DNA of 64,000 bases from an uncultured Clostridia bacterium (GTDB lineage Bacteria; Bacillota; Clostridia; TANB77; CAG-465): NCBI GenBank assembly GCA_934132895.1, contig CAKPAG010000004.1, positions 37,846 through 101,845 of the forward strand, given 5' to 3'. The notes below the pieces were generated by a model. That model saw only the letters and a list, made by a program, of their open reading frames with translations. It was not told the origin of the DNA and made no database searches. The translations under genes were made by a program, and so were the position numbers. Shown piece after piece: positions 1 to 64,000 of the stretch; the stretch's first letter is position 1; each line of letters opens with the position of its first letter.

Positions 1-291
1 ATTAATATGTTTGATGTAGATTATATAGTTCCTGATATTTCACTAATAAGAGATATTTTAAATGATCCTGAAAAGCAAAAATTCTTGCAAGAATTAGTAA
101 CATATTCAATATCTAAAGGATGTAAAATAATTGTTGTGGGTGTTGAAGATATTTCTACATTAAATTTATTAAAAAGAATAGGTGTTGAACTAGTACAAGG
201 ATATTATTTTTCTAAACCTGTTGAGGTAGTAAATGACATTAATTTAAATATAAAAAAAGTATTTGCAAATATTGATAATGAAAACATTTGA
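1..291 (+). CDS. C-terminal fragment of an EAL-domain (c-di-GMP phosphodiesterase-type) protein; 5' end lies outside the window
   Basis: Translation ends ...IIVVGVEDISTLNLLKRIGVELVQGYYFSKP. The VQGYYFSKP motif is typical of the EAL-domain C-terminus. The frame is open to the window start. Confidence 0.55.
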   Translation: MNMFDVDYIVPDISLIRDILNDPEKQKFLQELVTYSISKGCKIIVVGVEDISTLNLLKRIGVELVQGYYFSKPVEVVNDINLNIKKVFANIDNENI

Positions 292-330
292 TAGTGCTAA
301 ATGAAAAAATAAAAATATTTGAAAAATAAC

Positions 331-359
331 TTGACAAACTAAATTTTAAGTAGTATAAT
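331..359 (+). promoter_or_regulatory. sigma-A type promoter for recA (TTGACA -17 nt- TATAAT)
   Basis: TTGACA at 331-336 and TATAAT at 354-359, with a perfect 17-nt spacer, about 45 nt upstream of the recA ATG. Confidence 0.6.
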
Positions 360-365
360 CAATTT

Positions 366-377
366 GAACAAATGTTC
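366..377 (+). promoter_or_regulatory. LexA/DinR operator (Gram-positive Cheo/SOS box GAAC-N4-GTTC)
   Basis: GAACAAATGTTC lies between the -10 box and the RBS of recA and matches the Firmicute LexA consensus CGAACnnnnGTTCG core. Confidence 0.6.
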
Positions 378-403
378 TGAAAAAGATTGAGAGGGGAATT
401 TAA

Positions 404-1447
404 ATGATATCTGAAGAAAGAAAAAAAGCATTAGATATAGCAATGGCACAAATCGAAAAAAATTTTGGAAAAGGTTCAGTAATGAAACTTGGCGAAGTTG
501 GAAACGTTAATGTAGATTCTATTCCAAGTGGAGCATTAAGTTTAGATATTGCTCTAGGAATAGGAGGATTTCCAAGAGGAAGAATAATCGAAGTATTTGG
601 ACCAGAATCTTCTGGTAAAACAACTGTAGCATTACATGCTATAGCAGAGGCACAAAAACTTGGAGGAATAGCTGCATTTATAGATGCAGAGCATGCACTT
701 GATCCAGTTTATGCAAAAAAATTAGGGGTAGATATTGACAATTTAATTGTAGCTCAGCCAGATACAGGAGAGCAAGCATTAGAAATTGCAGAACAACTTA
801 TACGTAGTGGTGCTGTTGATATTATAACAATAGACTCTGTTGCAGCTCTTGTACCAAAAGCAGAAATTGATGGAGAAATGGGAGACAGTCATGTTGGATT
901 ACAAGCTAGACTTATGTCTCAAGCATTAAGAAAATTAACTGGTGTTCTTAACAAATCTAAAACAGTTGCAATATTTATTAACCAATTAAGAGAAAAAGTG
1001 GGTATTATGTTTGGTAATCCTGAAACTACTCCTGGTGGAAGAGCTTTAAAATTCTACTCTTCTGTTAGACTTGACGTAAGAAAACAAGAAGCAATAAAAA
1101 TTAATGGAGAAGTAGTTGGTTCTAGAACTAAAGTTAAAGTGGTAAAGAACAAAGTAGCACCTCCATTTAGAGAAGCTGTATTTGATATAGTTTATGGAGA
1201 AGGAATTTCAAATGAAGGATGTGTTCTTGATTTAGCAGTAGATTTAGACATTGTAGATAAAAGTGGAGCTTGGTTTGCATACAAAGGCCAAAAAATAGGG
1301 CAAGGTAGAGAAAATGCTAAGAGCTTCTTAAAAGAAAATCCTGACATAATGAAAGAAATAGAAAATAAAGTAAGAGAAAACTTTAATTTAGCCTTTGAAA
1401 AGAGCATGGGAGAAATAACAGGTGCTGATGAAGAGGAAGAAGAATAG
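404..1447 (+). CDS. recA: Recombinase RecA
   Basis: 347 aa. Walker [10 protein letters not shown], full RecA core and an acidic C-terminal tail. RBS GAGAGGGG is upstream. Confidence 0.97.
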
Positions 1448-1459
1448 GAGATAATTGTC

Positions 1460-1909
1460 ATGAGCTTTGAAGTAGCAAAAGAAAAAGCTTTTAGATATGT
1501 AGCATTATCCAAAAAGACGGCATTTGAAGTAAGAAAAAAACTTCAAAAAAGTGGTTTTGATGATGAAATAATTGAAAAAGTGATTTCGTATATGCAGAAT
1601 TTAAAGTATATTGATGATGTAGAATATGTAGACGCATATATTAGACAATGTATGCGTCTACAAAACTATTCTATATTTGAGATAAAAAATAAACTTATGC
1701 AAAAAGGAATAGACAAATATTTATTAGAAGAAAAACTAGAAGAGTTATCTAATACAGATTATGAAAAAAAATTGGCTCATAAATTATTATCAACTAAATT
1801 AAAACAAATGGAGCCTTTAAAAAAGAAACAATACCTATATAGAAGAGGTTTTAAAAATTTAGGAAGCTTAGTGAATTTCGAAAATGAAGATGTAGATTAC
1901 TATGAATAA
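1460..1909 (+). CDS. recX: Recombination regulator RecX
   Basis: 149 aa directly downstream of recA. Repeated three-helix RecX-type motifs (KA..YL..R..S..EV..KL..KGF..). Confidence 0.75.
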   Translation: MSFEVAKEKAFRYVALSKKTAFEVRKKLQKSGFDDEIIEKVISYMQNLKYIDDVEYVDAYIRQCMRLQNYSIFEIKNKLMQKGIDKYLLEEKLEELSNTDYEKKLAHKLLSTKLKQMEPLKKKQYLYRRGFKNLGSLVNFENEDVDYYE

Positions 1910-2046
1910 TAAAAATAATATATGCAAGAAATGAATAAAATAGATTTTATGTTTTAGCAATTCTTGCATAATTTTTCTTCTATTTCTTGCTTTTTTTCCT
2001 TAATATGATAAAATATAGATAAATTTAATTTGGGAGTAGATGATAT

Positions 2047-2796
2047 ATGATAAAAGTACCAACAGCACATAATGAAGCTAAAAAAGGAGATATTGCAAAC
2101 TTAGTAATAATGCCTGGTGATCCTTTAAGAGCAGAATATATAGCTAAAAAATTTTTAAAAGATGCGTTTTGCTATAATAAAGTTAGAAATATGTATGGTT
2201 TTACCGGGATGTATAATGATGTGAGAGTATCCGTTCAAGCAAGTGGAATGGGAATTCCTTCAATGGGAATATATTCAAAAGAATTATACGAAGGTTATGA
2301 TGTTGATTTAATTATACGAGTTGGAAGTGCAGGAACGTTAAATGAAGATATTAATTTAATGGATATTATCATAGCAGAAAATGTAGACTCAGATTCAGAG
2401 TATAACACGCTTATAGGGCTAAATAAGGATACGAAAATAGTACCTACAAGTGAATTATTAGATATTACAAAGAAAATAAGCGAAGAAAATTTAAAATATA
2501 AGAATGATATAAATATTAAATATGGTAAAGTATTTACCTCTGAAATTTTTTATGATTCTAAAGAAAGATTAGAAAAATTAGACAAAGATAACAATATAGC
2601 CTTTGAAATGGAAACTTTTGCACTTTATTCTAATGCAATTTTTGCAAATAAAAAAGCATTAAGTTTACTTACTATTTCAGATCATTTACTAAGAGATGAA
2701 CACTTAACATCTGACCAAAGACAAAATTCTTTTGATAAAATGATAGAAACAGCATTACAGATATGTATTAGATATAACAAAGAAAGGAAAAAATAA
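2047..2796 (+). CDS. deoD: Purine nucleoside phosphorylase, DeoD type
   Basis: 249 aa. N-terminus GDIANLVIMPGDPLRAEYIAKKFL...GFTGMY..SVQASGMGIPS is closely similar to E. coli DeoD. The stop overlaps the scpA start (taATG). Confidence 0.85.
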   Translation: MIKVPTAHNEAKKGDIANLVIMPGDPLRAEYIAKKFLKDAFCYNKVRNMYGFTGMYNDVRVSVQASGMGIPSMGIYSKELYEGYDVDLIIRVGSAGTLNEDINLMDIIIAENVDSDSEYNTLIGLNKDTKIVPTSELLDITKKISEENLKYKNDINIKYGKVFTSEIFYDSKERLEKLDKDNNIAFEMETFALYSNAIFANKKALSLLTISDHLLRDEHLTSDQRQNSFDKMIETALQICIRYNKERKK

Positions 2797-3605
2797 TGAC
2801 TGATATTATTTTAAAAAATAAGCAAAGATTTAAATTTACCTTAGAAAATTTTGAGGGACCTTTAGATTTGTTACTTCATTTGATTGTGAAAAATAAAATG
2901 AATATATTTGATATATCATTAAGTGAACTTACCGATGAATATATAGCATATATAAACGAACTGAATGATAAAAATATAGAAGTGGCAAGTGAATTTGTAG
3001 TAATGGCATCAACTCTTTTAGATATAAAAGCAAGGAAACTGCTTCCTCAAATAACACCAAAAGATGACGAAGAAGAAGAGATAATTACAGAAGAGGATAT
3101 TATAAAACAACTTATAGAATATAAAAAATACAAAGAAATATCTGGAGTTATATCAGAATTATATAGTAAGAATTTTGGAAGCTTTTCTAAGTCTATGGAA
3201 AAAATTAAATTTAAAAAGAAAATTGAATATACAGGGCAAGATTTTAAACCAAATGAAATATTTGATATATATAATGATATAATAAGTAGAAACAAGAATA
3301 AAATAAATAAAAACTCTGAAGAGATTAAAAAAATTGCAATATATGAAAAAATCACTGTAAGAGATAAAGTAAAACAAATAGTAAATTATTTAAATGCAAA
3401 TGAGCAAATGGTGTTTAATGAGATATTTAATCCTGTAAGTTGCAATAATATTGAAGTAGTAACCGCTTTTTTAGGAGCATTAGAGCTTAGTAAATTAAAA
3501 CAAGTAGATATATCTCAAAACTATCTTTTCTCAGACATTAATATAACCAAAAAACAAGATGCAGTAAACGTAAATTTTGATTTAGCATCATTTACAGAAG
3601 AATAA
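2796..3605 (+). CDS. scpA: Segregation and condensation protein A (ScpA kleisin)
   Basis: 269 aa. N-terminal FEGPLDLLLHLI...KMNIFDISLSELTDEY is the ScpA signature. Translationally coupled to deoD. Confidence 0.85.
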   Translation: MTDIILKNKQRFKFTLENFEGPLDLLLHLIVKNKMNIFDISLSELTDEYIAYINELNDKNIEVASEFVVMASTLLDIKARKLLPQITPKDDEEEEIITEEDIIKQLIEYKKYKEISGVISELYSKNFGSFSKSMEKIKFKKKIEYTGQDFKPNEIFDIYNDIISRNKNKINKNSEEIKKIAIYEKITVRDKVKQIVNYLNANEQMVFNEIFNPVSCNNIEVVTAFLGALELSKLKQVDISQNYLFSDINITKKQDAVNVNFDLASFTEE

Positions 3606-3620
3606 AAAAAGGAGTAAACT

Positions 3621-4454
3621 ATGGATAGTTATTTGGAAAGAATAAAATATGAAAAAATAGGCGAATCCAAAAATGCAGATGAAAAACAACTAAACTGGAA
3701 TATAGCTTTTGGTTTGCAAGCAGTTGATAATTTAACTCCTTCAAAGTATATGGTTAAGTTGGCTGAAGAAAATATACTGGGCAAAAAAAGCTATAATAAA
3801 GTTAAAGATGAGATAAATGAATATTATAACGTAGAAAATAATGAGGGAAGTTTAAATAAAAAAGAGGAAGAAGCAGATAAGGTTTCATTACAAATAATGA
3901 AAATATTAAACGATAAGGCTTTTTCTTTTAATTATTTGACATTAAAAAACTACCATAAAAGATTATTTCAAAATATAGATATCGGCATTGCAACAAAATT
4001 TATAGGTGAATTTAGAGACTATAATATAACAAAAAAAGAAGATATTTTACGTGGCGAAACTGTGCAATACGCTGATTTTTCAATGATAGAAGCAAGCCTT
4101 AAATTTGATTTTGAAGAAGAGTCAAAACAAAAATATACTATTATGTCTGATGATGAAAAGATTAATAGATTATGCACTTTTGTTTCAAACATATGGCAGG
4201 TTCATCCGTTTGGAGAAGGAAATACGAGAGTTACTGCAGTATTTATTCAAAAGTATTTAAATAGCAAAGGTTTTAAAGTAAACAATGAACTTTTTAAAGA
4301 TAATTCGTTATATTTTAGAAATGCTTTAGTTAGAGCAAATTATACTAATATATGCCAAGGTGTAGACGAAGATAAAAGGTATTTAAAGTTATTTTTTGAA
4401 AATTTGTTACTAAATAAAAATAATAAATTAGATAATAATGAGTTATACATATAA
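3621..4454 (+). CDS. Fic/DOC family protein with a non-canonical Fic motif
   Basis: 277 aa. The motif HPFGEGNTRVTA differs from the canonical HPFx(D/E)GNGRxxR at two positions (second G to T, final R to A). Sits 16 nt after scpA, in the position normally held by scpB. Confidence 0.7.
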   Translation: MDSYLERIKYEKIGESKNADEKQLNWNIAFGLQAVDNLTPSKYMVKLAEENILGKKSYNKVKDEINEYYNVENNEGSLNKKEEEADKVSLQIMKILNDKAFSFNYLTLKNYHKRLFQNIDIGIATKFIGEFRDYNITKKEDILRGETVQYADFSMIEASLKFDFEEESKQKYTIMSDDEKINRLCTFVSNIWQVHPFGEGNTRVTAVFIQKYLNSKGFKVNNELFKDNSLYFRNALVRANYTNICQGVDEDKRYLKLFFENLLLNKNNKLDNNELYI

Positions 4455-4465
4455 ATCATAGAAAA

Positions 4466-4507
4466 GAAAACTCACGCAAACTATAAAAAAAACGCGTGAG
4501 TTTTTTC
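4466..4507 (+). terminator. Rho-independent terminator after the fic gene
   Basis: AAAACTCACGC ... GCGTGAGTTTT stem followed by a T-run. Confidence 0.6.
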
Positions 4508-4574
4508 TACCTTTATGTGAGTAATTGAAAAAAGCATCAAAAATTCAAAAGTTTTTTCATATTTTTGAAAAAAC

Positions 4575-4603
4575 TTGACTATAATGATAAAAAAGAGTAT
4601 AAT
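4575..4603 (+). promoter_or_regulatory. sigma-A type promoter (TTGACT -17 nt- TATAAT) for the AAA ATPase gene
   Basis: TTGACT at 4575-4580 and TATAAT at 4598-4603, followed by RBS AGGAGG at 4613-4618 and the ATG at 4625. This lies inside the longer TTG-initiated ORF given in the track. Confidence 0.55.
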
Positions 4604-4624
4604 TATTATAGTAGGAGGAATTTT

Positions 4625-5866
4625 ATGGAAAGAATAAATAGAGAAAGTTATTTATCTATATTAAAAAATTTCAAAGACCAACAAATAATAAAGGTTATCA
4701 CAGGAATAAGAAGATGTGGTAAATCAACACTACTCGAAATATTTCAAGATTATTTAAAAGAAAATGGAATAAAAGAAAATCAAATAATATCAATAAATTT
4801 TGAAGATTCAGATTATGAGGAATTGCAAGACAGAAAAAAATTATATGAATATGTAAAAGCAAAATTAGTAAAAGGAAAAAAGACATATGTTTTTTTAGAT
4901 GAAATTCAAAATGTAAATGAATTTGAAAAAACAGTAGATAGTTTGTTTATAAATAAAGATGTAGATTTATACATAACAGGCTCAAATGCATATTTATTAT
5001 CTTCAGAATTAGCGACATTGCTTACAGGAAGATATATAGAAATAAAAATGTTACCACTATCATTTAAAGAATATTTATCAAGTTTTGAAGATAAAACAGA
5101 TTTATCAAGAAAATTTAGAGATTATTTGAGATATAGTTCCTTTCCTCAAGCGGCCCAATTATATAAGATAAATCCAGAAAATATAAATTTGTTTTTAGAT
5201 GGTATATATAATACTGTTTTATTTAAAGATGTAATGCAAAGAAAAGGAATAACGGATAAAAATGTTTTAGAAAGAATTACAAAATATATATATGACAATA
5301 TAGGAAATAGAACAAGTATAAAAAGTATAAGTGATAATATAGAAGGAATAGAAAGAAACTCATCATATAATACAATTTCAAATTATGTAGAAGCATTACT
5401 AGATAGTTATTTAATATTTAAGGCCAATAGGTATGATATTAAAGGAAAAGAATTTCTAAAAACTCAAGAAAAATATTATGCAGTAGATATCGGATTAAGA
5501 TATTATATGTTAGGGCAAGGGTCTGGTAGAGATATGGGGCACATATTAGAAAATGTTGTATACCTTGAACTGTTAAGACGAGGATATGAAGTATATATAG
5601 GAAAATATGATGAGCTAGAAGTAGACTTTGTGGCAAGAAAACCGGAAAATACCATATACTACCAAGTAGCATTAACAACAAGAGGAGAAAATGAAGGGGA
5701 CAATAAAATCTTAGAAAGAGAATTAACTCCTTTGAAAAAGATAAATGATAATTATCCTAAATATATTTTGACTTTGGATGATGATTTAGATGCTGATTTT
5801 GATGGAATAAAAAAGATAAATGTATTGGATTGGTTACTTGAAAAAAATACTAATTTAAGTATATAA
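4625..5866 (+). CDS. AAA+ ATPase (DUF4143 / COG1373 family)
   Basis: P-loop GIRRCGKST and the C-terminal DUF4143-like region. Start moved to the ATG at 4625, which has a consensus RBS, instead of the TTG at 4565 that overlaps the promoter. Confidence 0.75.
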   Translation: MERINRESYLSILKNFKDQQIIKVITGIRRCGKSTLLEIFQDYLKENGIKENQIISINFEDSDYEELQDRKKLYEYVKAKLVKGKKTYVFLDEIQNVNEFEKTVDSLFINKDVDLYITGSNAYLLSSELATLLTGRYIEIKMLPLSFKEYLSSFEDKTDLSRKFRDYLRYSSFPQAAQLYKINPENINLFLDGIYNTVLFKDVMQRKGITDKNVLERITKYIYDNIGNRTSIKSISDNIEGIERNSSYNTISNYVEALLDSYLIFKANRYDIKGKEFLKTQEKYYAVDIGLRYYMLGQGSGRDMGHILENVVYLELLRRGYEVYIGKYDELEVDFVARKPENTIYYQVALTTRGENEGDNKILERELTPLKKINDNYPKYILTLDDDLDADFDGIKKINVLDWLLEKNTNLSI

Positions 5867-5867
5867 T

Positions 5868-5918
5868 AAAAAAGCAAAATATTAATGTATGATATGTACA
5901 GACGTATTTTGCTTTTTT
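5868..5918 (+). terminator. Rho-independent terminator
   Basis: AAAAGCAAAATA ... TATTTTGCTTTTTTT hairpin plus a T-tract. Confidence 0.6.
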
Positions 5919-6119
5919 TCATTTTAATTTTTTATCAGCTTTAATTTTTAAGTTATAGCACCTTGTCAAATATTGTAAGATATAATCTAATAAAGAGAGT
6001 ATTAACATAAACTTCCCAAGTTATAAATATATAAATAATATATCATTATCTATTGTGAAAGTTGGGTGAAAAAAACAGTTATTTTTATGCTATTTATTGA
6101 ATATACATATTTATTGTGA

Positions 6120-8112
<1,993 letters not shown>

Positions 8113-8165
8113 AAGTTTGAAAACCTCAAAGATTAAAGAAATGCTTAAGTAGTATAAATTATATT

Positions 8166-8213
8166 AAAAGAGCTTTAAATCAAAGAAATATACTTGATTT
8201 TTAAGCTCTTTTT
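8166..8213. terminator. Bidirectional terminator between groEL and the convergent gene
   Basis: AAAGAGCTTTAAA ... TTTAAGCTCTTTTT inverted repeat. Confidence 0.5.
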
Positions 8214-8219
8214 AAGTTA

Positions 8220-8657
8220 TTATTTTCTTAAGTAAGGAGTTAATTCCTTGATTACAGTACATTGCAAATCAGAAAATGAGACTACTTTTTCCTTTAATTT
8301 TTCATCCATTTTAGGATTACTATTTAGTAGTTTTTGGCATTCTATATATCCCATAATAGCACCCTGTATAAGCATTTCACTTATGTGTGAATTGCTACTA
8401 TCCATTAAAGTATTCATTTGTATTCCTGTCCATCCCATTATCTTTTGAGCTATAGGTGTATCTTTTGGTTCTTCTTTTATACTTTTATATTCTTTGTGAA
8501 CATTTTCTAGAAATTTTTCGTAAGCTTTTGATTGCTTTTTTAGTACTTTCTTAAATTTTTCATCATCACTTTTCTCTATAACCACAGCGTATGAATCTTC
8601 TCCCATTTTTATAGCTTTATTTAAATCGTTTAATATTTTTAAATTATCTTTGTCCAT
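8220..8657 (-). CDS. Hypothetical helical protein, family not recognised
   Basis: 145 aa, K/E-rich, predicted all-alpha. Convergent with groEL. Confidence 0.45.
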   Translation of the reverse strand: MDKDNLKILNDLNKAIKMGEDSYAVVIEKSDDEKFKKVLKKQSKAYEKFLENVHKEYKSIKEEPKDTPIAQKIMGWTGIQMNTLMDSSNSHISEMLIQGAIMGYIECQKLLNSNPKMDEKLKEKVVSFSDLQCTVIKELTPYLRK

Positions 8658-8800
8658 AATGAAACCTCCTAAATATATAAGTATATTATGTGAAGGTAAA
8701 AAATTATTATACCAAATAACATTAAGATGTATATTCTTCTAAAGAATAAAAGAGCCAAAAAGAGTAGAAATGTATCAATTAATACATTCCCACTTCCTTG

Positions 8801-10135
8801 TTATTTTTCACTTATTTTTTTTAGTATTTCATTACATTTATAAATTATTTCAGTTTCATTAACATCTAAGTTTAGTTTTTTATCTTTCATTAAAATTTTA
8901 CCATTAACTATAGTATGTGTAACATCTCTACCTTTTGCATTGTATACAATATCAGAAAGCAAGTTGTTTACTGGATTTAAAGTAATATCAGATAAATCTA
9001 CTATAATAATGTCAGCTAATTTTCCAACTTCAATACTACCTATTTTATCATCCATTTTTAAAGCTTTTGCTCCATTTATTGTAGCCATTTGTATAGCAGT
9101 AGAAGCATCTAGAACGGTTGGGTCTTCTTTATATCCTTTTTGTATTAATGCGGCAACATTCATAGCTTCAAACATATCTAAATTTGATCCACTACCTTGA
9201 CCGTCTGTACCTAAACATACATTGATGTTATTTTTTAATGCTTTTTTTATATCAGCAAAACCACAACCAAGTTTTAAATTACTTATTGGATTGTGTACAA
9301 TATTTGCTTTAACATTTCTTAAAAAATCAAAATCCTTGTCACTTAGTTTAACACAATGAGCTAAAATTAAGTTTATATCGTCAAAGTACTTTTCTAAAAC
9401 TTCATAAGGTTCCTTAACATTATATATTTTTTTTATATCTTGCACTTCTTTTGAATTTTCGCAAAAGTGTGTATGTAAAGAAAAGTTGTATTCATGGCAT
9501 AGTTTGGAAACTAGTTTTAAATAATCAGCATTTGTTGTATATAGCCCATGTAGTGCTAATACGTTATATATATTGGTATCAATGTCTTCATCTTTTTTGT
9601 TATATACTTCAAGTAGTTCATCAATTCTTGTATTATCTTTTGTGTTTTCTCCCATCAAACATCTAGAAGCTACATATCTTAACGGAATATCATGTGTTGC
9701 TTTTATTATACTTTCTGTAAAAAAGTAATGGTCGTTTAAAAGCGTAGTACCAGTTTTGCAAGCCTCTATTAATGATAGCATACTTGTATAATATACGTCA
9801 TTTGGAGTGAGTTTATCCTCTCTTGGCCAAATCTCTTTTTTTAACCAATCATCTAATGTAAAACCATCTACTAGTTCTCTAAATATACTCATAGGAACAT
9901 GTACGTGCATATTGATAAGTCCAGGCATTACCACTTTATTATTAGCATCAATTAAAGTAGCATCTTCATCAATGATATTTTTGTCTATTTTAATTATTTT
10001 GCTTTCCTCAATTAATATGTCTAATTTTTTTACAACAGTTTGTAAATTACTTCCTCTTAAAGTATATCTAGGGTCAGACATGTCAAGTTTTTCGAATAAA
10101 ATAACATTTCCATTTTTTATTAATATTTTTTCCAT
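8801..10135 (-). CDS. Amidohydrolase-family metal-dependent deaminase (MtaD/SsnA-like chlorohydrolase family)
   Basis: 444 aa. PGLINMHVH metal-binding motif, plus HTHF.. and GTDG motifs of the amidohydrolase superfamily. Confidence 0.75.
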   Translation of the reverse strand: MEKILIKNGNVILFEKLDMSDPRYTLRGSNLQTVVKKLDILIEESKIIKIDKNIIDEDATLIDANNKVVMPGLINMHVHVPMSIFRELVDGFTLDDWLKKEIWPREDKLTPNDVYYTSMLSLIEACKTGTTLLNDHYFFTESIIKATHDIPLRYVASRCLMGENTKDNTRIDELLEVYNKKDEDIDTNIYNVLALHGLYTTNADYLKLVSKLCHEYNFSLHTHFCENSKEVQDIKKIYNVKEPYEVLEKYFDDINLILAHCVKLSDKDFDFLRNVKANIVHNPISNLKLGCGFADIKKALKNNINVCLGTDGQGSGSNLDMFEAMNVAALIQKGYKEDPTVLDASTAIQMATINGAKALKMDDKIGSIEVGKLADIIIVDLSDITLNPVNNLLSDIVYNAKGRDVTHTIVNGKILMKDKKLNLDVNETEIIYKCNEILKKISEK

Positions 10136-10293
10136 ATAATTACCTCATGATAATTATATCAAGAATTAAAATTTTTGTAAATGTTAGTGCTTAAAAAAGT
10201 TAAATATATAAAACAAATATAAAATAAGGTTATTGTTATTATTGCAAAAAGGTGGAAAATAATATATAATGTAAATAATAGTGAGGAGAAAAA

Positions 10294-10698
10294 ATGGAAG
10301 AATATATAAATAATATAGATTTAGGGACTATATCAATGCAAACTTTAGCATTTATTGGTGATAGTGTATATAATGTATATATTAGGACTTACCTAGCTTC
10401 AGTAAGTAACGTACAAACAGGAAAGTTACATGTAAAGTCTATAAAATATGTAAGTGCTAGGGGACAAGCTAAAACAATTGATAAGTTAATGGACAGCTTA
10501 AGCGAAGAAGAAATAAATATATATAAAAGGGGAAGAAATACAAATATACATACAGTATCTAAAAATGTTGATGTGGTAGAATACAAAAAATCAACAGGAT
10601 TTGAAGCTTTAATTGGGTATTTGTATATAACCAAAAACACTAAAAGGTTAGAAGAAATTGTTAAATTCAGTATAGATTATATTAATAAGGAGGGTTAA
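10294..10698 (+). CDS. mrnC: Mini-ribonuclease 3 (Mini-III)
   Basis: 134 aa. LAFIGDSVYNVYIR..KSTGFEALIGYLY is the RNase III-like catalytic signature without a dsRBD. Confidence 0.8.
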   Translation: MEEYINNIDLGTISMQTLAFIGDSVYNVYIRTYLASVSNVQTGKLHVKSIKYVSARGQAKTIDKLMDSLSEEEINIYKRGRNTNIHTVSKNVDVVEYKKSTGFEALIGYLYITKNTKRLEEIVKFSIDYINKEG

Positions 10699-10703
10699 TT
10701 TTT

Positions 10704-11378
10704 ATGGAAGAAAATAAAACTCAAGAAGTTCAAGAAGAGAAAAAACTTGATAGTAACACAAAAGAAATAATAAAAAAAGCAAATGCAGAACGTAATTTAA
10801 GTGATGCGGAAAAAAAGGCACTTATTCAAAAAATAAACGAAGATTTTAATTTTAGAAAAATGATTAATGAAATTTCACTTTCACATGATTTAAAATTGGA
10901 TAAGTACGTTATATTTACTAATGGAAAAGAGCAATTATACTATGAAAATGGAGAATTCTTCTTGATATCTACAATTGATAGTAAGGAAGCTAAAAAGAAG
11001 ATAAAAAGAGAAGAAGCAAGAAATTTATATAACGAATATTATATGGTAACTGTGTTAAATCCATTGTTGAAACAAAAAAACAAAGGTATAAAGCTTACTA
11101 AGGCACAAGCAGAAAAAGCTATTATATCTAACGATAATAGTACAAATTCTAATGCTAATGCTTCAGATAGTACTGTAAAAGAAAAAGAAGAAGAGATTAA
11201 AACTCAAATAAAGCATAGTAAATTTAATGATATTAAATCTCAGGTAAATAGTGTTGATGAAACAGAAAAAAGTGATAAAGATGAATTAGAAGATATTCAA
11301 GAAAAACTAAAAGAATTAAAAGAAAAAGAGAAAAAAATAAAAGAAAAAAGAAAAGAAAATGAAGCAAGAGAAAAGTAA
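10704..11378 (+). CDS. Hypothetical protein with K/E-rich coiled-coil C-terminus
   Basis: 224 aa. No recognisable catalytic motif. Follows mrnC by 5 nt. Confidence 0.45.
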   Translation: MEENKTQEVQEEKKLDSNTKEIIKKANAERNLSDAEKKALIQKINEDFNFRKMINEISLSHDLKLDKYVIFTNGKEQLYYENGEFFLISTIDSKEAKKKIKREEARNLYNEYYMVTVLNPLLKQKNKGIKLTKAQAEKAIISNDNSTNSNANASDSTVKEKEEEIKTQIKHSKFNDIKSQVNSVDETEKSDKDELEDIQEKLKELKEKEKKIKEKRKENEAREK

Positions 11379-11393
11379 TAGGAGGCGAATAAA

Positions 11394-11615
11394 ATGGATA
11401 AGAGCCCTAAATTCTGGCTGTTTGCAACAATCTGTTTTTTGATATTTACAGTAGTATATATTTTAAGAGTTGGATTTTTAAATCCTATGACAATACTTAA
11501 TGCCGTATTATTTCTAATTTGTGCTATAAGTTTAATTGTTATTGTAAATAATAGTAATAAGAACATAAAGAAAAGTTTAAATAAAAAAGTTGTAAAAAAA
11601 CAAGTAAATAAATAG
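11394..11615 (+). CDS. Small membrane protein (2 TM), hypothetical
   Basis: 73 aa, two hydrophobic helices, basic tail. RBS GGAGG is upstream. Confidence 0.4.
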   Translation: MDKSPKFWLFATICFLIFTVVYILRVGFLNPMTILNAVLFLICAISLIVIVNNSNKNIKKSLNKKVVKKQVNK

Positions 11616-11644
11616 TTAAATAGCTAATTAATAAAAATATACTA

Positions 11645-11690
11645 AAAGTCTCTCCACCTTAACGATTGTAAGTTAAAGGGGAGAGATTTT
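11645..11690. terminator. Bidirectional stem-loop terminator
   Basis: AAAGTCTCTCCACCTT ... AAGGGGAGAGATTTT. Confidence 0.5.
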
Positions 11691-11696
11691 AGATTT

Positions 11697-11939
11697 TTAA
11701 GAAATTGCGTTTTTTACTTGTTCTATATCAGCTTGACCTGCTGGAGCAGCTGGAACATAATATCCTTTATCTTTGTTAATTAGATAAATATTCCATTGAA
11801 CATTTTCTAATGTGTTTCTTTTGCATATTAGTGTGTCTCTAAAGTTTTTGTTATTAGATTGTTGAATAGCATAGTTAATCATTGTTATCATTGAATTAGT
11901 TGATGATAATATATCACTTAAAGCTGTTTTTTCAGTCAT
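11697..11939 (-). CDS. Small spore-coat-F-like (Coat_F domain) protein
   Basis: 80 aa. The pattern SDILSS.NSMITMINYAIQQSNN..FRD.L...R......QWNIY..KDKGYYVP resembles the CotF/YraD family. Lies downstream of the spoVA operon. Confidence 0.45.
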   Translation of the reverse strand: MTEKTALSDILSSTNSMITMINYAIQQSNNKNFRDTLICKRNTLENVQWNIYLINKDKGYYVPAAPAGQADIEQVKNAIS

Positions 11940-11953
11940 TTAAAGCCACCTCC

Positions 11954-12136
11954 TTAAAGCATTGCGCTAAGATCTGTCTTTAGAGTTGTAAGCTCATTAC
12001 AAAGCTCATCTAAAGAACCTGTTACCTTAGCGTCATTTGTTAAAGTTTTGTAATATGCGATTTTATCGCAAATGTTTGTACTAGCTCCACATATGTGTCT
12101 AATATTTTGAATTTCTATCTGATTTAAACTATCCAT
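11954..12136 (-). CDS. Small sporulation-associated hypothetical protein
   Basis: 60 aa. Co-oriented between spoVAE and the CotF-like gene. May be DUF1657-like, but this is not certain. Confidence 0.35.
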   Translation of the reverse strand: MDSLNQIEIQNIRHICGASTNICDKIAYYKTLTNDAKVTGSLDELCNELTTLKTDLSAML

Positions 12137-12225
12137 AAAAAACCTCCTTTTAAATCATAAACATATTGTGTGTAAAGATAAGATATATATACTATATTTT
12201 TAAAAATATTAATTGCTAATTTTTG

Positions 12226-12591
12226 CTATTTTGCAGTGGGTTTAGCAAATAATGATGCTAAAAAGCCAAATACTACAGCTGCAGCAATTCCAGCAGCACA
12301 GGATTTAACACCACCTATAAATATTCCTAAAAATCCCATTTTATCAACAGATTCCATAACACCTTTTCCTAAAGCATATCCAAAACCAGATATTGGAACG
12401 GTTGCACCCGCTTTACCAAATTCTACAATCGGTCCATATATTCCTATTGCTGTTAAAATTACACCCATTGTAACAAATATAACTAAAATTCTAGCAGGAG
12501 TAAGTTTGGTCTTATCTATCAATATTTGTCCTATACTACATATAATTCCACCTGTTAAAAATACTTTTAAAAGTTCACAAAAAACATCCAT
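12226..12591 (-). CDS. spoVAE: Stage V sporulation protein AE (SpoVAEb-type)
   Basis: 121 aa membrane protein. The LTGGIICSIGQILID motif is shared with SpoVAC/SpoVAEb. Confidence 0.85.
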   Translation of the reverse strand: MDVFCELLKVFLTGGIICSIGQILIDKTKLTPARILVIFVTMGVILTAIGIYGPIVEFGKAGATVPISGFGYALGKGVMESVDKMGFLGIFIGGVKSCAAGIAAAVVFGFLASLFAKPTAK

Positions 12592-12596
12592 TTTAA

Positions 12597-13613
12597 TTAC
12601 ACCTCATTTTCAATTGCAACTGCATGTGCTACACCTGGAATTGATTCTCCTTGTTGTATAGATAGCGGACTCATTAAAGCACCTGTTGCAACTATTAATA
12701 TTTTATTTATCTTTTTAGTTTTTAAAAGCTCAAATAAGTATCCACTAAATACGCTTGCCATACATCCACAACCGCTTCCACCGCAGTGTGTGTCTTGAGC
12801 TTCATGATCATAAATTAAAGCTCCACAATCAGCATGTATTCCTTGCAAATCAATTCCTTGATTTTGGAACTGTTCTACTAAAAGTTCAGATCCCAAAACT
12901 CCTAAATCTCCTGTTACTATCATGTCATAGTAATTTGCACTTCTTCCTGTATCTTTTAAGTGGGTAAGGATTGTGTTAAATGCTGCTGGCATCATTGCTG
13001 CTCCCATATTTGTCATATCTGTTATTCCTAGGTCAATAATTTTTCCAGGAGTAATATAAGTAATGTATGGAGAAGCTGGTCCGATATCCTTTGGTACAAC
13101 AATTGCACTTCCACTTGCTGTTACAGTACATTGTGCAGTTGGACTTTTTTGATTACCATGTTCTAAAGGCATTCTAAATTGTCTTTCAGCACTACAAAAA
13201 TGTGATGAAGTAGCAGCTATTACTTTTGTACCATAACCAGCATTTACAAAACTTGCAGCTAAACTTAAAGATTCACAAAAAGTAGAGCATGCACCATATA
13301 GTCCAAAAAATGGTATTCCCAAATCTCTTATACAATATCCAGAAGATATACATTGGTTAAGCAGATCACCTGCAAAGATGTAATCTATATTTTCTGCAGA
13401 TGTAGGAACTTTTGAAAGTAAATTTTCAATTGATGTTTTCATAAATTTACTTTCTGCCTTTTCAAAGCTTTTCTCTCCAAAAAATATATCATCTATATGC
13501 TTATCAAAATACTGACTTAAAGGTCCACTACTTTCTTTTGGACCTACAACACTTGATGTTTGCAAAATTTTTGGAGTATTTTCTAATTTTATTGTTTGTG
13601 CACCTAATTTCAT
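12597..13613 (-). CDS. spoVAD: Stage V sporulation protein AD
   Basis: 338 aa with strong overall identity to B. subtilis SpoVAD (thiolase-like fold; FAGDLLNQ, GACST, VATGALMSP motifs). Confidence 0.9.
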   Translation of the reverse strand: MKLGAQTIKLENTPKILQTSSVVGPKESSGPLSQYFDKHIDDIFFGEKSFEKAESKFMKTSIENLLSKVPTSAENIDYIFAGDLLNQCISSGYCIRDLGIPFFGLYGACSTFCESLSLAASFVNAGYGTKVIAATSSHFCSAERQFRMPLEHGNQKSPTAQCTVTASGSAIVVPKDIGPASPYITYITPGKIIDLGITDMTNMGAAMMPAAFNTILTHLKDTGRSANYYDMIVTGDLGVLGSELLVEQFQNQGIDLQGIHADCGALIYDHEAQDTHCGGSGCGCMASVFSGYLFELLKTKKINKILIVATGALMSPLSIQQGESIPGVAHAVAIENEV

Positions 13614-13623
13614 TTTGTACCTC

Positions 13624-14082
13624 CTACATAAATAGTTTTATTATCCAGTAGATAAATCCAATAATTACTGAACTTGTTATACCGTATACAAGAACTGGAC
13701 CGGCTACTTTAAACATATTTGCTCCTAGCCCTAGTACATATCCTTCAGTTTTAAATTCTATTGCGGGAGCCACTATAGAGTTTGAAAAACCTGTTATTGG
13801 AATTATAGAGCCAGCACCTGCGTGTTGCCCTATTTTGGCATATACATTAATAGCTGTTAAAAATGCTCCTATAAATATTAAAGAAATTGTACAAACTGTT
13901 GTAGCATCATCTTTTGAAAGTCCAAAACTTAAAAATAAATTGGTTATTAGTTGACCTATTACGCAAATAAAACCACCTACTAAGAAAGCCCAAATTAAAT
14001 TTTTTACAATAGGACTTTTTTTAGCTTTACTTTCAACATAAGCTGAATATTCTTCATTTGTCATGTTTATATTTTCATTCAT
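13624..14082 (-). CDS. spoVAC: Stage V sporulation protein AC
   Basis: KNLIWAFLVGGFICVIGQ motif. Start set at MNENINM, after RBS AGGTG. The track extension is rejected. Confidence 0.85.
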   Translation of the reverse strand: MNENINMTNEEYSAYVESKAKKSPIVKNLIWAFLVGGFICVIGQLITNLFLSFGLSKDDATTVCTISLIFIGAFLTAINVYAKIGQHAGAGSIIPITGFSNSIVAPAIEFKTEGYVLGLGANMFKVAGPVLVYGITSSVIIGFIYWIIKLFM

Positions 14083-14371
14083 AAAATCACCTACTTTAGT
14101 ATTATCTGTAAAAAAAATAATGATATGCAAATATTCTTTAAAAAATTTGAAATTCTTTAATATTATTCAACATTTACTAAAATAGTGATGTATTTTTAAT
14201 TGAAATTTTCTCACATTTTTTTGCAAATTTTGTAATATAATGAAAATGAAAAAAAATTGAAAAAAATTACCAAACTGACACGGAAATTTTGGCAAAAATG
14301 TAGTAAACTTGGATCTTTTATGATAAAATTAAAAACATAGAAAAATCAAAAAAATGAAAGGAGAAAAAATA

Positions 14372-15691
14372 ATGAAAAAGCAAAAAGCATTACATGTGTT
14401 ATTTATATTTGGTTTGGTACTTAGTTTAGTATTTAGTTTGAATATAAATAAAGTTTATGCAAGTCAAAAAAATGAAGTTACATTAAATTTTAAAGGTGGA
14501 ACAATTCATGATGGCTATGTAGAATATAGCAAGAAAGCAAAATTACAATTATTCAAAGGTGATGAGTTGGTTACTAATATTTCAAATAATATGGTAATTG
14601 ATTTAAACGAGGCAGAGTACAAGTTTGTAATTGAAGAAATTGAAGATGAAAGTGTTTCTGGAGCTAATACACCCATAAAATTAAATATTAATAATTGGTA
14701 TTATCCTATTACTACATCAATATTAGAGGAAACTAAATCTACATTTAAGTTAGAATCAAGCAAATTTAGTGGAACATTAGATGTTAAATTTGTAAGAACA
14801 ATAACAGCTATTAATACAAAGGTTGAAAATGTTTATGATGATATAATATCAAAAGGTGTAATAGATTTGACTGATGGAAAAGAATATGTAATTGATTTTT
14901 CTAAAAATGATGAGTTAACAGAAGGATTAAAATCATTTGCAGATTTAGATAAAACACTATATTACAAAAGAGACAATGAAGGTCTATTAGCAACAGACAA
15001 TGAAAGTGAAGCAATTTTTAAAATTGTTGGAAATGTTGATGAAATGAAAGCGACACTTGAATTACTTAATACAAATGGTAAAAAAGAAGAAAACTTTAAA
15101 GGAGTTCATACTCAATATACAGGTTCTGCTTTAGAATATGATGGAACTATTGCAGGAGTAATAAATGAAACAAGAACAGATTACTATACTATGTGTTCAT
15201 ATAACTTTGTATTTAAGTATAAAAATGATAGTGCAAAAGAACAAATTCCAGAAGAGAAAAATACATATAAATTTATTGAAGGGGCAAATCAAGTATATAC
15301 ATTTGGTGAGTCTGACAATGCAACATTTAGAATAGATGCAGAATATAGCTTATTTGAAGGTAAAGTATATGTAGATGGCACATTATTAGATAATACAAAT
15401 TATGATTCAAAGTCAGGAAGTACAATTATTATCTTAAAAAATGAATATTTAAAAACTTTATCTACTGGTAAACATACATTAAAAGTGTTATTTGCAGGTG
15501 GAAAAGAAACAGTAACAGAATTTGAAATAAATCAAAAACAAGAAAATGTTACTAATACGAATAGTATTTCAAACCCACAAACTGGAGATGAAGTTATAAC
15601 ATATTTTGTATTTTTAGCAATTTCTGCAATTGGAATTATTACTATAGCAGCAATTAATTCCAAAAAAAGTAAAAATGAAAATAAATTTTAG
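14372..15691 (+). CDS. Cell-surface protein with a C-terminal sortase-B-type sorting signal (NPQTG + hydrophobic segment + basic tail)
   Basis: Signal peptide MKKQKALHVLFIFGLVLSLVFS. The C-terminus is ...SNPQTGDEVITYFVFLAISAIGIITIAAINSKKSKNENKF. Start at the ATG at 14372 after AAAGGAG. Confidence 0.6.
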   Translation: MKKQKALHVLFIFGLVLSLVFSLNINKVYASQKNEVTLNFKGGTIHDGYVEYSKKAKLQLFKGDELVTNISNNMVIDLNEAEYKFVIEEIEDESVSGANTPIKLNINNWYYPITTSILEETKSTFKLESSKFSGTLDVKFVRTITAINTKVENVYDDIISKGVIDLTDGKEYVIDFSKNDELTEGLKSFADLDKTLYYKRDNEGLLATDNESEAIFKIVGNVDEMKATLELLNTNGKKEENFKGVHTQYTGSALEYDGTIAGVINETRTDYYTMCSYNFVFKYKNDSAKEQIPEEKNTYKFIEGANQVYTFGESDNATFRIDAEYSLFEGKVYVDGTLLDNTNYDSKSGSTIIILKNEYLKTLSTGKHTLKVLFAGGKETVTEFEINQKQENVTNTNSISNPQTGDEVITYFVFLAISAIGIITIAAINSKKSKNENKF

Positions 15692-15700
15692 GAGGAAAAA

Positions 15701-17197
15701 ATGAAAAGTAAAAAAATATTAACTTTTGTAGCAATTATTTTAGCTGGTATATGTTTGTTTTGTTTTTCAAACAGAGTGAATGCCGCAACAATTAGTGATG
15801 ATGGAAAATATTCATTAGTATTAACTGCTAATGAAGCAACTGCTTGTTTTGAAGGTGAATATTGTAGAATTGTAAGATTTAATGTTGCCGAAGGAGAAAC
15901 AACAGTTAAATTATCTGAATTAACAAAAGGAATTACTCCTTTCAATGGTAAAACTGAATTTTCACATTGGGAAATGGCAGAAAATACAAAAGCTAGTGAA
16001 GATTTAGAAGTATCACTCTTTACTGGTAATGGTAACTTTTATAAGTCAACAGGTGAAGAAGTTAAATATACTAATGGATTAACTCTTAGTGCTAAATTTT
16101 CAGATAAAGAATTAAAGAATGGTGACAAATACTATGTGACTTTTGATGCATTTGCGGGTACAATAAATGGTAAAGCAAATTTAACATTGGAAAGTAAAAT
16201 AACAGAATTTCAAACAATTGATTTGACAAAATATGTTCCAGTAAGAAAAGGTTATACTTTTAAAGGTTGGGATTTAGATGGAAAAATTGTTACTTCTATT
16301 AATTCAAGTTCTTTTGCAAAAGACGTTGCAATTGATTTAACTGCTACATATACTAAAGATACTTTTGTCGGAGATGATAGAGTATTAATATTAAATGCAA
16401 ATGGTGGAACTATTGATGGAAAAACATCTAATAAATATGACTATTTAGGTGGTGGCAATTCAGGAACTTCTATGTCACTTTTACCATATGTTCCTGTAAG
16501 AGAAGGATACACATTTACTGGATGGAACACAAAAAAAGATGGAAGTGGAAAAAACTATGTATATATCTATTGGAGACAATGGGATAATGATGGCTCAACA
16601 AATGTTGAAAAAGATACAATAATACAAAATGCACTTGGAGCTCAGTATTATCAAAATGTTACTTTATATGCTTCTTGGACTAAAAATTCTGGAGAACCAG
16701 AACAACCTATAAAAGACACAGTAAAAGAAATTCAAAGTACAGGTGAAACAAAAGCAAAAATAGAATTTGCAGATGAAGTTAGTAAAGATTACAAACTAGA
16801 TATTAAACCTGTAGAAGTTAAAAAAGAGTTAACAGACAAAAGTGTTAAATATATAGTTGATATAAATGTGTTAGAAAACGACCAGGTAATTAAAATTAGT
16901 GATACTAAAATGAAAATTAGAATAGCTTTACCAGAAGAATTAAAAGGATATAATCAATATGAAGTAGTGTATATATCAAATGATGAAATAAAAGAAACAA
17001 TACCTGCTATCATAGAAGATGGTTATATAGTATTTGAAACATCTCATTTAAGTCAATATGGAATAGTAGCAAGAAACGTAGTTAATAATCCAAACACATC
17101 AGATAATATTATAACAAGTATTGTTCTGTTTGTAATCTCTATAGCAGCTACCGGCTCACTAGTAATAATTAATAGAAAAAAACAACTAAGTAAATAA
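15701..17197 (+). CDS. Cell-surface protein with Listeria-Bacteroides (flg_new-type) repeat domains and a C-terminal NPNTS sorting-signal-like anchor
   Basis: Signal peptide. GYTFKGWDLDGKIV and GYTFTGWNTKKDGSGKNY are hallmarks of PF09479 repeats. The C-terminus is NNPNTSDN + hydrophobic segment + NRKKQLSK. Confidence 0.65.
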   Translation: MKSKKILTFVAIILAGICLFCFSNRVNAATISDDGKYSLVLTANEATACFEGEYCRIVRFNVAEGETTVKLSELTKGITPFNGKTEFSHWEMAENTKASEDLEVSLFTGNGNFYKSTGEEVKYTNGLTLSAKFSDKELKNGDKYYVTFDAFAGTINGKANLTLESKITEFQTIDLTKYVPVRKGYTFKGWDLDGKIVTSINSSSFAKDVAIDLTATYTKDTFVGDDRVLILNANGGTIDGKTSNKYDYLGGGNSGTSMSLLPYVPVREGYTFTGWNTKKDGSGKNYVYIYWRQWDNDGSTNVEKDTIIQNALGAQYYQNVTLYASWTKNSGEPEQPIKDTVKEIQSTGETKAKIEFADEVSKDYKLDIKPVEVKKELTDKSVKYIVDINVLENDQVIKISDTKMKIRIALPEELKGYNQYEVVYISNDEIKETIPAIIEDGYIVFETSHLSQYGIVARNVVNNPNTSDNIITSIVLFVISIAATGSLVIINRKKQLSK

Positions 17198-17204
17198 AAA
17201 ATAT

Positions 17205-17237
17205 AAAGACTGTTAGTAAAATTCTAGCAGTCTTTTT
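17205..17237 (+). terminator. Rho-independent terminator after the surface-protein operon
   Basis: AAAGACTG ... CAGTCTTTTT. Confidence 0.55.
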
Positions 17238-17361
17238 CAATAGTTAAATTATACTAATTAAAAGTATTAGGATTGCATAAAATATTGATTTTTAAGTTAT
17301 GTCATGTTATAATTATACAAAAATAATGTAACCGAAAAATAATTTTAAAGGAGAGATTAAA

Positions 17362-18144
17362 ATGTTATTTTTAAAGATTTTATTTGGTATAGGCATAATA
17401 GCAACATTGATACTTGCATGCAAATTTTACTTATTTGGAGATTATGACTATTATGATGATTTGGGGAATAATATATTAACAAATGTTTTATACGCTATAT
17501 CAGTTAACTTATTTTTGGGAATAATCTCAGGCTATTGGTGTTACATTTGCTTTTCTAACCCGGAAGCATCAGTGTTAAAAAAGGTAATTGTTACTATTAT
17601 TCCAATAGTGTTTATGGTTGTAGTACATTTTTTTCTGTTGGGAGAGGAAATACTAGAAATTCCTGGATGTATTATATATTTTGTTTTATTCGTGTCTCTT
17701 ACTGCTGTATTTGTTAATTATATTAATAGCTATAATAAAAATGTAGAAGTATTAACCGAAACAGAGGTAGTTGATACTACGGACTTGCAGCTCATTGCAT
17801 TTAATAATTATATTATTCCAAATGTTTCTGGTGATGTTTCAGGAACAGCAATTCTTGGAAGTGGTAATGTAAATGGAAATATATCTACATCAGCCGAAGG
17901 TGTTGTATCATTTTGGTATGAAGATGAAAATAATGAGGGGACTTTTGAACAAGTAGATGCTTCAAATTCAAAAATTAAGTTCATTGACGATAATGAAAAA
18001 GCTCATGTTGAAGTTACTTCATGTATATCTAAAAAGGTGAAAAAAGACCATAACAATAACAAGGAAAAAGTGCTAAGTAAGAAAGAATATAAAGAGTATA
18101 AATTTTATTTGCCTAACAGTCTAAAAAACTATACTTTGAAATAG
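17362..18144 (+). CDS. Hypothetical membrane protein (about 4 TM plus a soluble C-terminal domain)
   Basis: 260 aa, N-terminal hydrophobic helices. No recognised family. Confidence 0.45.
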   Translation: MLFLKILFGIGIIATLILACKFYLFGDYDYYDDLGNNILTNVLYAISVNLFLGIISGYWCYICFSNPEASVLKKVIVTIIPIVFMVVVHFFLLGEEILEIPGCIIYFVLFVSLTAVFVNYINSYNKNVEVLTETEVVDTTDLQLIAFNNYIIPNVSGDVSGTAILGSGNVNGNISTSAEGVVSFWYEDENNEGTFEQVDASNSKIKFIDDNEKAHVEVTSCISKKVKKDHNNNKEKVLSKKEYKEYKFYLPNSLKNYTLK

Positions 18145-18160
18145 TAAAGTATGAAATGAG

Positions 18161-18204
18161 AAAAAGTAACAGTAGTATTTAATATGTACTATTGTTACTT
18201 TTTT
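18161..18204 (+). terminator. Rho-independent terminator
   Basis: AAAAAGTAACAGTAGTA ... TACTATTGTTACTTTTTT. Confidence 0.6.
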
Positions 18205-18347
18205 GTATATTTTGGCTTTTGTAATTATTCATATAGTAAAATGTTACATATTAATTAAATTATTCAAAAAATATTGAATTCTTAAAATAATTTTGGTATA
18301 ATGATGATATCATAAACAAAATGTAGTAATAGTGGAGGTAATATTAA

Positions 18348-18767
18348 ATGGAGAATGAAAAGAAGTTTAGTAATGAGATGTTTGGGTATGATAAACAAGA
18401 GGTTGAAGACTACATTAAAGATTTAAAAGCACAGTATGAAAGTAAACTTCAATCAGAACGTTCTGATTCAAATAGAGTAGCAAATGAACTTACCATTGTA
18501 AAAAAGAAATTAGAAAGGTATGAAGTAGAATATATACAAAAGCAAGAAAAAGTAGCTAATGCCCTTATTACTGCTGAAGATCAAGCTAAAAAAATAGTTG
18601 AAACTGCTAGACAAGAAGCAATGCAGGAAAAAGATAGAATTGAACATGTAATAGAAATGGAAAAAGAAAAATTATTAGATATTAAAAAAGAAATATTAGA
18701 TTTAAAAGAGAAAACTGTAAAATTACTAGAAAAATATAGCGAGGATATGAATAGTTTACTTGATTAG
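18348..18767 (+). CDS. DivIVA-domain protein
   Basis: N-terminal FGYDKQEVEDYIKDL is the DivIVA signature, followed by coiled coil. 139 aa. Confidence 0.65.
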   Translation: MENEKKFSNEMFGYDKQEVEDYIKDLKAQYESKLQSERSDSNRVANELTIVKKKLERYEVEYIQKQEKVANALITAEDQAKKIVETARQEAMQEKDRIEHVIEMEKEKLLDIKKEILDLKEKTVKLLEKYSEDMNSLLD

Positions 18768-18816
18768 TCATAATAACAAAATGGACGTAATAAAATAAAA
18801 CGAAAGGTGATGTTTT

Positions 18817-19965
18817 ATGAAAATTACGGCCACTTTTTTTGGAGAAAAAAAAGAAAGCCTATTAAATATAGAAAAAAGCAGTAAAAAGTTGTTAAATAAT
18901 ATATCAATATATATATACATTGTTTTTGGAATATTTAGCATAAGCTTTTTTGCTAAATATATTAGTATTTCTCCTAAGATTTTAAACTTTGCAACTAATT
19001 TTAGACAAGCAGATAAGAAAGAATTTGAATTAGCAGATGTATTGAACATTTATAGCGTATATAACAAAGACAATTATATATTAGCAGAAAATCAGATTTT
19101 GGAAAAAGCAGAAGAAGAAAAAAATCCTTTGCAAAATTCTTTAGAAATAATAGATGGTGAGGCAAATGAAAAAACTGAAGAAGAAGTATTTGGAATAAAA
19201 AAGCCAGAAGCTACTATAACTAAAGAAAATGATACTCTTCAAAGGGTTACTCTTGGCACAATGAATATACTAAATTATTCTTCTAAAAGAGATTTTAATT
19301 TTTCAGAACTTGGAACATCAAGCATAACTTTTACTAAAAAAACAGATAAGATTTTGTTATATAACACACATACATCTGAGTCATACACAAATAGTGAAAA
19401 TTACAAATTTGAGTATACTGGTACAATGAGAACAACGGATGCAAACTACAATATGCTTTCTATTGCTAAAGAATTAAAAAATAATTTGAATGAAAAAGGT
19501 TTTGAATGCACTCACGATACCACTCCACATGATTATGGAACATATACAAGTTCTTATGCAAGATCTAGAATAACTGTAAAAAATGCTTTGCAAAATATGG
19601 GAGGAGCCTCTATCTCAATTGATGTTCATAGAGATGCTGTAGCTGATTTAACATATGCACCGTCTACGGAAATAAAAGGGATAAAGGTGGCACAACTTAT
19701 GTTTGTTATGGGTGTTGGAAGCGATACAACCAAAAATCCTATAGCGGAAGATAATTTAAGATTAGCACTTAAAATTCAACAAATAGCAGATAAAGTATAT
19801 CCAGGACTATTTAAGCCGATGATAATAAGGAATTCTGTATATAACCAGGACTTAAATAAATATTCATTGTTAGTGGAAGTGGGAGCAACAGGAAATACGA
19901 TAGAGGAAGCAAAACTTGCTACTAGATGTCTTGCAAATTTATTAAATATAGTGTATAAAGATTGA
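18817..19965 (+). CDS. spoIIP: Stage II sporulation protein P (SpoIIP)
   Basis: 382 aa with an N-terminal TM segment. LLYNTHTSESY, SIDVHRDAV and LLVEVGATGNTIEEA motifs match the SpoIIP amidase/peptidase family. Confidence 0.8.
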   Translation: MKITATFFGEKKESLLNIEKSSKKLLNNISIYIYIVFGIFSISFFAKYISISPKILNFATNFRQADKKEFELADVLNIYSVYNKDNYILAENQILEKAEEEKNPLQNSLEIIDGEANEKTEEEVFGIKKPEATITKENDTLQRVTLGTMNILNYSSKRDFNFSELGTSSITFTKKTDKILLYNTHTSESYTNSENYKFEYTGTMRTTDANYNMLSIAKELKNNLNEKGFECTHDTTPHDYGTYTSSYARSRITVKNALQNMGGASISIDVHRDAVADLTYAPSTEIKGIKVAQLMFVMGVGSDTTKNPIAEDNLRLALKIQQIADKVYPGLFKPMIIRNSVYNQDLNKYSLLVEVGATGNTIEEAKLATRCLANLLNIVYKD

Positions 19966-20023
19966 TATAACTTGAAATATGTGGTATAATGACAAACTGT
20001 AATGTGAAAGGAAAGGTCTTCAT

Positions 20024-22007
20024 ATGGCAAATAAATTAGTAATTGTTGAGTCACCTTCAAAAGCAAAAACAATAAAAAAATATTTGGGAAGTGATTATGA
20101 AGTAATTGCATCACAAGGTCATGTAATAGACTTGCCAGCAAGTAGAATGGCTGTTGATGTAGAACATAACTTTAAACCAGAATATATAACTATGAAGGGA
20201 AAAGCAAAGATAATAAATGAAATAAAAAAACAAGCAAAAGGAAAAGAAAAAATATATCTTGCAACCGACCCCGACCGTGAGGGAGAAGCAATAGCTTGGC
20301 ATTTAAAAAATGTGCTAAATATTCCAGATGATGAAAAGTGTAGAATTACTTTTAATGAAATAACTAAAACAGCAGTTAAAAAAGCTGTTAAAGAGGCAAG
20401 GAACATTGATGAATCATTAGTAGAAGCACAACAAGCAAGAAGAATTTTAGATAGAATAGTGGGATATAAATTATCACCTTTGCTTTGGAAAAAAATAAAA
20501 AAAGGACTTAGTGCAGGGCGTGTTCAATCTGTTGCATTAAAAATAATAGTGGATAGAGAAAAAGAAATAAGAGCATTTAAACCTGAAGAGTATTGGTTGC
20601 TTTCTGCTAAATTGGATAAACAAAATCAAGAGGTTATTGCTAAGTTTTACGGTGATAAAAGTGGAAAAATAGATTTAAAAAATAAAGAGCAAGTGGAAAA
20701 TATTGTATCAAAAATAGAAAATAAAGATTATATAGTAGAAGATATTAAAAAAAGTGAAAGAAAGAAAAATCCGCCACCACCATTTACAACATCTTCTTTG
20801 CAACAAGATGCAGCAAGAAAATTAGGTTTTACTGTTAAAAAAACAATGATGGTTGCTCAAAGACTTTATGAATCAGGATATATAACATATATGAGAACTG
20901 ACTCTACTAGGATTTCTGATGATGCAAGAAAAATGGCAGCTGAATATATAAAATCAACATTTGGCGATAAGTATTATTTAAATAGAGTATTTAAAACTAA
21001 AGATACTGCTCAAGATGCACACGAAGCTATAAGGCCTAGTAATTTGAGTAATAAGGATGAAGTTTTAAATAGTACAAGTAAAGATGAACAAAAATTATAT
21101 ACGTTAATATTAAATAGATTTCTAGCAAGTCAAATGGCAGTGGCAGTATATGATACTACTAAAGTAACACTGAATGTTAATAATTACATATTTAATATTA
21201 ATGGTAGCGTTATAAAATTCGATGGATATATGAAATTATATATCGAGTCTAAAGACGAAAAAAATAAAGAAAACGATGATAATAAAATACTACCAGAGTT
21301 TAGTATAGGAGAAGTGTTAATTCGGTAAAGAATTAATAAAAGAGCAAAAATTTACTGAACCTCCTGCAAGATATACAGAAGCAAGTTTAGTAAAAGTAAT
21401 GGAAGAAAAAGGAATAGGGAGACCAAGTACATATGCTCCAACTATTTCAACTATAATAGATAGATTATATATTGAAAGACACGAAAAACACTTAGTACCA
21501 ACTGAACTTGGTGAGATAGTTAATACCTTAATGGAAAATAATTTTAAAGATATAGTTGATGTTGGTTTTACAGCTGATATGGAACATAAACTTGATATGG
21601 TAGCTGAAAACAAAGAAAATTATATTGAAATGCTAGATGAATTCTATAAACCATTTATAAAAAATCTAACAGAAGTTGAAGATAAGATAAAAAAAGTGGA
21701 AATACCTGATGAAGTATCAGATGAGGTATGTGAACTTTGTGGCAGAAATATGGTTATAAAACAAGGAAGATTTGGAAAATTTTTAGCATGTCCTGGATAT
21801 CCAGAATGTAAAAATGCCAAACCAATTATTCAAACAATTGATGTACCATGTCCAAATTGTGGTGGAAAGATTTTAGTAAAGAAGACTAAAACTAAAAGAA
21901 CTTTTTATGTTTGTGAAAATAACACAAATAAAGAAGATAGTAAGTGTGATTATATTTCTTGGACTAAGCCTAAGAAAGGAAAATCTACTAAAAAGGAAAG
22001 TAAATAA
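20024..22007 (+). CDS. topA: DNA topoisomerase I, reading frame interrupted by a single-base frameshift near 21318-21328
   Basis: The N-terminal 434 aa (Toprim, GYITYMRTDS active-site region) end at 21328. The frame +1 continues from 21321 as FGKELIKEQKFTEPPARYTEASLVKVMEEKGIGRPSTYAP... through Zn ribbons to 22007. Removing one T in TTAATTCGG restores a single protein of about 690 aa. Confidence 0.85.
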
Positions 22008-22013
22008 GTATTA

Positions 22014-22042
22014 AATAACCGGGTATATTACCTGGTTATTTC
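22014..22042 (+). terminator. Rho-independent terminator after topA
   Basis: AAATAACCGGGTA ... TACCTGGTTATTT. Confidence 0.55.
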
Positions 22043-22264
22043 TCGTAAAAAATAATTGAGTTTGAAAGGATGGAAATGTTATGGATTTAAGAATTAAGAC
22101 CTAGCAATATTAAAGATATGTTAATAAATAAAAAGTATATTAATGGTTTAATACATATTGTAAATAAATCAAAGTAATGAAATAGTATATATTTAAAAAT
22201 ATAATAAGAAAAAAGAAATAAGAAAAATATTAAATCTTCTTATTTCTTTTTGGTGGAAGTTATT

Positions 22265-22618
22265 TTATCCTAATATAGAAATGGCATGCTTAATCATATT
22301 AGAAATATAGCTTGAAACTGTTTCATCAGATTGAATCATTAAATCCTTATTAGCTATTATGTCGAAAATTTTGTCACAATATTTGTGCGTAATTCTTTTT
22401 CTAGGCGAAATATCTTTAATTAAAGGATAAATATCAAAATTTTTTACTTTGTTAGAGGAAAGTAAAACTTTAATAATCATCTGAGGCCTTTTTCCTTTTT
22501 TTAAAGAAAGTGCATTGCTATTAGAAGCTATTAATTCTATTTTTGATTTTGTAATATTGGTTATGTCATATGGAGTGTAGTAATATCCTGTAATTATAGC
22601 TTTTATATCTTCATACAT
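22265..22618 (-). CDS. Hypothetical small protein, paralog B of a tandem pair
   Basis: 117 aa. Shares DIY.IIKD...R.RIT.KYC..IF with the adjacent upstream gene. Confidence 0.5.
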   Translation of the reverse strand: MYEDIKAIITGYYYTPYDITNITKSKIELIASNSNALSLKKGKRPQMIIKVLLSSNKVKNFDIYPLIKDISPRKRITHKYCDKIFDIIANKDLMIQSDETVSSYISNMIKHAISILG

Positions 22619-22634
22619 AATTTTAATCCTCCTT

Positions 22635-23018
22635 TTAGTTGTCTATTCTTTCAACTGATTCCTTAACAAGTTCTGATACTTTCTGATATATATAAGTTGA
22701 TACTCTCTCGTCTTCAGGTATTGCAATTTCTATACCGACTAATTCATTGAATATATCATTGCAATATTTCTTAGTAATTCTAGCTCTTGATGTATAGTCT
22801 TTAATTATAGTATAAATATCAAACTCATAATCTTTATTGTTTGTAGTATTTATCTCAAGAATTACTTGTGGAGGATCTCCTTTAATAACAAAACTACCAT
22901 TACCACCCGTAATGGCACCACTTGGAGTCCGATTACCTTTCACGCCTTGTTTGATATAAGAAGGCGTAGAAGGAACATAATCATAATTAATAATTGTTGC
23001 TGTAAGTTCTTTATTCAT
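22635..23018 (-). CDS. Hypothetical small protein, paralog A of a tandem pair
   Basis: 127 aa. Same conserved core as 22265..22618, with an extra Gly-rich insertion (GVKGNRTPSGAITGGNGSF). Confidence 0.5.
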   Translation of the reverse strand: MNKELTATIINYDYVPSTPSYIKQGVKGNRTPSGAITGGNGSFVIKGDPPQVILEINTTNNKDYEFDIYTIIKDYTSRARITKKYCNDIFNELVGIEIAIPEDERVSTYIYQKVSELVKESVERIDN

Positions 23019-23237
23019 AGAACATACCTCCTCTTAATTTAATTAAATTTTATTAATATATTATTAATATGCAATAAGTATATCACACAATCTAAATTAT
23101 GTCAATTTTTCATTTGAACTTTGACTATTTTGATGCAAAATTAGTTATATGAGTGAATATGAAATTTAAGAATACAATAATTACATATTGCTAATTTGTA
23201 ATTTATTTGTTATAATTTTTTTAAAGAGAGGTAACAT

Positions 23238-24503
23238 ATGGAAGAGGGAATAAACGCTCAAAAATCAAAAGTAAATGTAGCAATATATAAAAAATATAAG
23301 TTGTTTTCTTATGATTTACTTTTTTATTATGCTATTGAAGTGTTATTTTTTACTATAGTAAAAAAGTTTTCAGTAGCAGATATAATGTATCTTAGTTCTA
23401 TATATACTATTTCTGGTTTCTTTTGGCAATTAATAGGCGGAAGTATAGTAGAAAAGCTAGGATTAAAAAAATCGATTGTAGTTGGAAATATATTTGTAGC
23501 ATTTAGTATATTTCTATACATTATTTCTAATACATTTTATATGTATGCTATAGCTAACTTCTTCTTAGCACTTGGATATTCTTTAAAAAGTTTATCAGAA
23601 GGTAGCCTTTTATATACTTCTTTAAAGAAATTAGATAGAAGAAAAGAATTTGCTAAAATTGAAGGAAGAGCTAATGCTAAGTATTATTATTTTGACGCTA
23701 TATCTTCAGTACTTTCTGGTTTTTTGTTTGTAGTAAATGGATATTTACCATTTATCCTCTCTTTTGTATGTGCTTTAATTAGCCTAATAATCTCTTTTAA
23801 ATTCAAAGATTTAAAAGAAGAGAAAGACTATGAAGAAAGTTTAAGTTTAAAAGAAACTTTAAGAGCAACGAAAGAAGTAATATCTAGCAAAAGAAGTAAA
23901 GCAATTTTAATTTTTGCTTTTGCATTTTGGGGAATGATTTCAGTTGTAAATACATTATACAAAGCTATATTATTAGATATTGGAATTAAAGAAGAATATA
24001 GCACAATTATTGTAGCTATTGTGACAATCTTTGTTGGTTTAGGAGCAAGATGTGTAAATGGAATAGAAAAAAGATTAAAAAATAAAACATTGACTACATT
24101 TGTATATTTCTTTTTTATTTCATCAATCATGCTTGGAATTCTAGGAATATATAGTAAGTTAAATTTAACTACTCTATCATTTATACTTATTTCTTTATGT
24201 ATTATTGGAATAGTACAAGGAGCATATAGAGTGGCAATAAAAAAATATGTGCTAAGTTTTACAAATCACAATATACGAATAAAAATAACGTCTGCATATT
24301 ATGTTTTTGAAAATTTAGGAAAGGCAATTACTCTTTTTGTAAGTGGACTTATGCTTGAAATTATGAATAATTCTGTGACTTGTTTAGTATTTTCATTATT
24401 AAGTTTTGTAATTATGATTTTAGTATTAAACTATTTAAAAGGAAAACTTGGATTAAAACCTGAAGAGTATAGTAAAAGAGATATTAATTATACCAAAATT
24501 TAA
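23238..24503 (+). CDS. MFS-type transporter (12 TM), substrate unknown
   Basis: 421 aa, with predicted helices spanning the whole length. Confidence 0.6.
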   Translation: MEEGINAQKSKVNVAIYKKYKLFSYDLLFYYAIEVLFFTIVKKFSVADIMYLSSIYTISGFFWQLIGGSIVEKLGLKKSIVVGNIFVAFSIFLYIISNTFYMYAIANFFLALGYSLKSLSEGSLLYTSLKKLDRRKEFAKIEGRANAKYYYFDAISSVLSGFLFVVNGYLPFILSFVCALISLIISFKFKDLKEEKDYEESLSLKETLRATKEVISSKRSKAILIFAFAFWGMISVVNTLYKAILLDIGIKEEYSTIIVAIVTIFVGLGARCVNGIEKRLKNKTLTTFVYFFFISSIMLGILGIYSKLNLTTLSFILISLCIIGIVQGAYRVAIKKYVLSFTNHNIRIKITSAYYVFENLGKAITLFVSGLMLEIMNNSVTCLVFSLLSFVIMILVLNYLKGKLGLKPEEYSKRDINYTKI

Positions 24504-24521
24504 AGTTAGGAGGAGATAAAT

Positions 24522-24740
24522 TTGGAAAGTATAAATTTAAAAGTAAATGGAATGCACTGTAGTGGCTGTGAATCAAGAATAAAAAATTCATTAGAAAGTA
24601 TAAAAGGAATAAAGAAAATAAAGGCTAGTCATAAAAGCGGTACTGTAGATATTTCATATGATGCAGGTAATATTTCTTTAGATGATATAAAAGAAAATAT
24701 TGAAGATTTAGGCTTTGAAGTAGTAGAGCAAGGAAAGTAA
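24522..24740 (+). CDS. copZ: Copper chaperone CopZ (heavy-metal-associated domain)
   Basis: 72 aa. GMHCSGCESRI contains the MxCxxC metal-binding motif. TTG start after AGGAGG. Confidence 0.85.
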   Translation: MESINLKVNGMHCSGCESRIKNSLESIKGIKKIKASHKSGTVDISYDAGNISLDDIKENIEDLGFEVVEQGK

Positions 24741-24743
24741 AAA

Positions 24744-26951
24744 TTGAAAAAAGTAATATTAAAAATCGAGGGAATGACCTGCAGTGCTTGTTCTAATGGA
24801 TTAGAAAAATATTTAAACAAACAAGTTGGAGTAAAAAATGCCGTTGTAAATCTAATAATGAATAATGCAAGTATCGAGTATGAAGAAGATAAAATTGATA
24901 TTAAAAAAATAGAAGAGTATATAAAAAAAGCGGGCTTTAAAAGTTTAGGTATTGATGATTTAAAAGGAGAAGAAAAGAAGGGGAAAAAGGAAAAGAACAA
25001 TGTTATACTAATTGGAATAATCTTTGTTTTGACTATGTATATATCAATGACAAATATGTTAGGCTTAAGTCAGATATCTATTTTAAACATGCATCAAAAC
25101 CCAGTTCTGTTTTCAGTAACACTTTTTTTGCTTGCAACAATAGTATTATGTTTAGCTAGAGACATATTAAAAAATGGATATAAAAATCTGATACATGGTA
25201 CTCCTAATATGGATACTTTGGTTGCACTTGGATTGCTTAGTAGCTATATATATAGTGTATATAATACGTATATGGTACTAAGAGGGGGAGCAATGTATGC
25301 TCATAACCTATATTTTGAAGCGGTAGTTATGATAGTCTTTTTTGTAAAACTAGGAAAACAAATAGAAACTAGAAATAAAGACAAAAGTAAAGAAACTTTA
25401 AAAGGACTTGTAACTATTACACCTCAAAATGCAACCTTAATAATAGATGAAAAAGAGAAAGTTGTAACAATTGATGAGATAAAAAAAGGTGATAGAATTA
25501 TCTGCAAACCTGGTGAGAAAATTTCAGTAGATGGAAAGATAGTATCTGGACTAACGCATGTTGATGAGTCTTTTATAACAGGAGAAAGCAAACCTGTTTT
25601 AAAGAAGGAAAATGACAATGTTATAGCTGGAAGTATAAATTATGAGGGAAGTATCATATATGAAGCAGAAAAAATAGGTAAAGATTCAACAATATCAGAA
25701 ATTGTAAAAATGGTATATGAAGCTACTAATACTAAAGTACCTATAGCTAAAGTGGCGGATAAAATAAGTGGAATATTTGTACCAGCTATCATTATAATAG
25801 CTATTGTTTCATTTTTGTTAAGTTTTATATTATACAAAAACTTTGCTCAAAGTATTAATATTTTTGTATCAGTATTAGTAGTTGCATGTCCTTGTAGTTT
25901 AGGACTTGCTACACCACTTTCTGTTATTATAGCAAGTACTGAGGCAAATAAAAAAGGTATAGTTATAAAACAAAGTGAAGTACTAGAAAATGCAGCCAAA
26001 ATATCAACAGCAATTTTTGATAAAACCGGTACATTAACAAAAGGTACTTTAACTGTATCAAAAATATATAACTATACTGAGTTTGATGAAAATGAAATAT
26101 TAGAAATACTAGCAAGTGGAGAAAAAAAATCTTCACATCCAATAGCATTAGCAATAGTAAATTTTGCTAAAGAAAAAAATATTAAACTTAAAACTTTAGA
26201 AGAATTTGAAGAAATTCCAGGCAAGGGTATAGTTATAAAAATAGAGGGAAATAAATATTATATAGGTAATAAAAAACTACTTGAAGAAAATAATATTAAC
26301 TTAATAAATGAAAAAGATTTAGATAATGTTTTAAAAGAGGGAAATAGTATAGTATTTCTAGCAAATGAAAGTAAAGTGTTGGCTTTAACTTGCGTAAAAG
26401 ATGTTTTAAAAGAAAGTACTAAAGATGTTATTTTAAAACTAAAAAAAGAAAATATACATCCAGTAATGCTTACTGGTGATAATGAAAAAACTGCAAAAGT
26501 TATAGCAGATGCTGCTGGAATAGAAAGCGTTGTTGCAAATGTAAGTCCTAAAAGAAAATCTGAAGTAGTTAAGGAGTATAAACAAAAAGGTATTACCTTA
26601 ATGTGTGGCGATGGAATAAATGATAGTGTGGCTTTAAATTATGCTGATGTAGGAGTATCTTTCTTTAATGGTACTGATATAGCTGTAAATAGCAGTAATG
26701 TCATTTTAATGACAGATAATCTAGAAAGAATACTTGACCTTATTCTCTTAAGCAAAAAAACATTAAAAAATATAAAACAAAACTTGTTTTGGGCTTTTAT
26801 ATACAATACTTTAATGATACCTGTTGCCATGGGACTATTTTCTAAATTTGGAATTGTATTAAATCCAATGATTGCATCTTTTGCAATGACAATTAGTAGT
26901 TTGACTGTTGTTTTAAATTCATTAAGGCTTAGAAAAATTTGGAAAAAATAA
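24744..26951 (+). CDS. copA: Copper-translocating P-type ATPase CopA
   Basis: N-terminal HMA (GMTCSACSNGL), CPC motif in the TM region (ACPCSLGLATP), DKTGTLT phosphorylation site and GDGINDS. TTG start 3 nt after copZ. Confidence 0.9.
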   Translation: MKKVILKIEGMTCSACSNGLEKYLNKQVGVKNAVVNLIMNNASIEYEEDKIDIKKIEEYIKKAGFKSLGIDDLKGEEKKGKKEKNNVILIGIIFVLTMYISMTNMLGLSQISILNMHQNPVLFSVTLFLLATIVLCLARDILKNGYKNLIHGTPNMDTLVALGLLSSYIYSVYNTYMVLRGGAMYAHNLYFEAVVMIVFFVKLGKQIETRNKDKSKETLKGLVTITPQNATLIIDEKEKVVTIDEIKKGDRIICKPGEKISVDGKIVSGLTHVDESFITGESKPVLKKENDNVIAGSINYEGSIIYEAEKIGKDSTISEIVKMVYEATNTKVPIAKVADKISGIFVPAIIIIAIVSFLLSFILYKNFAQSINIFVSVLVVACPCSLGLATPLSVIIASTEANKKGIVIKQSEVLENAAKISTAIFDKTGTLTKGTLTVSKIYNYTEFDENEILEILASGEKKSSHPIALAIVNFAKEKNIKLKTLEEFEEIPGKGIVIKIEGNKYYIGNKKLLEENNINLINEKDLDNVLKEGNSIVFLANESKVLALTCVKDVLKESTKDVILKLKKENIHPVMLTGDNEKTAKVIADAAGIESVVANVSPKRKSEVVKEYKQKGITLMCGDGINDSVALNYADVGVSFFNGTDIAVNSSNVILMTDNLERILDLILLSKKTLKNIKQNLFWAFIYNTLMIPVAMGLFSKFGIVLNPMIASFAMTISSLTVVLNSLRLRKIWKK

Positions 26952-27025
26952 ATTAAGGACAAAAATGACAGGCAAAAATATTAAGAAAAAGCATAAATTA
27001 TACTAAAAGTTTGGGGGTATAGTTT

Positions 27026-27715
27026 ATGCTTAGTTTTTTAAGTAATATATTATCATATATCTTTTGCCTTTTTGGGTATATTTCAAGTAATAATCTTTTT
27101 CCTGAACCATTAAGCAAGTCAGAAGAAGAATATTATTTAAAAAAATATTTTGAAGGAGATAAAGAAGCTAAAAATAAATTAATAGAACATAATTTAAGAT
27201 TGGTGGCACACGTTGCTAAAAGATATGCTTCAAATGAACAAGAGCTAGAAGAACTGATTTCTATAGGAACTATTGGCCTTATAAAAGCCATAAATAGTTT
27301 TAGCTCAGACAAAGGATTTAAGATAAGTACATATGCTAGTAAGTGCGTAGAAAATGAAATACTTATGAGTATAAGGTCAAATAAAAAATTAAAATCAGAA
27401 GTTTCAATGAATACAATTATTGGAACAGACAAAGATGGCAATGATATGGAACTTTTAGAAACATTAGATTCTGGAAGTGAAGATACTGTTGAAAAAATAT
27501 ATAACAAAATAATGTCCGAAGAAGTAAAAAGATATATTGACACTAAACTTCCTGAAAGAGAAAGATATATTATGAAGTTAAGGTATGGAATTGGAGGAGA
27601 AAAAATGAAAACCCAACAAGAAATTGCTGATGAACTCGGAATATCTAGGTCATATGTATCAAGAATAGAAACAAAAGTACAAAACAAATTAAAAAAATAT
27701 ATAAAATGGGAGTAA
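27026..27715 (+). CDS. sigK: Sporulation sigma factor SigK (pro-sigma-K, uninterrupted)
   Basis: 229 aa. Hydrophobic pro-sequence then NNLFPEPLSKSEEEYYL...LIEHNLRLVAHVAKRY...GISRSYVSRIE, closely matching B. subtilis sigma-K. No intervening (skin-like) element. Confidence 0.85.
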   Translation: MLSFLSNILSYIFCLFGYISSNNLFPEPLSKSEEEYYLKKYFEGDKEAKNKLIEHNLRLVAHVAKRYASNEQELEELISIGTIGLIKAINSFSSDKGFKISTYASKCVENEILMSIRSNKKLKSEVSMNTIIGTDKDGNDMELLETLDSGSEDTVEKIYNKIMSEEVKRYIDTKLPERERYIMKLRYGIGGEKMKTQQEIADELGISRSYVSRIETKVQNKLKKYIKWE

Positions 27716-27831
27716 ATAAAGAATTAAACATTTTCATTTAATTTTCATATAACTCTCATATAATTCACATTAAAAAAGTATATACTAAACCTAGTGGTAT
27801 AAAAAATAAAATATACAAGGAGATGATTTTA

Positions 27832-29667
27832 GTGAAAAAAAGTATAAAAAACATAAGCATAAGTTTATTATCAATACTTATGATAGTTGCAATAATTGTT
27901 ACAATAAACTTAGCCAAAGGAACTAATAAAATGACAGAGGGCAGTAATACTCCACCAGAAATGCCACAGGGAGAGATTCCAAATAGTCAAAATGGTCAGA
28001 ATATGCCAAGTGGAAGTACGGAAACTCCACCAGAGAAACTATCAGGAGATAATAACAAAAATAATCAAAACAATCAAAATGATGGTACTACTCAAGATAA
28101 TAGTAATAACATGACACCACCTAGTATGCCACAAGGAAATGGAAGTAATCAAAATGGTATGCAACCTATGAATAATATGGAAAGTATGAATGGTGAAGAT
28201 AATCAGATTTCATCATATTACTATGTTGCATTTGGAATAGAAGGATGTATTTTAGCACTTTCTTTAATGTATTTGGTTATGTCTAACTTAAATAATAAAT
28301 CATTTAAAGAAACGTTTTCATCTAGTGACAAAACCGTTATATATCTACTAGCAGTTACTGTAATAACAATTATACTAGTATTTGTAGCCTCTAGTGTTAC
28401 TAAAAATTTAAATAGTGATGAAACATCTAACGGTAATCCAAGTAACATGCCTATGGGGCAAAATTCAAATAGTAATATAACTTATTCTTCGGTTAAGGAA
28501 GTTACAGAAGATGAAGATATAACAAGCGGTAACTTTGAAAGTAGTGAAAAAGATCAGAATGCATTAGGAGTAAATGGAGAAGTAAATGCAAATATATCAG
28601 GTGTAACTGTTAATAAAACAGGAGATTCTGATGGAGGAGATAATACTAGTTTTTACGGTACTAATTCAGCTATTATTGCAAGAGGAAAAGCAAATCTTAT
28701 TTTAAAAAATATAGAAGTTACAACAAATGCTACAGGTGCTAACGGAGTATTTTGTTATGGAGGTTCAGCTACTACAAATAATCAAAGTGGTGATGGTACT
28801 AAAATTGTAATAAGTGATTCTAAAATAACAACTACTAAAGACAATTCTGGCGGAATTATGACCACTGGAGGCGGAGAAATGGAGGCTTCTAATTTAGAGA
28901 TAAATACAGCAGGAGTGTCAAGCGCAGCTATTAGAACAGATAGAGGCGGTGGTAATGTAACAGTAAATGGTGGTACATATACTACAACAGGTCAAGGTTC
29001 TCCTGCCATATATTCCACAGCTAATATAAAAGTTAGTGACGCAAGTTTAATTTCGAAAGCATCAGAAGGAGTAGTAATTGAAGGAAAGAATTCTGTTTCA
29101 TTAACAAATTGTAAATTAGTAGATAGTAATACTAAATTAAATGGTCAGTCAACAACATACAAAAATATATTTTTGTATCAGTCTATGAGCGGCGATGCTG
29201 CAGAAGGAACATCTTCATTTGTAGCTAAAGATAGTGAAATTACAACAAATAATGGAGATTTACTTTATGTTACAAATACAACTGCAACAATTACTTTAGA
29301 AAATAACAAATTAGTAAATAATGATGAAAATGGAAATTTCTTAAGAGTACAAAAAGACTCTTGGGGAAATAGTGGTAGTAATGGAGGAGAAGTTACTTTA
29401 AATTTAAAAAATCAAGAGGCTAAAGGAAGCATTGTAATTGATAGTATATCAACTCTAGTTATGAATGTTACTGATAATTCATATTATGAAGGAACAATAA
29501 ACAACGAAAATCAAGCTAAAAGTATAAGCTTAAAACTAGATAGTTCTTCAAAGATAAAACTAACTAAGGATACATATGTGTCTTCATTTGAAGATGAAGA
29601 TAGTTCATATAGCAATATAGATTTTAATGGATACAAGCTATACGTAAATGGTAAAGCAATAAATTAG
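27832..29667 (+). CDS. Membrane protein with a Pro/Gln/Asn-rich low-complexity region, a second TM and a probable extracellular beta-helix repeat domain (DUF4097/adhesin-like)
   Basis: Start chosen at the GTG at 27832, 9 nt after AAGGAG. Repeated MPQG motifs; a TM at YYYVAFGIEGCILALSLMYLV; then Gly/Thr/Asn-rich repeats typical of parallel beta-helix proteins. Confidence 0.5.
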   Translation: MKKSIKNISISLLSILMIVAIIVTINLAKGTNKMTEGSNTPPEMPQGEIPNSQNGQNMPSGSTETPPEKLSGDNNKNNQNNQNDGTTQDNSNNMTPPSMPQGNGSNQNGMQPMNNMESMNGEDNQISSYYYVAFGIEGCILALSLMYLVMSNLNNKSFKETFSSSDKTVIYLLAVTVITIILVFVASSVTKNLNSDETSNGNPSNMPMGQNSNSNITYSSVKEVTEDEDITSGNFESSEKDQNALGVNGEVNANISGVTVNKTGDSDGGDNTSFYGTNSAIIARGKANLILKNIEVTTNATGANGVFCYGGSATTNNQSGDGTKIVISDSKITTTKDNSGGIMTTGGGEMEASNLEINTAGVSSAAIRTDRGGGNVTVNGGTYTTTGQGSPAIYSTANIKVSDASLISKASEGVVIEGKNSVSLTNCKLVDSNTKLNGQSTTYKNIFLYQSMSGDAAEGTSSFVAKDSEITTNNGDLLYVTNTTATITLENNKLVNNDENGNFLRVQKDSWGNSGSNGGEVTLNLKNQEAKGSIVIDSISTLVMNVTDNSYYEGTINNENQAKSISLKLDSSSKIKLTKDTYVSSFEDEDSSYSNIDFNGYKLYVNGKAIN

Positions 29668-29744
29668 TAAAAAAAAATTAAAACTTAGAATTTACTAGGT
29701 TTTAATTTTTTTATATCATACTTTATATTTAAAAATACAAAAAA

Positions 29745-29803
29745 TTTACGGTACACCGTAAAAACATATTAAAATTATAAAAAGTTTACGCTGTAGCGTA
29801 AAA
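29745..29803. promoter_or_regulatory. Pair of related perfect palindromes (TTTACGGTACACCGTAAA and TTTACGCTGTAGCGTAAA), 40 bp apart, upstream of hflX
   Basis: Seen directly in the sequence at 29745-29762 and 29785-29802. Arms TTTACG(G/C)..(C/G)CGTAAA. Candidate operator sites. Confidence 0.35.
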
Positions 29804-29877
29804 AGATGACAAAAATGCAATAGTATAGTATAATATTTTAGTAATAAATTTATCATAATAAAAAGGAGAAAATATAT

Positions 29878-31146
29878 ATGTTTGAAAATAAAGAGGAAAA
29901 TGAAAAAGCAGTCATTGTTGGTGCAAATATAAATGAAAAATATTTTGAAGTGAAACTAGAAGAGTTAAAAGAATTAGCTCTTGCTTGTGATATAGATGTT
30001 GTTCATACAATTACCCAAAATTTAGAGCATATAAATTCAGCGTTATATATAGGGACAGGAAAGGTAGAAGAAGTAAAAGAATATATAGCCAATAATCATG
30101 TAGATTTAGTTATTTTTGACAATGAACTTTCACCATCACAAATAAAAAATCTACAAAATGTTTTAGATATAAGAATTCTAGATAGGACAGCTTTGATATT
30201 ACAAATATTTGCAAGGAGAGCGAAAACTAAAGAGGCAAAATTGCAAGTAGAAGTCGCTTCTTTAGAATATATGTTACCAAGACTTGTAGGTCTAAACTCA
30301 TCTCTTGGTAGACAAAGTGGAAAAAGTGGTTTTAGTAATAAAGGAACTGGGGAAAAACAAATAGAACTTGATAGAAGAAAAATAGAAGCTCGTTTAGTAG
30401 AATTAAATAAAGAACTTAAAAACATTGAAAACGAAAGAAAAATTCAAAGGAGAAAAAGAGAGGTATCAGATATTCCACTTGTATGTTTGGTAGGGTACAC
30501 TAACGCTGGAAAATCAACAATTCTTAATATGTTAATTGAAAAATATATGAAAGATGAAAGCAAAAAGGTATTAGAAAAAGATATGCTTTTTGCAACCTTA
30601 GATACCTCAGTAAGAAAAATAACTGTAGAAAATAACAAAACTTTTTTGCTTTCTGATACAGTTGGATTTGTAAGTAATATTCCACATAATTTGATAAAAG
30701 CTTTTAGGTCAACGCTAGAAGAAGTAAAAAAAGCTTCACTTTTAGTTCATGTAGTAGATTATTCAGATGAAAATTACTTAAAAAATATAGAAGTAACAAA
30801 TAATACATTAAAAGAAATTGGTGCAGAAAATATACCAATTATATATGCTTTTAATAAATCTGATCTTATGCATATAAAAATCCCGAAGGTAGAAGAAGAT
30901 ATTGTATATATGTCTGCCTCAAATAAAATTGGAGATATTGAGTTAATTGAACTAATATCTAAAAAAGTATTTGGCGATTATATTAAAACGAAGATGTTAA
31001 TACCATATGATAAAGGAAATATTTACTCATATTTAAAACAAAATGCTATTATTGAAAAGACAGAATATATTGAAGAGGGAACAATGCTCATTTTAAAAGT
31101 AAAAGAGAAAGATTATAACAAATATAAAGAATATGTATTAAATTAA
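29878..31146 (+). CDS. hflX: GTPase HflX
   Basis: 422 aa. G1 motif GYTNAGKST, DTVGF, NKSD, and an HflX-type N-terminal domain. Confidence 0.9.
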   Translation: MFENKEENEKAVIVGANINEKYFEVKLEELKELALACDIDVVHTITQNLEHINSALYIGTGKVEEVKEYIANNHVDLVIFDNELSPSQIKNLQNVLDIRILDRTALILQIFARRAKTKEAKLQVEVASLEYMLPRLVGLNSSLGRQSGKSGFSNKGTGEKQIELDRRKIEARLVELNKELKNIENERKIQRRKREVSDIPLVCLVGYTNAGKSTILNMLIEKYMKDESKKVLEKDMLFATLDTSVRKITVENNKTFLLSDTVGFVSNIPHNLIKAFRSTLEEVKKASLLVHVVDYSDENYLKNIEVTNNTLKEIGAENIPIIYAFNKSDLMHIKIPKVEEDIVYMSASNKIGDIELIELISKKVFGDYIKTKMLIPYDKGNIYSYLKQNAIIEKTEYIEEGTMLILKVKEKDYNKYKEYVLN

Positions 31147-31164
31147 AAATATTAACTAAAATTA

Positions 31165-31193
31165 TTGACATGCTAAAGTTTGAGTGTTATAAT
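31165..31193 (+). promoter_or_regulatory. sigma-A promoter (TTGACA -17 nt- TATAAT)
   Basis: TTGACA at 31165-31170 and TATAAT at 31188-31193, upstream of the 31252 ORF. Confidence 0.55.
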
Positions 31194-31251
31194 TTCGTAG
31201 TAAATAAATTACTAAAATATAAAATTAATATTTTTTAAAGGAGGAATTATT

Positions 31252-32043
31252 ATGAATAATTCTAATTTTTATTTTAAATCCCGGGTCGAGTATTTAAAGG
31301 AAATGCCAAAGGATGAAGGTTTTTATGAATATTTAGCTGATTCATATGATTATGAGAAAGAAAGAGTGTTAGCTGATATAAAAGATGAAGATGAACTTTT
31401 GGAAATGGCATTAGACTATAATTTAAGGCTTGATACTGATTTCTTGGAGAAGGTAATAGATAAAATTACTTCTGAAGAAAAGTTACTTGATATTGTAAAT
31501 AAAGCTTATGCTGAAGAGTGTAGAAAATATGCTTTAAGCAAAATATCTAATCAGAAAATATTGGAAAAAATAGCTTTAGAAGATAAAAGATGGGGAATGA
31601 AGTTTGATGCCATAAAAAGATTAGAAAGTAAGGAAGTACTTGAAAAAATAGCTGAAAATGATAAAGATTTTGATATAAAGGTACTTGCTTTAAAGAGGCT
31701 TATAGGCGAAGGAGAAAAAACTGGTTTTAAAGACGAAATTATATTAGATTTAGTTGAAAAAACCACCAATCAAAAAATATTGGCAAATTTTGCTCAAAAG
31801 GACTCTTATATACAAGTTCGAAGTGTAGCTTTAAAAAGATTAACTGATAAAGAACTTTTGAAAGAAGTAATATCTAGTTATATCGGTGTTGAAAATGAAA
31901 AAGATGATTTCTGGATTTTAATTTTTTCAAAAATACAAGAATTAGATAATCAAGTTGCTTGTGATTTAATAAAAAATATAAAGAAAAAATCAGAGGATTG
32001 GTATATTAAAAGATTGTGTGATGACATGTTGAAAAACGTGTAA
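31252..32043 (+). CDS. Hypothetical protein with HEAT/PBS-lyase-like helical repeats
   Basis: 263 aa. Repeated units of about 30 aa (..ILEKIA..D....V...ALKRL..). Confidence 0.45.
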   Translation: MNNSNFYFKSRVEYLKEMPKDEGFYEYLADSYDYEKERVLADIKDEDELLEMALDYNLRLDTDFLEKVIDKITSEEKLLDIVNKAYAEECRKYALSKISNQKILEKIALEDKRWGMKFDAIKRLESKEVLEKIAENDKDFDIKVLALKRLIGEGEKTGFKDEIILDLVEKTTNQKILANFAQKDSYIQVRSVALKRLTDKELLKEVISSYIGVENEKDDFWILIFSKIQELDNQVACDLIKNIKKKSEDWYIKRLCDDMLKNV

Positions 32044-32049
32044 AAATAA

Positions 32050-32089
32050 AAAAGCTTTAAGGGTTAAAATAACCTTTAAAGCTTTTTTT
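32050..32089 (+). terminator. Rho-independent terminator
   Basis: AAAAGCTTTAAGGGTTA ... TAACCTTTAAAGCTTTTTTT. Confidence 0.65.
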
Positions 32090-32153
32090 GGTTATAAAAT
32101 CTAAAAATATTTTTAATTTAAAAATTCATAAACTAAAAAAATATACAAATAAT

Positions 32154-32522
32154 ATGAATATGATATATTTTATTGGAATTTTAGTTGGACTTTTAAATGG
32201 TCTTTTTGCATCAGGTGCAGGCCAGATTTTGGTTTTTTATTTAATTTTTATTTTAAAAAAAGATACTCATATGTCACGTGCATTAAGTGTTTCACTTCTT
32301 TCTATTTCAAGCATATTTGCAATATTTGGATATTCAAAGCTTGTAGATTTAAAGATTGATATAATTATAACACTTATATTTATTGCAATTGTTTCTGGGC
32401 TGATAGGTACAAAGTTAATGAAAAAAATTCCTGCAGATATTTTAAACTTGATTTCAGGAGTTTTAATAGTGTCACTTACAATATATAAAATGATATCACG
32501 GAGGTGTTTGATTTGTATTTGA
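32154..32522 (+). CDS. TSUP (TauE/SafE, DUF81) family transporter, 4-TM N-terminal half
   Basis: Gly-rich motif LLNGLFASGAGQILV. About 122 aa from the ATG at 32154. Overlaps the next ORF by 19 nt in a different frame. Confidence 0.5.
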   Translation: MNMIYFIGILVGLLNGLFASGAGQILVFYLIFILKKDTHMSRALSVSLLSISSIFAIFGYSKLVDLKIDIIITLIFIAIVSGLIGTKLMKKIPADILNLISGVLIVSLTIYKMISRRCLICI

Positions 32523-32899
32523 AACTTTTGCCTATAGCACTTTTTAGTGGAATAGTTGCGGGAATGGGAATCGGTGGAGGAGGAATATTTATTCTTTTAT
32601 CTACTATATTTAATATACTTAGTCAAAAAGAAGCACAAAGTTATAATTTGATTATGTTCATAGTAGTTGGACTAAGTAGTACAATCGTTAATTTAAAAAA
32701 TAAAAATATTGATAAAGAAAATTTTAAAAAACTAATAATTCCAGTATGTCTAGGAAGTATTGTAGGAGTAATACTTGTAAGATTTATAGATGAAAAAATT
32801 TTAAAAATTATTTTTTATATATTTATGGTATTAATAGGAATATATGAAATTATTTCTAGTTTAAAAAATATGTATAAGGCAAAAACTAATAATGGATGA
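32504..32899 (+). CDS. TSUP (TauE/SafE, DUF81) family transporter, 4-TM C-terminal half; possibly one gene with 32154..32522
   Basis: GIVAGMGIGGGGIFILL motif. The two halves sum to about 253 aa, the normal TSUP size. The start may be the TTG at 32513, 9 nt after GGAGG. Confidence 0.5.
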   Translation: MFDLYLKLLPIALFSGIVAGMGIGGGGIFILLSTIFNILSQKEAQSYNLIMFIVVGLSSTIVNLKNKNIDKENFKKLIIPVCLGSIVGVILVRFIDEKILKIIFYIFMVLIGIYEIISSLKNMYKAKTNNG

Positions 32900-32912
32900 A
32901 AGGAGGAAGTAA

Positions 32913-33051
32913 TATGAATTTTGTAAAGGGAGCAATGATGGGAATAGTTGCAGGTGCAATTGTTGGTGTTATGAATAGTGATAGTATAATGAAAATGTTT
33001 AACAAAGGTTCAAGACAGGTTAAGAAAATGGCTAAAAAGTATGCATTATAA
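32913..33051 (+). pseudogene. Small hydrophobic protein gene with a strong RBS, disrupted by a homopolymer (GGGG) frameshift
   Basis: AAGGAGG, then 8 nt, then the ATG at 32913. As given it reads MNFVKGAMMGNSCRCNCWCYE*. With GGG in place of GGGG it reads MNFVKGAMMGIVAGAIVGVMNSDSIMKMFNKGSRQVKKMAKKYAL*, a plausible 45-aa membrane peptide. Confidence 0.35.
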
Positions 33052-33409
33052 TTAATGTTTGAAAGTATCTTATGTATGTAATAAATACATAGGATATTTT
33101 TGCTATAACTAATTAAAGATTTTTAAGGACTTAGGTTTTGATACATAATTAAAAAATACATGAAAAGATAATATGATAAGGTAAGTGGCTTGAAAATTTA
33201 AGGGAAATATTGAAATAGTATTTTAAAAACAATACATATACTTCATGAAGACTATACTTTGAACTAAAAAAATAATAATATTGGCTGTAACATGAATATG
33301 TTAGGGCCTAAATTTTTACTTAAAATAATATAAAAATCTTTTTTTAAAAATATTGTATTTTTTTGTAGATTATTATATAATACCAAAGAAAATAAAGGAG
33401 GAAAAATTA

Positions 33410-35647
33410 ATGGAAGAAAATAAAGCATGGAGAGATTTTGTAGATGGAAATTGGAAAGAAAATGTAAATGTTTCAGAATTTATCAAGCTAAATTATACTA
33501 AATATGAGGGTGATGATAGCTTTCTAGAAGGACCAACAGAAAATACAACTAAGTTATGGGATGAAGTTGCATCACTAATGAAAAAAGAAACAGAAAATGG
33601 TGGAGTACTAGATGCAGATGAAAAGATTATTTCAACAATAACTTCACATGATGCAGGCTATGTAGACAAGGATTTAGAAATAATTGTAGGTCTTCAAACA
33701 GACAAGCCTTTAAAAAGAGCAATGATGCCAAATGGAGGCGTAAGAACTGCCTCAACTGCTTTGGAAGAATATGGCTATAAAATGGATGATGAAGTAAAAG
33801 AAATTTTTACTAACTACAGAAAAACACATAACCAAGGAGTTTTTGATGCATATACACCTGAAATAAGAAGATGTAGGAAAAACGGAATAATAACAGGACT
33901 TCCAGATGCATACGGTAGAGGAAGAATTATTGGAGATTATAGAAGAGTGGCTCTTTATGGAGTAGACTTTTTAATTGAAGATAAAAAAAGACAAAAAAAA
34001 TCATTAGAAAATGTTGTCATGGATGAAGAAAATATACGTACAAGAGAAGAAATGGAAGAACAACTTCATGCTTTAAATGAATTAAAAGAAATGGCTTTAA
34101 AATATGGTTACGATATATCTGTTCCAGCTTCAAATGCTAAAGAGGCAATACAATGGACATACTTTGCATATCTTGCAGCTATTAAAGAGCAAAACGGAGC
34201 AGCAATGAGCTTAGGTAGAGTATCAACATTTTTAGATATATACGTTGAAAGAGATATAAAAGAAGGAATACTTGATGAAAAGAAAGCTCAAGAGCTAATA
34301 GACCAGTTTGTTATAAAATTAAGAATGGTAAGGTTTATGAGAACTAAAGCGTATAGTGAATTATTTGCTGGAGATCCAAACTGGGTAACAGAATCAATAG
34401 GTGGCATGAGTTGTAATGGTGAAACTTTAGTTACTAAAAACTCATTTAGAATGCTAAATACATTATTTAATTTAGGACCAGCACCTGAGCCAAATTTAAC
34501 AGTACTTTGGTCAAAAAGATTACCTGATGGCTTTAAAAAATTCTGTTCAAAAGTTTCAATAAAAACAAGTTCTATTCAATATGAAAATGACGATTTAATG
34601 CGCGAATATCATGGGGATGATTATGCAATAGCTTGTTGTGTATCCGCTATGAGAATTGGTAAACAAATGCAATTTTTTGGAGCAAGATGTAATTTAGCTA
34701 AATCATTACTTTATGCAATAAATGGAGGTAAAGATGAAATTAGTGGTGTTCAAGTAGGACCAGAAATAACTCCTATAAAAGCAGAATATCTTGATTATGA
34801 TGAGGTAATGAAAAGACTTGATGAAGTATTTGAATGGGTTGCTAAAGTTTATATAGATGCGTTAAATATTATTCATTACATGCATGATAAATATGCATAT
34901 GAGAGAATTCAAATGGCTCTTCATGATAAAGATATACATAGAACAATGGCTTGTGGTGTATCAGGACTTTCTGTTGTAGCAGATTCACTTAGTGCTATAA
35001 AATATGCTAAAGTTAAACCAATATATGATGAAAGAGGAATTGCTGTTGATTTTAAAACAGAAGGAGAATATCCATGTTTTGGAAATGATGATGATAGAGT
35101 TGATGATATTGCACTAAAAATTCAACATATGTTTATGGAAAAATTAAGAGTACAAAAAACATATAGAAATGCTGAACCAACAATGTCAATTTTAACTATA
35201 ACTTCAAATGTGTTATATGGTGAAAAAACAGGTACAACTCCAGATGGAAGAAAAAAAGGAGAGCCATTTGCCCCAGGTGCAAACCCTATGTACCATAGAG
35301 AAACAAAGGGAATAATTGCTGCATTAAATTCAGTTGCTAAACTGGAATATGAAGATAGTATAGATGGTATTTCATATACATTTTCTCTTGTACCTGCAGT
35401 TCTAGGCGAGACTGAAGAAGAAAAAGAAGATACATTAAAAATATTATTAGACTCATATTTTGAAAAGGAAGGACATCATATAAATATAAATGTATTTGAT
35501 AGAAACGTATTGCTTGATGCTATGGAACATCCTGAAAAATATCCACAACTTACAATAAGAGTTTCAGGATATGCAGTAAATTTTGTTAAATTATCTAAAA
35601 AACATCAATTGGATGTTATTGCTAGAACATTTCATGAAAAAAGATAA
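33410..35647 (+). CDS. pflB: Formate C-acetyltransferase (pyruvate formate-lyase)
   Basis: 745 aa from the ATG at 33410, after RBS AAGGAGG. Catalytic Cys pair ([22 protein letters not shown]) and the C-terminal glycyl-radical motif RVSGYAV. Confidence 0.95.
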
Positions 35648-35997
35648 AAGTTATGTAAAACGAAATGGTAAAGTAGTATTGACAATTAATAAATTGTGTG
35701 CTATTATTTAAGCAAAAGAATTAAAATAAAAAAATCAGGTCAATTGAAAAATTAAAATCCATTTAGAAAAAGTAATTTCTAGTTACAAATAAAAAGCTAG
35801 ATAAAGGCAAACAATTTGTATCAAGAGGTTGCTTTTTTGTAAAAAGTAGTGTAAAATTAAAGTATATTGATAGAAAAAACTGCATAACAAAGGCTCAAAT
35901 GGAAATTCCTCAAAATTTTGTGTAAGGTTAACTTCTATTCGAGAAAAAGGATATTAATTTTTAATATGTAGGTGTTTCTAGAGATTTAAATTTGTGT

Positions 35998-36309
35998 TTA
36001 ATTGTTTTTTAAAAGGTAAGGTTTCAAGGTAACCTTATCTTTTTGTATCTTTTGTATATTCAATTTTTTAAGAATGTTTTCATCATAAAAGAAAGAAAAC
36101 GCTTCATATGGAGTTTTCTCGCCTAAAGACTTTCTAGGAATAGAATTTATGTGAGAAAACATTAAATCTACTTTATCTTGAGTTAAGTGATACCAATCAA
36201 TTCCGTTAGGAAGAATCTCTCTAACAAAATTATGATTGTTTTCAACATGAGGTTTTTGACTAGGTGATTGAGGATCACAATAAAAGAAAAAATGGTGGAA
36301 TCTTGTCAA
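35998..36309 (-). pseudogene. IS30-family transposase, C-terminal fragment (remnant)
   Basis: CDPQSPSQKPHVENNHNFVREILPNGIDW...INSIPRKSLGEKTPYEAF matches the conserved IS30 DDE C-terminal region (SPWQRGxNENxNGLLRqYFPKG...LNxRPRKxLgxkTPxExF). No N-terminal part follows. Confidence 0.65.
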
Positions 36310-36321
36310 AGAGAAAAATTT

Positions 36322-36699
36322 ATGAAAAGATTTCAGATTTTTTTATTGGTGTATTGTATAGTAATGCTGACTTTGATTTGGGCAGCCCCAATTATCAAAG
36401 GAATAATATTTAATACTTTTTTCATATTAGGACTAGTTGCATTTTTAAATTATGATTTTATGGTAGTACTTGAAAAAAGTATTCGAGGTAAACAAGAAAA
36501 AATAAGTTTAAAAAAGATAGTATTAAGTAGTACAAGAATTATACTTGAAGTGTTTTTGGTATTATCTTATATAGTATATTTTGTATTAGTTGATATTTTT
36601 AAAGAATATATTTTGATGCTTACAATTATTTTAATATTTAGTATGGCTTTGCTAGGGTTTATTGCCTATGTAATATCAAAAAAATTTAGAGATAGTTAA
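36322..36699 (+). CDS. Hypothetical membrane protein (4 TM)
   Basis: Internal ATG (MKRFQIF...) of the track ORF 36268..36699. The upstream part overlaps the IS30 remnant. No recognised family. Confidence 0.4.
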   Translation: MKRFQIFLLVYCIVMLTLIWAAPIIKGIIFNTFFILGLVAFLNYDFMVVLEKSIRGKQEKISLKKIVLSSTRIILEVFLVLSYIVYFVLVDIFKEYILMLTIILIFSMALLGFIAYVISKKFRDS

Positions 36700-36990
36700 A
36701 AATGAAAAAACATAAATAAAAAGTTTTAGATTAGAGTTATAATTGATTTTAATCTGAGACTTTTTTATTCTTTAACAGCTCATTTACTTTAAGTGCTAGT
36801 GTTTCATGTTTTTATAGTGTAAATGTATATCATCTTCAAATATAGAGAGTTGATTTTAGATAATTATCTGGAATAGATAAAATATATTGATTAGAATGTA
36901 TAAGTTGACATATTATTTAAACTATGATATTATAATGTAGTAAAAATAAAAGCCAAATCTTTATTAATAATTTAATTTAGGGGGATTGTT

Positions 36991-37446
36991 ATGTGTGAAT
37001 TAAAATTTTATTTGTTAAAATTACTAATGAATAGGAAAAAAGCTACAGCATTTAGAAATATTATTTTTATTCTGTTTTTAGCAATAGATTTTGGTATAGT
37101 AGCCTCTTTAAGAAATACTGGTATTTCGACATTAAGCGTAATTCTTATTATATTATTTACAATTTTTGGTATGGCAGTTAATATATATGAAGCGTTATAT
37201 AACAGGGAAATAGAAATACTTAAGAAGAATAGTTTGAAAAATATAGTGCTTGCTGAACCTTCTATACACGAGATGTATATGATTAGTATATATACTTTAG
37301 TAGTTTTATGGATGTATTATAGAAATAGTGCAAATGGAATAGATTTAAGTATACTTTGCTTTATTTTATTGATACTTCTGTATATTTTTTCGATATTTAT
37401 AAGTAGAAAAATTTCTGAGTATTATGAGGAGAAAATAAATAAATAA
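36991..37446 (+). CDS. Hypothetical membrane protein (4 TM)
   Basis: 151 aa. RBS GGGGGA is upstream. Confidence 0.45.
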   Translation: MCELKFYLLKLLMNRKKATAFRNIIFILFLAIDFGIVASLRNTGISTLSVILIILFTIFGMAVNIYEALYNREIEILKKNSLKNIVLAEPSIHEMYMISIYTLVVLWMYYRNSANGIDLSILCFILLILLYIFSIFISRKISEYYEEKINK

Positions 37447-37645
37447 AAAACAATGAAAGATAAAATTTAAGGTCTACTTAAGATTTAGTTGATTTTGAAT
37501 TTTATCTTTTATTTTTAATTAGAGCTATTGTAATTTATGTAAAAGGTATTATGCAGGAATAAATAAAAATTAGCTTTAAAGTGTTGAAAATATTAAATAG
37601 TTATGTTAAAATTTATTTTTAGAAAGGATACTTTTTTAAGTATTT

Positions 37646-38365
37646 GTGATACATATGAATTATTATGAAATATTAGAAATAAGTAGAAATGCTTCAGAAG
37701 AAGTTATAAAAAATGCATATAGGGCATTAGTAAAAAAATATCATCCAGATAAAAATGGCAATAGCATTATTACTGATGAAAGAATGAGAAAGATTAATGA
37801 AGCCTATGAAGTTTTAAGTGATAAAGAAAAAAGAGCTATTTATGATAATGAACTTCTATTTAAAGAACAAGAAGAAAAAAGATTAGAAGAAGAACGTTTA
37901 TATCATGATATTATAGATAATAATACACACAATATAAAAGAAGAGTATGTGGATAAAAATAAGGAGAAAAAGAGTTTAAAGGAAAGATTTGAAGCATTAA
38001 GTGAAAAGCAAAAAAAGAAAGTTATTTGCATAATAGCAGTGATTTCATTTTTTGTAGTATTTTTATTTACATTTATTATTTCTTCTTTATGTACTCCATC
38101 AACTAAGAAGGAAAACGAAGAGAAAAAAGATGAATTTGTAGAAGACGATACAAATTATGATATTAATGAGAATTACGTTAATAAAGGAAATGACTATGAT
38201 TATGATGTTAAAAACTTTCATGACGAAGAAGTAATTGAAAAAGAAACTGAAAAAACTACAGATGAAAGTAAAGAAAAAGATACAAAAGATAGCCAAAACA
38301 ATGTAGATAAGAATAAAGATTCTGAAAAAGATACAAAAAAAGATAATATAGTAACAATATATTAA
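37646..38365 (+). CDS. J-domain (DnaJ-like) membrane protein with an acidic/Lys-rich tail
   Basis: NYYEILEISRNASEEVIKNAYRALVKKYHPDKN is the HPD J-domain. A central TM segment (ICIIAVISFFVVFLFTFIISSL) and a K/D/E-rich C-terminus. Start uncertain (37646 or 37655). Confidence 0.65.
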   Translation: MIHMNYYEILEISRNASEEVIKNAYRALVKKYHPDKNGNSIITDERMRKINEAYEVLSDKEKRAIYDNELLFKEQEEKRLEEERLYHDIIDNNTHNIKEEYVDKNKEKKSLKERFEALSEKQKKKVICIIAVISFFVVFLFTFIISSLCTPSTKKENEEKKDEFVEDDTNYDINENYVNKGNDYDYDVKNFHDEEVIEKETEKTTDESKEKDTKDSQNNVDKNKDSEKDTKKDNIVTIY

Positions 38366-38408
38366 ATAAAAAATAATAAGTAATAACAAAAAGTAAAGAG
38401 GAGAATAT

Positions 38409-39131
38409 ATGCTTGGAAGAATACACTCAGAGGTGAGTTTTAGTAAAGTAGATGGACCTGGAATAAGATATGTTGTATTTATGCAAGGGTGTAATTTAAG
38501 ATGCAGATTTTGCCACAATGTAGATACATGGAGTACAACTAGTGGAAAGCTGATTGATTCTCAAGAAATTGCTAAAAACATATTGAAAGCATTACCATAT
38601 ATTAAGAATTCAAATGGTGGAGTCACTATTTCAGGAGGAGAACCATTACTTCAAATAGAGTTTCTAATAGAACTTTTTAAAACATTGAAAAAATACGATA
38701 TAAACATAGCTTTGGATACTGCAGGAAACTTTGATACTGATGAAAAGGGATTAGATGAACTTCTTAAATATGTTGATTTAGTACTTTTTGATATAAAACA
38801 CATTGATAATGAAGAGCATAAAAAATTAGTTGGTTTTGAAAATACTAAAATCCTTGAAATGGCAAAATATATATCAAATGTAAAAAAAGTTCCAATGTGG
38901 GTTAGAATAGTTTATATACCTGGAATTACAGATAAAGATGATTCGTTTGAAAGATATAAAGAATTTATAAAAAAATTAAAAAGTGTAGAAAAAATTGAAG
39001 TACTTCCTTACCATGAGCTTGGTGTATATAAGTGGAAAGAACTTGGTATGGAGTACACTTTAAAAAACATACGCATTCCAACTAAGGAAGAATGCAAGAA
39101 AATAGAAGATTTCTTGCATTGTTATGGATAA
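38409..39131 (+). CDS. pflA: Pyruvate formate-lyase activating enzyme (radical SAM)
   Basis: GRIHSEVSFSKVDGPGIRYVVFMQGCNLRCRFCHNVDTW is the canonical PflA N-terminus, including the CxxxCxxC cluster. Confidence 0.9.
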   Translation: MLGRIHSEVSFSKVDGPGIRYVVFMQGCNLRCRFCHNVDTWSTTSGKLIDSQEIAKNILKALPYIKNSNGGVTISGGEPLLQIEFLIELFKTLKKYDINIALDTAGNFDTDEKGLDELLKYVDLVLFDIKHIDNEEHKKLVGFENTKILEMAKYISNVKKVPMWVRIVYIPGITDKDDSFERYKEFIKKLKSVEKIEVLPYHELGVYKWKELGMEYTLKNIRIPTKEECKKIEDFLHCYG

Positions 39132-39399
39132 TTGTTATAAAGTTAAGTAGAAAACTTTGAGTAAATTATATAGTAAATTTGAACTAAATTAAAAATAACT
39201 CAGAAAACTTGGAAGATGCATCTTAGTGATTATTGCGTTATTTTTTATAGTATATTTATTAAAGATATTTCAGCCCTAAAATTACAGTAAAGCTGTTGCA
39301 AGAAATTTAATTTTGATATATAATTTAAACTATATATATAAGAATTTTGAAGATAATAAAAATATACAAAAAATCAAAATTAAAAGGAGAGAAAAAACT

Positions 39400-40491
39400 A
39401 TGAAAACTAGAAAAACTAGTGAAAAAAGTGGGATATCATTAATAGTGTTAGTAATAACAATAATTGTAATTATAATATTGGCAGTAGCAGTAATATTATC
39501 AATTGTAAATAACAATCCAATTGAAAATGCAAAAGAAGCAGAATTTAAAAATGACGTAAAAACAATGCAAGAAGAACTAGATTTATTAAAATCAAGTAAC
39601 TACGCTAAAAATAATGGAGAGAACTATAATAATTTAGACGGAACACCAATAACAATATCACAGTTACAATCAGCAAGTAAATATCAAGGCGATTTTACAG
39701 TAAAATATGGAGGATTATACATAAAAAGTGAAAATAATTTAACAGCAAATGAAACAATATTAGCAGATGAGTTGGGAGTAGTAAGATTAATAAATAAAAC
39801 TGATTCAAAAGTTGGAAGTTATGCAGACATAAATGGAGATGGAAAAGTAGATGGAGTAATCTATGCAGACTTAGCAGAAACTGTAAGTGGTCAGTGGGGC
39901 GACAGTACTGTAACATTCTCATATGAAAAAGAAGAAGAAACAAAAGATTATTATGTGAGTGGAAGTTATAAAGGAGTATTTTCAGACGACGAAAAAGAAG
40001 TAATAAGTGTGGTAGATAGCTCAATAGGAAAAGAAAGATTTTATGTAATGACATTAAATAGTTTTTATACAGAAACATCAACGACTTTCTATTGGTATAA
40101 GGGTGCATGTGAAAAAGGAATAGTTGATTGGAGAAAGCTGACATTAACAGAATTTGGAACAGGAAAAGAAAATACACAAACTATGATAAAAAAATGGAGT
40201 AACAGTGAATATGGTGGAAAAGATGCTGGACAACAGCCAGATATGTGGGGAGTAATAAAAGAAGAGGTAGATAAAGGATGGTATGTACCATCGAAAGGAG
40301 AATGGGCAGCATTTTTGTGTAATTTAAGTATTACATCAGATAATTATATAAAAAAAGGTTTGCCGGGGTATTGTTGGTCTTCTTCACTGGGGGATAACAG
40401 CTATGCTTGGATCCCTTTCTTTAGCAATATGTCAATGGGACTTAGTCGCATCGATAATTACGCATATCTTTATTTGAGTACAACTTTTTAA
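39400..40491 (+). CDS. N-terminally membrane-anchored protein with a C-terminal DUF1566 (Lcl C-terminal-like) domain
   Basis: TM segment ISLIVLVITIIVIIILAVAVIL. C-terminal GWYVPSKGEWAAF...GYCWSSSLGDNSYAWIPFFSNMSMG resembles the W.LPT..E...GYYWSST...AW DUF1566 signature. Start at the ATG at 39400 after AAGGAG. Confidence 0.5.
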   Translation: MKTRKTSEKSGISLIVLVITIIVIIILAVAVILSIVNNNPIENAKEAEFKNDVKTMQEELDLLKSSNYAKNNGENYNNLDGTPITISQLQSASKYQGDFTVKYGGLYIKSENNLTANETILADELGVVRLINKTDSKVGSYADINGDGKVDGVIYADLAETVSGQWGDSTVTFSYEKEEETKDYYVSGSYKGVFSDDEKEVISVVDSSIGKERFYVMTLNSFYTETSTTFYWYKGACEKGIVDWRKLTLTEFGTGKENTQTMIKKWSNSEYGGKDAGQQPDMWGVIKEEVDKGWYVPSKGEWAAFLCNLSITSDNYIKKGLPGYCWSSSLGDNSYAWIPFFSNMSMGLSRIDNYAYLYLSTTF

Positions 40492-40908
40492 TTTTATAAA
40501 AAATTGGTAGTGATATGTGAAAGTTGTGGAGGACATTTTAACTTAGGACCAATAAGATTTTGTAAAAAGTTATTAACTTTAACTAAAAATATATGTAATA
40601 ACAGAAAAAGCATTAAACAAAAGCAAGTATTGATAATAAAAATCAAAAAGGCAAATCAAGAAGTATATTATAAATAAATTATGTATTTTAAAAAAGGTAT
40701 AAAAATAAAAAAAATAACGTAAGGGAGCTTAGATAATATATCTTAGTCTTTCTTGCGTTTTTAATTTAATTATAAACAGTAACTCAAAATTTTAAAAAAG
40801 AAATAAAAATTTAAAATTTTATGTATTTAGTTATTGCTATTTGATTTAGTTTATAGTAAAATATATAGTATATTAGTATAATTAAAGAAAATTAGAGAGG
40901 AAATTATT

Positions 40909-41232
40909 ATGGTTTACAAAAAAATAACAATAACCGCAGTAGTTATTGCAATAATAGCTGCAGTAGTTAGTAATTTTACTTTTGCAGCAGTAGATATAAC
41001 TACAAATGATAAAATAATGGATTCAACAATGAATATTTTAATATTTTTACAAAAATATTCTTGGCCAGTTGTAACTTTAATATTCATTTATGCACTGTAC
41101 CAATTTTATGTTGCAGGTTCTGAGATATTAGAAAGTAAAATAATAGGTCAAAGGTTGATAGTGGGAATAGCAATATTTATGGTAATATTGCAATGTTTAC
41201 CACTTGTTTATGCATTTTTAACCGTTAAGTAG
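40909..41232 (+). CDS. Small membrane protein: signal peptide plus two TM helices (VirB2/TrbC-pilin-like topology)
   Basis: 107 aa. N-terminal hydrophobic segment ending ..FTFAA, then two hydrophobic helices. First gene of a compact three-gene cluster. Confidence 0.4.
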   Translation: MVYKKITITAVVIAIIAAVVSNFTFAAVDITTNDKIMDSTMNILIFLQKYSWPVVTLIFIYALYQFYVAGSEILESKIIGQRLIVGIAIFMVILQCLPLVYAFLTVK

Positions 41233-41265
41233 ATTTACGTAGAGGGAAGAAGAGGTAAAAAACAT

Positions 41266-42963
41266 ATGAAGGTTCTTTTTGGAATAAATAATGATGATAC
41301 TGTAAAAGGTATAGTGTCTTTTTATAACGAAAAATATAATGAAAAGTTAGAATATAAAAATGTATATTATTTTAAACAATTTATACAGGAATTAGCAAAT
41401 GGCGGATATGATAGAGCAGTTCTTTTAGAAGAGCTTGAAAAATTTCCGACAACTAATTATGCACAAATAGATGACTATCTTTTTAAAAATATTGACAATA
41501 TGACAGATGTTTATGATGCTAAAAGCATTGTATATATTGCATCTGATAGAAGAAAACACGGTGATGAATATCTTTCTAAATTATTTAACTTAGGAATGTA
41601 TACCGTTCTTACAGGTCAAGATAGAACAAAAGGAAAAGTTTGTGAAGCAATTCATAAACCACTTTTGAAAAAAGATGTAAAAAAATATTACGAAGATGTT
41701 GTAGGGGAAAATGTATATAAAAGCGCTGAAGTATCAGAAATTGAAATTCAAAGAATAATATCTTATTATAAAAATCAAAATGGAAATACAGATAAATATA
41801 ATGAAATATTTGATAGAATTTCTACTCAATATACAAACGAACAATTAAGAGTAATATGCAATTTCTTACCTGTTGACGTTAAACAATATCTTGCTATGAA
41901 CAGTGAAAAGTATAAAAACATTATGATGCTTCCGGATAATTATTCTGTTCAAGTAATGGAACCTCAAGCAGGTGAACGTAAACCAAAGGAAATATTATCA
42001 AAAGATAGAGATGCAAATGCAGTTCAAATCAAAAAAGATTCTAATATGGCTGAAAGAATAGTAGTACAACAAGTTCCTCAAGAAAGAGTTGTTACTCAAG
42101 TGGTTGAAAAAGAAGTACTAAGAAATGTATATGAGGTACCTAAAGATTATAAGAAAACAGTTTGTTTTGTGGGAGCACCAAAGGTTGGAACTACATTTTG
42201 TATAAACGCAATAGGAACGTATCTTGCACGTAATAAGGTAAAAACAGCAATAGTTGATTTAACTAGAAAAAGAGATACATATACTATTTATACTTATGAT
42301 AGTGAAGGAAAAAGACATATAGCAGCTGAGAGTTTAAAATATGCTTCAAATGGACTAAATGAACCTTTGGTATATGATAAACTAAGCATATATACTGGAA
42401 TGCCAGGTGAAGATAGAAAAACATACAACTCTAGTGTAGTAATGGAAACTGTACTTCAAAATAACAACGCAGTTTTAATAGATACAGACTTTACAACACC
42501 TGTAGATTATTTTAGACAATGTCAAGAAATATATATTGTTCAAGATATGGATATATTAAACATTAATCAACTTACTATGTTTTTAAGGAACCTAAAATCA
42601 AAGGGTATTTCTATGCAAAAGCTAAGGGTAATAATTAACAAGCATGTTAAATGTGTACTTACTGCAAAAGATATTTTAGATGGAATTGCTACATACACAA
42701 GTTATGATTTAAAAATGTATGATGAGTTATTCAATTCATCTTCAATTCCATATTACATTTTACCTTTTGATATTGATAACTATAGAAAGTATGTTGAAAT
42801 GGTATATAAATATTCAAATAAATTTGCTACTTTCTCAGATGACTTTAAACAAAATTTAGAAAAAATTATAAATTCTATATATCCTGTATCTGGTAGAGTT
42901 AATGTAGGTACTAATAATACTTATTCTAGCCAAGGTTCAAGAAGAGGAATATTTAGAAAATAG
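41266..42963 (+). CDS. Protein with an N-terminal pseudo-receiver-like domain and a C-terminal MinD/ParA-fold domain carrying a degenerate Walker A
   Basis: 565 aa. MKVLFGINNDD... has a REC-like fold but lacks the acidic triad. VCFVGAPKVGTTFCINAIGTYLA aligns to the deviant Walker A (xKGGxGKTT) but without the lysines. AIVD and LIDTD correspond to the A' and Walker B motifs. Confidence 0.45.
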   Translation: MKVLFGINNDDTVKGIVSFYNEKYNEKLEYKNVYYFKQFIQELANGGYDRAVLLEELEKFPTTNYAQIDDYLFKNIDNMTDVYDAKSIVYIASDRRKHGDEYLSKLFNLGMYTVLTGQDRTKGKVCEAIHKPLLKKDVKKYYEDVVGENVYKSAEVSEIEIQRIISYYKNQNGNTDKYNEIFDRISTQYTNEQLRVICNFLPVDVKQYLAMNSEKYKNIMMLPDNYSVQVMEPQAGERKPKEILSKDRDANAVQIKKDSNMAERIVVQQVPQERVVTQVVEKEVLRNVYEVPKDYKKTVCFVGAPKVGTTFCINAIGTYLARNKVKTAIVDLTRKRDTYTIYTYDSEGKRHIAAESLKYASNGLNEPLVYDKLSIYTGMPGEDRKTYNSSVVMETVLQNNNAVLIDTDFTTPVDYFRQCQEIYIVQDMDILNINQLTMFLRNLKSKGISMQKLRVIINKHVKCVLTAKDILDGIATYTSYDLKMYDELFNSSSIPYYILPFDIDNYRKYVEMVYKYSNKFATFSDDFKQNLEKIINSIYPVSGRVNVGTNNTYSSQGSRRGIFRK

Positions 42964-43002
42964 TAAAGAATATAACGAACATAAGAAAAGGGGATAAAAA
43001 AA

Positions 43003-44073
43003 TTGAATTATTCAATATGCATATTATTTTTAATAATAATAGTACTAGTTATTATGGTATTGGCTATTGATTATGATTATAAAAAGAAATTAAAAAAAGT
43101 TTCAAGTGATTCTAATGTATTATTAAATTATTTGTCACAAGAAATGCTTAAAATAACAAGCCTAGATATTAAGGCAATAGAAAAATTAGAAAAATTTAAT
43201 AATATTTTAAAAACTAGATTGAAAGTAGATTATTCTACAATATGTTTATATGATGGGAATAATTTTGAAATTAAAGCAAGTAATATAGATGAAACATATA
43301 GAGATTCTATAAAAGATATAGTTGAGGATGCAAATTTTAAATATGCAATTTTAAAAAGGAGTGTTAAATATCTTACAGTAGATAACGATAAAACATTGTT
43401 ATATAAAAGTGCTATTGAAAGAAATATAAAAACAGCAATACTATTACCACTTTGCTTTGAAAATAATTTCTTAGGATTTGTGTTATTGGAGTGTAAGAAA
43501 GCAAATGTTTTAAGTGAAATAATAGATGAAGATTTAATAGAACTTAGTAAAAACATTTCTAATTTTGTTGAGAATGTTGAATTTCAAAATACAATAGAAT
43601 CAGCAAATGTTATTGATACTCAAACTTCATTTTATAATAATGTATATCTATATACTAATGTAAGAAAAGTTTTAGCTTCATATAATACATCTGCAATGGT
43701 AGTTGTTAAACTTTCAAATTTACCTAATATAAATGATATATATAATAGAAATGTTGGTAATCTTTTACTTGTAAAACTTGCTAATACTACTAAAGATATA
43801 CTAGGAGAAGACAATATATACATAAGATATAGCGGCTTAAGATTTATAGTATTTGTCAAAGATTCAAATGCTGAGGCAGTACAACCAAAAGTAGAATTAT
43901 TATTATCAAAATATAAAAATATATACGAGTATGTTGATGATGAAAAGGTATCAATAGATACTCAAATACTTATACATACTTTAAGAAAACAGAATAACAT
44001 TGAAAAAGAAATACAAAAAACAATGTCATATATTGATTGGATGAAAGCATCAAATACAATAAAAATAATTTAA
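43003..44073 (+). CDS. Membrane-anchored GAF-like plus degenerate GGDEF-domain protein
   Basis: N-terminal TM. FLGFVLLE is GAF-like. IRYSGLRFIVF aligns to RYGGEEF with GGEEF replaced by SGLRF (predicted inactive cyclase). The I-site RxxD is also absent (GEDN). Confidence 0.45.
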   Translation: MNYSICILFLIIIVLVIMVLAIDYDYKKKLKKVSSDSNVLLNYLSQEMLKITSLDIKAIEKLEKFNNILKTRLKVDYSTICLYDGNNFEIKASNIDETYRDSIKDIVEDANFKYAILKRSVKYLTVDNDKTLLYKSAIERNIKTAILLPLCFENNFLGFVLLECKKANVLSEIIDEDLIELSKNISNFVENVEFQNTIESANVIDTQTSFYNNVYLYTNVRKVLASYNTSAMVVVKLSNLPNINDIYNRNVGNLLLVKLANTTKDILGEDNIYIRYSGLRFIVFVKDSNAEAVQPKVELLLSKYKNIYEYVDDEKVSIDTQILIHTLRKQNNIEKEIQKTMSYIDWMKASNTIKII

Positions 44074-44137
44074 TATAAATTTAATGTATATTAAATTAAT
44101 TAAAAATATATTATATATAGTAAAGGAGTGATTTTTT

Positions 44138-44383
44138 ATGGATCAAAATACAACAGTATTTACACCACAAAAAGATGAATCAAAAAGAGTAAGAGAGATA
44201 ATGGAACAAGTAGTTGCTGCATTAAAAGATAAAGGATATGAACCTGTAAGTCAAATTATAGGGTATATACTATCTGGTGACCCAACTTACATTACATCTC
44301 ATCAAAATGCTAGAGCTTTAATCTGCAAAATTGAAAGAGATGATCTTTTACAAGAAATGATTAAAAAATACTTAGGAATATAA
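44138..44383 (+). CDS. ireB: IreB-family regulatory phosphoprotein (UPF0297)
   Basis: 81 aa. VREIM.QVVAALKDKGYEPVSQIIGYILSGDPTYITSHQNAR matches the YrzL/IreB family. Lies upstream of ruvX, as in Bacillus. Confidence 0.75.
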   Translation: MDQNTTVFTPQKDESKRVREIMEQVVAALKDKGYEPVSQIIGYILSGDPTYITSHQNARALICKIERDDLLQEMIKKYLGI

Positions 44384-44386
44384 CTT

Positions 44387-44809
44387 ATGAAAAGAATACT
44401 TGCAATAGATTATGGTGATGTAAGAGTAGGTTTAGCTGTTTCTGATGTATTACATATAACAGCTCAAGGAATAGATACTTTAGTTATAAATAAAAGTGAT
44501 AAGAAATTTATTTCTGGAATAAAAAAGGTGGTTAGTGATTATGATGTAGATACTATAGTAATAGGATATCCTAAAAATATGGATGGAACCTTATCAGAAA
44601 AAGCTAAAAAAGTAGATACATTTATCCCAGTATTAGAGGGGATTGTTCCAAATGTATATAAATGGGATGAAAGACTTACTACTGTTTCAGCATATAAAAC
44701 AATGAGAGAACTTAATATATCTCAAAAAAATAAAAATACGTATGCTGATAAACTAGCAGCAACATATATTTTAGAGGGATATCTTTTAAAAATTTCGAAT
44801 AATAAATAA
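44387..44809 (+). CDS. ruvX: Putative pre-16S rRNA nuclease / Holliday-junction-resolvase-like RuvX (YqgF)
   Basis: MKRILAIDYGDVRVGLAVSD is the N-terminus, with an RNase H-like fold. 140 aa. Confidence 0.85.
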   Translation: MKRILAIDYGDVRVGLAVSDVLHITAQGIDTLVINKSDKKFISGIKKVVSDYDVDTIVIGYPKNMDGTLSEKAKKVDTFIPVLEGIVPNVYKWDERLTTVSAYKTMRELNISQKNKNTYADKLAATYILEGYLLKISNNK

Positions 44810-44884
44810 ATTTAAGGAAAAAATATATACAAAATACATATTCTAGTGTATAATGTAACTACTAAAGATTAGGAGGAATAAAAA

Positions 44885-45250
44885 ATGGATAAAGAAGAAT
44901 TAAATGGTTGCGCAGCTGGATGTGCTAGTTGTGCAGGATGTGGACATGATCATGGACATGACATGGAACTTCCAGATGATTTTAGTCCTGTAATAACACT
45001 TACAGATGAAGACGGTCAAGATGTTCAATTTGAAATACTTGATGTAGTTGTAATGGACGATGAAAAAGAATATTTAATCGTTTCAGAAGCAACTGATGAA
45101 GAAAAAGAAGATGTAGAAGTTGTAATTCTTGAAATAAAACAAGAAGATGGTGAAGAAGTTTACGATACTGTTACTGATGAAGAAATAGGTAAGGCAGTAT
45201 TTGATAGATTTGTAAGCCAACAACAAGAACTTGATAACGAAGAAGAATAA
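44885..45250 (+). CDS. DUF1292-family acidic protein with a Cys/His-rich N-terminal extension
   Basis: 121 aa. CAAGCASCAGCGHDHGHD, then the acidic DUF1292-like body (ITLTDEDGQDVQFEILDVV..). Conserved position after ruvX, like B. subtilis yrzB. Confidence 0.65.
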   Translation: MDKEELNGCAAGCASCAGCGHDHGHDMELPDDFSPVITLTDEDGQDVQFEILDVVVMDDEKEYLIVSEATDEEKEDVEVVILEIKQEDGEEVYDTVTDEEIGKAVFDRFVSQQQELDNEEE

Positions 45251-45379
45251 ATTTTAAAAAATATCTTGTGCTTAAATTATATTGCATAAGATATTTTTCT
45301 TTACTTTTGAGAAAATTATGGTATAATACTGTAAATAAATATATAAATACTTGTTTAATAAAAAAGGAGGAAAATTATT

Positions 45380-45943
45380 ATGAAATATTTTAAAAAATTA
45401 GTTGGAGAAAGAATATACTTATCTCCACTTAGTACAGAAGATTATGAACAATATGTTGAATGGTTAAATGATTTTAAAGTATCAGATGGAATAGGTTCTA
45501 GTGCAAATGTTGCCACAATTTCTTCTGAAAAAGAATGGCTTGAATCAAGTTCAAAGTCAAATAATTATCCTTTTGCAATTGTAAGTTTAAATGAAAATAA
45601 ACTTCTAGGAAATTGTGGCTTGAACAATGTGAATTTCATTCGTAGAACAGCTACACTCGGTATATTTATAGGAAATGAAGAAAAAAGAGGCTTAGGAATC
45701 GGTAAAGAAGCAATAAATTTAGTACTTGATTATGCCTTTAATTATTTAAACTTAAATAATGTAATGTTAAATGTATTTTCATTTAATGAAGGAGCAATAA
45801 AATGCTATAAAAGTGTAGGCTTTAAAGAATTTGGTAGAAGAAGAGAGGCGTACTTCTTAAATGGAAAATATTATGATGATGTGCATATGGATATTTTAAA
45901 ATCTGAATTTAAAGGAAGCTATATATTAAACAAAAACATATAA
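45380..45943 (+). CDS. GNAT-family N-acetyltransferase (RimJ/RimL-like)
   Basis: 187 aa. The acetyl-CoA binding motif region is GNEEKRGLGIGKEAINLVLDYAF. Confidence 0.75.
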   Translation: MKYFKKLVGERIYLSPLSTEDYEQYVEWLNDFKVSDGIGSSANVATISSEKEWLESSSKSNNYPFAIVSLNENKLLGNCGLNNVNFIRRTATLGIFIGNEEKRGLGIGKEAINLVLDYAFNYLNLNNVMLNVFSFNEGAIKCYKSVGFKEFGRRREAYFLNGKYYDDVHMDILKSEFKGSYILNKNI

Positions 45944-45944
45944 A

Positions 45945-45995
45945 AAGAAAAACTGAAATGGTACTTTTATTTACTATTTCAGTTTTTCTTTTTTG
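45945..45995. terminator. Bidirectional rho-independent terminator
   Basis: GAAAAACTGAAAT ... ATTTCAGTTTTTCTTTTTT. Confidence 0.55.
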
Positions 45996-46081
45996 TTTGA
46001 TAGCTATAAAATAATAATAATCTAATATATTTAATAAAACAATCAAATTAAATAGAAATTTTCATCAATCTAAAATCTAAT

Positions 46082-46254
46082 TAATTTGATCTTTCTTTTA
46101 CACAATATTCGAGCATATTTACTACGATATTATTAAAAGAAGAATTATTTTCTCGTGCAATACTTTCTATCTTTTCTATTAGGTCATCTTTCAAATATAT
46201 AGATTTATAGCTAGCTTTTACTCTATCTTTTTTATAATCTAAATTTATGGCCAT
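46082..46254 (-). pseudogene. Ribbon-helix-helix (CopG/Arc-like) small DNA-binding protein, frame broken by a 1-nt indel in a TATATA run
   Basis: Minus strand, RBS AAGGGG then the ATG. Frame 1 reads MAINLDYKKDRVKASYKSYI*. The downstream frame reads ..LKDDLIEKIESIARENNSSFNNIVVNMLEYCVKERSN*. Joined, they give a classical RHH beta-strand plus two helices of about 56 aa. Confidence 0.4.
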
Positions 46255-46462
46255 AAAATATACCCCTTAAATATTGTACAATATAGTAGAATAAATTAAT
46301 ATATGAAAATTTTCTATTGTATTTAAAACAACACAAAACCAAAAAATTACCATATTAAAAGTAAGGAAAAAGATATGTAATATCAGTGAAAATTTAGTGA
46401 AATTGGCTTGATTATGTTCACAATGAATAATCATTATGGTATAATGTACGTGGTGATAAAAA

Positions 46463-47728
46463 ATGGAAGAAGTAAAAAACTTTTTTAATATATCAGATAA
46501 TGTGATTAAAGAAACTTTAAATTCTGAAGAAAATATAAAAGAAATATTTAAAGATATTGATAAAAAGGCAATGTATAATACAGCAAAAGTTATGAGTGCA
46601 TTTAAGAAGTATAATCTTTCTGCTATGCATTTCGGTAAAACAACAGGATATGGGTACGATGATCCTGGGCGTGAGGTAATAGAAAAAATATATGCTGAAA
46701 TATTTAATACGGAAGATAGTTTAGTAAGGGTACAGTTTGTAAATGGAACACATGCAATTGCAACAGCTCTTAAAGCATTACTTATGCCAAATGATACAAT
46801 GCTTGCAATATCAGGTAGACCTTATGATACGCTTTGTGAAGTAATAGGAATAAAGGAGAATTCCTTATCTCTTAAAAACTATGGAGTAAAATATGATGAA
46901 ATAGAACTTCTAGAGGATGGGAATTTTGATGAAGAAAAAATACTTGAATATTTAAAACATAACAAAGTAAAACTAATACATATTCAAAGATCAAAAGGAT
47001 ACGCTTTAAGAAAATCGCTATATATAGCAGATATTGAAAAAATAATAACAAAGATAAGAATGATAGATAAAGATGTTATAATCATGGTAGATAACTGTTA
47101 TGGAGAATTTGTGGAAGAAAAGGAACCAACAGATGTAGGGGCAGATATAGTATGTGGTAGTTTAATTAAAAATATTGGCGGTGGACTTTGTGAAACAGGT
47201 GCATATATTGCTGGAAAAGAAAATTTAATTAAATTGTGTGCTGAAACTTTAACTTGTCCAGGTATTGGGAAAGAGTGTGGAGCAACTTTAGATCAAAACA
47301 GGAACATATTACAAGGATTATTCTTAGCTCCATCTGTTGTAAAGAATGCATTAAAGTCTGCGGTATTTGCAGCTAATTTGTTAGGCAATTTAGGTTTTGA
47401 AGTATATCCTAAATATGACGAAAAAAGAAGTGATATAATTCAGGCTATAAAATTAAATGAAAAAGAAAAATTAATAAAATTTATTCAAGGTATACAGTCT
47501 GCATCTCCAGTAGATAGTCATGTTACTCCAATGCCATGGGATATGCCAGGATATGAAGATCAAGTTATAATGGCAGCAGGAACATTTATCGATGGAGCCT
47601 CTATTGAACTTTCAGCAGATAGCCCTATAAGAGAACCATATGTTGCATATATGCAAGGTGGCCTTACATATGAATCAGCAAAACTTGCTATATGTATTGC
47701 GGTAGATAAAATGTTGGAGGAAAAATAG
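46463..47728 (+). CDS. PLP-dependent Cys/Met-metabolism enzyme of the methionine gamma-lyase / aluminium-resistance (YnbB-like) family
   Basis: 421 aa. Central PLP-lysine region (QRSKGY) and overall similarity to the PF06838 family. Confidence 0.65.
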   Translation: MEEVKNFFNISDNVIKETLNSEENIKEIFKDIDKKAMYNTAKVMSAFKKYNLSAMHFGKTTGYGYDDPGREVIEKIYAEIFNTEDSLVRVQFVNGTHAIATALKALLMPNDTMLAISGRPYDTLCEVIGIKENSLSLKNYGVKYDEIELLEDGNFDEEKILEYLKHNKVKLIHIQRSKGYALRKSLYIADIEKIITKIRMIDKDVIIMVDNCYGEFVEEKEPTDVGADIVCGSLIKNIGGGLCETGAYIAGKENLIKLCAETLTCPGIGKECGATLDQNRNILQGLFLAPSVVKNALKSAVFAANLLGNLGFEVYPKYDEKRSDIIQAIKLNEKEKLIKFIQGIQSASPVDSHVTPMPWDMPGYEDQVIMAAGTFIDGASIELSADSPIREPYVAYMQGGLTYESAKLAICIAVDKMLEEK

Positions 47729-47730
47729 TA

Positions 47731-48971
47731 GTGAAAGTAATAGTAGTTGGAGGTGGAGCTGCACGGAATGATGGCAGCTATAACCGCAGCAAGAGAAAAT
47801 AATGAAGTTACTTTAATAGAAAAGACGTCTTCACTTGGAAACAAAATAAAAATAACTGGAAAAGGTAGATGTAATTTAACCTTTGATGGAGATTTAGAAG
47901 ATTTTAAAAGAAACATTGTAAAAAACTATAAATTCATGTACAGTTCATTTAATAATTTTACTAATAAAGATGTAGTAAGTTTCTTTGAAAGTCATGGAGT
48001 AAAGACAAAAGTGGAAAGAGGCGGAAGAATATTTCCAGTTTCAGACAGTGCTTTAGACATAGTAAAAGCTTTAGAAAAAGAACTAAAAAAACAAAAAGTT
48101 AACATTTTATTAAATACTAGTATTAAAGAAGTTTTAACTTGCAATAATATAGTTACAGGGATAAAACTTGAAAATGGGAAAAATCTAGAATGCGATAAAT
48201 GTATAATTGCAACTGGAGGAAAAAGCTTTCCTAAAACAGGAAGTGTGGGAGATGGTTACAAGTTAGCTAAAAAACTAGGAATAGATATTGTAGATATAAC
48301 ACCTGGGCTTGTACCACTTAGAAGTAATGATAAAGAAGTAAAAGAGTTACAAGGACTATCTTTGAAAAATGTATCTTTTAAATTAATAGATGAAAACAAA
48401 ACAATTTATGAAGATTTTGGAGAGCTTATGTTTGCACATTTTGGACTGACGGGACCAGTTGTACTTAGTTCAAGTAGTGTTTTAAATAGGATAGATAACT
48501 TAAAAGAAAAATTAAAGTTAGGTAAAATATTTGCTATAATTGATTTAAAGCCAGCTCTTTCTTTTGAAGTATTAGACAAAAGAATATGTAGAGATTTTGA
48601 AAAATATACAAATAAGGAGTTTAAAAACAGTTTAAATGATTTGTTACCACAAAAGCTAATTCCAGTAATAATTAAGAATTCAGCCATAGATGAAAACAAA
48701 AAAGTAAATCAAATAACTAAAGAGGAAAGAAAAAGATTAACTGAATGTATTAAAAATTTAAGGGTTAATATATCAGATTTAATGCCTTTAGAATTAGCTA
48801 TAATTACTTGCGGTGGAATAAATGTAAAAGAAATAAATCCTAAAACTATGGAATCTAAAAAAATAAGCGGGTTATACTTTTGTCGGAGAAATATTGGACA
48901 TAGATGCATACACTGGAGGATATAATTTACAAATAGCTTTTTCTACTGCAGTAGCTGCTGGTAAAAATTAA
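47731..48971 (+). CDS. HI0933-like (BaiN/YhiN) NAD(P)/FAD-dependent flavoprotein, frame broken at two places (about 47764 and about 48886)
   Basis: The GTG at 47731 gives VKVIVVGGGAA, then an extra C (GCACGGA) shifts to the track frame (GMMAAITAARENNEVTLIEK). At the 3' end, KISGLYF is followed, after an extra T in TTTT, by VGEILDIDAYTGGYNLQIAFSTAVAAGKN*, the conserved family C-terminus. The restored protein is about 413 aa. Confidence 0.75.
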
Positions 48972-49020
48972 AAGGTAAAACAAATATATTATTTAAATAA
49001 AAATTAGGGAGGTTATGAAA

Positions 49021-50181
49021 ATGGAAGAAAAAATAATGTTTAGTGAAAAAAAATCTACACCAAAAATATTAATAGTATTAGTTATAGCCGTAATTGGAGG
49101 TTTGATAGGAAGTCTTTTTACATATGTAGCTTTAGATAAGAAGATTGAAAATCTAACTGGTACAAATTCTAATGGAACTACAAAATCATATGAGATAAGT
49201 AGTGTAGAAAACCCAGTTGTAGCTATTGCTGAAAATGTTGGACCATCAATTGTTGGGGTAAAAGTAAATTATGTTTCTCAAAATATGTTTGGTTCACTTT
49301 CAGAAGCTGATGAAGAAGGTTCTGGAATTATATACAAAGAAGATGGATATATTATAACAAACTATCATGTAATAGAATCTGCTATAAATAATTCTACCGC
49401 TAAAGTTGTTGTAACTTTTGCAAATAGTGAAGAAGAGGTAGATGCTAAAATTATAGGTGGAGATAAAACAACAGACTTAGCAGTTATAAAAATAGAAAAA
49501 ACAGGACTTACAGCAGCTAAAATAGGTAAATCATCAGACTTAAAAGTAGGTGAATTAGCAGTAGCAATTGGTAACCCTTTAGGTCAAGAGTTTGCAGGAA
49601 GTGTAACTGTTGGATATGTTTCAGCTTTAAACAGAAAAATTACAACTGATGGAAGAACATATAAACTAATACAAACTGATGCAGCAATAAACCCTGGAAA
49701 CAGTGGAGGCGCTTTGGTAAATTCTAAAGGAGAAGTAATAGGAATAAATACTGTAAAAATTGGTGCAACAGAAGTAGAAGGTCTAGGGTTCGCAATTCCA
49801 ACTGATGATGCAATAACAATAATAGACGAATTAATGTCAAAAGGACAAATTGAAAGACCTTTAATTGGTATATCAGGAATAGATCTAGATAGTACTACAG
49901 CTAAAAGAAATAATTTACAAGAAGGAATATATATAGCTCAAGTAGCTTCTAATTCCCCAGCATCACAAGCAGGACTTCAAAAAGGTGATATAATTATAGG
50001 AGTAGATGATAAGGAAATAAAAACTATGGAGCAACTTAATGAGTACAAAAATACTAAAAAAATTGGTGATAAGATAAAACTAAAAATAGTTCGTGCTTCA
50101 AAAGAACAAGAAGTAGAATTAACTTTAGCAAGTGACACAACAGTTACATTTAATACTTCAACAAGTTCTAATAGCAGATAA
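49021..50181 (+). CDS. htrA: HtrA/DegP-family serine protease with a PDZ domain
   Basis: N-terminal TM, catalytic GNSGGALVN, and a C-terminal PDZ. Start at the ATG at 49021, 8 nt after GGGAGG. Confidence 0.85.
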   Translation: MEEKIMFSEKKSTPKILIVLVIAVIGGLIGSLFTYVALDKKIENLTGTNSNGTTKSYEISSVENPVVAIAENVGPSIVGVKVNYVSQNMFGSLSEADEEGSGIIYKEDGYIITNYHVIESAINNSTAKVVVTFANSEEEVDAKIIGGDKTTDLAVIKIEKTGLTAAKIGKSSDLKVGELAVAIGNPLGQEFAGSVTVGYVSALNRKITTDGRTYKLIQTDAAINPGNSGGALVNSKGEVIGINTVKIGATEVEGLGFAIPTDDAITIIDELMSKGQIERPLIGISGIDLDSTTAKRNNLQEGIYIAQVASNSPASQAGLQKGDIIIGVDDKEIKTMEQLNEYKNTKKIGDKIKLKIVRASKEQEVELTLASDTTVTFNTSTSSNSR

Positions 50182-50192
50182 TATAACAAATA

Positions 50193-50228
50193 AACCAGTA
50201 TGCCAAAAAACATACTGGTTTAAGTTTT
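50193..50228. terminator. Bidirectional terminator between htrA and the convergent gene
   Basis: AACCAGTATG-ccaaaaaa-CATACTGGTT, a perfect 10-bp stem. Confidence 0.6.
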
Positions 50229-50231
50229 ACA

Positions 50232-50804
50232 TTAAAACTTTTTTCGTAAACGAAGAAGTTGGGATATATATTCCTCTTCAGTTAGCAAAGTTTCTTTTTT
50301 ATCGTGACAGCCAATGTTATGAACAAGATACTTATCTTTAGTTCTTTTTAAAAATTCCCTAAATAAAATATTTTGTTCAAAAAGCTTATCATAAGCCATA
50401 GTGATTAAATCTGTATAATCGAGAGCCTCTCTTTTTATTTCCTTACCAAGCCAAAAAACAGTTTGAGTTTTCCTCCAATCTCTAAGCATACGCCTCATTT
50501 TATATGCCATCATGCCAGAGTATTCAGAATATATTTTTTCTTGTATAAGAATATCTGGCTCACGTAGAGATTGAATAAAACTTTCCATAGAAAGACAAGT
50601 TAGGTTATCATTTTTACCCCCAATTTTGAATTTGTGTGGAAATAAATTTGAAAGTGGAGCTGTCTTTTCGTCTTTATACGATATATCAATCGTATCATCA
50701 TCTGTACTTTTCCAATCACAAACGGTACAACTGAAATTACGTTTTACCATTGAATTATACATTTCTGTAGCAGTACATCCACATTTTGGACAAATTTTAG
50801 CCAT
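50232..50804 (-). CDS. Hypothetical protein with an N-terminal zinc ribbon (CPKCG..CTVC)
   Basis: 190 aa. Two CxxC pairs at the N-terminus, then a helical domain. No family recognised. Confidence 0.45.
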   Translation of the reverse strand: MAKICPKCGCTATEMYNSMVKRNFSCTVCDWKSTDDDTIDISYKDEKTAPLSNLFPHKFKIGGKNDNLTCLSMESFIQSLREPDILIQEKIYSEYSGMMAYKMRRMLRDWRKTQTVFWLGKEIKREALDYTDLITMAYDKLFEQNILFREFLKRTKDKYLVHNIGCHDKKETLLTEEEYISQLLRLRKKF

Positions 50805-51003
50805 AATATAATTTCCTCCTTTAATTAAAGTTTGATATATAAATATTTTTAAGTATTATATCACAATTTTATGAAAAGTCAAGATGACTTTTGTTAAGTA
50901 TTTTCTGCATTTTTAAATTAAAAAAGTGATAGTACAAATATTATTAAATAATTAGCACTAACACATCTTTAATTAATTACATTATAACATAAAAAATGAT
51001 TTT

Positions 51004-51693
51004 TTATTTAATTTCTTCTTTTAAGTCAGGATATGCCTTGATAAATTCTATTGTTTTACCTTTTCCATTTTCATCTTCATAATAGTAAATATATGAATCT
51101 TTTGTTTCTTTTTTTAATCTTACATTTATTAATCTGACAATAGAACAATTACCGTTATATATTTTATTAAAGTTTTTATCAATGTCTTTTATAAACGGTG
51201 CATTTTCTTTTCTTGCTTCATTAAATACTTTTATATAAACATCAGCAATTTCTCTATTTTTATTTAATTCTTCTTGTAATTTTTTATTTATTTCTAATTT
51301 ATCTACGTTGTCAACAGAAGATAAGATAGAAGTGGATGTATTTATATTTACAGCACTACCTATTTCTGGAATAAATGTTAGCTTTACCGCCCAATAATTA
51401 TCACCTTCTTTTATAACTGCAGTTTGCTTAGCATATTCATATTTTGATAACCATTTAATTAAGTTATATATACAATATATTATATAAGTTATAGCACCAA
51501 CCAAAATAATAGGCCATAGAAAATCTAGTAAATCTCCTAATCCTATTAAAAGTAAAAAAATGGGTCCGAATAAAGCAATGCAAAATGCTAATGATATGTA
51601 TATAATCACCATTCTAATTTTTGTATTAGGATCTTTATCAGTATAGCAGTTATTCTTTATTGCTTCTTCTTTATTATACATAAATACTTTCAT
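51004..51693 (-). CDS. Hypothetical membrane protein (2 N-terminal TM plus a soluble domain)
   Basis: 229 aa. Confidence 0.45.
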   Translation of the reverse strand: MKVFMYNKEEAIKNNCYTDKDPNTKIRMVIIYISLAFCIALFGPIFLLLIGLGDLLDFLWPIILVGAITYIIYCIYNLIKWLSKYEYAKQTAVIKEGDNYWAVKLTFIPEIGSAVNINTSTSILSSVDNVDKLEINKKLQEELNKNREIADVYIKVFNEARKENAPFIKDIDKNFNKIYNGNCSIVRLINVRLKKETKDSYIYYYEDENGKGKTIEFIKAYPDLKEEIK

Positions 51694-51837
51694 AAATTAC
51701 ACCTCCACTATAATTATATCAGAAAAAAAATTGATTTACAATCTCCATTAGAATTGTCAAGTATGTAGAGATTATGCATATTTAAAATAATGGGCAATAA
51801 AATAAGTTCCCTTTTTAAAGAGAACTTATAAAAAATG

Positions 51838-52194
51838 TTACCATTTTTTCCGTCTGTGTGGTTTGATATGAGGTGGTCTAAATTTAGGAGTAGTTACCTT
51901 AGCAATGCCTATTATCATATTAAATACAATACATACTAGCTTATATAGAAGAAGTCCAGGTAAAGAAAGTACATAAAGGCAAGTATTTAATATTATAGTT
52001 TTCTTGTTAGTAGCTTTTAAGTTATTTTTGCTATACATATTTGAGTATAAAATTGATATTGGTACATACAAAAATAACGAAAATGTAGTCTCAGAAATGT
52101 TAAAGATTATTGTGCATATACTCAGTAATGAAACTGCCCCAAGAACTACTTTGAACCATATTGTGTCCACAACCATTTTTTTGAAATCATTCAT
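51838..52194 (-). CDS. Hypothetical small membrane protein (3 TM) with a basic C-terminal tail
   Basis: 118 aa, ending PKFRPPHIKPHRRKKW. Confidence 0.4.
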   Translation of the reverse strand: MNDFKKMVVDTIWFKVVLGAVSLLSICTIIFNISETTFSLFLYVPISILYSNMYSKNNLKATNKKTIILNTCLYVLSLPGLLLYKLVCIVFNMIIGIAKVTTPKFRPPHIKPHRRKKW

Positions 52195-52476
52195 TTCAAA
52201 TTCCTCCGTTTTTAAAATTATAAAAATTTAATAAATATATTATATAGTTATATTATATCATTTTTTAAAAATTATGTCAATTTTAGCTACAATGTATCAA
52301 AATATAATAGATTTAAGTTAAATTTGATATCAACTTTAAGAATTTTTTCTAAAAAATATTGCATAGTTTGAAATTATGTAGTATACTATTTTTAGTATAG
52401 AGTTATTTTGGTAATTGTCTATACTTTAAAGAAAGGTGTTAAATTTCAAAATTAAAATTTAAGGAGTGTATATTAA

Positions 52477-53502
52477 ATGGTAAGTGATAAAGAAGTAAAA
52501 ACTGTAGTTTCACCATTTGCGGTGAGAGAAAATGAAGTAAAAGTTTTTGATGGGAAAGAAGGATTTGCCTCAATTAATCAGGTAGTATTCAAAATGGATA
52601 TGGGCTATATAAACGAATACCATATAAAAGCATTAGAAGTTGTAAATGAATTTGGTTTTGTAACTTCTAGACAAGTAACACAAGTACTTGATGTAAGAGG
52701 AAAATTAAACGATATTGAAGAAGATAAAAAACAAAATAAAGTAGCAAAGTGGTTAGAAGATTTAACAAAATCTAAAGTAATAGCTCGTTATTTCTTCCAA
52801 AGTGAATCTGGAAAAAGTTCATATAGAGCATATGCTATGGATAAGATTGCAACATATATATTAAAACAAAGAAATATTCCTACAACTTGGCAACCAACAG
52901 ATAATACAAAACCAGCATATGCTGTAAAAAGGAAATTAGCTGGTAACCAAATTATAATCGCATATATGCAAAAAGTTGCTGCTTTTGAAGAAGTTAACCC
53001 AAATATATTATTATTTTCAAAAAAATATAATGTAAAATTTAAACCAACTGGTGGAATGGTAACTTTAAAAAATGGTGCTGATGAGTTAAACTTTGTATTT
53101 GAAGTTGTAAGAAGAAATGAAGATTGGCAAAATATGTTTGCTGAAAAAGTACAATTATATTCTGATTTTTATGAGAATTTTGCAAGAAATGACGCAGGTT
53201 TTTATAACCCACCACAAGTAGTTTTTGTTGGAGAAGATGTTCAACATATTGCTGAAATGTTTAGAATTATAAAAAAGGTAAGTACAACTTTGAAGGATGA
53301 AGATATGTATTTTACAACTGAACTTAAACATTTGGAACCAACTTTAGAAAATTCAATTAGTGTCTTTGAAGTAGATAATGATAGCAAAAAATATAAACTT
53401 GTTACAAAACATTTAGATATATTAAAACCAGGTGAATCTACTACAAATGGAAATAAACTAAATACTGATATGAAATTTAATTCTAACATGATAATTGAAT
53501 AA
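52477..53502 (+). CDS. Hypothetical wHTH protein, possibly replication-relaxation family (PF13814-like)
   Basis: 341 aa. YHIKALEVVNEFGFVTSRQVTQVL resembles the N-terminal winged helix of plasmid/ICE replication-relaxation proteins. Sits where cggR would be expected, upstream of gap. Confidence 0.4.
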   Translation: MVSDKEVKTVVSPFAVRENEVKVFDGKEGFASINQVVFKMDMGYINEYHIKALEVVNEFGFVTSRQVTQVLDVRGKLNDIEEDKKQNKVAKWLEDLTKSKVIARYFFQSESGKSSYRAYAMDKIATYILKQRNIPTTWQPTDNTKPAYAVKRKLAGNQIIIAYMQKVAAFEEVNPNILLFSKKYNVKFKPTGGMVTLKNGADELNFVFEVVRRNEDWQNMFAEKVQLYSDFYENFARNDAGFYNPPQVVFVGEDVQHIAEMFRIIKKVSTTLKDEDMYFTTELKHLEPTLENSISVFEVDNDSKKYKLVTKHLDILKPGESTTNGNKLNTDMKFNSNMIIE

Positions 53503-53618
53503 AATAATAGTTTGAACTTTAAGAGTTAATTCTTGAAGTTCTTTTTTCTTTAATTTATTGGAAATTTTTGTCTAAAACATTGAAAACTTGAAACTATTGT
53601 TGTAAAATAGAAGTATAA

Positions 53619-54647
<1,029 letters not shown>

Positions 54648-54716
54648 TTATAATGAGAATAAAAGGCTGGCTTTTGTAATTTAGTCAGCCTTCAAATTAA
54701 TAAATGGAGGCAATAT

Positions 54717-55898
54717 ATGTTAAATAAAAAAAGTGTTGAAGATATAGATGTAAAATCTAAAAAAGTACTTGTAAGATGTGATTTTAACGTTCCTTTAGAT
54801 AAAGAAACAGGAGAGATTACAAGTGATAAAAGAATAGTTGAATCTTTAAAAACTATTAAATATTTGATAGAACATAACGCCAAAATTATTCTTTGTTCAC
54901 ATATTGGAAAAACAGGACAAGGCAAGAGTTTGGAAAAAGTATCTAAAAGATTATCAGAACTTTTAGATAAGCAAGTTATATTTATAAAAGAAATATTTTC
55001 TGATGAAGCAAAAGATATAATTTCAAATATGAAAGATGGAGATGTTGTACTTTTAGAAAACACAAGAATGTTTGAAGAAGAAGAAAAAAATGATCCTGAA
55101 TTTGCAAAAAAACTTGCTTCATATGCTGAAATTTTTGTAAATGATGCATTTGGAACAGCTCATAGGGCACACGCTTCTACAGAAGGAGTAACTCATTTTC
55201 TTCCATCAGTATGTGGCTTTTTAATAAAAAAAGAAATAGATGCTTTAGATGGTGGAATAAACAATCCTAAAAGACCACTTGTAGCAATTGTAGGAGGATC
55301 AAAGGTTTCAAGCAAAATAGATGTATTAAATGCATTACTTGATAAAGTAGATACTCTTTTAATAGGTGGAGCTATGACTTATACTTTTGTTAAGGCACAA
55401 GGTGGAAAAATTGGAAAATCACTATGTGAGGATGATAAACTTCAAGTTGCTTTAGATATATTAAAAAAAGGACTTGATAAAAATGTTAGAATTTTACTCC
55501 CAGTAGACAATGTTATAGCTACTGAAATGACAAATGATGCAGATACTTTAGTTACAAGTGTTAGTGAAATACCAGATGATTATATGGGACTTGATATTGG
55601 ACCAAAAACAATTGATTTATATAAAGAGGAAATTAAAGTTGCTGGTACAGTTGTATGGAATGGTCCAGTCGGAGTATTTGAAATAGATAAATTTGCAAAT
55701 GGAACAAAAGAAATTGCAACAGCAATGGCAAACTCTAGTGCTGTAACTATAATAGGTGGAGGAGATAGTGCAGCAGCAGTAGAAAAAATAGGACTTGAAG
55801 ATAAAATGTCACATGTTTCTACTGGTGGTGGTGCTTCTTTAGAGTTTATGGAAGGCAAAAAATTACCAGGAATTGAAGCTTTAGAAGATAAAGAGTAG
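54717..55898 (+). CDS. pgk: Phosphoglycerate kinase
   Basis: 393 aa. RCDFNVP, a Gly-rich nucleotide-binding region and the typical C-terminal domain. Confidence 0.95.
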   Translation: MLNKKSVEDIDVKSKKVLVRCDFNVPLDKETGEITSDKRIVESLKTIKYLIEHNAKIILCSHIGKTGQGKSLEKVSKRLSELLDKQVIFIKEIFSDEAKDIISNMKDGDVVLLENTRMFEEEEKNDPEFAKKLASYAEIFVNDAFGTAHRAHASTEGVTHFLPSVCGFLIKKEIDALDGGINNPKRPLVAIVGGSKVSSKIDVLNALLDKVDTLLIGGAMTYTFVKAQGGKIGKSLCEDDKLQVALDILKKGLDKNVRILLPVDNVIATEMTNDADTLVTSVSEIPDDYMGLDIGPKTIDLYKEEIKVAGTVVWNGPVGVFEIDKFANGTKEIATAMANSSAVTIIGGGDSAAAVEKIGLEDKMSHVSTGGGASLEFMEGKKLPGIEALEDKE

Positions 55899-55910
55899 GA
55901 AGGTATTACT

Positions 55911-56423
55911 ATGGAAAAAGAAGTAAAAAAAGCTAATAAAGATAGTAAAAAAATCGTTATAAAAGATAAAAAAAGATTTGTTATAGCATTAGCTATAATT
56001 GCTTTGGCACTGTTAATAGTTATATTAATTTTTGCGAATAAGAAGCAAGATATAGCTAATGTAGATGATTATTCTAATTTAAATGCTAAAAAGTATTCCA
56101 ATGAACTTTTTGAAAAATATAACACAGAAGAAAGTAAAAATAAGTTCTTAGATGACTATGATTTTATTCAAGGTGCAATAGGAATATATATAATGAATAA
56201 TTCTACATATTCACCTGATTCTTTTACTAATATAATTAAAGATTTAAGGTTAGAATTAAGCCAAAAAACTTGGACTAAATTAGATTATGAAAGACCTACA
56301 TTTTGGAATGGTGAATTTAGCGTAGATGATAAAGGAATATTAAATTTTAAATTTAGTAGTAAGTCAATAGAACCTTCTTGGATAAATGATGAAGAACTTG
56401 AAGGAAAAATTATCTTAAATTAG
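55911..56423 (+). CDS. Hypothetical N-terminally membrane-anchored protein inserted between pgk and tpiA
   Basis: 170 aa. A single TM (FVIALAIIALALLIVILIFA), then a soluble domain. Starts 13 nt after pgk. Confidence 0.5.
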   Translation: MEKEVKKANKDSKKIVIKDKKRFVIALAIIALALLIVILIFANKKQDIANVDDYSNLNAKKYSNELFEKYNTEESKNKFLDDYDFIQGAIGIYIMNNSTYSPDSFTNIIKDLRLELSQKTWTKLDYERPTFWNGEFSVDDKGILNFKFSSKSIEPSWINDEELEGKIILN

Positions 56424-56451
56424 TATTAGTAATTTTATGGGAGGAATTAAT

Positions 56452-57207
56452 ATGAGAAAGAAAATTATAGCTGGAAATTGGAAAATGAACTATACGGTTA
56501 CTGAAGCTGACAATTTTGTGAGTGAAATAAAAGACCTTGTTAATACTGATGAAGTAGATGTAGTTATCTGCCCTAATAATGTATCTTTAGAAAGAGTTTC
56601 AGATATAATAGATGGTAGTAATATAAAACTTGGAGCTCAAAATGTATTTTATGAAGATAAAGGAGCATATACTGGTGAAACAAGTGCAGATATGTTACTT
56701 GCTCTTGATGTAAAATATTGTATTATAGGGCATAGTGAAAGAAGAAAGTATTTCCATGAAAGTGATGAAATAGTAAATAAAAAAGCTAAAAAATTGTTAG
56801 AGAAAAATATCTTCCCTATAATTTGTGTTGGAGAAACATTAGACCAAAGAGAAGATGGAAGTTTTTATGAATTTGTAGCTTTACAAATAAAAAATGCACT
56901 TCAAGGTATTGCTGAAGATGACGTTAAAGAAAAAATAGTAATAGCTTATGAACCAATTTGGGCAATAGGTACAGGAGTTACAGCTACAAAGGAACAAGCT
57001 GAAGAGATGTGCAAATATATAAGAGAAGAAGTAAAAAAATTATATAATGACTCTACTGCCGAAAGTATTAGAATACAATATGGTGGAAGTGTTAAGCCAT
57101 CTAATGCAAGTGAAATCTTAAATATGGAAGATATAGATGGAGCATTAGTAGGAGGGGCCTCTCTTACAAAAGATTTTGTAGCCATTGTAAATTATGATAA
57201 CAAGTAG
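56452..57207 (+). CDS. tpiA: Triosephosphate isomerase
   Basis: MRKKIIAGNWKMN..., catalytic IIGHSERR and AYEPIWAIGTG. Start at the ATG at 56452 after GGGAGG. Confidence 0.93.
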   Translation: MRKKIIAGNWKMNYTVTEADNFVSEIKDLVNTDEVDVVICPNNVSLERVSDIIDGSNIKLGAQNVFYEDKGAYTGETSADMLLALDVKYCIIGHSERRKYFHESDEIVNKKAKKLLEKNIFPIICVGETLDQREDGSFYEFVALQIKNALQGIAEDDVKEKIVIAYEPIWAIGTGVTATKEQAEEMCKYIREEVKKLYNDSTAESIRIQYGGSVKPSNASEILNMEDIDGALVGGASLTKDFVAIVNYDNK

Positions 57208-57324
57208 TGAGAAATATATAATAGTATAAATTAGTTTTGTATAAATTCTAATTTATGCTATTTTTCTTTGCATAAATACTGTCATAAGGAAAATAATATG
57301 TATATGTAACTTAAGTCTTTTCCT

Positions 57325-57346
57325 TTGTTACAAAAATGTAACAAAA
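57325..57346. promoter_or_regulatory. Perfect 22-bp palindrome TTTGTTACAAAAATGTAACAAA in the tpiA-gpmI intergenic region
   Basis: Seen directly in the sequence. Candidate operator for an unknown regulator. Confidence 0.35.
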
Positions 57347-57380
57347 AGGTAAAATTAGGCAAAAAATAGAACTTTATCTA

Positions 57381-57427
57381 TTGTAAATTGCTATACAAAG
57401 TGATATAATAAAAATACTGTATAGCAG
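57381..57427 (+). promoter_or_regulatory. Putative gpmI promoter (TTGTAA -17 nt- TATAAT) embedded in the inverted repeat TGCTATACA ... TGTATAGCA
   Basis: -35 box at 57381-57386 and -10 box at 57404-57409. The inverted-repeat arms are at 57389-57397 and 57418-57426. Confidence 0.4.
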
Positions 57428-57448
57428 TAGAAGGAGTAGGAAAACTAT

Positions 57449-58987
57449 ATGAAAAATAAACAATATGTACTAATGATATTAGATGGTGTAGGGTTAAATG
57501 ATGAAGAAAAAGGAAATGCATTTAAGATGGCAAATACTCCAAACTTGGATAGATATGTAGAAAAATATCCTAACACTTATGTGCAAACTAGTGGTATGGC
57601 AGTAGGACTTCCAGAAGGTCAAATGGGAAATTCTGAAGTGGGACATACAAATATAGGGGCAGGAAGAATTGTATATCAAGAATTAACAAGAATAACAAAA
57701 GAAATAAATGAAGGAAAATTCTTTGAAAATCAAGTGTTATTAAATGCTATGAATCATGTAAAAGAAAATAACAGCTCATTACATCTTTTAGGTCTTGTAT
57801 CAGATGGTGGTGTACATAGCCACATAGATCATTTATATGCTCTTTTAGAAATGGCAAAAAGAAATAATATTGAAAAAGTATATGTTCATGCAATACTTGA
57901 TGGAAGGGATACTTCTCCAACTTCTGCAGTAGATTATTTAAAAGAATTAGAAAACAAAATGAAAGAAATTGGTGTAGGAAAAGTTGCAACTCTTGCTGGT
58001 AGATATTATGCAATGGATAGAGATAACAGATGGGATAGAGTTGAAAAAGCTTATGATGCAGTCGTAAATGGAAAAGGAAATAGCTTTAAAACTGTTCAAA
58101 AAGCAATAGAAACATCATATGAAGCACAAGAATTTGATGAGTTTGTAAAGCCAATAGTAATTGTTGATGATGAACAAGAGCCAGTTGCTAAAATCAGTGA
58201 AAATGACAGTGTGGTATATTTTAACTTTAGACCCGATAGAGCAAGAGAACTTACAAAGGCTATTACTATGCCAGATTTCGCGGAATTTGAAACAAAAAAA
58301 TTAAATAACATATATTTTGTTACTATGACAAAATATGATGAAGTATTAAAAAATGTTGAAATAGCATATAAACCAGAAAATTTAAAAAATACTTTTGGGG
58401 AATATATATCAAAACTTGGATATACTCAGTTAAGAATAGCTGAAACAGAAAAATATGCTCATGTTACATTCTTCTTTAATGGTGGAAGAGAAGATAAATA
58501 TGAAGGTGAAGATAGGATTCTTGTACCATCTCCAAAGGTTGCAACTTATGATTTAAAACCTGAAATGTCTGCATATGAAGTAACAGATAAAACAATTGAA
58601 GCAATAGATTCTAAAAAATATGATGTTATAATCATGAATTTTGCAAACGGTGATATGGTAGGACATACTGGAAACATAGAAAAAACAATTGAAGCTGTGG
58701 AAGCTGTGGATAAATGTGTTGGAAGAATAATTTCTAAATTAGAAGAAATAGGTGGAGAGGCAATCATTACAGCGGACCATGGAAACTGTGAATATATGCT
58801 TGATCTAAAAACTGGTGAGCCAATAACATCACATTCCACATTTGATGTACCAATGATAGTGGTATCAGAAAGAATTAAAAGTATAACTAACGGAAGACTT
58901 TGTGATTTAACTCCAACTTTACTTACTTTGATGAGTGAAAAAATACCTGAAGAAATGACAGGTAAATCTTTAGTAGAACTAAGATAG
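57449..58987 (+). CDS. gpmI: 2,3-bisphosphoglycerate-independent phosphoglycerate mutase
   Basis: 512 aa. Catalytic Ser region (GNSEVGHTNIGAG) and the metal-binding C-terminus (TADHGN). Confidence 0.93.
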   Translation: MKNKQYVLMILDGVGLNDEEKGNAFKMANTPNLDRYVEKYPNTYVQTSGMAVGLPEGQMGNSEVGHTNIGAGRIVYQELTRITKEINEGKFFENQVLLNAMNHVKENNSSLHLLGLVSDGGVHSHIDHLYALLEMAKRNNIEKVYVHAILDGRDTSPTSAVDYLKELENKMKEIGVGKVATLAGRYYAMDRDNRWDRVEKAYDAVVNGKGNSFKTVQKAIETSYEAQEFDEFVKPIVIVDDEQEPVAKISENDSVVYFNFRPDRARELTKAITMPDFAEFETKKLNNIYFVTMTKYDEVLKNVEIAYKPENLKNTFGEYISKLGYTQLRIAETEKYAHVTFFFNGGREDKYEGEDRILVPSPKVATYDLKPEMSAYEVTDKTIEAIDSKKYDVIIMNFANGDMVGHTGNIEKTIEAVEAVDKCVGRIISKLEEIGGEAIITADHGNCEYMLDLKTGEPITSHSTFDVPMIVVSERIKSITNGRLCDLTPTLLTLMSEKIPEEMTGKSLVELR

Positions 58988-59006
58988 TCTAAGGGGTTTG
59001 AAGTTT

Positions 59007-59852
59007 ATGGCAGAGGAAAGAAAAACAAGAGCAGACTTTGATACAGATTCTGAATGGTATACATATCTTGTAACTCATCCTGAAAAGGAAGAAGAAGAGG
59101 AAGAAGTAAAAGAAGAGTACCAAAAAGGAATTTTCTTGTGTGAAAAGTGTGGATACATTATAGATGAAACAAGCAAAGATTTTGATAAAAATGAGAACAA
59201 AAAAATAAAAAGAGATGAAAATGGAAATATATTAAAGTGTCCAAATTGCGGAGCTCTAGGAAAGCATTTAAAGAGAATTTCTAAAGAAGAAAAAGAGAAA
59301 GAGCTAAGAAAAAGAATAATAAAAAAAGAAAAAGAAGAAGATAGAAAGCTAAAAATTGCTAGAGGAAATATTAAAGATGATATGCTTGATCTTCTAGAAG
59401 ACTTAAGATATAGGTTAGAAAATGATGAGATAAGCATAAAAAGATTTATTGCACTTTTTATTAATTTATCTAAAAGGATAATAGATAGAAATGCTAAAGA
59501 TATAAATATTGATTGGTTAGAGTATAGAAGAGCAATATTTGGTATGGCAGATGCAGTAATAGATTTATATAATGTAAAGACTGATGCTGAAAGTATAATA
59601 GAAGATTATGATGAAAATATCGAAGAGGACAAACTATACATCGCTGAGTATAAATATTATATCGAAGATGATAAATTTGCTATTTCAGATTATGAAATGC
59701 AGGAAAGAATTAAAGAATATGATAAGATGCAAGATAATCTATTTAAAGAAGAAAGAAAAAAAGCTTTAGAAGAAGAGTATCAAAAAAGAAGAATAGCTCT
59801 TGAGAAAAAAGCTGATGATAGAATTCAAAGAAGAATTGAAAGATCACTTTAA
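59007..59852 (+). CDS. Hypothetical acidic/basic coiled-coil protein with a zinc ribbon (CEKCG...CPNCG), inserted between gpmI and eno
   Basis: About 281 aa from the ATG at 59007, after AAGGGG. Two CxxC pairs and highly charged K/E repeats. Confidence 0.5.
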   Translation: MAEERKTRADFDTDSEWYTYLVTHPEKEEEEEEVKEEYQKGIFLCEKCGYIIDETSKDFDKNENKKIKRDENGNILKCPNCGALGKHLKRISKEEKEKELRKRIIKKEKEEDRKLKIARGNIKDDMLDLLEDLRYRLENDEISIKRFIALFINLSKRIIDRNAKDINIDWLEYRRAIFGMADAVIDLYNVKTDAESIIEDYDENIEEDKLYIAEYKYYIEDDKFAISDYEMQERIKEYDKMQDNLFKEERKKALEEEYQKRRIALEKKADDRIQRRIERSL

Positions 59853-59923
59853 TATATAAATAATATTTACTAATAATTAAGCTATTTCCTACTTATTTAT
59901 AGTAGAAAATAATATATAAATGA

Positions 59924-61261
<1,338 letters not shown>

Positions 61262-61292
61262 TAAAATAAAAAACTAATAAAAAATAATGTTA

Positions 61293-61334
61293 AAAAGTGT
61301 TGGAATATCTATATCTATTCTAACGCTTTTTTTA
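61293..61334 (+). terminator. Rho-independent terminator after eno
   Basis: AAAGTGTTGGAATA ... TATTCTAACGCTTTTTTT (with G-U pairs). Confidence 0.5.
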
Positions 61335-61411
61335 TATTTTAACAAATTTATAGCTTTATTCATAAAATAGAAAGAGAGATTATATTTTTCATATTAAAAA
61401 GGAGGAAGTTT

Positions 61412-62386
61412 ATGAATAATTGCTGTAATAATCATAACTGTTGTTGCAAAATAATTGGTCCAAAGGGAGAACAAGGCCCTGCGGGACCACAAGGTTCTGC
61501 GGGATCACAAGGCCCTACAGGACCACAAGGCCCTACAGGACCTACTGGTGCAACAGGATTACAAGGAATAAAAGGAGAAAAGGGAGAAGTCGGACCAGTT
61601 GGCCCACAAGGTGAAAAGGGAGAAAGAGGTATACAAGGTCCATCAACCATTAGTGTTGGTGATACTGAAACAGTATCTTCTAACATGGTAGCTGAAGTGA
61701 CAAATGTCGGTACAAAAGAAGATTTAGTATTAAACTTTAAAATACCAAAAGGCGAAAAAGGAGATAAAGGAGATCAGGGAGAAAAAGGTGATGTTGGTCC
61801 AAGAGGCTTACCTGGGGAAATTGGAAGAACGGAACATATTTCAATAGGTGAAACAGAAACTATTGGACCTGGTGAACCGGCTCAAGTTTTAGATGATTTC
61901 GAAAATATGGTACACAACCTTACATTTTATATTCCTAAAGGAGAAAATGGAGGAGGACCTACCTCGTTTAGTGCAATAGTATTTGCTGAATACGATGATA
62001 CAAATGAATCCAAGCCTTTAACAATAAACGAAAAAATATTATTACCAGAAGCAACACCTATATTTAAAGTTCCAAATTTAACAGATATAGATGTTCTAGT
62101 AACTGGAATTTATGAGATAATGCTGTGTGGAAAGATTTCAGGGGTAACTCAGGCTAATGGAGCTAAATTTTTACTTTTGAATAAAACAACAGGAACTGTT
62201 ATAGATAACTTAACGTTTGAGTTAAAAGAAGGAATAACTTCAGACATGACATTTTCAGGAACTACTGTGGTACAAATTTTTGCCCCAGCTTCTTTTGAGG
62301 TAAGAAGTACGATTAGCAATGATCCAACTACTGCTAAAATTGCATTTTATGATATGAGGCTAACAATGAAAAAATACAATGTTTAA
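61412..62386 (+). CDS. Collagen-like triple-helix-repeat exosporium-type glycoprotein (BclA-like)
   Basis: 324 aa. Cys-rich N-terminus MNNCCNNHNCCCK, about 40 G-x-x triplets in two blocks, and a C-terminal beta-rich (C1q/TNF-like) domain. Confidence 0.75.
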   Translation: MNNCCNNHNCCCKIIGPKGEQGPAGPQGSAGSQGPTGPQGPTGPTGATGLQGIKGEKGEVGPVGPQGEKGERGIQGPSTISVGDTETVSSNMVAEVTNVGTKEDLVLNFKIPKGEKGDKGDQGEKGDVGPRGLPGEIGRTEHISIGETETIGPGEPAQVLDDFENMVHNLTFYIPKGENGGGPTSFSAIVFAEYDDTNESKPLTINEKILLPEATPIFKVPNLTDIDVLVTGIYEIMLCGKISGVTQANGAKFLLLNKTTGTVIDNLTFELKEGITSDMTFSGTTVVQIFAPASFEVRSTISNDPTTAKIAFYDMRLTMKKYNV

Positions 62387-62617
62387 AGAATAGATGATTA
62401 TTTTGTCAAAACTTGTGGCTTTAAAAATAAAAAAGAGCTATTAAAATACACTAACGCAGTATTTAAACTAGCTGATAAAGGAAAATAGAGTTAAAAAATA
62501 TAAATAAAAAGGTATATGAGTATATCGTAGAGTTTTTTTGTTTTACTTGAAATTTTCTCTAAAAATTAATGATATACTCATATTATATTTGGCGTAAAGG
62601 AACCCCCAAAGTTATAT

Positions 62618-62658
62618 GAAGTGAACTCAAAAAGTGTCTAACTTTTTGGGTTCACTTC
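62618..62658. repeat. Long near-perfect hairpin (18-bp stem, 5-nt loop) between convergent genes
   Basis: GAAGTGAACTCAAAAAGT-gtcta-ACTTTTTGGGTTCACTTC, with one mismatch. Flanked by AACCCCCAAAGTT, which can also pair with AACTTTTTGGGTT. Confidence 0.45.
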
Positions 62659-62709
62659 ACTATGCCGGTGTATAATTATTATCTCCACATCTAAACTTAA
62701 GATTAGTTT

Positions 62710-63252
62710 TTAAGTATCTTGAAGAATTATTTGACCTGAACTAATTGGTAAATTAACAAAATTTACATCTACTAAGGTAAAAGTACGTTCAGGAGCAGGT
62801 GGATTCTTAATTTCTACGGTTTTAGTGCTTTCTGTCATAGTAACTTGTTGAACTGTAGCTTCAAAAGTGTGACCACCATCACTAGAAGTTTGTTTAAAAT
62901 ATATTACTGGACTTTCTGTTTCAGCAAAAGGTACATTATTAAATACAGCATTACCATCGGATCCTGTTGTTACAGGATCACCATATACTGTACCAGAAGC
63001 ATCAGTTCTTACAAATGTAGATCCAAATACAGCGCTACCTGTGCTTTCACCAGTATCAGTAACATGAAGAGTTAAAGTACCATTTGCAGCTATTTTAAAT
63101 TCATAATTATTTGTACCTTCGACTAAAGTAACATTTTTAGGATATAATGTTGTTGCATCATACCCTTGAACTAAAGCAGTTGCAGAGTATTGTCCATCAA
63201 TTAATTCTATACTACCTTTTCCATTTGTTATTGAAATAGTGTGTCTTGCCAT
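62710..63252 (-). CDS. Hypothetical beta-rich (Thr/Gly/Val-rich) protein, possible spore-surface component
   Basis: Start at MARHTISITNGKGS (63252) after AAGGGGGAA. The track's upstream extension is rejected. About 180 aa. Next to the collagen-like gene. Confidence 0.5.
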   Translation of the reverse strand: MARHTISITNGKGSIELIDGQYSATALVQGYDATTLYPKNVTLVEGTNNYEFKIAANGTLTLHVTDTGESTGSAVFGSTFVRTDASGTVYGDPVTTGSDGNAVFNNVPFAETESPVIYFKQTSSDGGHTFEATVQQVTMTESTKTVEIKNPPAPERTFTLVDVNFVNLPISSGQIILQDT

Positions 63253-63329
63253 AAATTTAAATTCCCCCTTATAAACTATTGTTATATTTAATTTATTAAA
63301 AATTAAAAAGTTTTTAAAATAGTATCTTT

Positions 63330-64000
63330 TTATGATTCTAATGTCCAAATAACTTTAGTAGAGTATTCTTCTTTAAAGTTTAAAATACTTGTATCTGCTA
63401 ATTTTAATAATAGACCTTTTTCAGTTGAAAACGTTATATTACTAACTTCTATATTTCCTCCATTGTCGCTGCCTGAATATACTAAGATAGGAGTTGATTT
63501 TAATATAACATTTTCATTGTTAAATTTATTGAAAATTAATGCATCTATTAAAATTAAACCACTTTCTGTTTTCATTGGGTTTACAAAGTTTATATATAAC
63601 TTCCAAGGTTTGCTATTTAATCTACTATCTACAATAGTTACTGTATTTGAAGATTTCTTAGGTAATGTTACACTTGAACCTGAAAGTAAACTATTATCAA
63701 ACGTTATATTTCCGAGATACTTTTAGAAGTGTTAATTCTCCTTCAAAAGGAGTAGTTATTTTTCTAGTAACATAAATTCCACTTAAACAAGTGGTTAGTT
63801 TTATCTCTGTGTTATCAGGTATGGTAGAAGGTAAACTATATTCAAATAATCCATCAGAGTCCACTTCAACTATTGTACTAATGTTTCCATATTCTATTTT
63901 TACATTTGCTAACTCCATTGTATGTCCTGATATATTACTTGAACTACTTGTTATTGGATGAATATTTACTTTAAAACTTCCAATCGAAAAAATTTTTCTA
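63330..64000 (-). CDS. 3' part of a larger beta-rich hypothetical protein that continues beyond the window; contains a 1-nt frameshift at about 63721
   Basis: Track ORFs 63697..63918 and 63330..63575 are in frames -1/+1. The lower frame stays open upstream to 63722. An AAAA run at the junction: deleting one A joins ...GELTLLK to YLGNITFDNSLLSG.... The frame is open to the window edge. Confidence 0.5.

What the first reader, a model, noticed from the sequence alone, without database searches (positions are those of the whole stretch)
2796..5866. scpA is followed by a Fic protein with a degenerate active-site motif and a DUF4143 ATPase instead of scpB
In Firmicutes scpA and scpB are almost always adjacent and co-translated. 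Here the ORF 16 nt after scpA encodes a Fic-fold protein with motif HPFGEGNTRVTA, not the canonical HPFx(D/E)GNGRxxR: the second Gly and the final Arg are replaced. This suggests altered or absent AMPylation chemistry. It is followed by a separately promoted AAA+ ATPase. Either scpB has been displaced by an inserted cassette, or this Fic protein is co-expressed with the kleisin.
Basis: partly seen in the sequence, partly recalled or inferred. Interest (0 to 1): 0.5.

Follow-up and report, generated by a model that had tools for sequence, protein, structure and literature searches.

The report
Accessory Fic2-type toxin gene after scpA
The two genes after scpA are a species-specific insertion of mobile, defence-island-type genes (a Fic2-class Fic enzyme and a common ATPase) in a variable spot before groES, and they did not displace scpB, which is absent from this position in the whole clade.

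Summary
scpA (2796-3605) is followed after 16 nt by a 277-aa Fic protein (3621-4454, motif HPFGEGNTRVTA), then by a separately promoted AAA_14/DUF4143 ATPase (4625-5866). The interpretation needs revision.

- **scpB:** in 32 related gut Clostridia genomes, scpB never follows scpA. The usual arrangement is recA-recX-deoD-scpA then groES-groEL, with a variable gap of 97-3625 bp carrying different cargo. So the cassette did not displace scpB.
- **The insertion:** Fic plus ATPase occupy this gap only in the window's own species.
- **The motif:** it is not decay. H, F, G, N, T, R and the final A are invariant across homologues. It matches the published class Hxxx[D/E]GNTRxx[not R]. The protein is 43% identical to Campylobacter fetus Fic2, a His-dependent toxin that disturbs ribosome subunit joining.
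- **Independence:** the two genes are separate modules. Fic matches PADLOC candidate PDC-S72. The ATPase matches PDC-S01, and its promoter-to-terminator cassette is about 90% DNA-identical to copies in defence islands elsewhere.
- **Co-occurrence:** none of 80 other GNTR-Fic loci carries the ATPase or scpA.

Co-transcription of Fic with scpA is plausible but looks incidental. Whether scpB lies elsewhere in this clade could not be tested.

The parts
2047..2796 (+). deoD-type purine nucleoside phosphorylase. Its stop overlaps the scpA start, so it is upstream in the same operon.
   Evidence: NCBIfam NF004489 E 6e-79. Conserved upstream of scpA in 25 related genomes.
2796..3605 (+). scpA, the kleisin subunit of SMC-ScpAB condensin. 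Full length.
   Evidence: PF02616 E 8.7e-31. 57-74% identical orthologues in L001-L025. The central region is as conserved as the ends.
3609..3615 (+). Ribosome-binding site AAAGGAG of the Fic gene. The left edge of the inserted Fic module lies at about 3605.
   Evidence: Sequence. DNA similarity to the nearest Fic homologue locus L054 starts at window 3605.
3621..4454 (+). Fic2-type (GNTR-class) Fic enzyme, 277 aa. It matches PADLOC candidate PDC-S72 and is a short form lacking the C-terminal extension of most relatives.
   Evidence: PF02661. PDC-S72 E 2e-85, model positions 15-269 of 377. AF2 pLDDT 90. Foldseek matches to Bep, FicT and VbhT Fic structures. 43% identity to C. fetus Fic2.
3714..3731 (+). 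L32-Q-A-V-D36-N37, a conserved motif sitting where class II Fic proteins carry [S/T]xxxE[G/N]. Proposed to be a modified inhibitory helix.
   Evidence: G31, Q33, V35 and D36 are invariant in A1. A[FI]GLQxVD[GN] is present in 78 of 80 metagenome homologues. Khater & Mohanty report a 'modified inhibitory helix' for this class. The positional equivalence is judged by eye only, with no statistical support.
4203..4238 (+). Active-site motif HPFGEGNTRVTA. The catalytic His195 is kept, the second Gly is Thr, and the last Arg is Ala.
   Evidence: H195, F197, G200, N201, T202, R203 and A206 are invariant in 18 homologues at 56-75% identity. Matches the published class Hxxx[D/E]GNTRxx[!R].
4459..4509 (+). 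Terminator-like hairpin plus T-run after Fic. Probably the end of the deoD-scpA-fic transcript.
   Evidence: RNA fold -17 kcal/mol, z = -6.9. The simple terminator scan missed it because of its 16-nt loop.
4546..5918 (+). Self-contained ATPase cassette: promoter, ORF and terminator.
   Evidence: 90% DNA identity over exactly this span to L068, and 87% to L069-L071, in unrelated contexts.
4575..4603 (+). Sigma-70-type promoter TTGACT-17-TATAAT of the ATPase.
   Evidence: 11 of 12 matches, the top site in the region. Total sites in the region are not above shuffles, so this is supportive only.
4625..5866 (+). AAA_14 + DUF4143 ATPase, 413 aa, matching PADLOC candidate PDC-S01. Walker A is GIRRCGKST and Walker B is FLDEIQ.
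   Evidence: PF13173 E 8e-36 and PF13635 E 4e-20. PDC-S01 E 1e-154, full length. More than 120 clusters at 86-94% identity.
5868..5918 (+). Terminator-like hairpin after the ATPase.
   Evidence: RNA fold -17.8 kcal/mol, z = -5.1. 14-nt perfect inverted repeat I25.
6020..6176 (+). Ancestral groES control region, marking the right edge of the insertion. It holds the promoter TTGAAT-17-TATAAT (6097-6125) and the CIRCE operator TTAGCACT-N9-GAGTGCTAA (6130-6157).
   Evidence: Aligns with the scpA-groES spacers of L001, L005, L009 and L010. Promoter.
6177..6458 (+). groES, followed by groEL at 6475-8112.
   Evidence: 62-89% (one 42%) and 70-91% identical orthologues downstream of scpA in 16 related genomes.

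Best explanation
The stretch from about 3606 to about 5990 is a species-specific accessory insertion. It sits in a naturally variable spacer between the deoD-scpA operon and groES-groEL, in an uncultured low-GC gut Clostridia lineage related to 'Clostridium sp. CAG:921' and CAG:465. It consists of two unrelated modules.

**Module 1: the Fic gene.** It has no promoter of its own and was placed directly after the scpA stop codon. It is therefore probably transcribed by read-through from deoD-scpA and terminated at the hairpin at 4459-4509 (inferred). The protein belongs to the Fic2/GNTR class. It keeps the catalytic His, the metal-binding Glu, and the Asn and Arg of the anion hole. It carries a family-fixed Thr in place of the second Gly and lacks the gamma-phosphate Arg. 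It also has a fixed LxxxD[N/G] motif where class II Fic proteins have the inhibitory SxxxE[G/N]. By homology to C. fetus Fic2, it is most likely an active, His-dependent protein-modifying toxin. Its chemistry probably differs from standard ATP-dependent AMPylation, and its action slows growth through the translation apparatus (inferred). It may be held in check in cis by its N-terminal helix, because it has no Fic1-type partner here (inferred).

**Module 2: the ATPase.** This is an autonomous, horizontally spreading AAA_14/DUF4143 ATPase (PDC-S01).

**Role and relation to scpA/scpB.** Both genes belong to families found in defence islands, restriction-modification loci and mobile elements. The most likely role is phage or mobile-element conflict (abortive-infection-like), which has not been tested for either family. 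Adjacency to scpA is positional, not functional. The lack of scpB next to scpA is an older, clade-wide trait.
For: **Insertion and hotspot**
- 16 related genomes have scpA followed by groES. The gaps are 97-3625 bp and hold different cargo or none. Cargo includes an AAA+/M41 protease, a class II ribonucleotide reductase, a thymidine kinase and small unknown ORFs.
- The groES promoter and CIRCE region are conserved to the right of the insert.
- None of the 32 relatives has a Fic gene within 10 kb of scpA.
- All 19 contigs that encode the identical Fic protein show the same arrangement as the window.

**scpB**
- scpB is absent after scpA in the clade but present in 12 of 12 outgroup loci.

**Motif is a family signature**
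- The motif residues are invariant in alignment A1.
- The class was published in 2015.
- The protein is 43% identical (E 2e-64) to C. fetus Fic2, with matching H184/T191/A195 numbering.
- Fic2 toxicity depends on the His and perturbs ribosome subunit joining.

**Fold**
- AF2 pLDDT is 90. Foldseek matches Fic structures with probability 1.0.

**Module independence**
- The Fic DNA homology (77%) spans 3605-4454. The ATPase homology (87-90%) spans 4546-5918.
- A promoter and two hairpins separate the modules.
- None of 80 other GNTR-Fic loci has the ATPase or scpA.

**Defence and mobile-element association**
- PADLOC matches: PDC-S72 at E 2e-85 and PDC-S01 at E 1e-154.
- ATPase homologues lie beside HsdR and ThsB_TIR, and beside type I-B CRISPR-Cas.
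- Fic homologues lie in ICE-like regions and next to RhuM, HsdS, HipA, Schlafen and recombinases.
Against: - No experiment shows anti-phage activity for PDC-S72 or PDC-S01. They are untested 'guilt-by-embedding' candidates.
- C. fetus Fic2 was toxic only on overexpression in E. coli, and it needs Fic1 as antitoxin. No such partner exists here, so a solo active toxin requires an unproven self-inhibition.
- The N-terminal helix equivalence has no statistical support.
- Read-through transcription is inferred from sequence only.
- No target-site duplications or terminal repeats mark the insertion.
- The motif invariance seen in the 80 metagenome loci is partly circular, because one of the search patterns was the motif itself.
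Confidence: 0.7

Rival explanations
1. The Fic protein is functionally coupled to condensin. It would be co-expressed with ScpA and either modify SMC/ScpA or substitute for the missing ScpB.
For: - The gap is 16 nt, with a good ribosome-binding site and no terminator before the end of Fic.
- The arrangement is fixed in all 19 contigs of the species.
- scpB is not nearby.
Against: - The gene is present at this site in only one of 33 clade species sampled.
- scpB is equally missing next to scpA in relatives without the Fic gene.
- None of 80 other family loci adjoins scpA.
- The closest homologues sit after lysS/RhuM, between housekeeping genes, or in ICEs.
- The Fic fold is unrelated to ScpB's winged helices.
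Confidence: 0.03
2. The Fic protein is a catalytically dead remnant or pseudoenzyme. The changed motif would reflect loss of function.
For: - The second Gly and the gamma-phosphate Arg of the AMPylation motif are missing.
- Khater & Mohanty mention inactivity as a possibility.
Against: - The substitutions are invariant across homologues down to 43% identity, and the catalytic His is always kept.
- C. fetus Fic2, with the same motif, is toxic in a His184-dependent way.
- The family is very large and well conserved.
Confidence: 0.07
3. Fic and the ATPase form one two-gene system, for example a sensor ATPase with a Fic effector.
For: - They are adjacent on the same strand and were both inserted at the same site.
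- One ATPase homologue locus has an HTH-Fic gene about 5 kb away.
Against: - A terminator and a separate promoter lie between them.
- Their DNA-homology blocks and identity levels differ.
- None of 80 GNTR-Fic loci has an ATPase homologue.
- The ATPase contexts lack a GNTR Fic.
- PADLOC models both as single-gene candidates.
Confidence: 0.05
4. The Fic gene is a selfish toxin or a secreted effector with no role in phage defence. It would be a leftover of an integrative or conjugative element, like the C. fetus Fic1-Fic2 toxin-antitoxin/T4SS-associated module.
For: - The characterised homologue is described as a TA toxin near T4SS genes.
- Homologues occur in ICE-like regions with ParA/ParB, TraG and integrase, and on Campylobacter and Clostridia plasmids.
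Against: - No antitoxin partner, integrase or transfer gene lies near it in the window.
- 75 of 80 family loci are solo.
- The window copy lacks the C-terminal extension that carries the proposed KEKE secretion signal in Fic2.
Confidence: 0.2

Closest known systems
Campylobacter fetus subsp. venerealis Fic2 (Sprenger et al. 2017, PMC5651007)
   Same: - 43% identity over 250 aa, E 2e-64.
- Same core motif class: HPFREGNTRTIA versus HPFGEGNTRVTA.
- Same N-terminal xxGLxxVDxLxPSxY segment.
- The catalytic His is retained.
- Both are associated with mobile DNA.
   Different: - Fic2 is 306 aa, with a C-terminal KEKE tail. It is encoded 1 bp after a class II Fic1 that neutralises it.
- The window protein is 277 aa, has no Fic partner, and is embedded behind a housekeeping operon.
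- Host phylum and niche differ.
Fic motif group Hxxx[D/E]GNTRxx[!R] of Khater & Mohanty 2015 (PMC4454073)
   Same: Exact motif match. The paper also notes a modified inhibitory helix, consistent with LxxxD[N/G] at residues 32-37.
   Different: That paper called it a small group in clade F3. Here at least 8000 database clusters match. No function was assigned there.
PADLOC phage-defence candidates PDC-S72 (Fic) and PDC-S01 (AAA_14-DUF4143 ATPase)
   Same: Strong HMM matches, E 2e-85 and E 1e-154. Homologues sit in defence or mobile-element contexts.
   Different: - These are untested candidates, not validated systems.
- The window Fic covers only positions 15-269 of the 377-position PDC-S72 model.
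Class I FicT toxins and Bartonella Bep/VbhT Fic domains; class II CdFic
   Same: - Best sequence and structure matches in the PDB: 4m16, 4py3, 5jff, 3zc7.
- Whole-chain superposition on class II CdFic 4x2d covers 258 columns, TM 0.58/0.69.
   Different: - Those proteins have the GNGRxxR motif and AMPylate GyrB/ParE or host GTPases.
- Identity is only 15-22%.
- Inhibition in those proteins uses a Glu that is Asp here.
Canonical scpA-scpB operon of Bacillota
   Same: scpA is intact and full length.
   Different: scpB is not adjacent, either here or in 32 related genomes. scpA is instead fused into a recA-recX-deoD-scpA block upstream of groESL.

Membership tests
Fic/Doc (Fido) superfamily | Fic domain fold and profile match | tested here: met
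   PF02661 at 36.6 bits against a cutoff of 24. AF2 model pLDDT 90. Foldseek probability 1.00 to many Fic structures.
Fic/Doc (Fido) superfamily | Core HxFx(D/E)GN(G/K)R with catalytic His | tested here: inconclusive
   H, F, E, G, N and R are present. Position 8 is T rather than G or K.
Canonical AMPylating Fic (HxFx[D/E]GNGRxxR) | Second Gly of the anion hole | tested here: not met
   Thr202, invariant in the family.
Canonical AMPylating Fic (HxFx[D/E]GNGRxxR) | Final Arg, which binds the ATP gamma-phosphate and pairs with the inhibitory Glu | tested here: not met
   Ala206, invariant.
Canonical AMPylating Fic (HxFx[D/E]GNGRxxR) | Inhibitory motif [S/T]xxxE[G/N], in cis or on a partner | tested here: not met
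   No such motif anywhere in the protein, and no second Fic or small antitoxin-like partner in the window. LQAVDN occupies the class II position.
Fic2 / GNTR class | Motif Hxxx[D/E]GNTRxx[not R] | tested here: met
   HPFGEGNTRVTA. Class definition in PMC4454073.
Fic2 / GNTR class | Full-length homology to C. fetus Fic2 | tested here: met
   43% identity, E 2e-64, 250 aligned residues including the N-terminal segment.
Fic2 / GNTR class | His-dependent toxicity and effect on ribosome subunit joining | not testable with these tools
   Known only for C. fetus Fic2.
Fic1-Fic2 toxin-antitoxin module | Adjacent class II Fic1 antitoxin gene | tested here: not met
   There is a single Fic motif in the 64-kb window. 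Only 5 of 80 family loci have a GNGR Fic nearby.
PADLOC PDC-S72 | HMM match | tested here: met
   E 2e-85, model positions 15-269 of 377. The C-terminal third is absent.
PADLOC PDC-S72 / PDC-S01 | Demonstrated anti-phage activity | not testable with these tools
   Literature describes them as untested candidates. No paper in the library mentions PDC-S72.
PADLOC PDC-S01 (AAA_14 + DUF4143) | Full-length HMM match with Walker A and B | tested here: met
   E 1e-154, model positions 9-409 of 412. GKST and DEIQ motifs present.
PADLOC PDC-S01 (AAA_14 + DUF4143) | PD-(D/E)xK nuclease-like C-terminal domain | tested here: inconclusive
   PF13635 E 4e-20. E-V-D-F is conserved, but the following Q-V-[A/S/C] has no Lys in the 6 sequences aligned.
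scpAB operon | scpB immediately downstream of scpA | tested here: not met
   No ScpB in the window or within 10 kb of scpA in L001-L032. 12 of 12 outgroup loci are positive.

The most novel reading that the evidence does not exclude
The more interesting anomaly may be the clade rather than the cassette. A whole lineage of small-genome gut Clostridia has uncoupled scpA from scpB. If ScpB were truly absent genome-wide, SMC-ScpA would work without its usual third subunit.

Separately, solo Fic2-type enzymes (GNTR motif with an LxxxD helix) could be a widespread single-gene immunity module using a non-AMPylation chemistry on the translation apparatus.
Probability: 0.12. Interest if true: 0.6.

Novelty: new member of a known kind. 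Interest (0 to 1): 0.25.

Why it matters
- **For annotation:** this is a caution. A 'degenerate' catalytic motif can be the fixed signature of a large, active subfamily. A gene sitting where an operon partner is expected can be an incidental insertion.
- **For biology:** the locus offers a natural, single-copy, partner-less Fic2-type gene and a PDC-S01 ATPase side by side. Either could be cloned to test two abundant but unvalidated defence candidates.
- **For condensin research:** the clade-wide separation of scpA from scpB is worth a genome-wide check.

Tried and rejected
- **N-terminal 76 residues:** I looked for homology to VbhA/FicA antitoxins or to the Fic1 inhibitory helix. Pfam gave nothing. 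A profile against the PDB gave only a chance uS4 hit. hhalign against Fic1 aligned only the core motif. The inhibitory-helix reading therefore remains a by-eye and literature inference.
- **Insertion scars:** I searched for direct or inverted repeats flanking 3606-5990. Only AT-rich chance matches and the two terminator stems appeared.
- **Terminator scan:** the simple scan found none, because both hairpins have long loops. Folding was needed.
- **scpB beyond the held loci:** The protein-search tools list only the top hits without taxonomy, so a clade-specific ScpB search was judged unworkable and was not run.
- **PDC-S72 details:** I searched the supplements of the PADLOC preprint and found no entry by that name.
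- **Phage-borne origin:** only 2 weak hits in 50,697 phage records, so this was rejected.

Full report
**Observation.** The window is very AT-rich (27.6% GC). It comes from a spore-forming Clostridia lineage: SpoVAC and SpoVAD ORFs lie at 12.6-14.1 kb. On the + strand it carries the following genes:
- recA (404-1447)
- recX (1460-1909)
- a DeoD-type nucleoside phosphorylase (2047-2796)
- scpA (2796-3605, PF02616 E 8.7e-31)
- a 277-aa Fic protein (3621-4454, PF02661 E 8e-9)
- an AAA_14 + DUF4143 ATPase (best start ATG 4625, ending at 5866)
- groES-groEL (6177-8112)

The Fic ORF begins 15-16 nt after the scpA stop, behind an AAAGGAG ribosome-binding site. It contains HPFGEGNTRVTA at residues 195-206. 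This is the only Fic-type motif in the window. No ScpB is encoded anywhere in the 64 kb.

**Transcription units.** No hairpin lies between scpA and fic. A strong hairpin followed by a T-run comes after fic (4459-4509, -17 kcal/mol, z -6.9). Another follows the ATPase (5868-5918, -17.8 kcal/mol). The best promoter-like site in the region, TTGACT-17-TATAAT at 4575-4603, precedes the ATPase. groES keeps its own promoter and a CIRCE operator at 6097-6157. The likely units are therefore deoD-scpA-fic, then the ATPase, then groESL. This is inferred from sequence only.

**Synteny: was scpB displaced?** A scan of one genome per species with the ScpA protein returned 47 loci.
- **The clade.** Thirty-two loci (L001-L032) are uncultured gut Clostridia, including Clostridium sp. 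CAG:921 and CAG:465. They share recA-recX-(deoD)-scpA with the window, with ScpA 40-74% identical.
- **No scpB in the clade.** None of the 32 has a ScpB match within the held flanks. This holds for tblastn and for an HMM search.
- **Outgroup control.** All 12 informative outgroup loci (Lachnospiraceae, Oscillospiraceae, other Clostridia, Convivina) have scpB immediately after scpA. They also serve as positive controls for the probes.
- **What follows scpA instead.** In 16 clade genomes groES-groEL follows scpA, after a spacer of 97, 213, 217, 244, 395, 396, 580, 584, 598, 787, 1222, 1234, 2379, 2400, 2522 or 3625 bp.
- **Spacer cargo.** The longer spacers hold unrelated cargo: an AAA+/Peptidase_M41 protein (L014, L024, L025), a class II ribonucleotide reductase (L021), a thymidine kinase (L007) and small unknown reverse ORFs.
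- **No Fic in relatives.** None of the 32 has a Fic gene in the flanks.

The scpA-groES spacer is therefore a variable site, and the uncoupling of scpA from scpB predates this insertion. All 19 public contigs that encode the identical Fic protein show the window's arrangement, as do the contigs encoding the identical ScpA. The insertion thus appears fixed in this species. The region from about 6020 to groES aligns with the relatives' spacers, which places the right edge of the insert between 5918 and about 6020.

**The Fic protein.**
- **Family size.** It has at least 8000 database relatives, many 56-75% identical.
- **Motif conservation.** In an 18-sequence alignment H195, F197, G200, N201, T202, R203 and A206 are invariant. 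An N-terminal block W26, A29, G31, Q33, V35, D36, L38, P40, S41 and Y43 is also invariant. The Thr and Ala substitutions are fixed features under selection, not decay.
- **Published motif class.** Khater & Mohanty (2015, PMC4454073) list Hxxx[D/E]GNTRxx[!R] as one of five Fic/Doc motif groups. They remark that this group has a modified inhibitory helix and may have a different activity.
- **Characterised relative.** Plasmid searches led to Campylobacter fetus. The plasmid protein at L073:3950-4870 carries HPFREGNTRTIA, with H184, T191 and A195 exactly as published for Fic2. It follows a class II Fic1 gene (S31/E35) that overlaps it by 1 bp. It is 43% identical to the window protein over 250 residues, E 2e-64.
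- **What is known about Fic2.** Sprenger et al. (2017, PMC5651007) showed that Fic2 is toxic and filament-inducing in E. coli despite the motif. They also showed that H184A abolishes this, that Fic1 binds and neutralises Fic2, and that Fic2 lowers 70S and raises free ribosomal subunits.
- **Structure.** The AF2 model is confident (pLDDT 90.2). Its nearest solved structures are Bep, EcFicT and VbhT Fic domains, at 15-22% identity. The whole chain also superposes on class II CdFic (4x2d, 258 columns).
- **Possible inhibitory helix.** Residues L32-QAV-D36-N37 sit where Fic1 and CdFic have S31-xxx-E35-G/N. This equivalence could not be confirmed statistically.

**Context of the family.** The contexts of close and more distant homologues vary:
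- The closest homologue (75% identical) lies after lysS and a RhuM gene.
- Another lies between housekeeping genes.
- Two lie in ICE-like regions, one with ParA/ParB/MuF_C/DUF3849 and one with TraG, topoisomerase, an integrase and a second Fic.

Among 80 further metagenome loci (GC 21-59%):
- 75 are solo and 5 have a canonical GNGR Fic nearby.
- None has an ATPase homologue or scpA.
- The immediate neighbours are heterogeneous but have a defence or mobile-element flavour: HsdS in 6, Fic in 4, Bro-N in 4, RhuM in 3, plus HipA, ThsB_TIR, Schlafen/AlbA_2, reverse transcriptase, HsdR and recombinases.
- Most relatives are 350-380 aa. The window copy is a short form.
- One search pattern for these loci was the motif itself, so their motif invariance is partly circular.

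**PADLOC matches.** PADLOC-DB matches the Fic to PDC-S72 (E 2e-85) and the ATPase to PDC-S01 (E 1e-154). PDCs are 'phage defence candidates' derived by guilt-by-embedding, and they are explicitly untested. PDC-S01 is reported as one of the most abundant candidates. It is described as an ATPase fused to a PD-(D/E)xK-superfamily domain.

**The ATPase module.** More than 120 clusters are 86-94% identical to it. This exceeds the conservation of ScpA among clade species. DNA identity of 87-90% covers exactly 4546-5918, that is promoter, ORF and terminator. The matching copies sit beside HsdR, an AAA_15/21 ATPase and ThsB_TIR (L068), or beside a type I-B CRISPR-Cas locus (L069-L071), in equally AT-rich genomes. 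This indicates a discrete cassette that spreads horizontally. The Fic module's homology (77%) spans 3605-4454 and has a different history.

**Conclusion.** The finding is real but ordinary in kind. Two independent accessory genes of defence-island type have landed in a variable spacer behind scpA in one species. The Fic belongs to a known, experimentally touched class (Fic2/GNTR), and the ATPase belongs to a very common candidate family. The proposed links to condensin are not supported. What remains open is the biochemistry and biological role of solo Fic2-type enzymes, and where scpB is in this clade, or whether it exists there at all. The conserved central region of ScpA weakly suggests that a partner still exists.

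Noticed in passing
L001-L032 (scpA loci of related genomes) versus L034-L047: A whole lineage of uncultured low-GC gut Clostridia has scpA in a recA-recX-deoD-scpA block with no scpB within 10 kb. Every outgroup locus has scpA-scpB adjacent. Whether scpB is elsewhere or lost is unknown.
   Followed up: partly
window 21300-21400 (topA, ORFs 20024-21328 and 21399-22007): Topoisomerase I is split into two ORFs by an apparent frameshift just before the conserved TEPPARYTEASLV motif. This could be an assembly error or a real disruption of an essential gene.
   Followed up: partly
window 4546-5918; L068 5921-7295; L069-L071: The ATPase cassette (promoter to terminator) is 87-90% DNA-identical to copies in other AT-rich genomes, where it sits in defence islands (Type I R-M/ThsB_TIR; type I-B CRISPR-Cas). 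This looks like recent horizontal spread of a unit with no obvious mobility gene or terminal repeats.
   Followed up: partly
window 5600-5680 (ATPase residues about 330-350): In the DUF4143 (PD-(D/E)xK-like) region, E-V-D-F is conserved, but the following Q-V-[A/S/C]-L lacks the expected Lys in all six sequences aligned. The nuclease motif may be non-canonical in this subfamily.
   Followed up: no
L014 10949-12973, L024 6474-8492, L025 11061-13079, L021 11206-13797, L007 11182-11826: The same scpA-groES spacer holds other cargo in relatives: a soluble AAA+/Peptidase_M41 (FtsH-like) protein with a Clp-N-like start, a class II ribonucleotide reductase with a TSCPD domain, and a thymidine kinase.
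   Followed up: partly
L074-L153 (metagenome GNTR-Fic loci): Most family members are 350-380 aa, with a C-terminal extension of about 100 aa that the window protein lacks. The PDC-S72 model is 377 positions long. The extension's nature was not examined.
   Followed up: no
L054 4750-5472, and 3 of the neighbours in A4: Virulence_RhuM (PF13310) genes recur immediately next to GNTR-type Fic genes in unrelated contigs.
   Followed up: no
window 61412-62386: Collagen-like GXX-repeat protein with a C-terminal globular domain, resembling a BclA-type exosporium protein. This is consistent with a spore-forming host.
   Followed up: no
L003 3857-4072; L006 2930-4128: In two relatives, scpA is followed by small membrane ORFs and a 212-aa protein that look like a holin/lysin-type set. 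This is another kind of cargo at the same site.
   Followed up: no

What the first reader, a model, noticed from the sequence alone, without database searches (positions are those of the whole stretch)
40909..44073. Compact three-gene module of apparent pseudo-enzymes
Three genes are tightly spaced and co-oriented. First, a 107-aa protein with a signal peptide and two TM helices (pilin/VirB2-like topology). Second, a 565-aa protein with a receiver-like N-terminal domain lacking the phospho-acceptor triad, plus a MinD/ParA-fold domain whose Walker A (GAPKVGTT) has lost both lysines. Third, a membrane-anchored GAF protein whose GGDEF motif is SGLRF and which lacks the I-site. All three catalytic signatures are degenerate. 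This suggests a scaffold or signalling assembly, for example positional regulation at the membrane, and not an enzymatic pathway. I do not recognise this combination as a described system.
Basis: inference. Interest (0 to 1): 0.6.

Follow-up and report, generated by a model that had tools for sequence, protein, structure and literature searches.

The report
Orphan TadZ-like membrane scaffold operon
Three co-oriented genes encode a small membrane protein, a divergent pilus-hub-like (TadZ/CpaE-type) protein whose ATP-binding loop has lost its usual lysines, and a membrane-anchored sensor with a dead cyclase domain; the trio is conserved across an uncultured group of gut Clostridia, belongs to no named family, and has no experimentally known role.

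Summary
All three ORFs exist at the stated coordinates, and each claimed feature was verified.

- **A (107 aa):** a signal-like segment followed by two hydrophobic helices. It matches no protein family.
- **C (356 aa):** a TM helix, a GAF domain and a GGDEF domain. The GGDEF motif is SGLRF and there is no RxxD.

The order A-B-C-ireB-ruvX-DUF1292 is kept in 57 of 62 species genomes. The deep core is the A-B pair; C is missing in several lineages.

Distant A-B pairs sit directly upstream of Tad-like genes (cpaB, a MinD-like gene, cpaF), including on a Clostridium botulinum plasmid.

The B-family P-loop GxxKxGT[TS] is conserved, so it is not decaying. TadZ proteins also lack the canonical lysine.

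My best reading is a chromosomally fixed, TadZ-derived membrane scaffold, possibly a slow nucleotide-dependent switch. The function is inferred, not shown. I class it as a new variant of a known kind, of moderate interest.

The parts
40909..41232 (+). Gene A. A 107-aa small membrane protein with a signal-like N-terminal segment (residues 5-27, ...TFA|A) and two hydrophobic helices (about 52-69 and 79-105). The helices are joined by a short conserved loop, G-S-E-x-L-E-x-K-x-x-G-Q-R. Conserved motifs are Q-K-Y-S-W-P and Q-x-L-P-L.
   Evidence: ORF and translation. Hydropathy. Family alignments. No significant Pfam or NCBIfam match. Found directly upstream of B in 60 of 62 species loci by tblastn. 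phmmer also finds it in L066 and L067.
41266..41925 (+). Gene B, N-terminal region (residues 1-220). Residues 1-120 form a receiver-like beta-alpha domain, with E55/E56 where the phospho-acceptor Asp would sit. Residues 121-220 form a helical subdomain.
41926..42135 (+). Gene B, low-confidence linker (residues 221-290). In relatives this is a highly variable disordered region of 44-878 aa.
   Evidence: pLDDT below 50 for residues 224-292. Linker lengths across 94 two-domain representatives. Linker compositions.
42136..42885 (+). Gene B, C-terminal MinD/ParA-fold domain (residues 291-540).
42172..42195 (+). Deviant P-loop G303-A-P-K306-V-G308-T309-T310. A304 aligns with MinD K11 and T309 with MinD K16. 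The family consensus is G-x-x-K-x-G-T-[TS].
   Evidence: hhalign against E. coli MinD. Motif census over 126 family C-domains. Coordinates checked.
42886..42960 (+). Gene B, C-terminal tail ending in RRGIFRK. A basic-hydrophobic motif [KR][KR]xG[ILF]F[KR] is conserved in distant members (RRGLFG, KKKGLF, KKRGFF, NKFFGRRK). It resembles a MinD membrane-targeting sequence.
   Evidence: Alignment A1. Sequences of distant members. The resemblance to the MinD tail is my own reading of the sequence.
43003..44073 (+). Gene C. A 356-aa protein made of an N-terminal TM helix (residues 1-28), a GAF domain (about 58-165), a long connecting helix (175-201) and a degenerate GGDEF domain (204-338).
43831..43845 (+). 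Degenerate active-site motif S277-G-L-R-F281, in place of GG[DE]EF. All 63 orthologues recovered carry S/T/M-G-x-[RK]-[FLIV]. No RxxD lies upstream.
   Evidence: Orthologue motif census. Coordinates.
44138..45250 (+). Conserved downstream neighbours ireB (44138-44383), ruvX (44387-44809) and DUF1292 (44885-45250). No terminator-like site lies between gene A and these genes.
   Evidence: Pfam. Synteny. Terminator scan found none in 40400-45500.

Best explanation
A, B and C form a conserved chromosomal operon that encodes a membrane-associated, largely non-catalytic assembly. It derives from the TadZ/CpaE-type hub proteins of Tad-like pilus or secretion loci.

**What is shown**
- B has the TadZ architecture: an atypical receiver domain plus an atypical MinD/ParA domain. 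It also carries a helical subdomain, a disordered linker and a basic-hydrophobic C-terminal tail.
- B's P-loop lacks both MinD lysines but is a conserved variant, GxxKxGT[TS].
- A is a small hairpin membrane protein that always accompanies B.
- C is a TM-GAF protein with a catalytically dead GGDEF domain. It accompanies A-B in most lineages, but not all.

**What is inferred**
- B dimerises through its MinD-like domain, possibly on binding a nucleotide, with little or no hydrolysis.
- B is held at the membrane by A's conserved cytoplasmic loop and/or by its own C-terminal tail.
- B uses its receiver-like domain and linker to recruit partners to a defined place on the envelope.
- C adds a ligand-sensing input through its GAF domain and acts as an adaptor, not as a cyclase.
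- The A-B unit stays glued to ireB (an IreB/ReoM-type regulator of peptidoglycan synthesis) even where B identity falls to about 35-44%. The process being organised in this lineage is therefore more likely cell-envelope growth, division or sporulation than pilus assembly.
For: **Architecture of B**
- Both lysines are lost.

**The P-loop is a maintained variant**
- The loop is conserved across 126 family members.
- It is shared by the Tad-linked relative P0269, which has GDRKAGTT.
- The TadZ consensus K/RGGXGXS/T also lacks the canonical lysine.

**Conservation and synteny**
- The order A<B<C<ireB is kept in 57 of 62 species genomes.
- Median identity to the window protein is 68% for B, against 70% for RuvX and 57% for DUF1292. 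B is therefore under housekeeping-level constraint.
- The A-B-ireB order also holds in distant lineages whose B proteins are 792-1164 aa long.

**Link to Tad-like loci**
- Tad-linked A-B pairs occur in L070, L072 and the C. botulinum plasmid p12/29.

**C is not a cyclase**
- Every orthologue has S-G-x-[RK]-[FL].
- The fold is GAF plus GGDEF.

**Transcription unit**
- No terminator-like site lies across the cluster.

**IreB/ReoM role**
- Its role in peptidoglycan control is described in PMC7286690.
Against: - There are no experimental data for any member of these families.
- The B model has only moderate confidence (pLDDT 59.6), and the relative orientation of its domains is unreliable.
- The A-B and B-C contacts, membrane binding by the tail, and dimerisation were not tested.
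- Adjacency to ireB could be inherited synteny without a functional link.
- K306 inside the P-loop might restore real ATPase activity. B would then be an enzyme and not a scaffold.
- No sequence-level match ties B to curated TadZ/CpaE models.
Confidence: 0.5

Rival explanations
1. A-B(-C) is an orphan accessory unit of a Tad-type pilus or secretion machine encoded elsewhere in the genome. B would act as the machine's localisation hub, like TadZ/CpaE. A would be a pilin-like or platform-associated membrane subunit.
For: - Distant A-like and B-like pairs lie directly upstream of cpaB/rcpC, an AAA_31 MinD-like gene and a T2SSE (CpaF/TadA) gene in L070 and L072.
- A similar cluster lies on a C. 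botulinum plasmid.
- B. thuringiensis plasmid BTB_502p has a cluster with the same gene order.
- B has the TadZ architecture.
- A's topology resembles VirB2-type pilins.
Against: - The 64-kb window contains no T2SSE, CpaB or TadZ-type gene.
- The chromosomal subfamily always sits next to ireB-ruvX, not next to secretion genes.
- The Tad-like loci carry a second, conventional MinD-like gene next to cpaF, so B-like proteins are not the only TadZ candidate there.
- A has no Flp or T4SS-pilin family match.
Confidence: 0.2
2. B is a working nucleotide-driven positioning ATPase, a MinD/ParA-type switch with a rewired P-loop in which K306 takes over phosphate binding. A would be its membrane receptor or activator, by analogy with MinE or with CapA acting on CapB.
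For: - K306 is conserved in most family members.
- The Walker B-like Asp (VLIDTD; D406 and D408 invariant) and D331 (aligned with MinD D38) are kept.
- The best PDB profile match is the CapA-activated kinase CapB.
- The plasmid relative keeps GKS.
Against: - The canonical lysine is replaced by Thr in nearly all members, and the signature lysine is absent.
- The position aligned with MinD D40 is Thr.
- Some members lack K306 as well: GAPGIGTT, GAHGNGTS, GCSQSGVT.
- There is no C-terminal tyrosine cluster of the BY-kinase type.
Confidence: 0.15
3. The module is a c-di-GMP signalling unit. C would either make c-di-GMP or sense it and pass the signal to B, in the way FleN/FleQ or BcsQ/BcsE couple MinD-like proteins to c-di-GMP.
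For: - C has a true GGDEF fold with a GAF sensor and a membrane anchor.
- This is the same domain order as in PelD-type receptors. That comparison is from my own knowledge; the Gram-positive Pel papers are listed.
- MinD-like FleN and BcsQ are among B's structural matches.
Against: - The GG[DE]EF motif is S-G-x-[RK]-[FL] in all 63 orthologues, so synthesis is excluded.
- No RxxD I-site is present, and that is the known c-di-GMP binding site of degenerate GGDEF receptors (read directly from the sequence).
- C is dispensable in several lineages that keep A-B.
- There is no c-di-GMP riboswitch upstream.
Confidence: 0.1
4. The genes are decaying remnants of a mobile Tad-like or conjugative module and have no present function.
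For: Relatives occur on plasmids and in Tad-like clusters. The catalytic motifs are degenerate.
Against: - The reading frames are intact in about 60 species.
- B is 60-89% identical across those species, comparable to RuvX.
- There are dozens of invariant residues.
- The degenerate motifs are themselves conserved.
Confidence: 0.02

Closest known systems
TadZ/CpaE pilus-assembly hub proteins (for example Eubacterium rectale TadZ, PDB 3fkq, and the CpaE2 N-domain, PDB 4myr)
   Same: - Two-domain architecture: an atypical receiver domain followed by an atypical MinD/ParA domain.
- The canonical Walker A lysine is absent. The TadZ consensus is K/RGGXGXS/T.
- Structural matches to both domains.
- Distant family members lie in Tad-like loci.
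   Different: - No sequence-level match to any curated TadZ, CpaE, AAA_31 or CbiA model.
- The P-loop is GxxKxGT[TS], without the K/R-G-G signature.
- B has an extra helical subdomain, a variable disordered linker (44-878 aa) and a basic-hydrophobic tail.
- It is located next to ireB-ruvX on the chromosome, with no tad genes in the window.
- It has an obligate small membrane partner, A.
MinD/ParA-family positioning ATPases (MinD, FlhG, FleN, BcsQ, McdA)
   Same: - A Walker B-like Asp.
- A possible C-terminal membrane-targeting tail, like that of MinD and FlhG.
   Different: - Both the signature lysine (K11) and the catalytic lysine (K16) are replaced.
- The switch-I residue aligned with D40 is Thr.
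- B is fused to a receiver-like domain through a disordered linker.
PelD-type and other degenerate-GGDEF receptors (membrane anchor, GAF, inactive GGDEF)
   Same: C has the same domain order: TM, GAF, then a catalytically inactive GGDEF.
   Different: - C lacks the RxxD I-site through which such receptors bind c-di-GMP.
- It has one TM helix.
- There are no pel or other exopolysaccharide genes nearby.
VirB2/TrbC-type T4SS pilins and the small membrane subunits of Gram-positive conjugation systems
   Same: A has a signal-like leader plus two hydrophobic helices joined by a short charged loop. Tandem-duplicated A-like proteins occur in plasmid Tad-like or T4SS-like clusters.
   Different: There is no family-level sequence match. 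The window has no secretion ATPase or coupling protein. Cleavage and pilus formation are untested.
Split BY-kinases of Firmicutes (CapA membrane activator plus CapB kinase)
   Same: A two-TM membrane protein is encoded next to a MinD-like P-loop protein. CapB is the best PDB profile hit (E 4e-4).
   Different: B has no Walker A lysine and no C-terminal tyrosine cluster. A lacks the extracellular domain and the cytoplasmic activating tail of CapA.

Membership tests
MinD/ParA (deviant Walker A SIMIBI ATPases) | MinD/ParA three-dimensional fold | tested here: met
   [not shown]
MinD/ParA (deviant Walker A SIMIBI ATPases) | Deviant Walker A xKGGxGK[ST], with a signature lysine and a catalytic lysine | tested here: not met
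   hhalign places A304 at K11 and T309 at K16. The family consensus is GxxKxGT[TS].
MinD/ParA (deviant Walker A SIMIBI ATPases) | Walker B hydrophobic strand ending in Asp | tested here: met
   In VLID406TD408, both Asp residues are invariant. The stretch aligns with the CapB Walker B strand.
MinD/ParA (deviant Walker A SIMIBI ATPases) | Match to a curated sequence model (Pfam CbiA, AAA_31 or ParA) at the gathering score | tested here: not met
   No Pfam or NCBIfam hit for B at E<=1. Relatives score 24.7 bits (P0125, just under the cut-off of 25.4) and 32.2 bits (plasmid protein L075).
TadZ/CpaE | Atypical receiver domain followed by an atypical MinD-like ATPase domain | tested here: met
   [not shown]
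TadZ/CpaE | Walker-A-like motif K/RGGXGXS/T | tested here: not met
   B has G-A-P-K-V-G-T-T. It shares the missing canonical lysine but has no K/R-G-G.
TadZ/CpaE | Encoded in a tad locus next to cpaF/tadA and cpaB/rcpC | tested here: not met
   - None in the window.
- The feature is met only for distant family members in L070, L072 and L075.
TadZ/CpaE | Polar localisation and recruitment of pilus components | not testable with these tools
   This needs microscopy or interaction assays.
Response-regulator receiver domain | (beta-alpha)5 receiver fold | tested here: met
   [not shown]
Response-regulator receiver domain | Phospho-acceptor Asp at the end of beta3, plus the conserved Thr/Ser and Lys | tested here: inconclusive
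   - By secondary-structure register, E55/E56 sit at the end of beta3, S93 follows beta4, and no Lys follows beta5.
- No residue-level structural alignment was available.
- hhalign against CheY found nothing.
GGDEF diguanylate cyclase | GGDEF domain (sequence model and fold) | tested here: met
   [not shown]
GGDEF diguanylate cyclase | GG[DE]EF active-site motif | tested here: not met
   The window protein has SGLRF. All 63 orthologues have S-G-x-[RK]-[FL].
Degenerate-GGDEF c-di-GMP receptors (PelD-like) | RxxD I-site five residues upstream of the GGDEF position | tested here: not met
   GEDN occupies that position in the window protein. No RxxD appears in the orthologue strings.
Degenerate-GGDEF c-di-GMP receptors (PelD-like) | Membrane anchor, GAF and inactive GGDEF architecture | tested here: met
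   [not shown]
VirB2/TrbC or Flp pilins | Match to a pilin family model, or a Flp G/XXXXEY processing motif | tested here: not met
   There are no significant Pfam hits for 17 A-family members. No Flp motif is present in the sequence.
BY-kinase (CapB/Wzc) | Walker A lysine and a C-terminal tyrosine cluster | tested here: not met
   T309 replaces the lysine. The tail ...TYSSQGSRRGIFRK has no Tyr cluster.

The most novel reading that the evidence does not exclude
A-B(-C) is a previously unrecognised envelope-positioning system that is universal in this group of uncultured, spore-forming gut Clostridia (the matching genomes include Clostridium sp. CAG:465, CAG:921 and CAG:1219).

- It would be a TadZ-derived hub that lost its pilus machine.
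- It would be anchored by a dedicated hairpin membrane protein.
- It would carry a hyper-variable disordered linker that acts as a spacer or condensate-forming scaffold.
- It would work with the IreB/ReoM pathway to decide where peptidoglycan is made, covering division, elongation or forespore engulfment.
- The GAF/dead-GGDEF protein would supply a small-molecule input.
Probability: 0.2. Interest if true: 0.7.

Novelty: new variant of a known kind. Interest (0 to 1): 0.5.

Why it matters
- The middle protein is as conserved as housekeeping genes across an uncultured Clostridia clade, yet every source calls it hypothetical and it matches no curated family.
- Placing it as a divergent TadZ/CpaE-type hub, with an obligate membrane partner, gives a concrete hypothesis that can be tested.
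- It defines three protein families that could be added to the domain databases.
- It is a natural example of a secretion-system localisation factor moving to a housekeeping chromosomal context.
- The conserved GxxKxGT[TS] loop is an unusual P-loop variant. It deserves biochemical study to ask whether a lysine three residues upstream can stand in for the Walker lysine.
- The link to ireB, if functional, would bear on how Firmicutes control cell-wall synthesis in space.

Tried and rejected
**Searches that found nothing**
- Direct sequence searches with B against Pfam, NCBIfam and PDB, as a single sequence and as a close-homologue profile.
- hhalign of the B alignment against CheY. The receiver assignment therefore rests on fold alone.
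- Rfam over the whole window and over the 417-nt leader upstream of A.
- A search for B in phage genomes.
- A Pfam scan of 17 A-family members, which gave only noise-level hits.

**Searches that were uninformative**
- The promoter scan in this AT-rich DNA found 45 sites against 41 expected.
- A profile search with the C-domain alignment in the 5.8-billion-protein set returned only fragments and no named organisms.

- The afdb50 fold library was unavailable.
- The original TadZ structure paper is not held. I used a 2026 preprint for the TadZ motif.

**Ideas considered and rejected**
- *BY-kinase:* no Walker lysine and no Tyr cluster.
- *Active diguanylate cyclase:* the motif is dead in all orthologues.
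- *Decaying mobile remnant:* the conservation is too strong.
- *The upstream 392-aa pseudopilin-like protein as part of the module:* it is not syntenic in other genomes.
Full report
**Observation**

All lie on the + strand and are separated by 33 and 39 nt. Each has a Shine-Dalgarno-like sequence upstream. The window is AT-rich (about 27% GC). It is ordinary chromosome from a spore-forming member of the Clostridia, with recA, groEL, spoVAD, spoIIP, a sigma factor, hflX, pfl/pflA and glycolysis genes. Directly downstream of C lie ireB, ruvX and a DUF1292 gene. No terminator-like site occurs between 40400 and 45500.

**Protein A**

Hydropathy shows an N-terminal signal-like segment (residues 5-27, preceded by KK and ending in TFA|A). 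Two further hydrophobic segments follow, at about 52-69 and 79-105. They are joined by a short loop whose sequence, G-S-E-x-L-E-x-K-x-x-G-Q-R, is conserved. The motifs Q-K-Y-S-W-P and Q-x-L-P-L are also conserved. A matches no Pfam or NCBIfam family. The 'VirB2-like topology' is a fair description of the hydropathy pattern and nothing more.

**Protein B: fold**

B has no hit in Pfam, NCBIfam or PDB sequences, even with a profile of close homologues. It has more than 1,600 homologues, all called hypothetical. A search of 1.84 billion cluster representatives found 481 clusters at E<=0.001.

An AlphaFold model has moderate confidence (pLDDT 59.6). It shows four regions:
- a (beta-alpha)5 N-domain, residues 1-120;
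- a helical region, residues 121-220;
- an unstructured stretch, residues 224-292;
- a beta-alpha C-domain.

**Protein B: the P-loop**

hhalign against E. coli MinD placed G303-A304-P-K306-V-G308-T309-T310 on G10-K11-G-G-V-G-K16-T17. Both MinD lysines are therefore replaced. D331 aligns with D38 and T333 with D40.

The loop is not decaying, however. Across 126 family C-domains the consensus is G-x-x-K-x-G-T-[TS], with only a few variants (GAPGIGTT, GAHGNGTS, GCSQSGVT). The published TadZ motif, K/RGGXGXS/T, also lacks the canonical lysine. 'Pseudo-enzyme' is therefore not established. A nucleotide-dependent dimerisation switch with little turnover remains possible, as I recall was described for E. 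rectale TadZ (from memory, not checked here).

**Protein B: the receiver domain**

The receiver claim is supported at the level of fold only. By secondary-structure register, E55/E56 occupy the phospho-acceptor position, S93 follows beta4, and no lysine follows beta5. D10/D11 after beta1 remain. hhalign against CheY found nothing.

**Protein B: further features**

1. The linker between the two domains varies from 44 to 878 residues (median about 345) among 94 two-domain representatives. Its composition varies widely: acidic repeats, charged coiled-coil-like repeats, S/G/Y-rich stretches or Q/N-rich stretches.
2. The extreme C-terminus carries a conserved basic-hydrophobic motif: RRGIFRK here, and RRGLFG, KKKGLF, KKRGFF and NKFFGRRK in distant members. 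It resembles the membrane-targeting tail of MinD. That resemblance is my own reading and is untested.

**Protein C**

- Pfam finds a GGDEF domain (E 2.7e-12).
- A confident model (pLDDT 87.9) shows an N-terminal TM helix, a GAF fold, a long helix and a GGDEF fold.
- The active-site motif is S277-G-L-R-F281.
- All 63 orthologues recovered have S/T-G-x-[RK]-[FL], so a basic residue is conserved where the catalytic Glu should be.
- No RxxD lies upstream.

C is therefore a conserved dead cyclase, and it lacks the usual c-di-GMP receptor site.

**Co-conservation**

A scan of one genome per species found 63 loci, all from uncultured Clostridia. They include Clostridium sp. CAG:465, CAG:921 and CAG:1219. 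Among the 62 loci with B:
- 60 have A by tblastn. phmmer also finds A in L066 and L067.
- 58 have C and 61 have ireB.
- 57 show the order A<B<C<ireB within 4.5 kb.

Median identity to the window proteins is 68% for B, 64% for A, 41% for C, 89% for IreB, 70% for RuvX and 57% for DUF1292. B is thus as constrained as its housekeeping neighbours.

In more distant lineages, the order A-B-ireB persists without C. This holds for B proteins of 792 and 921 aa, which share about 32-45% identity in the C-domain (L074 and L073; also L066, L067 and L034). Another distant member, 1,164 aa long, keeps C (L069). The deep unit is therefore A-B. C is a frequent but dispensable addition.

**Where the family comes from**

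The most distant B-like proteins examined are P0269 and P0230. Each is preceded by an A-like protein that is a tandem duplication of the A hairpin. Each is followed by a CpaB/RcpC (SAF) protein. In L070 an AAA_31 MinD-like protein and a T2SSE (CpaF/TadA-type) ATPase come next, which makes it a Tad-like locus. The short L072 contig ends before those genes could be seen.

The same B-like N-domain (E 5e-37) and a duplicated A-like protein occur on the Clostridium botulinum plasmid p12/29, beside a T2SS/T4P/T4SS-family ATPase and cell-wall hydrolases. That B-like protein passes Pfam CbiA (32.2 bits) and keeps a GKS Walker lysine.

A cluster with the same gene order lies on B. thuringiensis plasmid BTB_502p: a receiver-like/MinD-like 'AAA ATPase', RcpC/CpaB, a second AAA ATPase and a T2SS/T4P/T4SS ATPase. 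Its link to B is only a weak tblastn match.

The window itself contains no such secretion genes.

**Interpretation**

*Shown:*
- B is a divergent TadZ/CpaE-type two-domain protein with a conserved lysine-less P-loop.
- A is its constant small membrane companion.
- C is a TM-GAF-dead-GGDEF protein.
- The genes form a conserved cluster glued to ireB-ruvX.

*Inferred:*
- B is tethered to the membrane by A and/or by its own tail.
- B dimerises through the MinD-like domain and uses its receiver-like domain and disordered linker as a recruiting hub.
- C supplies a ligand input.

IreB/ReoM proteins regulate peptidoglycan synthesis under PASTA-kinase control (PMC7286690). The persistent adjacency suggests an envelope-related role, but this is guilt by association.

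*Rivals:*
- an orphan accessory of a Tad machine encoded elsewhere;
- a truly active rewired ATPase;
- a c-di-GMP receptor module;
- a decaying relic, which the conservation makes very unlikely.

**Comparison and novelty**

The closest known kind is TadZ/CpaE. The architecture and the missing catalytic lysine are shared. The following differ:
- the K/R-G-G signature is absent;
- the tad-locus context is absent;
- there is no sequence-model membership;
- B has a helical insert, a disordered linker and a tail;
- B has partners A and C.

I did not find this combination described. I rate it a new variant of a known kind, not a categorically new system. Interest is moderate. It offers three unannotated, well-conserved families, an unusual P-loop, and a testable link between a secretion-hub lineage and a housekeeping envelope locus.

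Noticed in passing
window 20024-21328 and 21399-22007: A type IA topoisomerase (Toprim + Topoisom_bac, profile positions 2-306 of 411) ends after 434 aa, and a 202-aa ORF follows. The orthologue in a related genome is 648 aa. The gene looks split by a stop or frameshift, which could be a pseudogene or an assembly error.
   Followed up: no
window 47747-48925: The HI0933-like flavoprotein ORF is 392 aa with a TTG start and an odd C-terminus. Orthologues in related loci are 413-414 aa. It may be frameshifted or mis-started.
   Followed up: no
window 39313-40491: A 392-aa protein lies just upstream of the module. It has a single N-terminal TM segment and only a weak resemblance to the GspG pseudopilin N-terminus. 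It is not syntenic with A-B-C in other genomes, so it is not part of the module.
   Followed up: partly
window 27823-29667, 31252-32043, 51004-51693 (-), 52477-53502: Four sizeable ORFs (614, 263, 229 and 341 aa) have no Pfam match at the thresholds used.
   Followed up: no
window 61412-62386: A protein with collagen triple-helix repeats, possibly an exosporium or surface filament protein, in a spore former.
   Followed up: no
P0137, P0127, P0201, P0181 (relatives of B): The linker between B's two domains is a hyper-variable low-complexity region of up to about 880 aa. Examples are acidic DDDLIPGxDDE repeats, EEARRQAEEE charged repeats, S/G/Y-rich tracts and Q/N-rich tracts.
   Followed up: partly
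L070 7242-7985; L072 559-1287; L075 1351-2076: In Tad-like loci the A-like protein is a tandem duplication of the A hairpin (two matches to the A profile in each protein). This suggests that single-hairpin A works as a dimer.
   Followed up: partly
L075 (C. botulinum plasmid p12/29, 19553-38206) and L076 (B. thuringiensis BTB_502p, 479496-493849): Plasmid clusters encode one or two receiver-like/MinD-like proteins next to a T2SS/T4P/T4SS-family ATPase. L076 also has an annotated RcpC/CpaB gene, and L075 has very large cell-wall hydrolases. They look like an uncharacterised Tad-like apparatus of Firmicutes plasmids.
   Followed up: partly
L001/L021 10240-13276: In one genome three genes (DUF218, Amidase_6 and a Cna_B surface protein) are inserted between B and C. 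The B-C junction therefore tolerates insertions.
   Followed up: no
window 1-64000: No Rfam family reaches its gathering score anywhere in the 64-kb window.
   Followed up: yes
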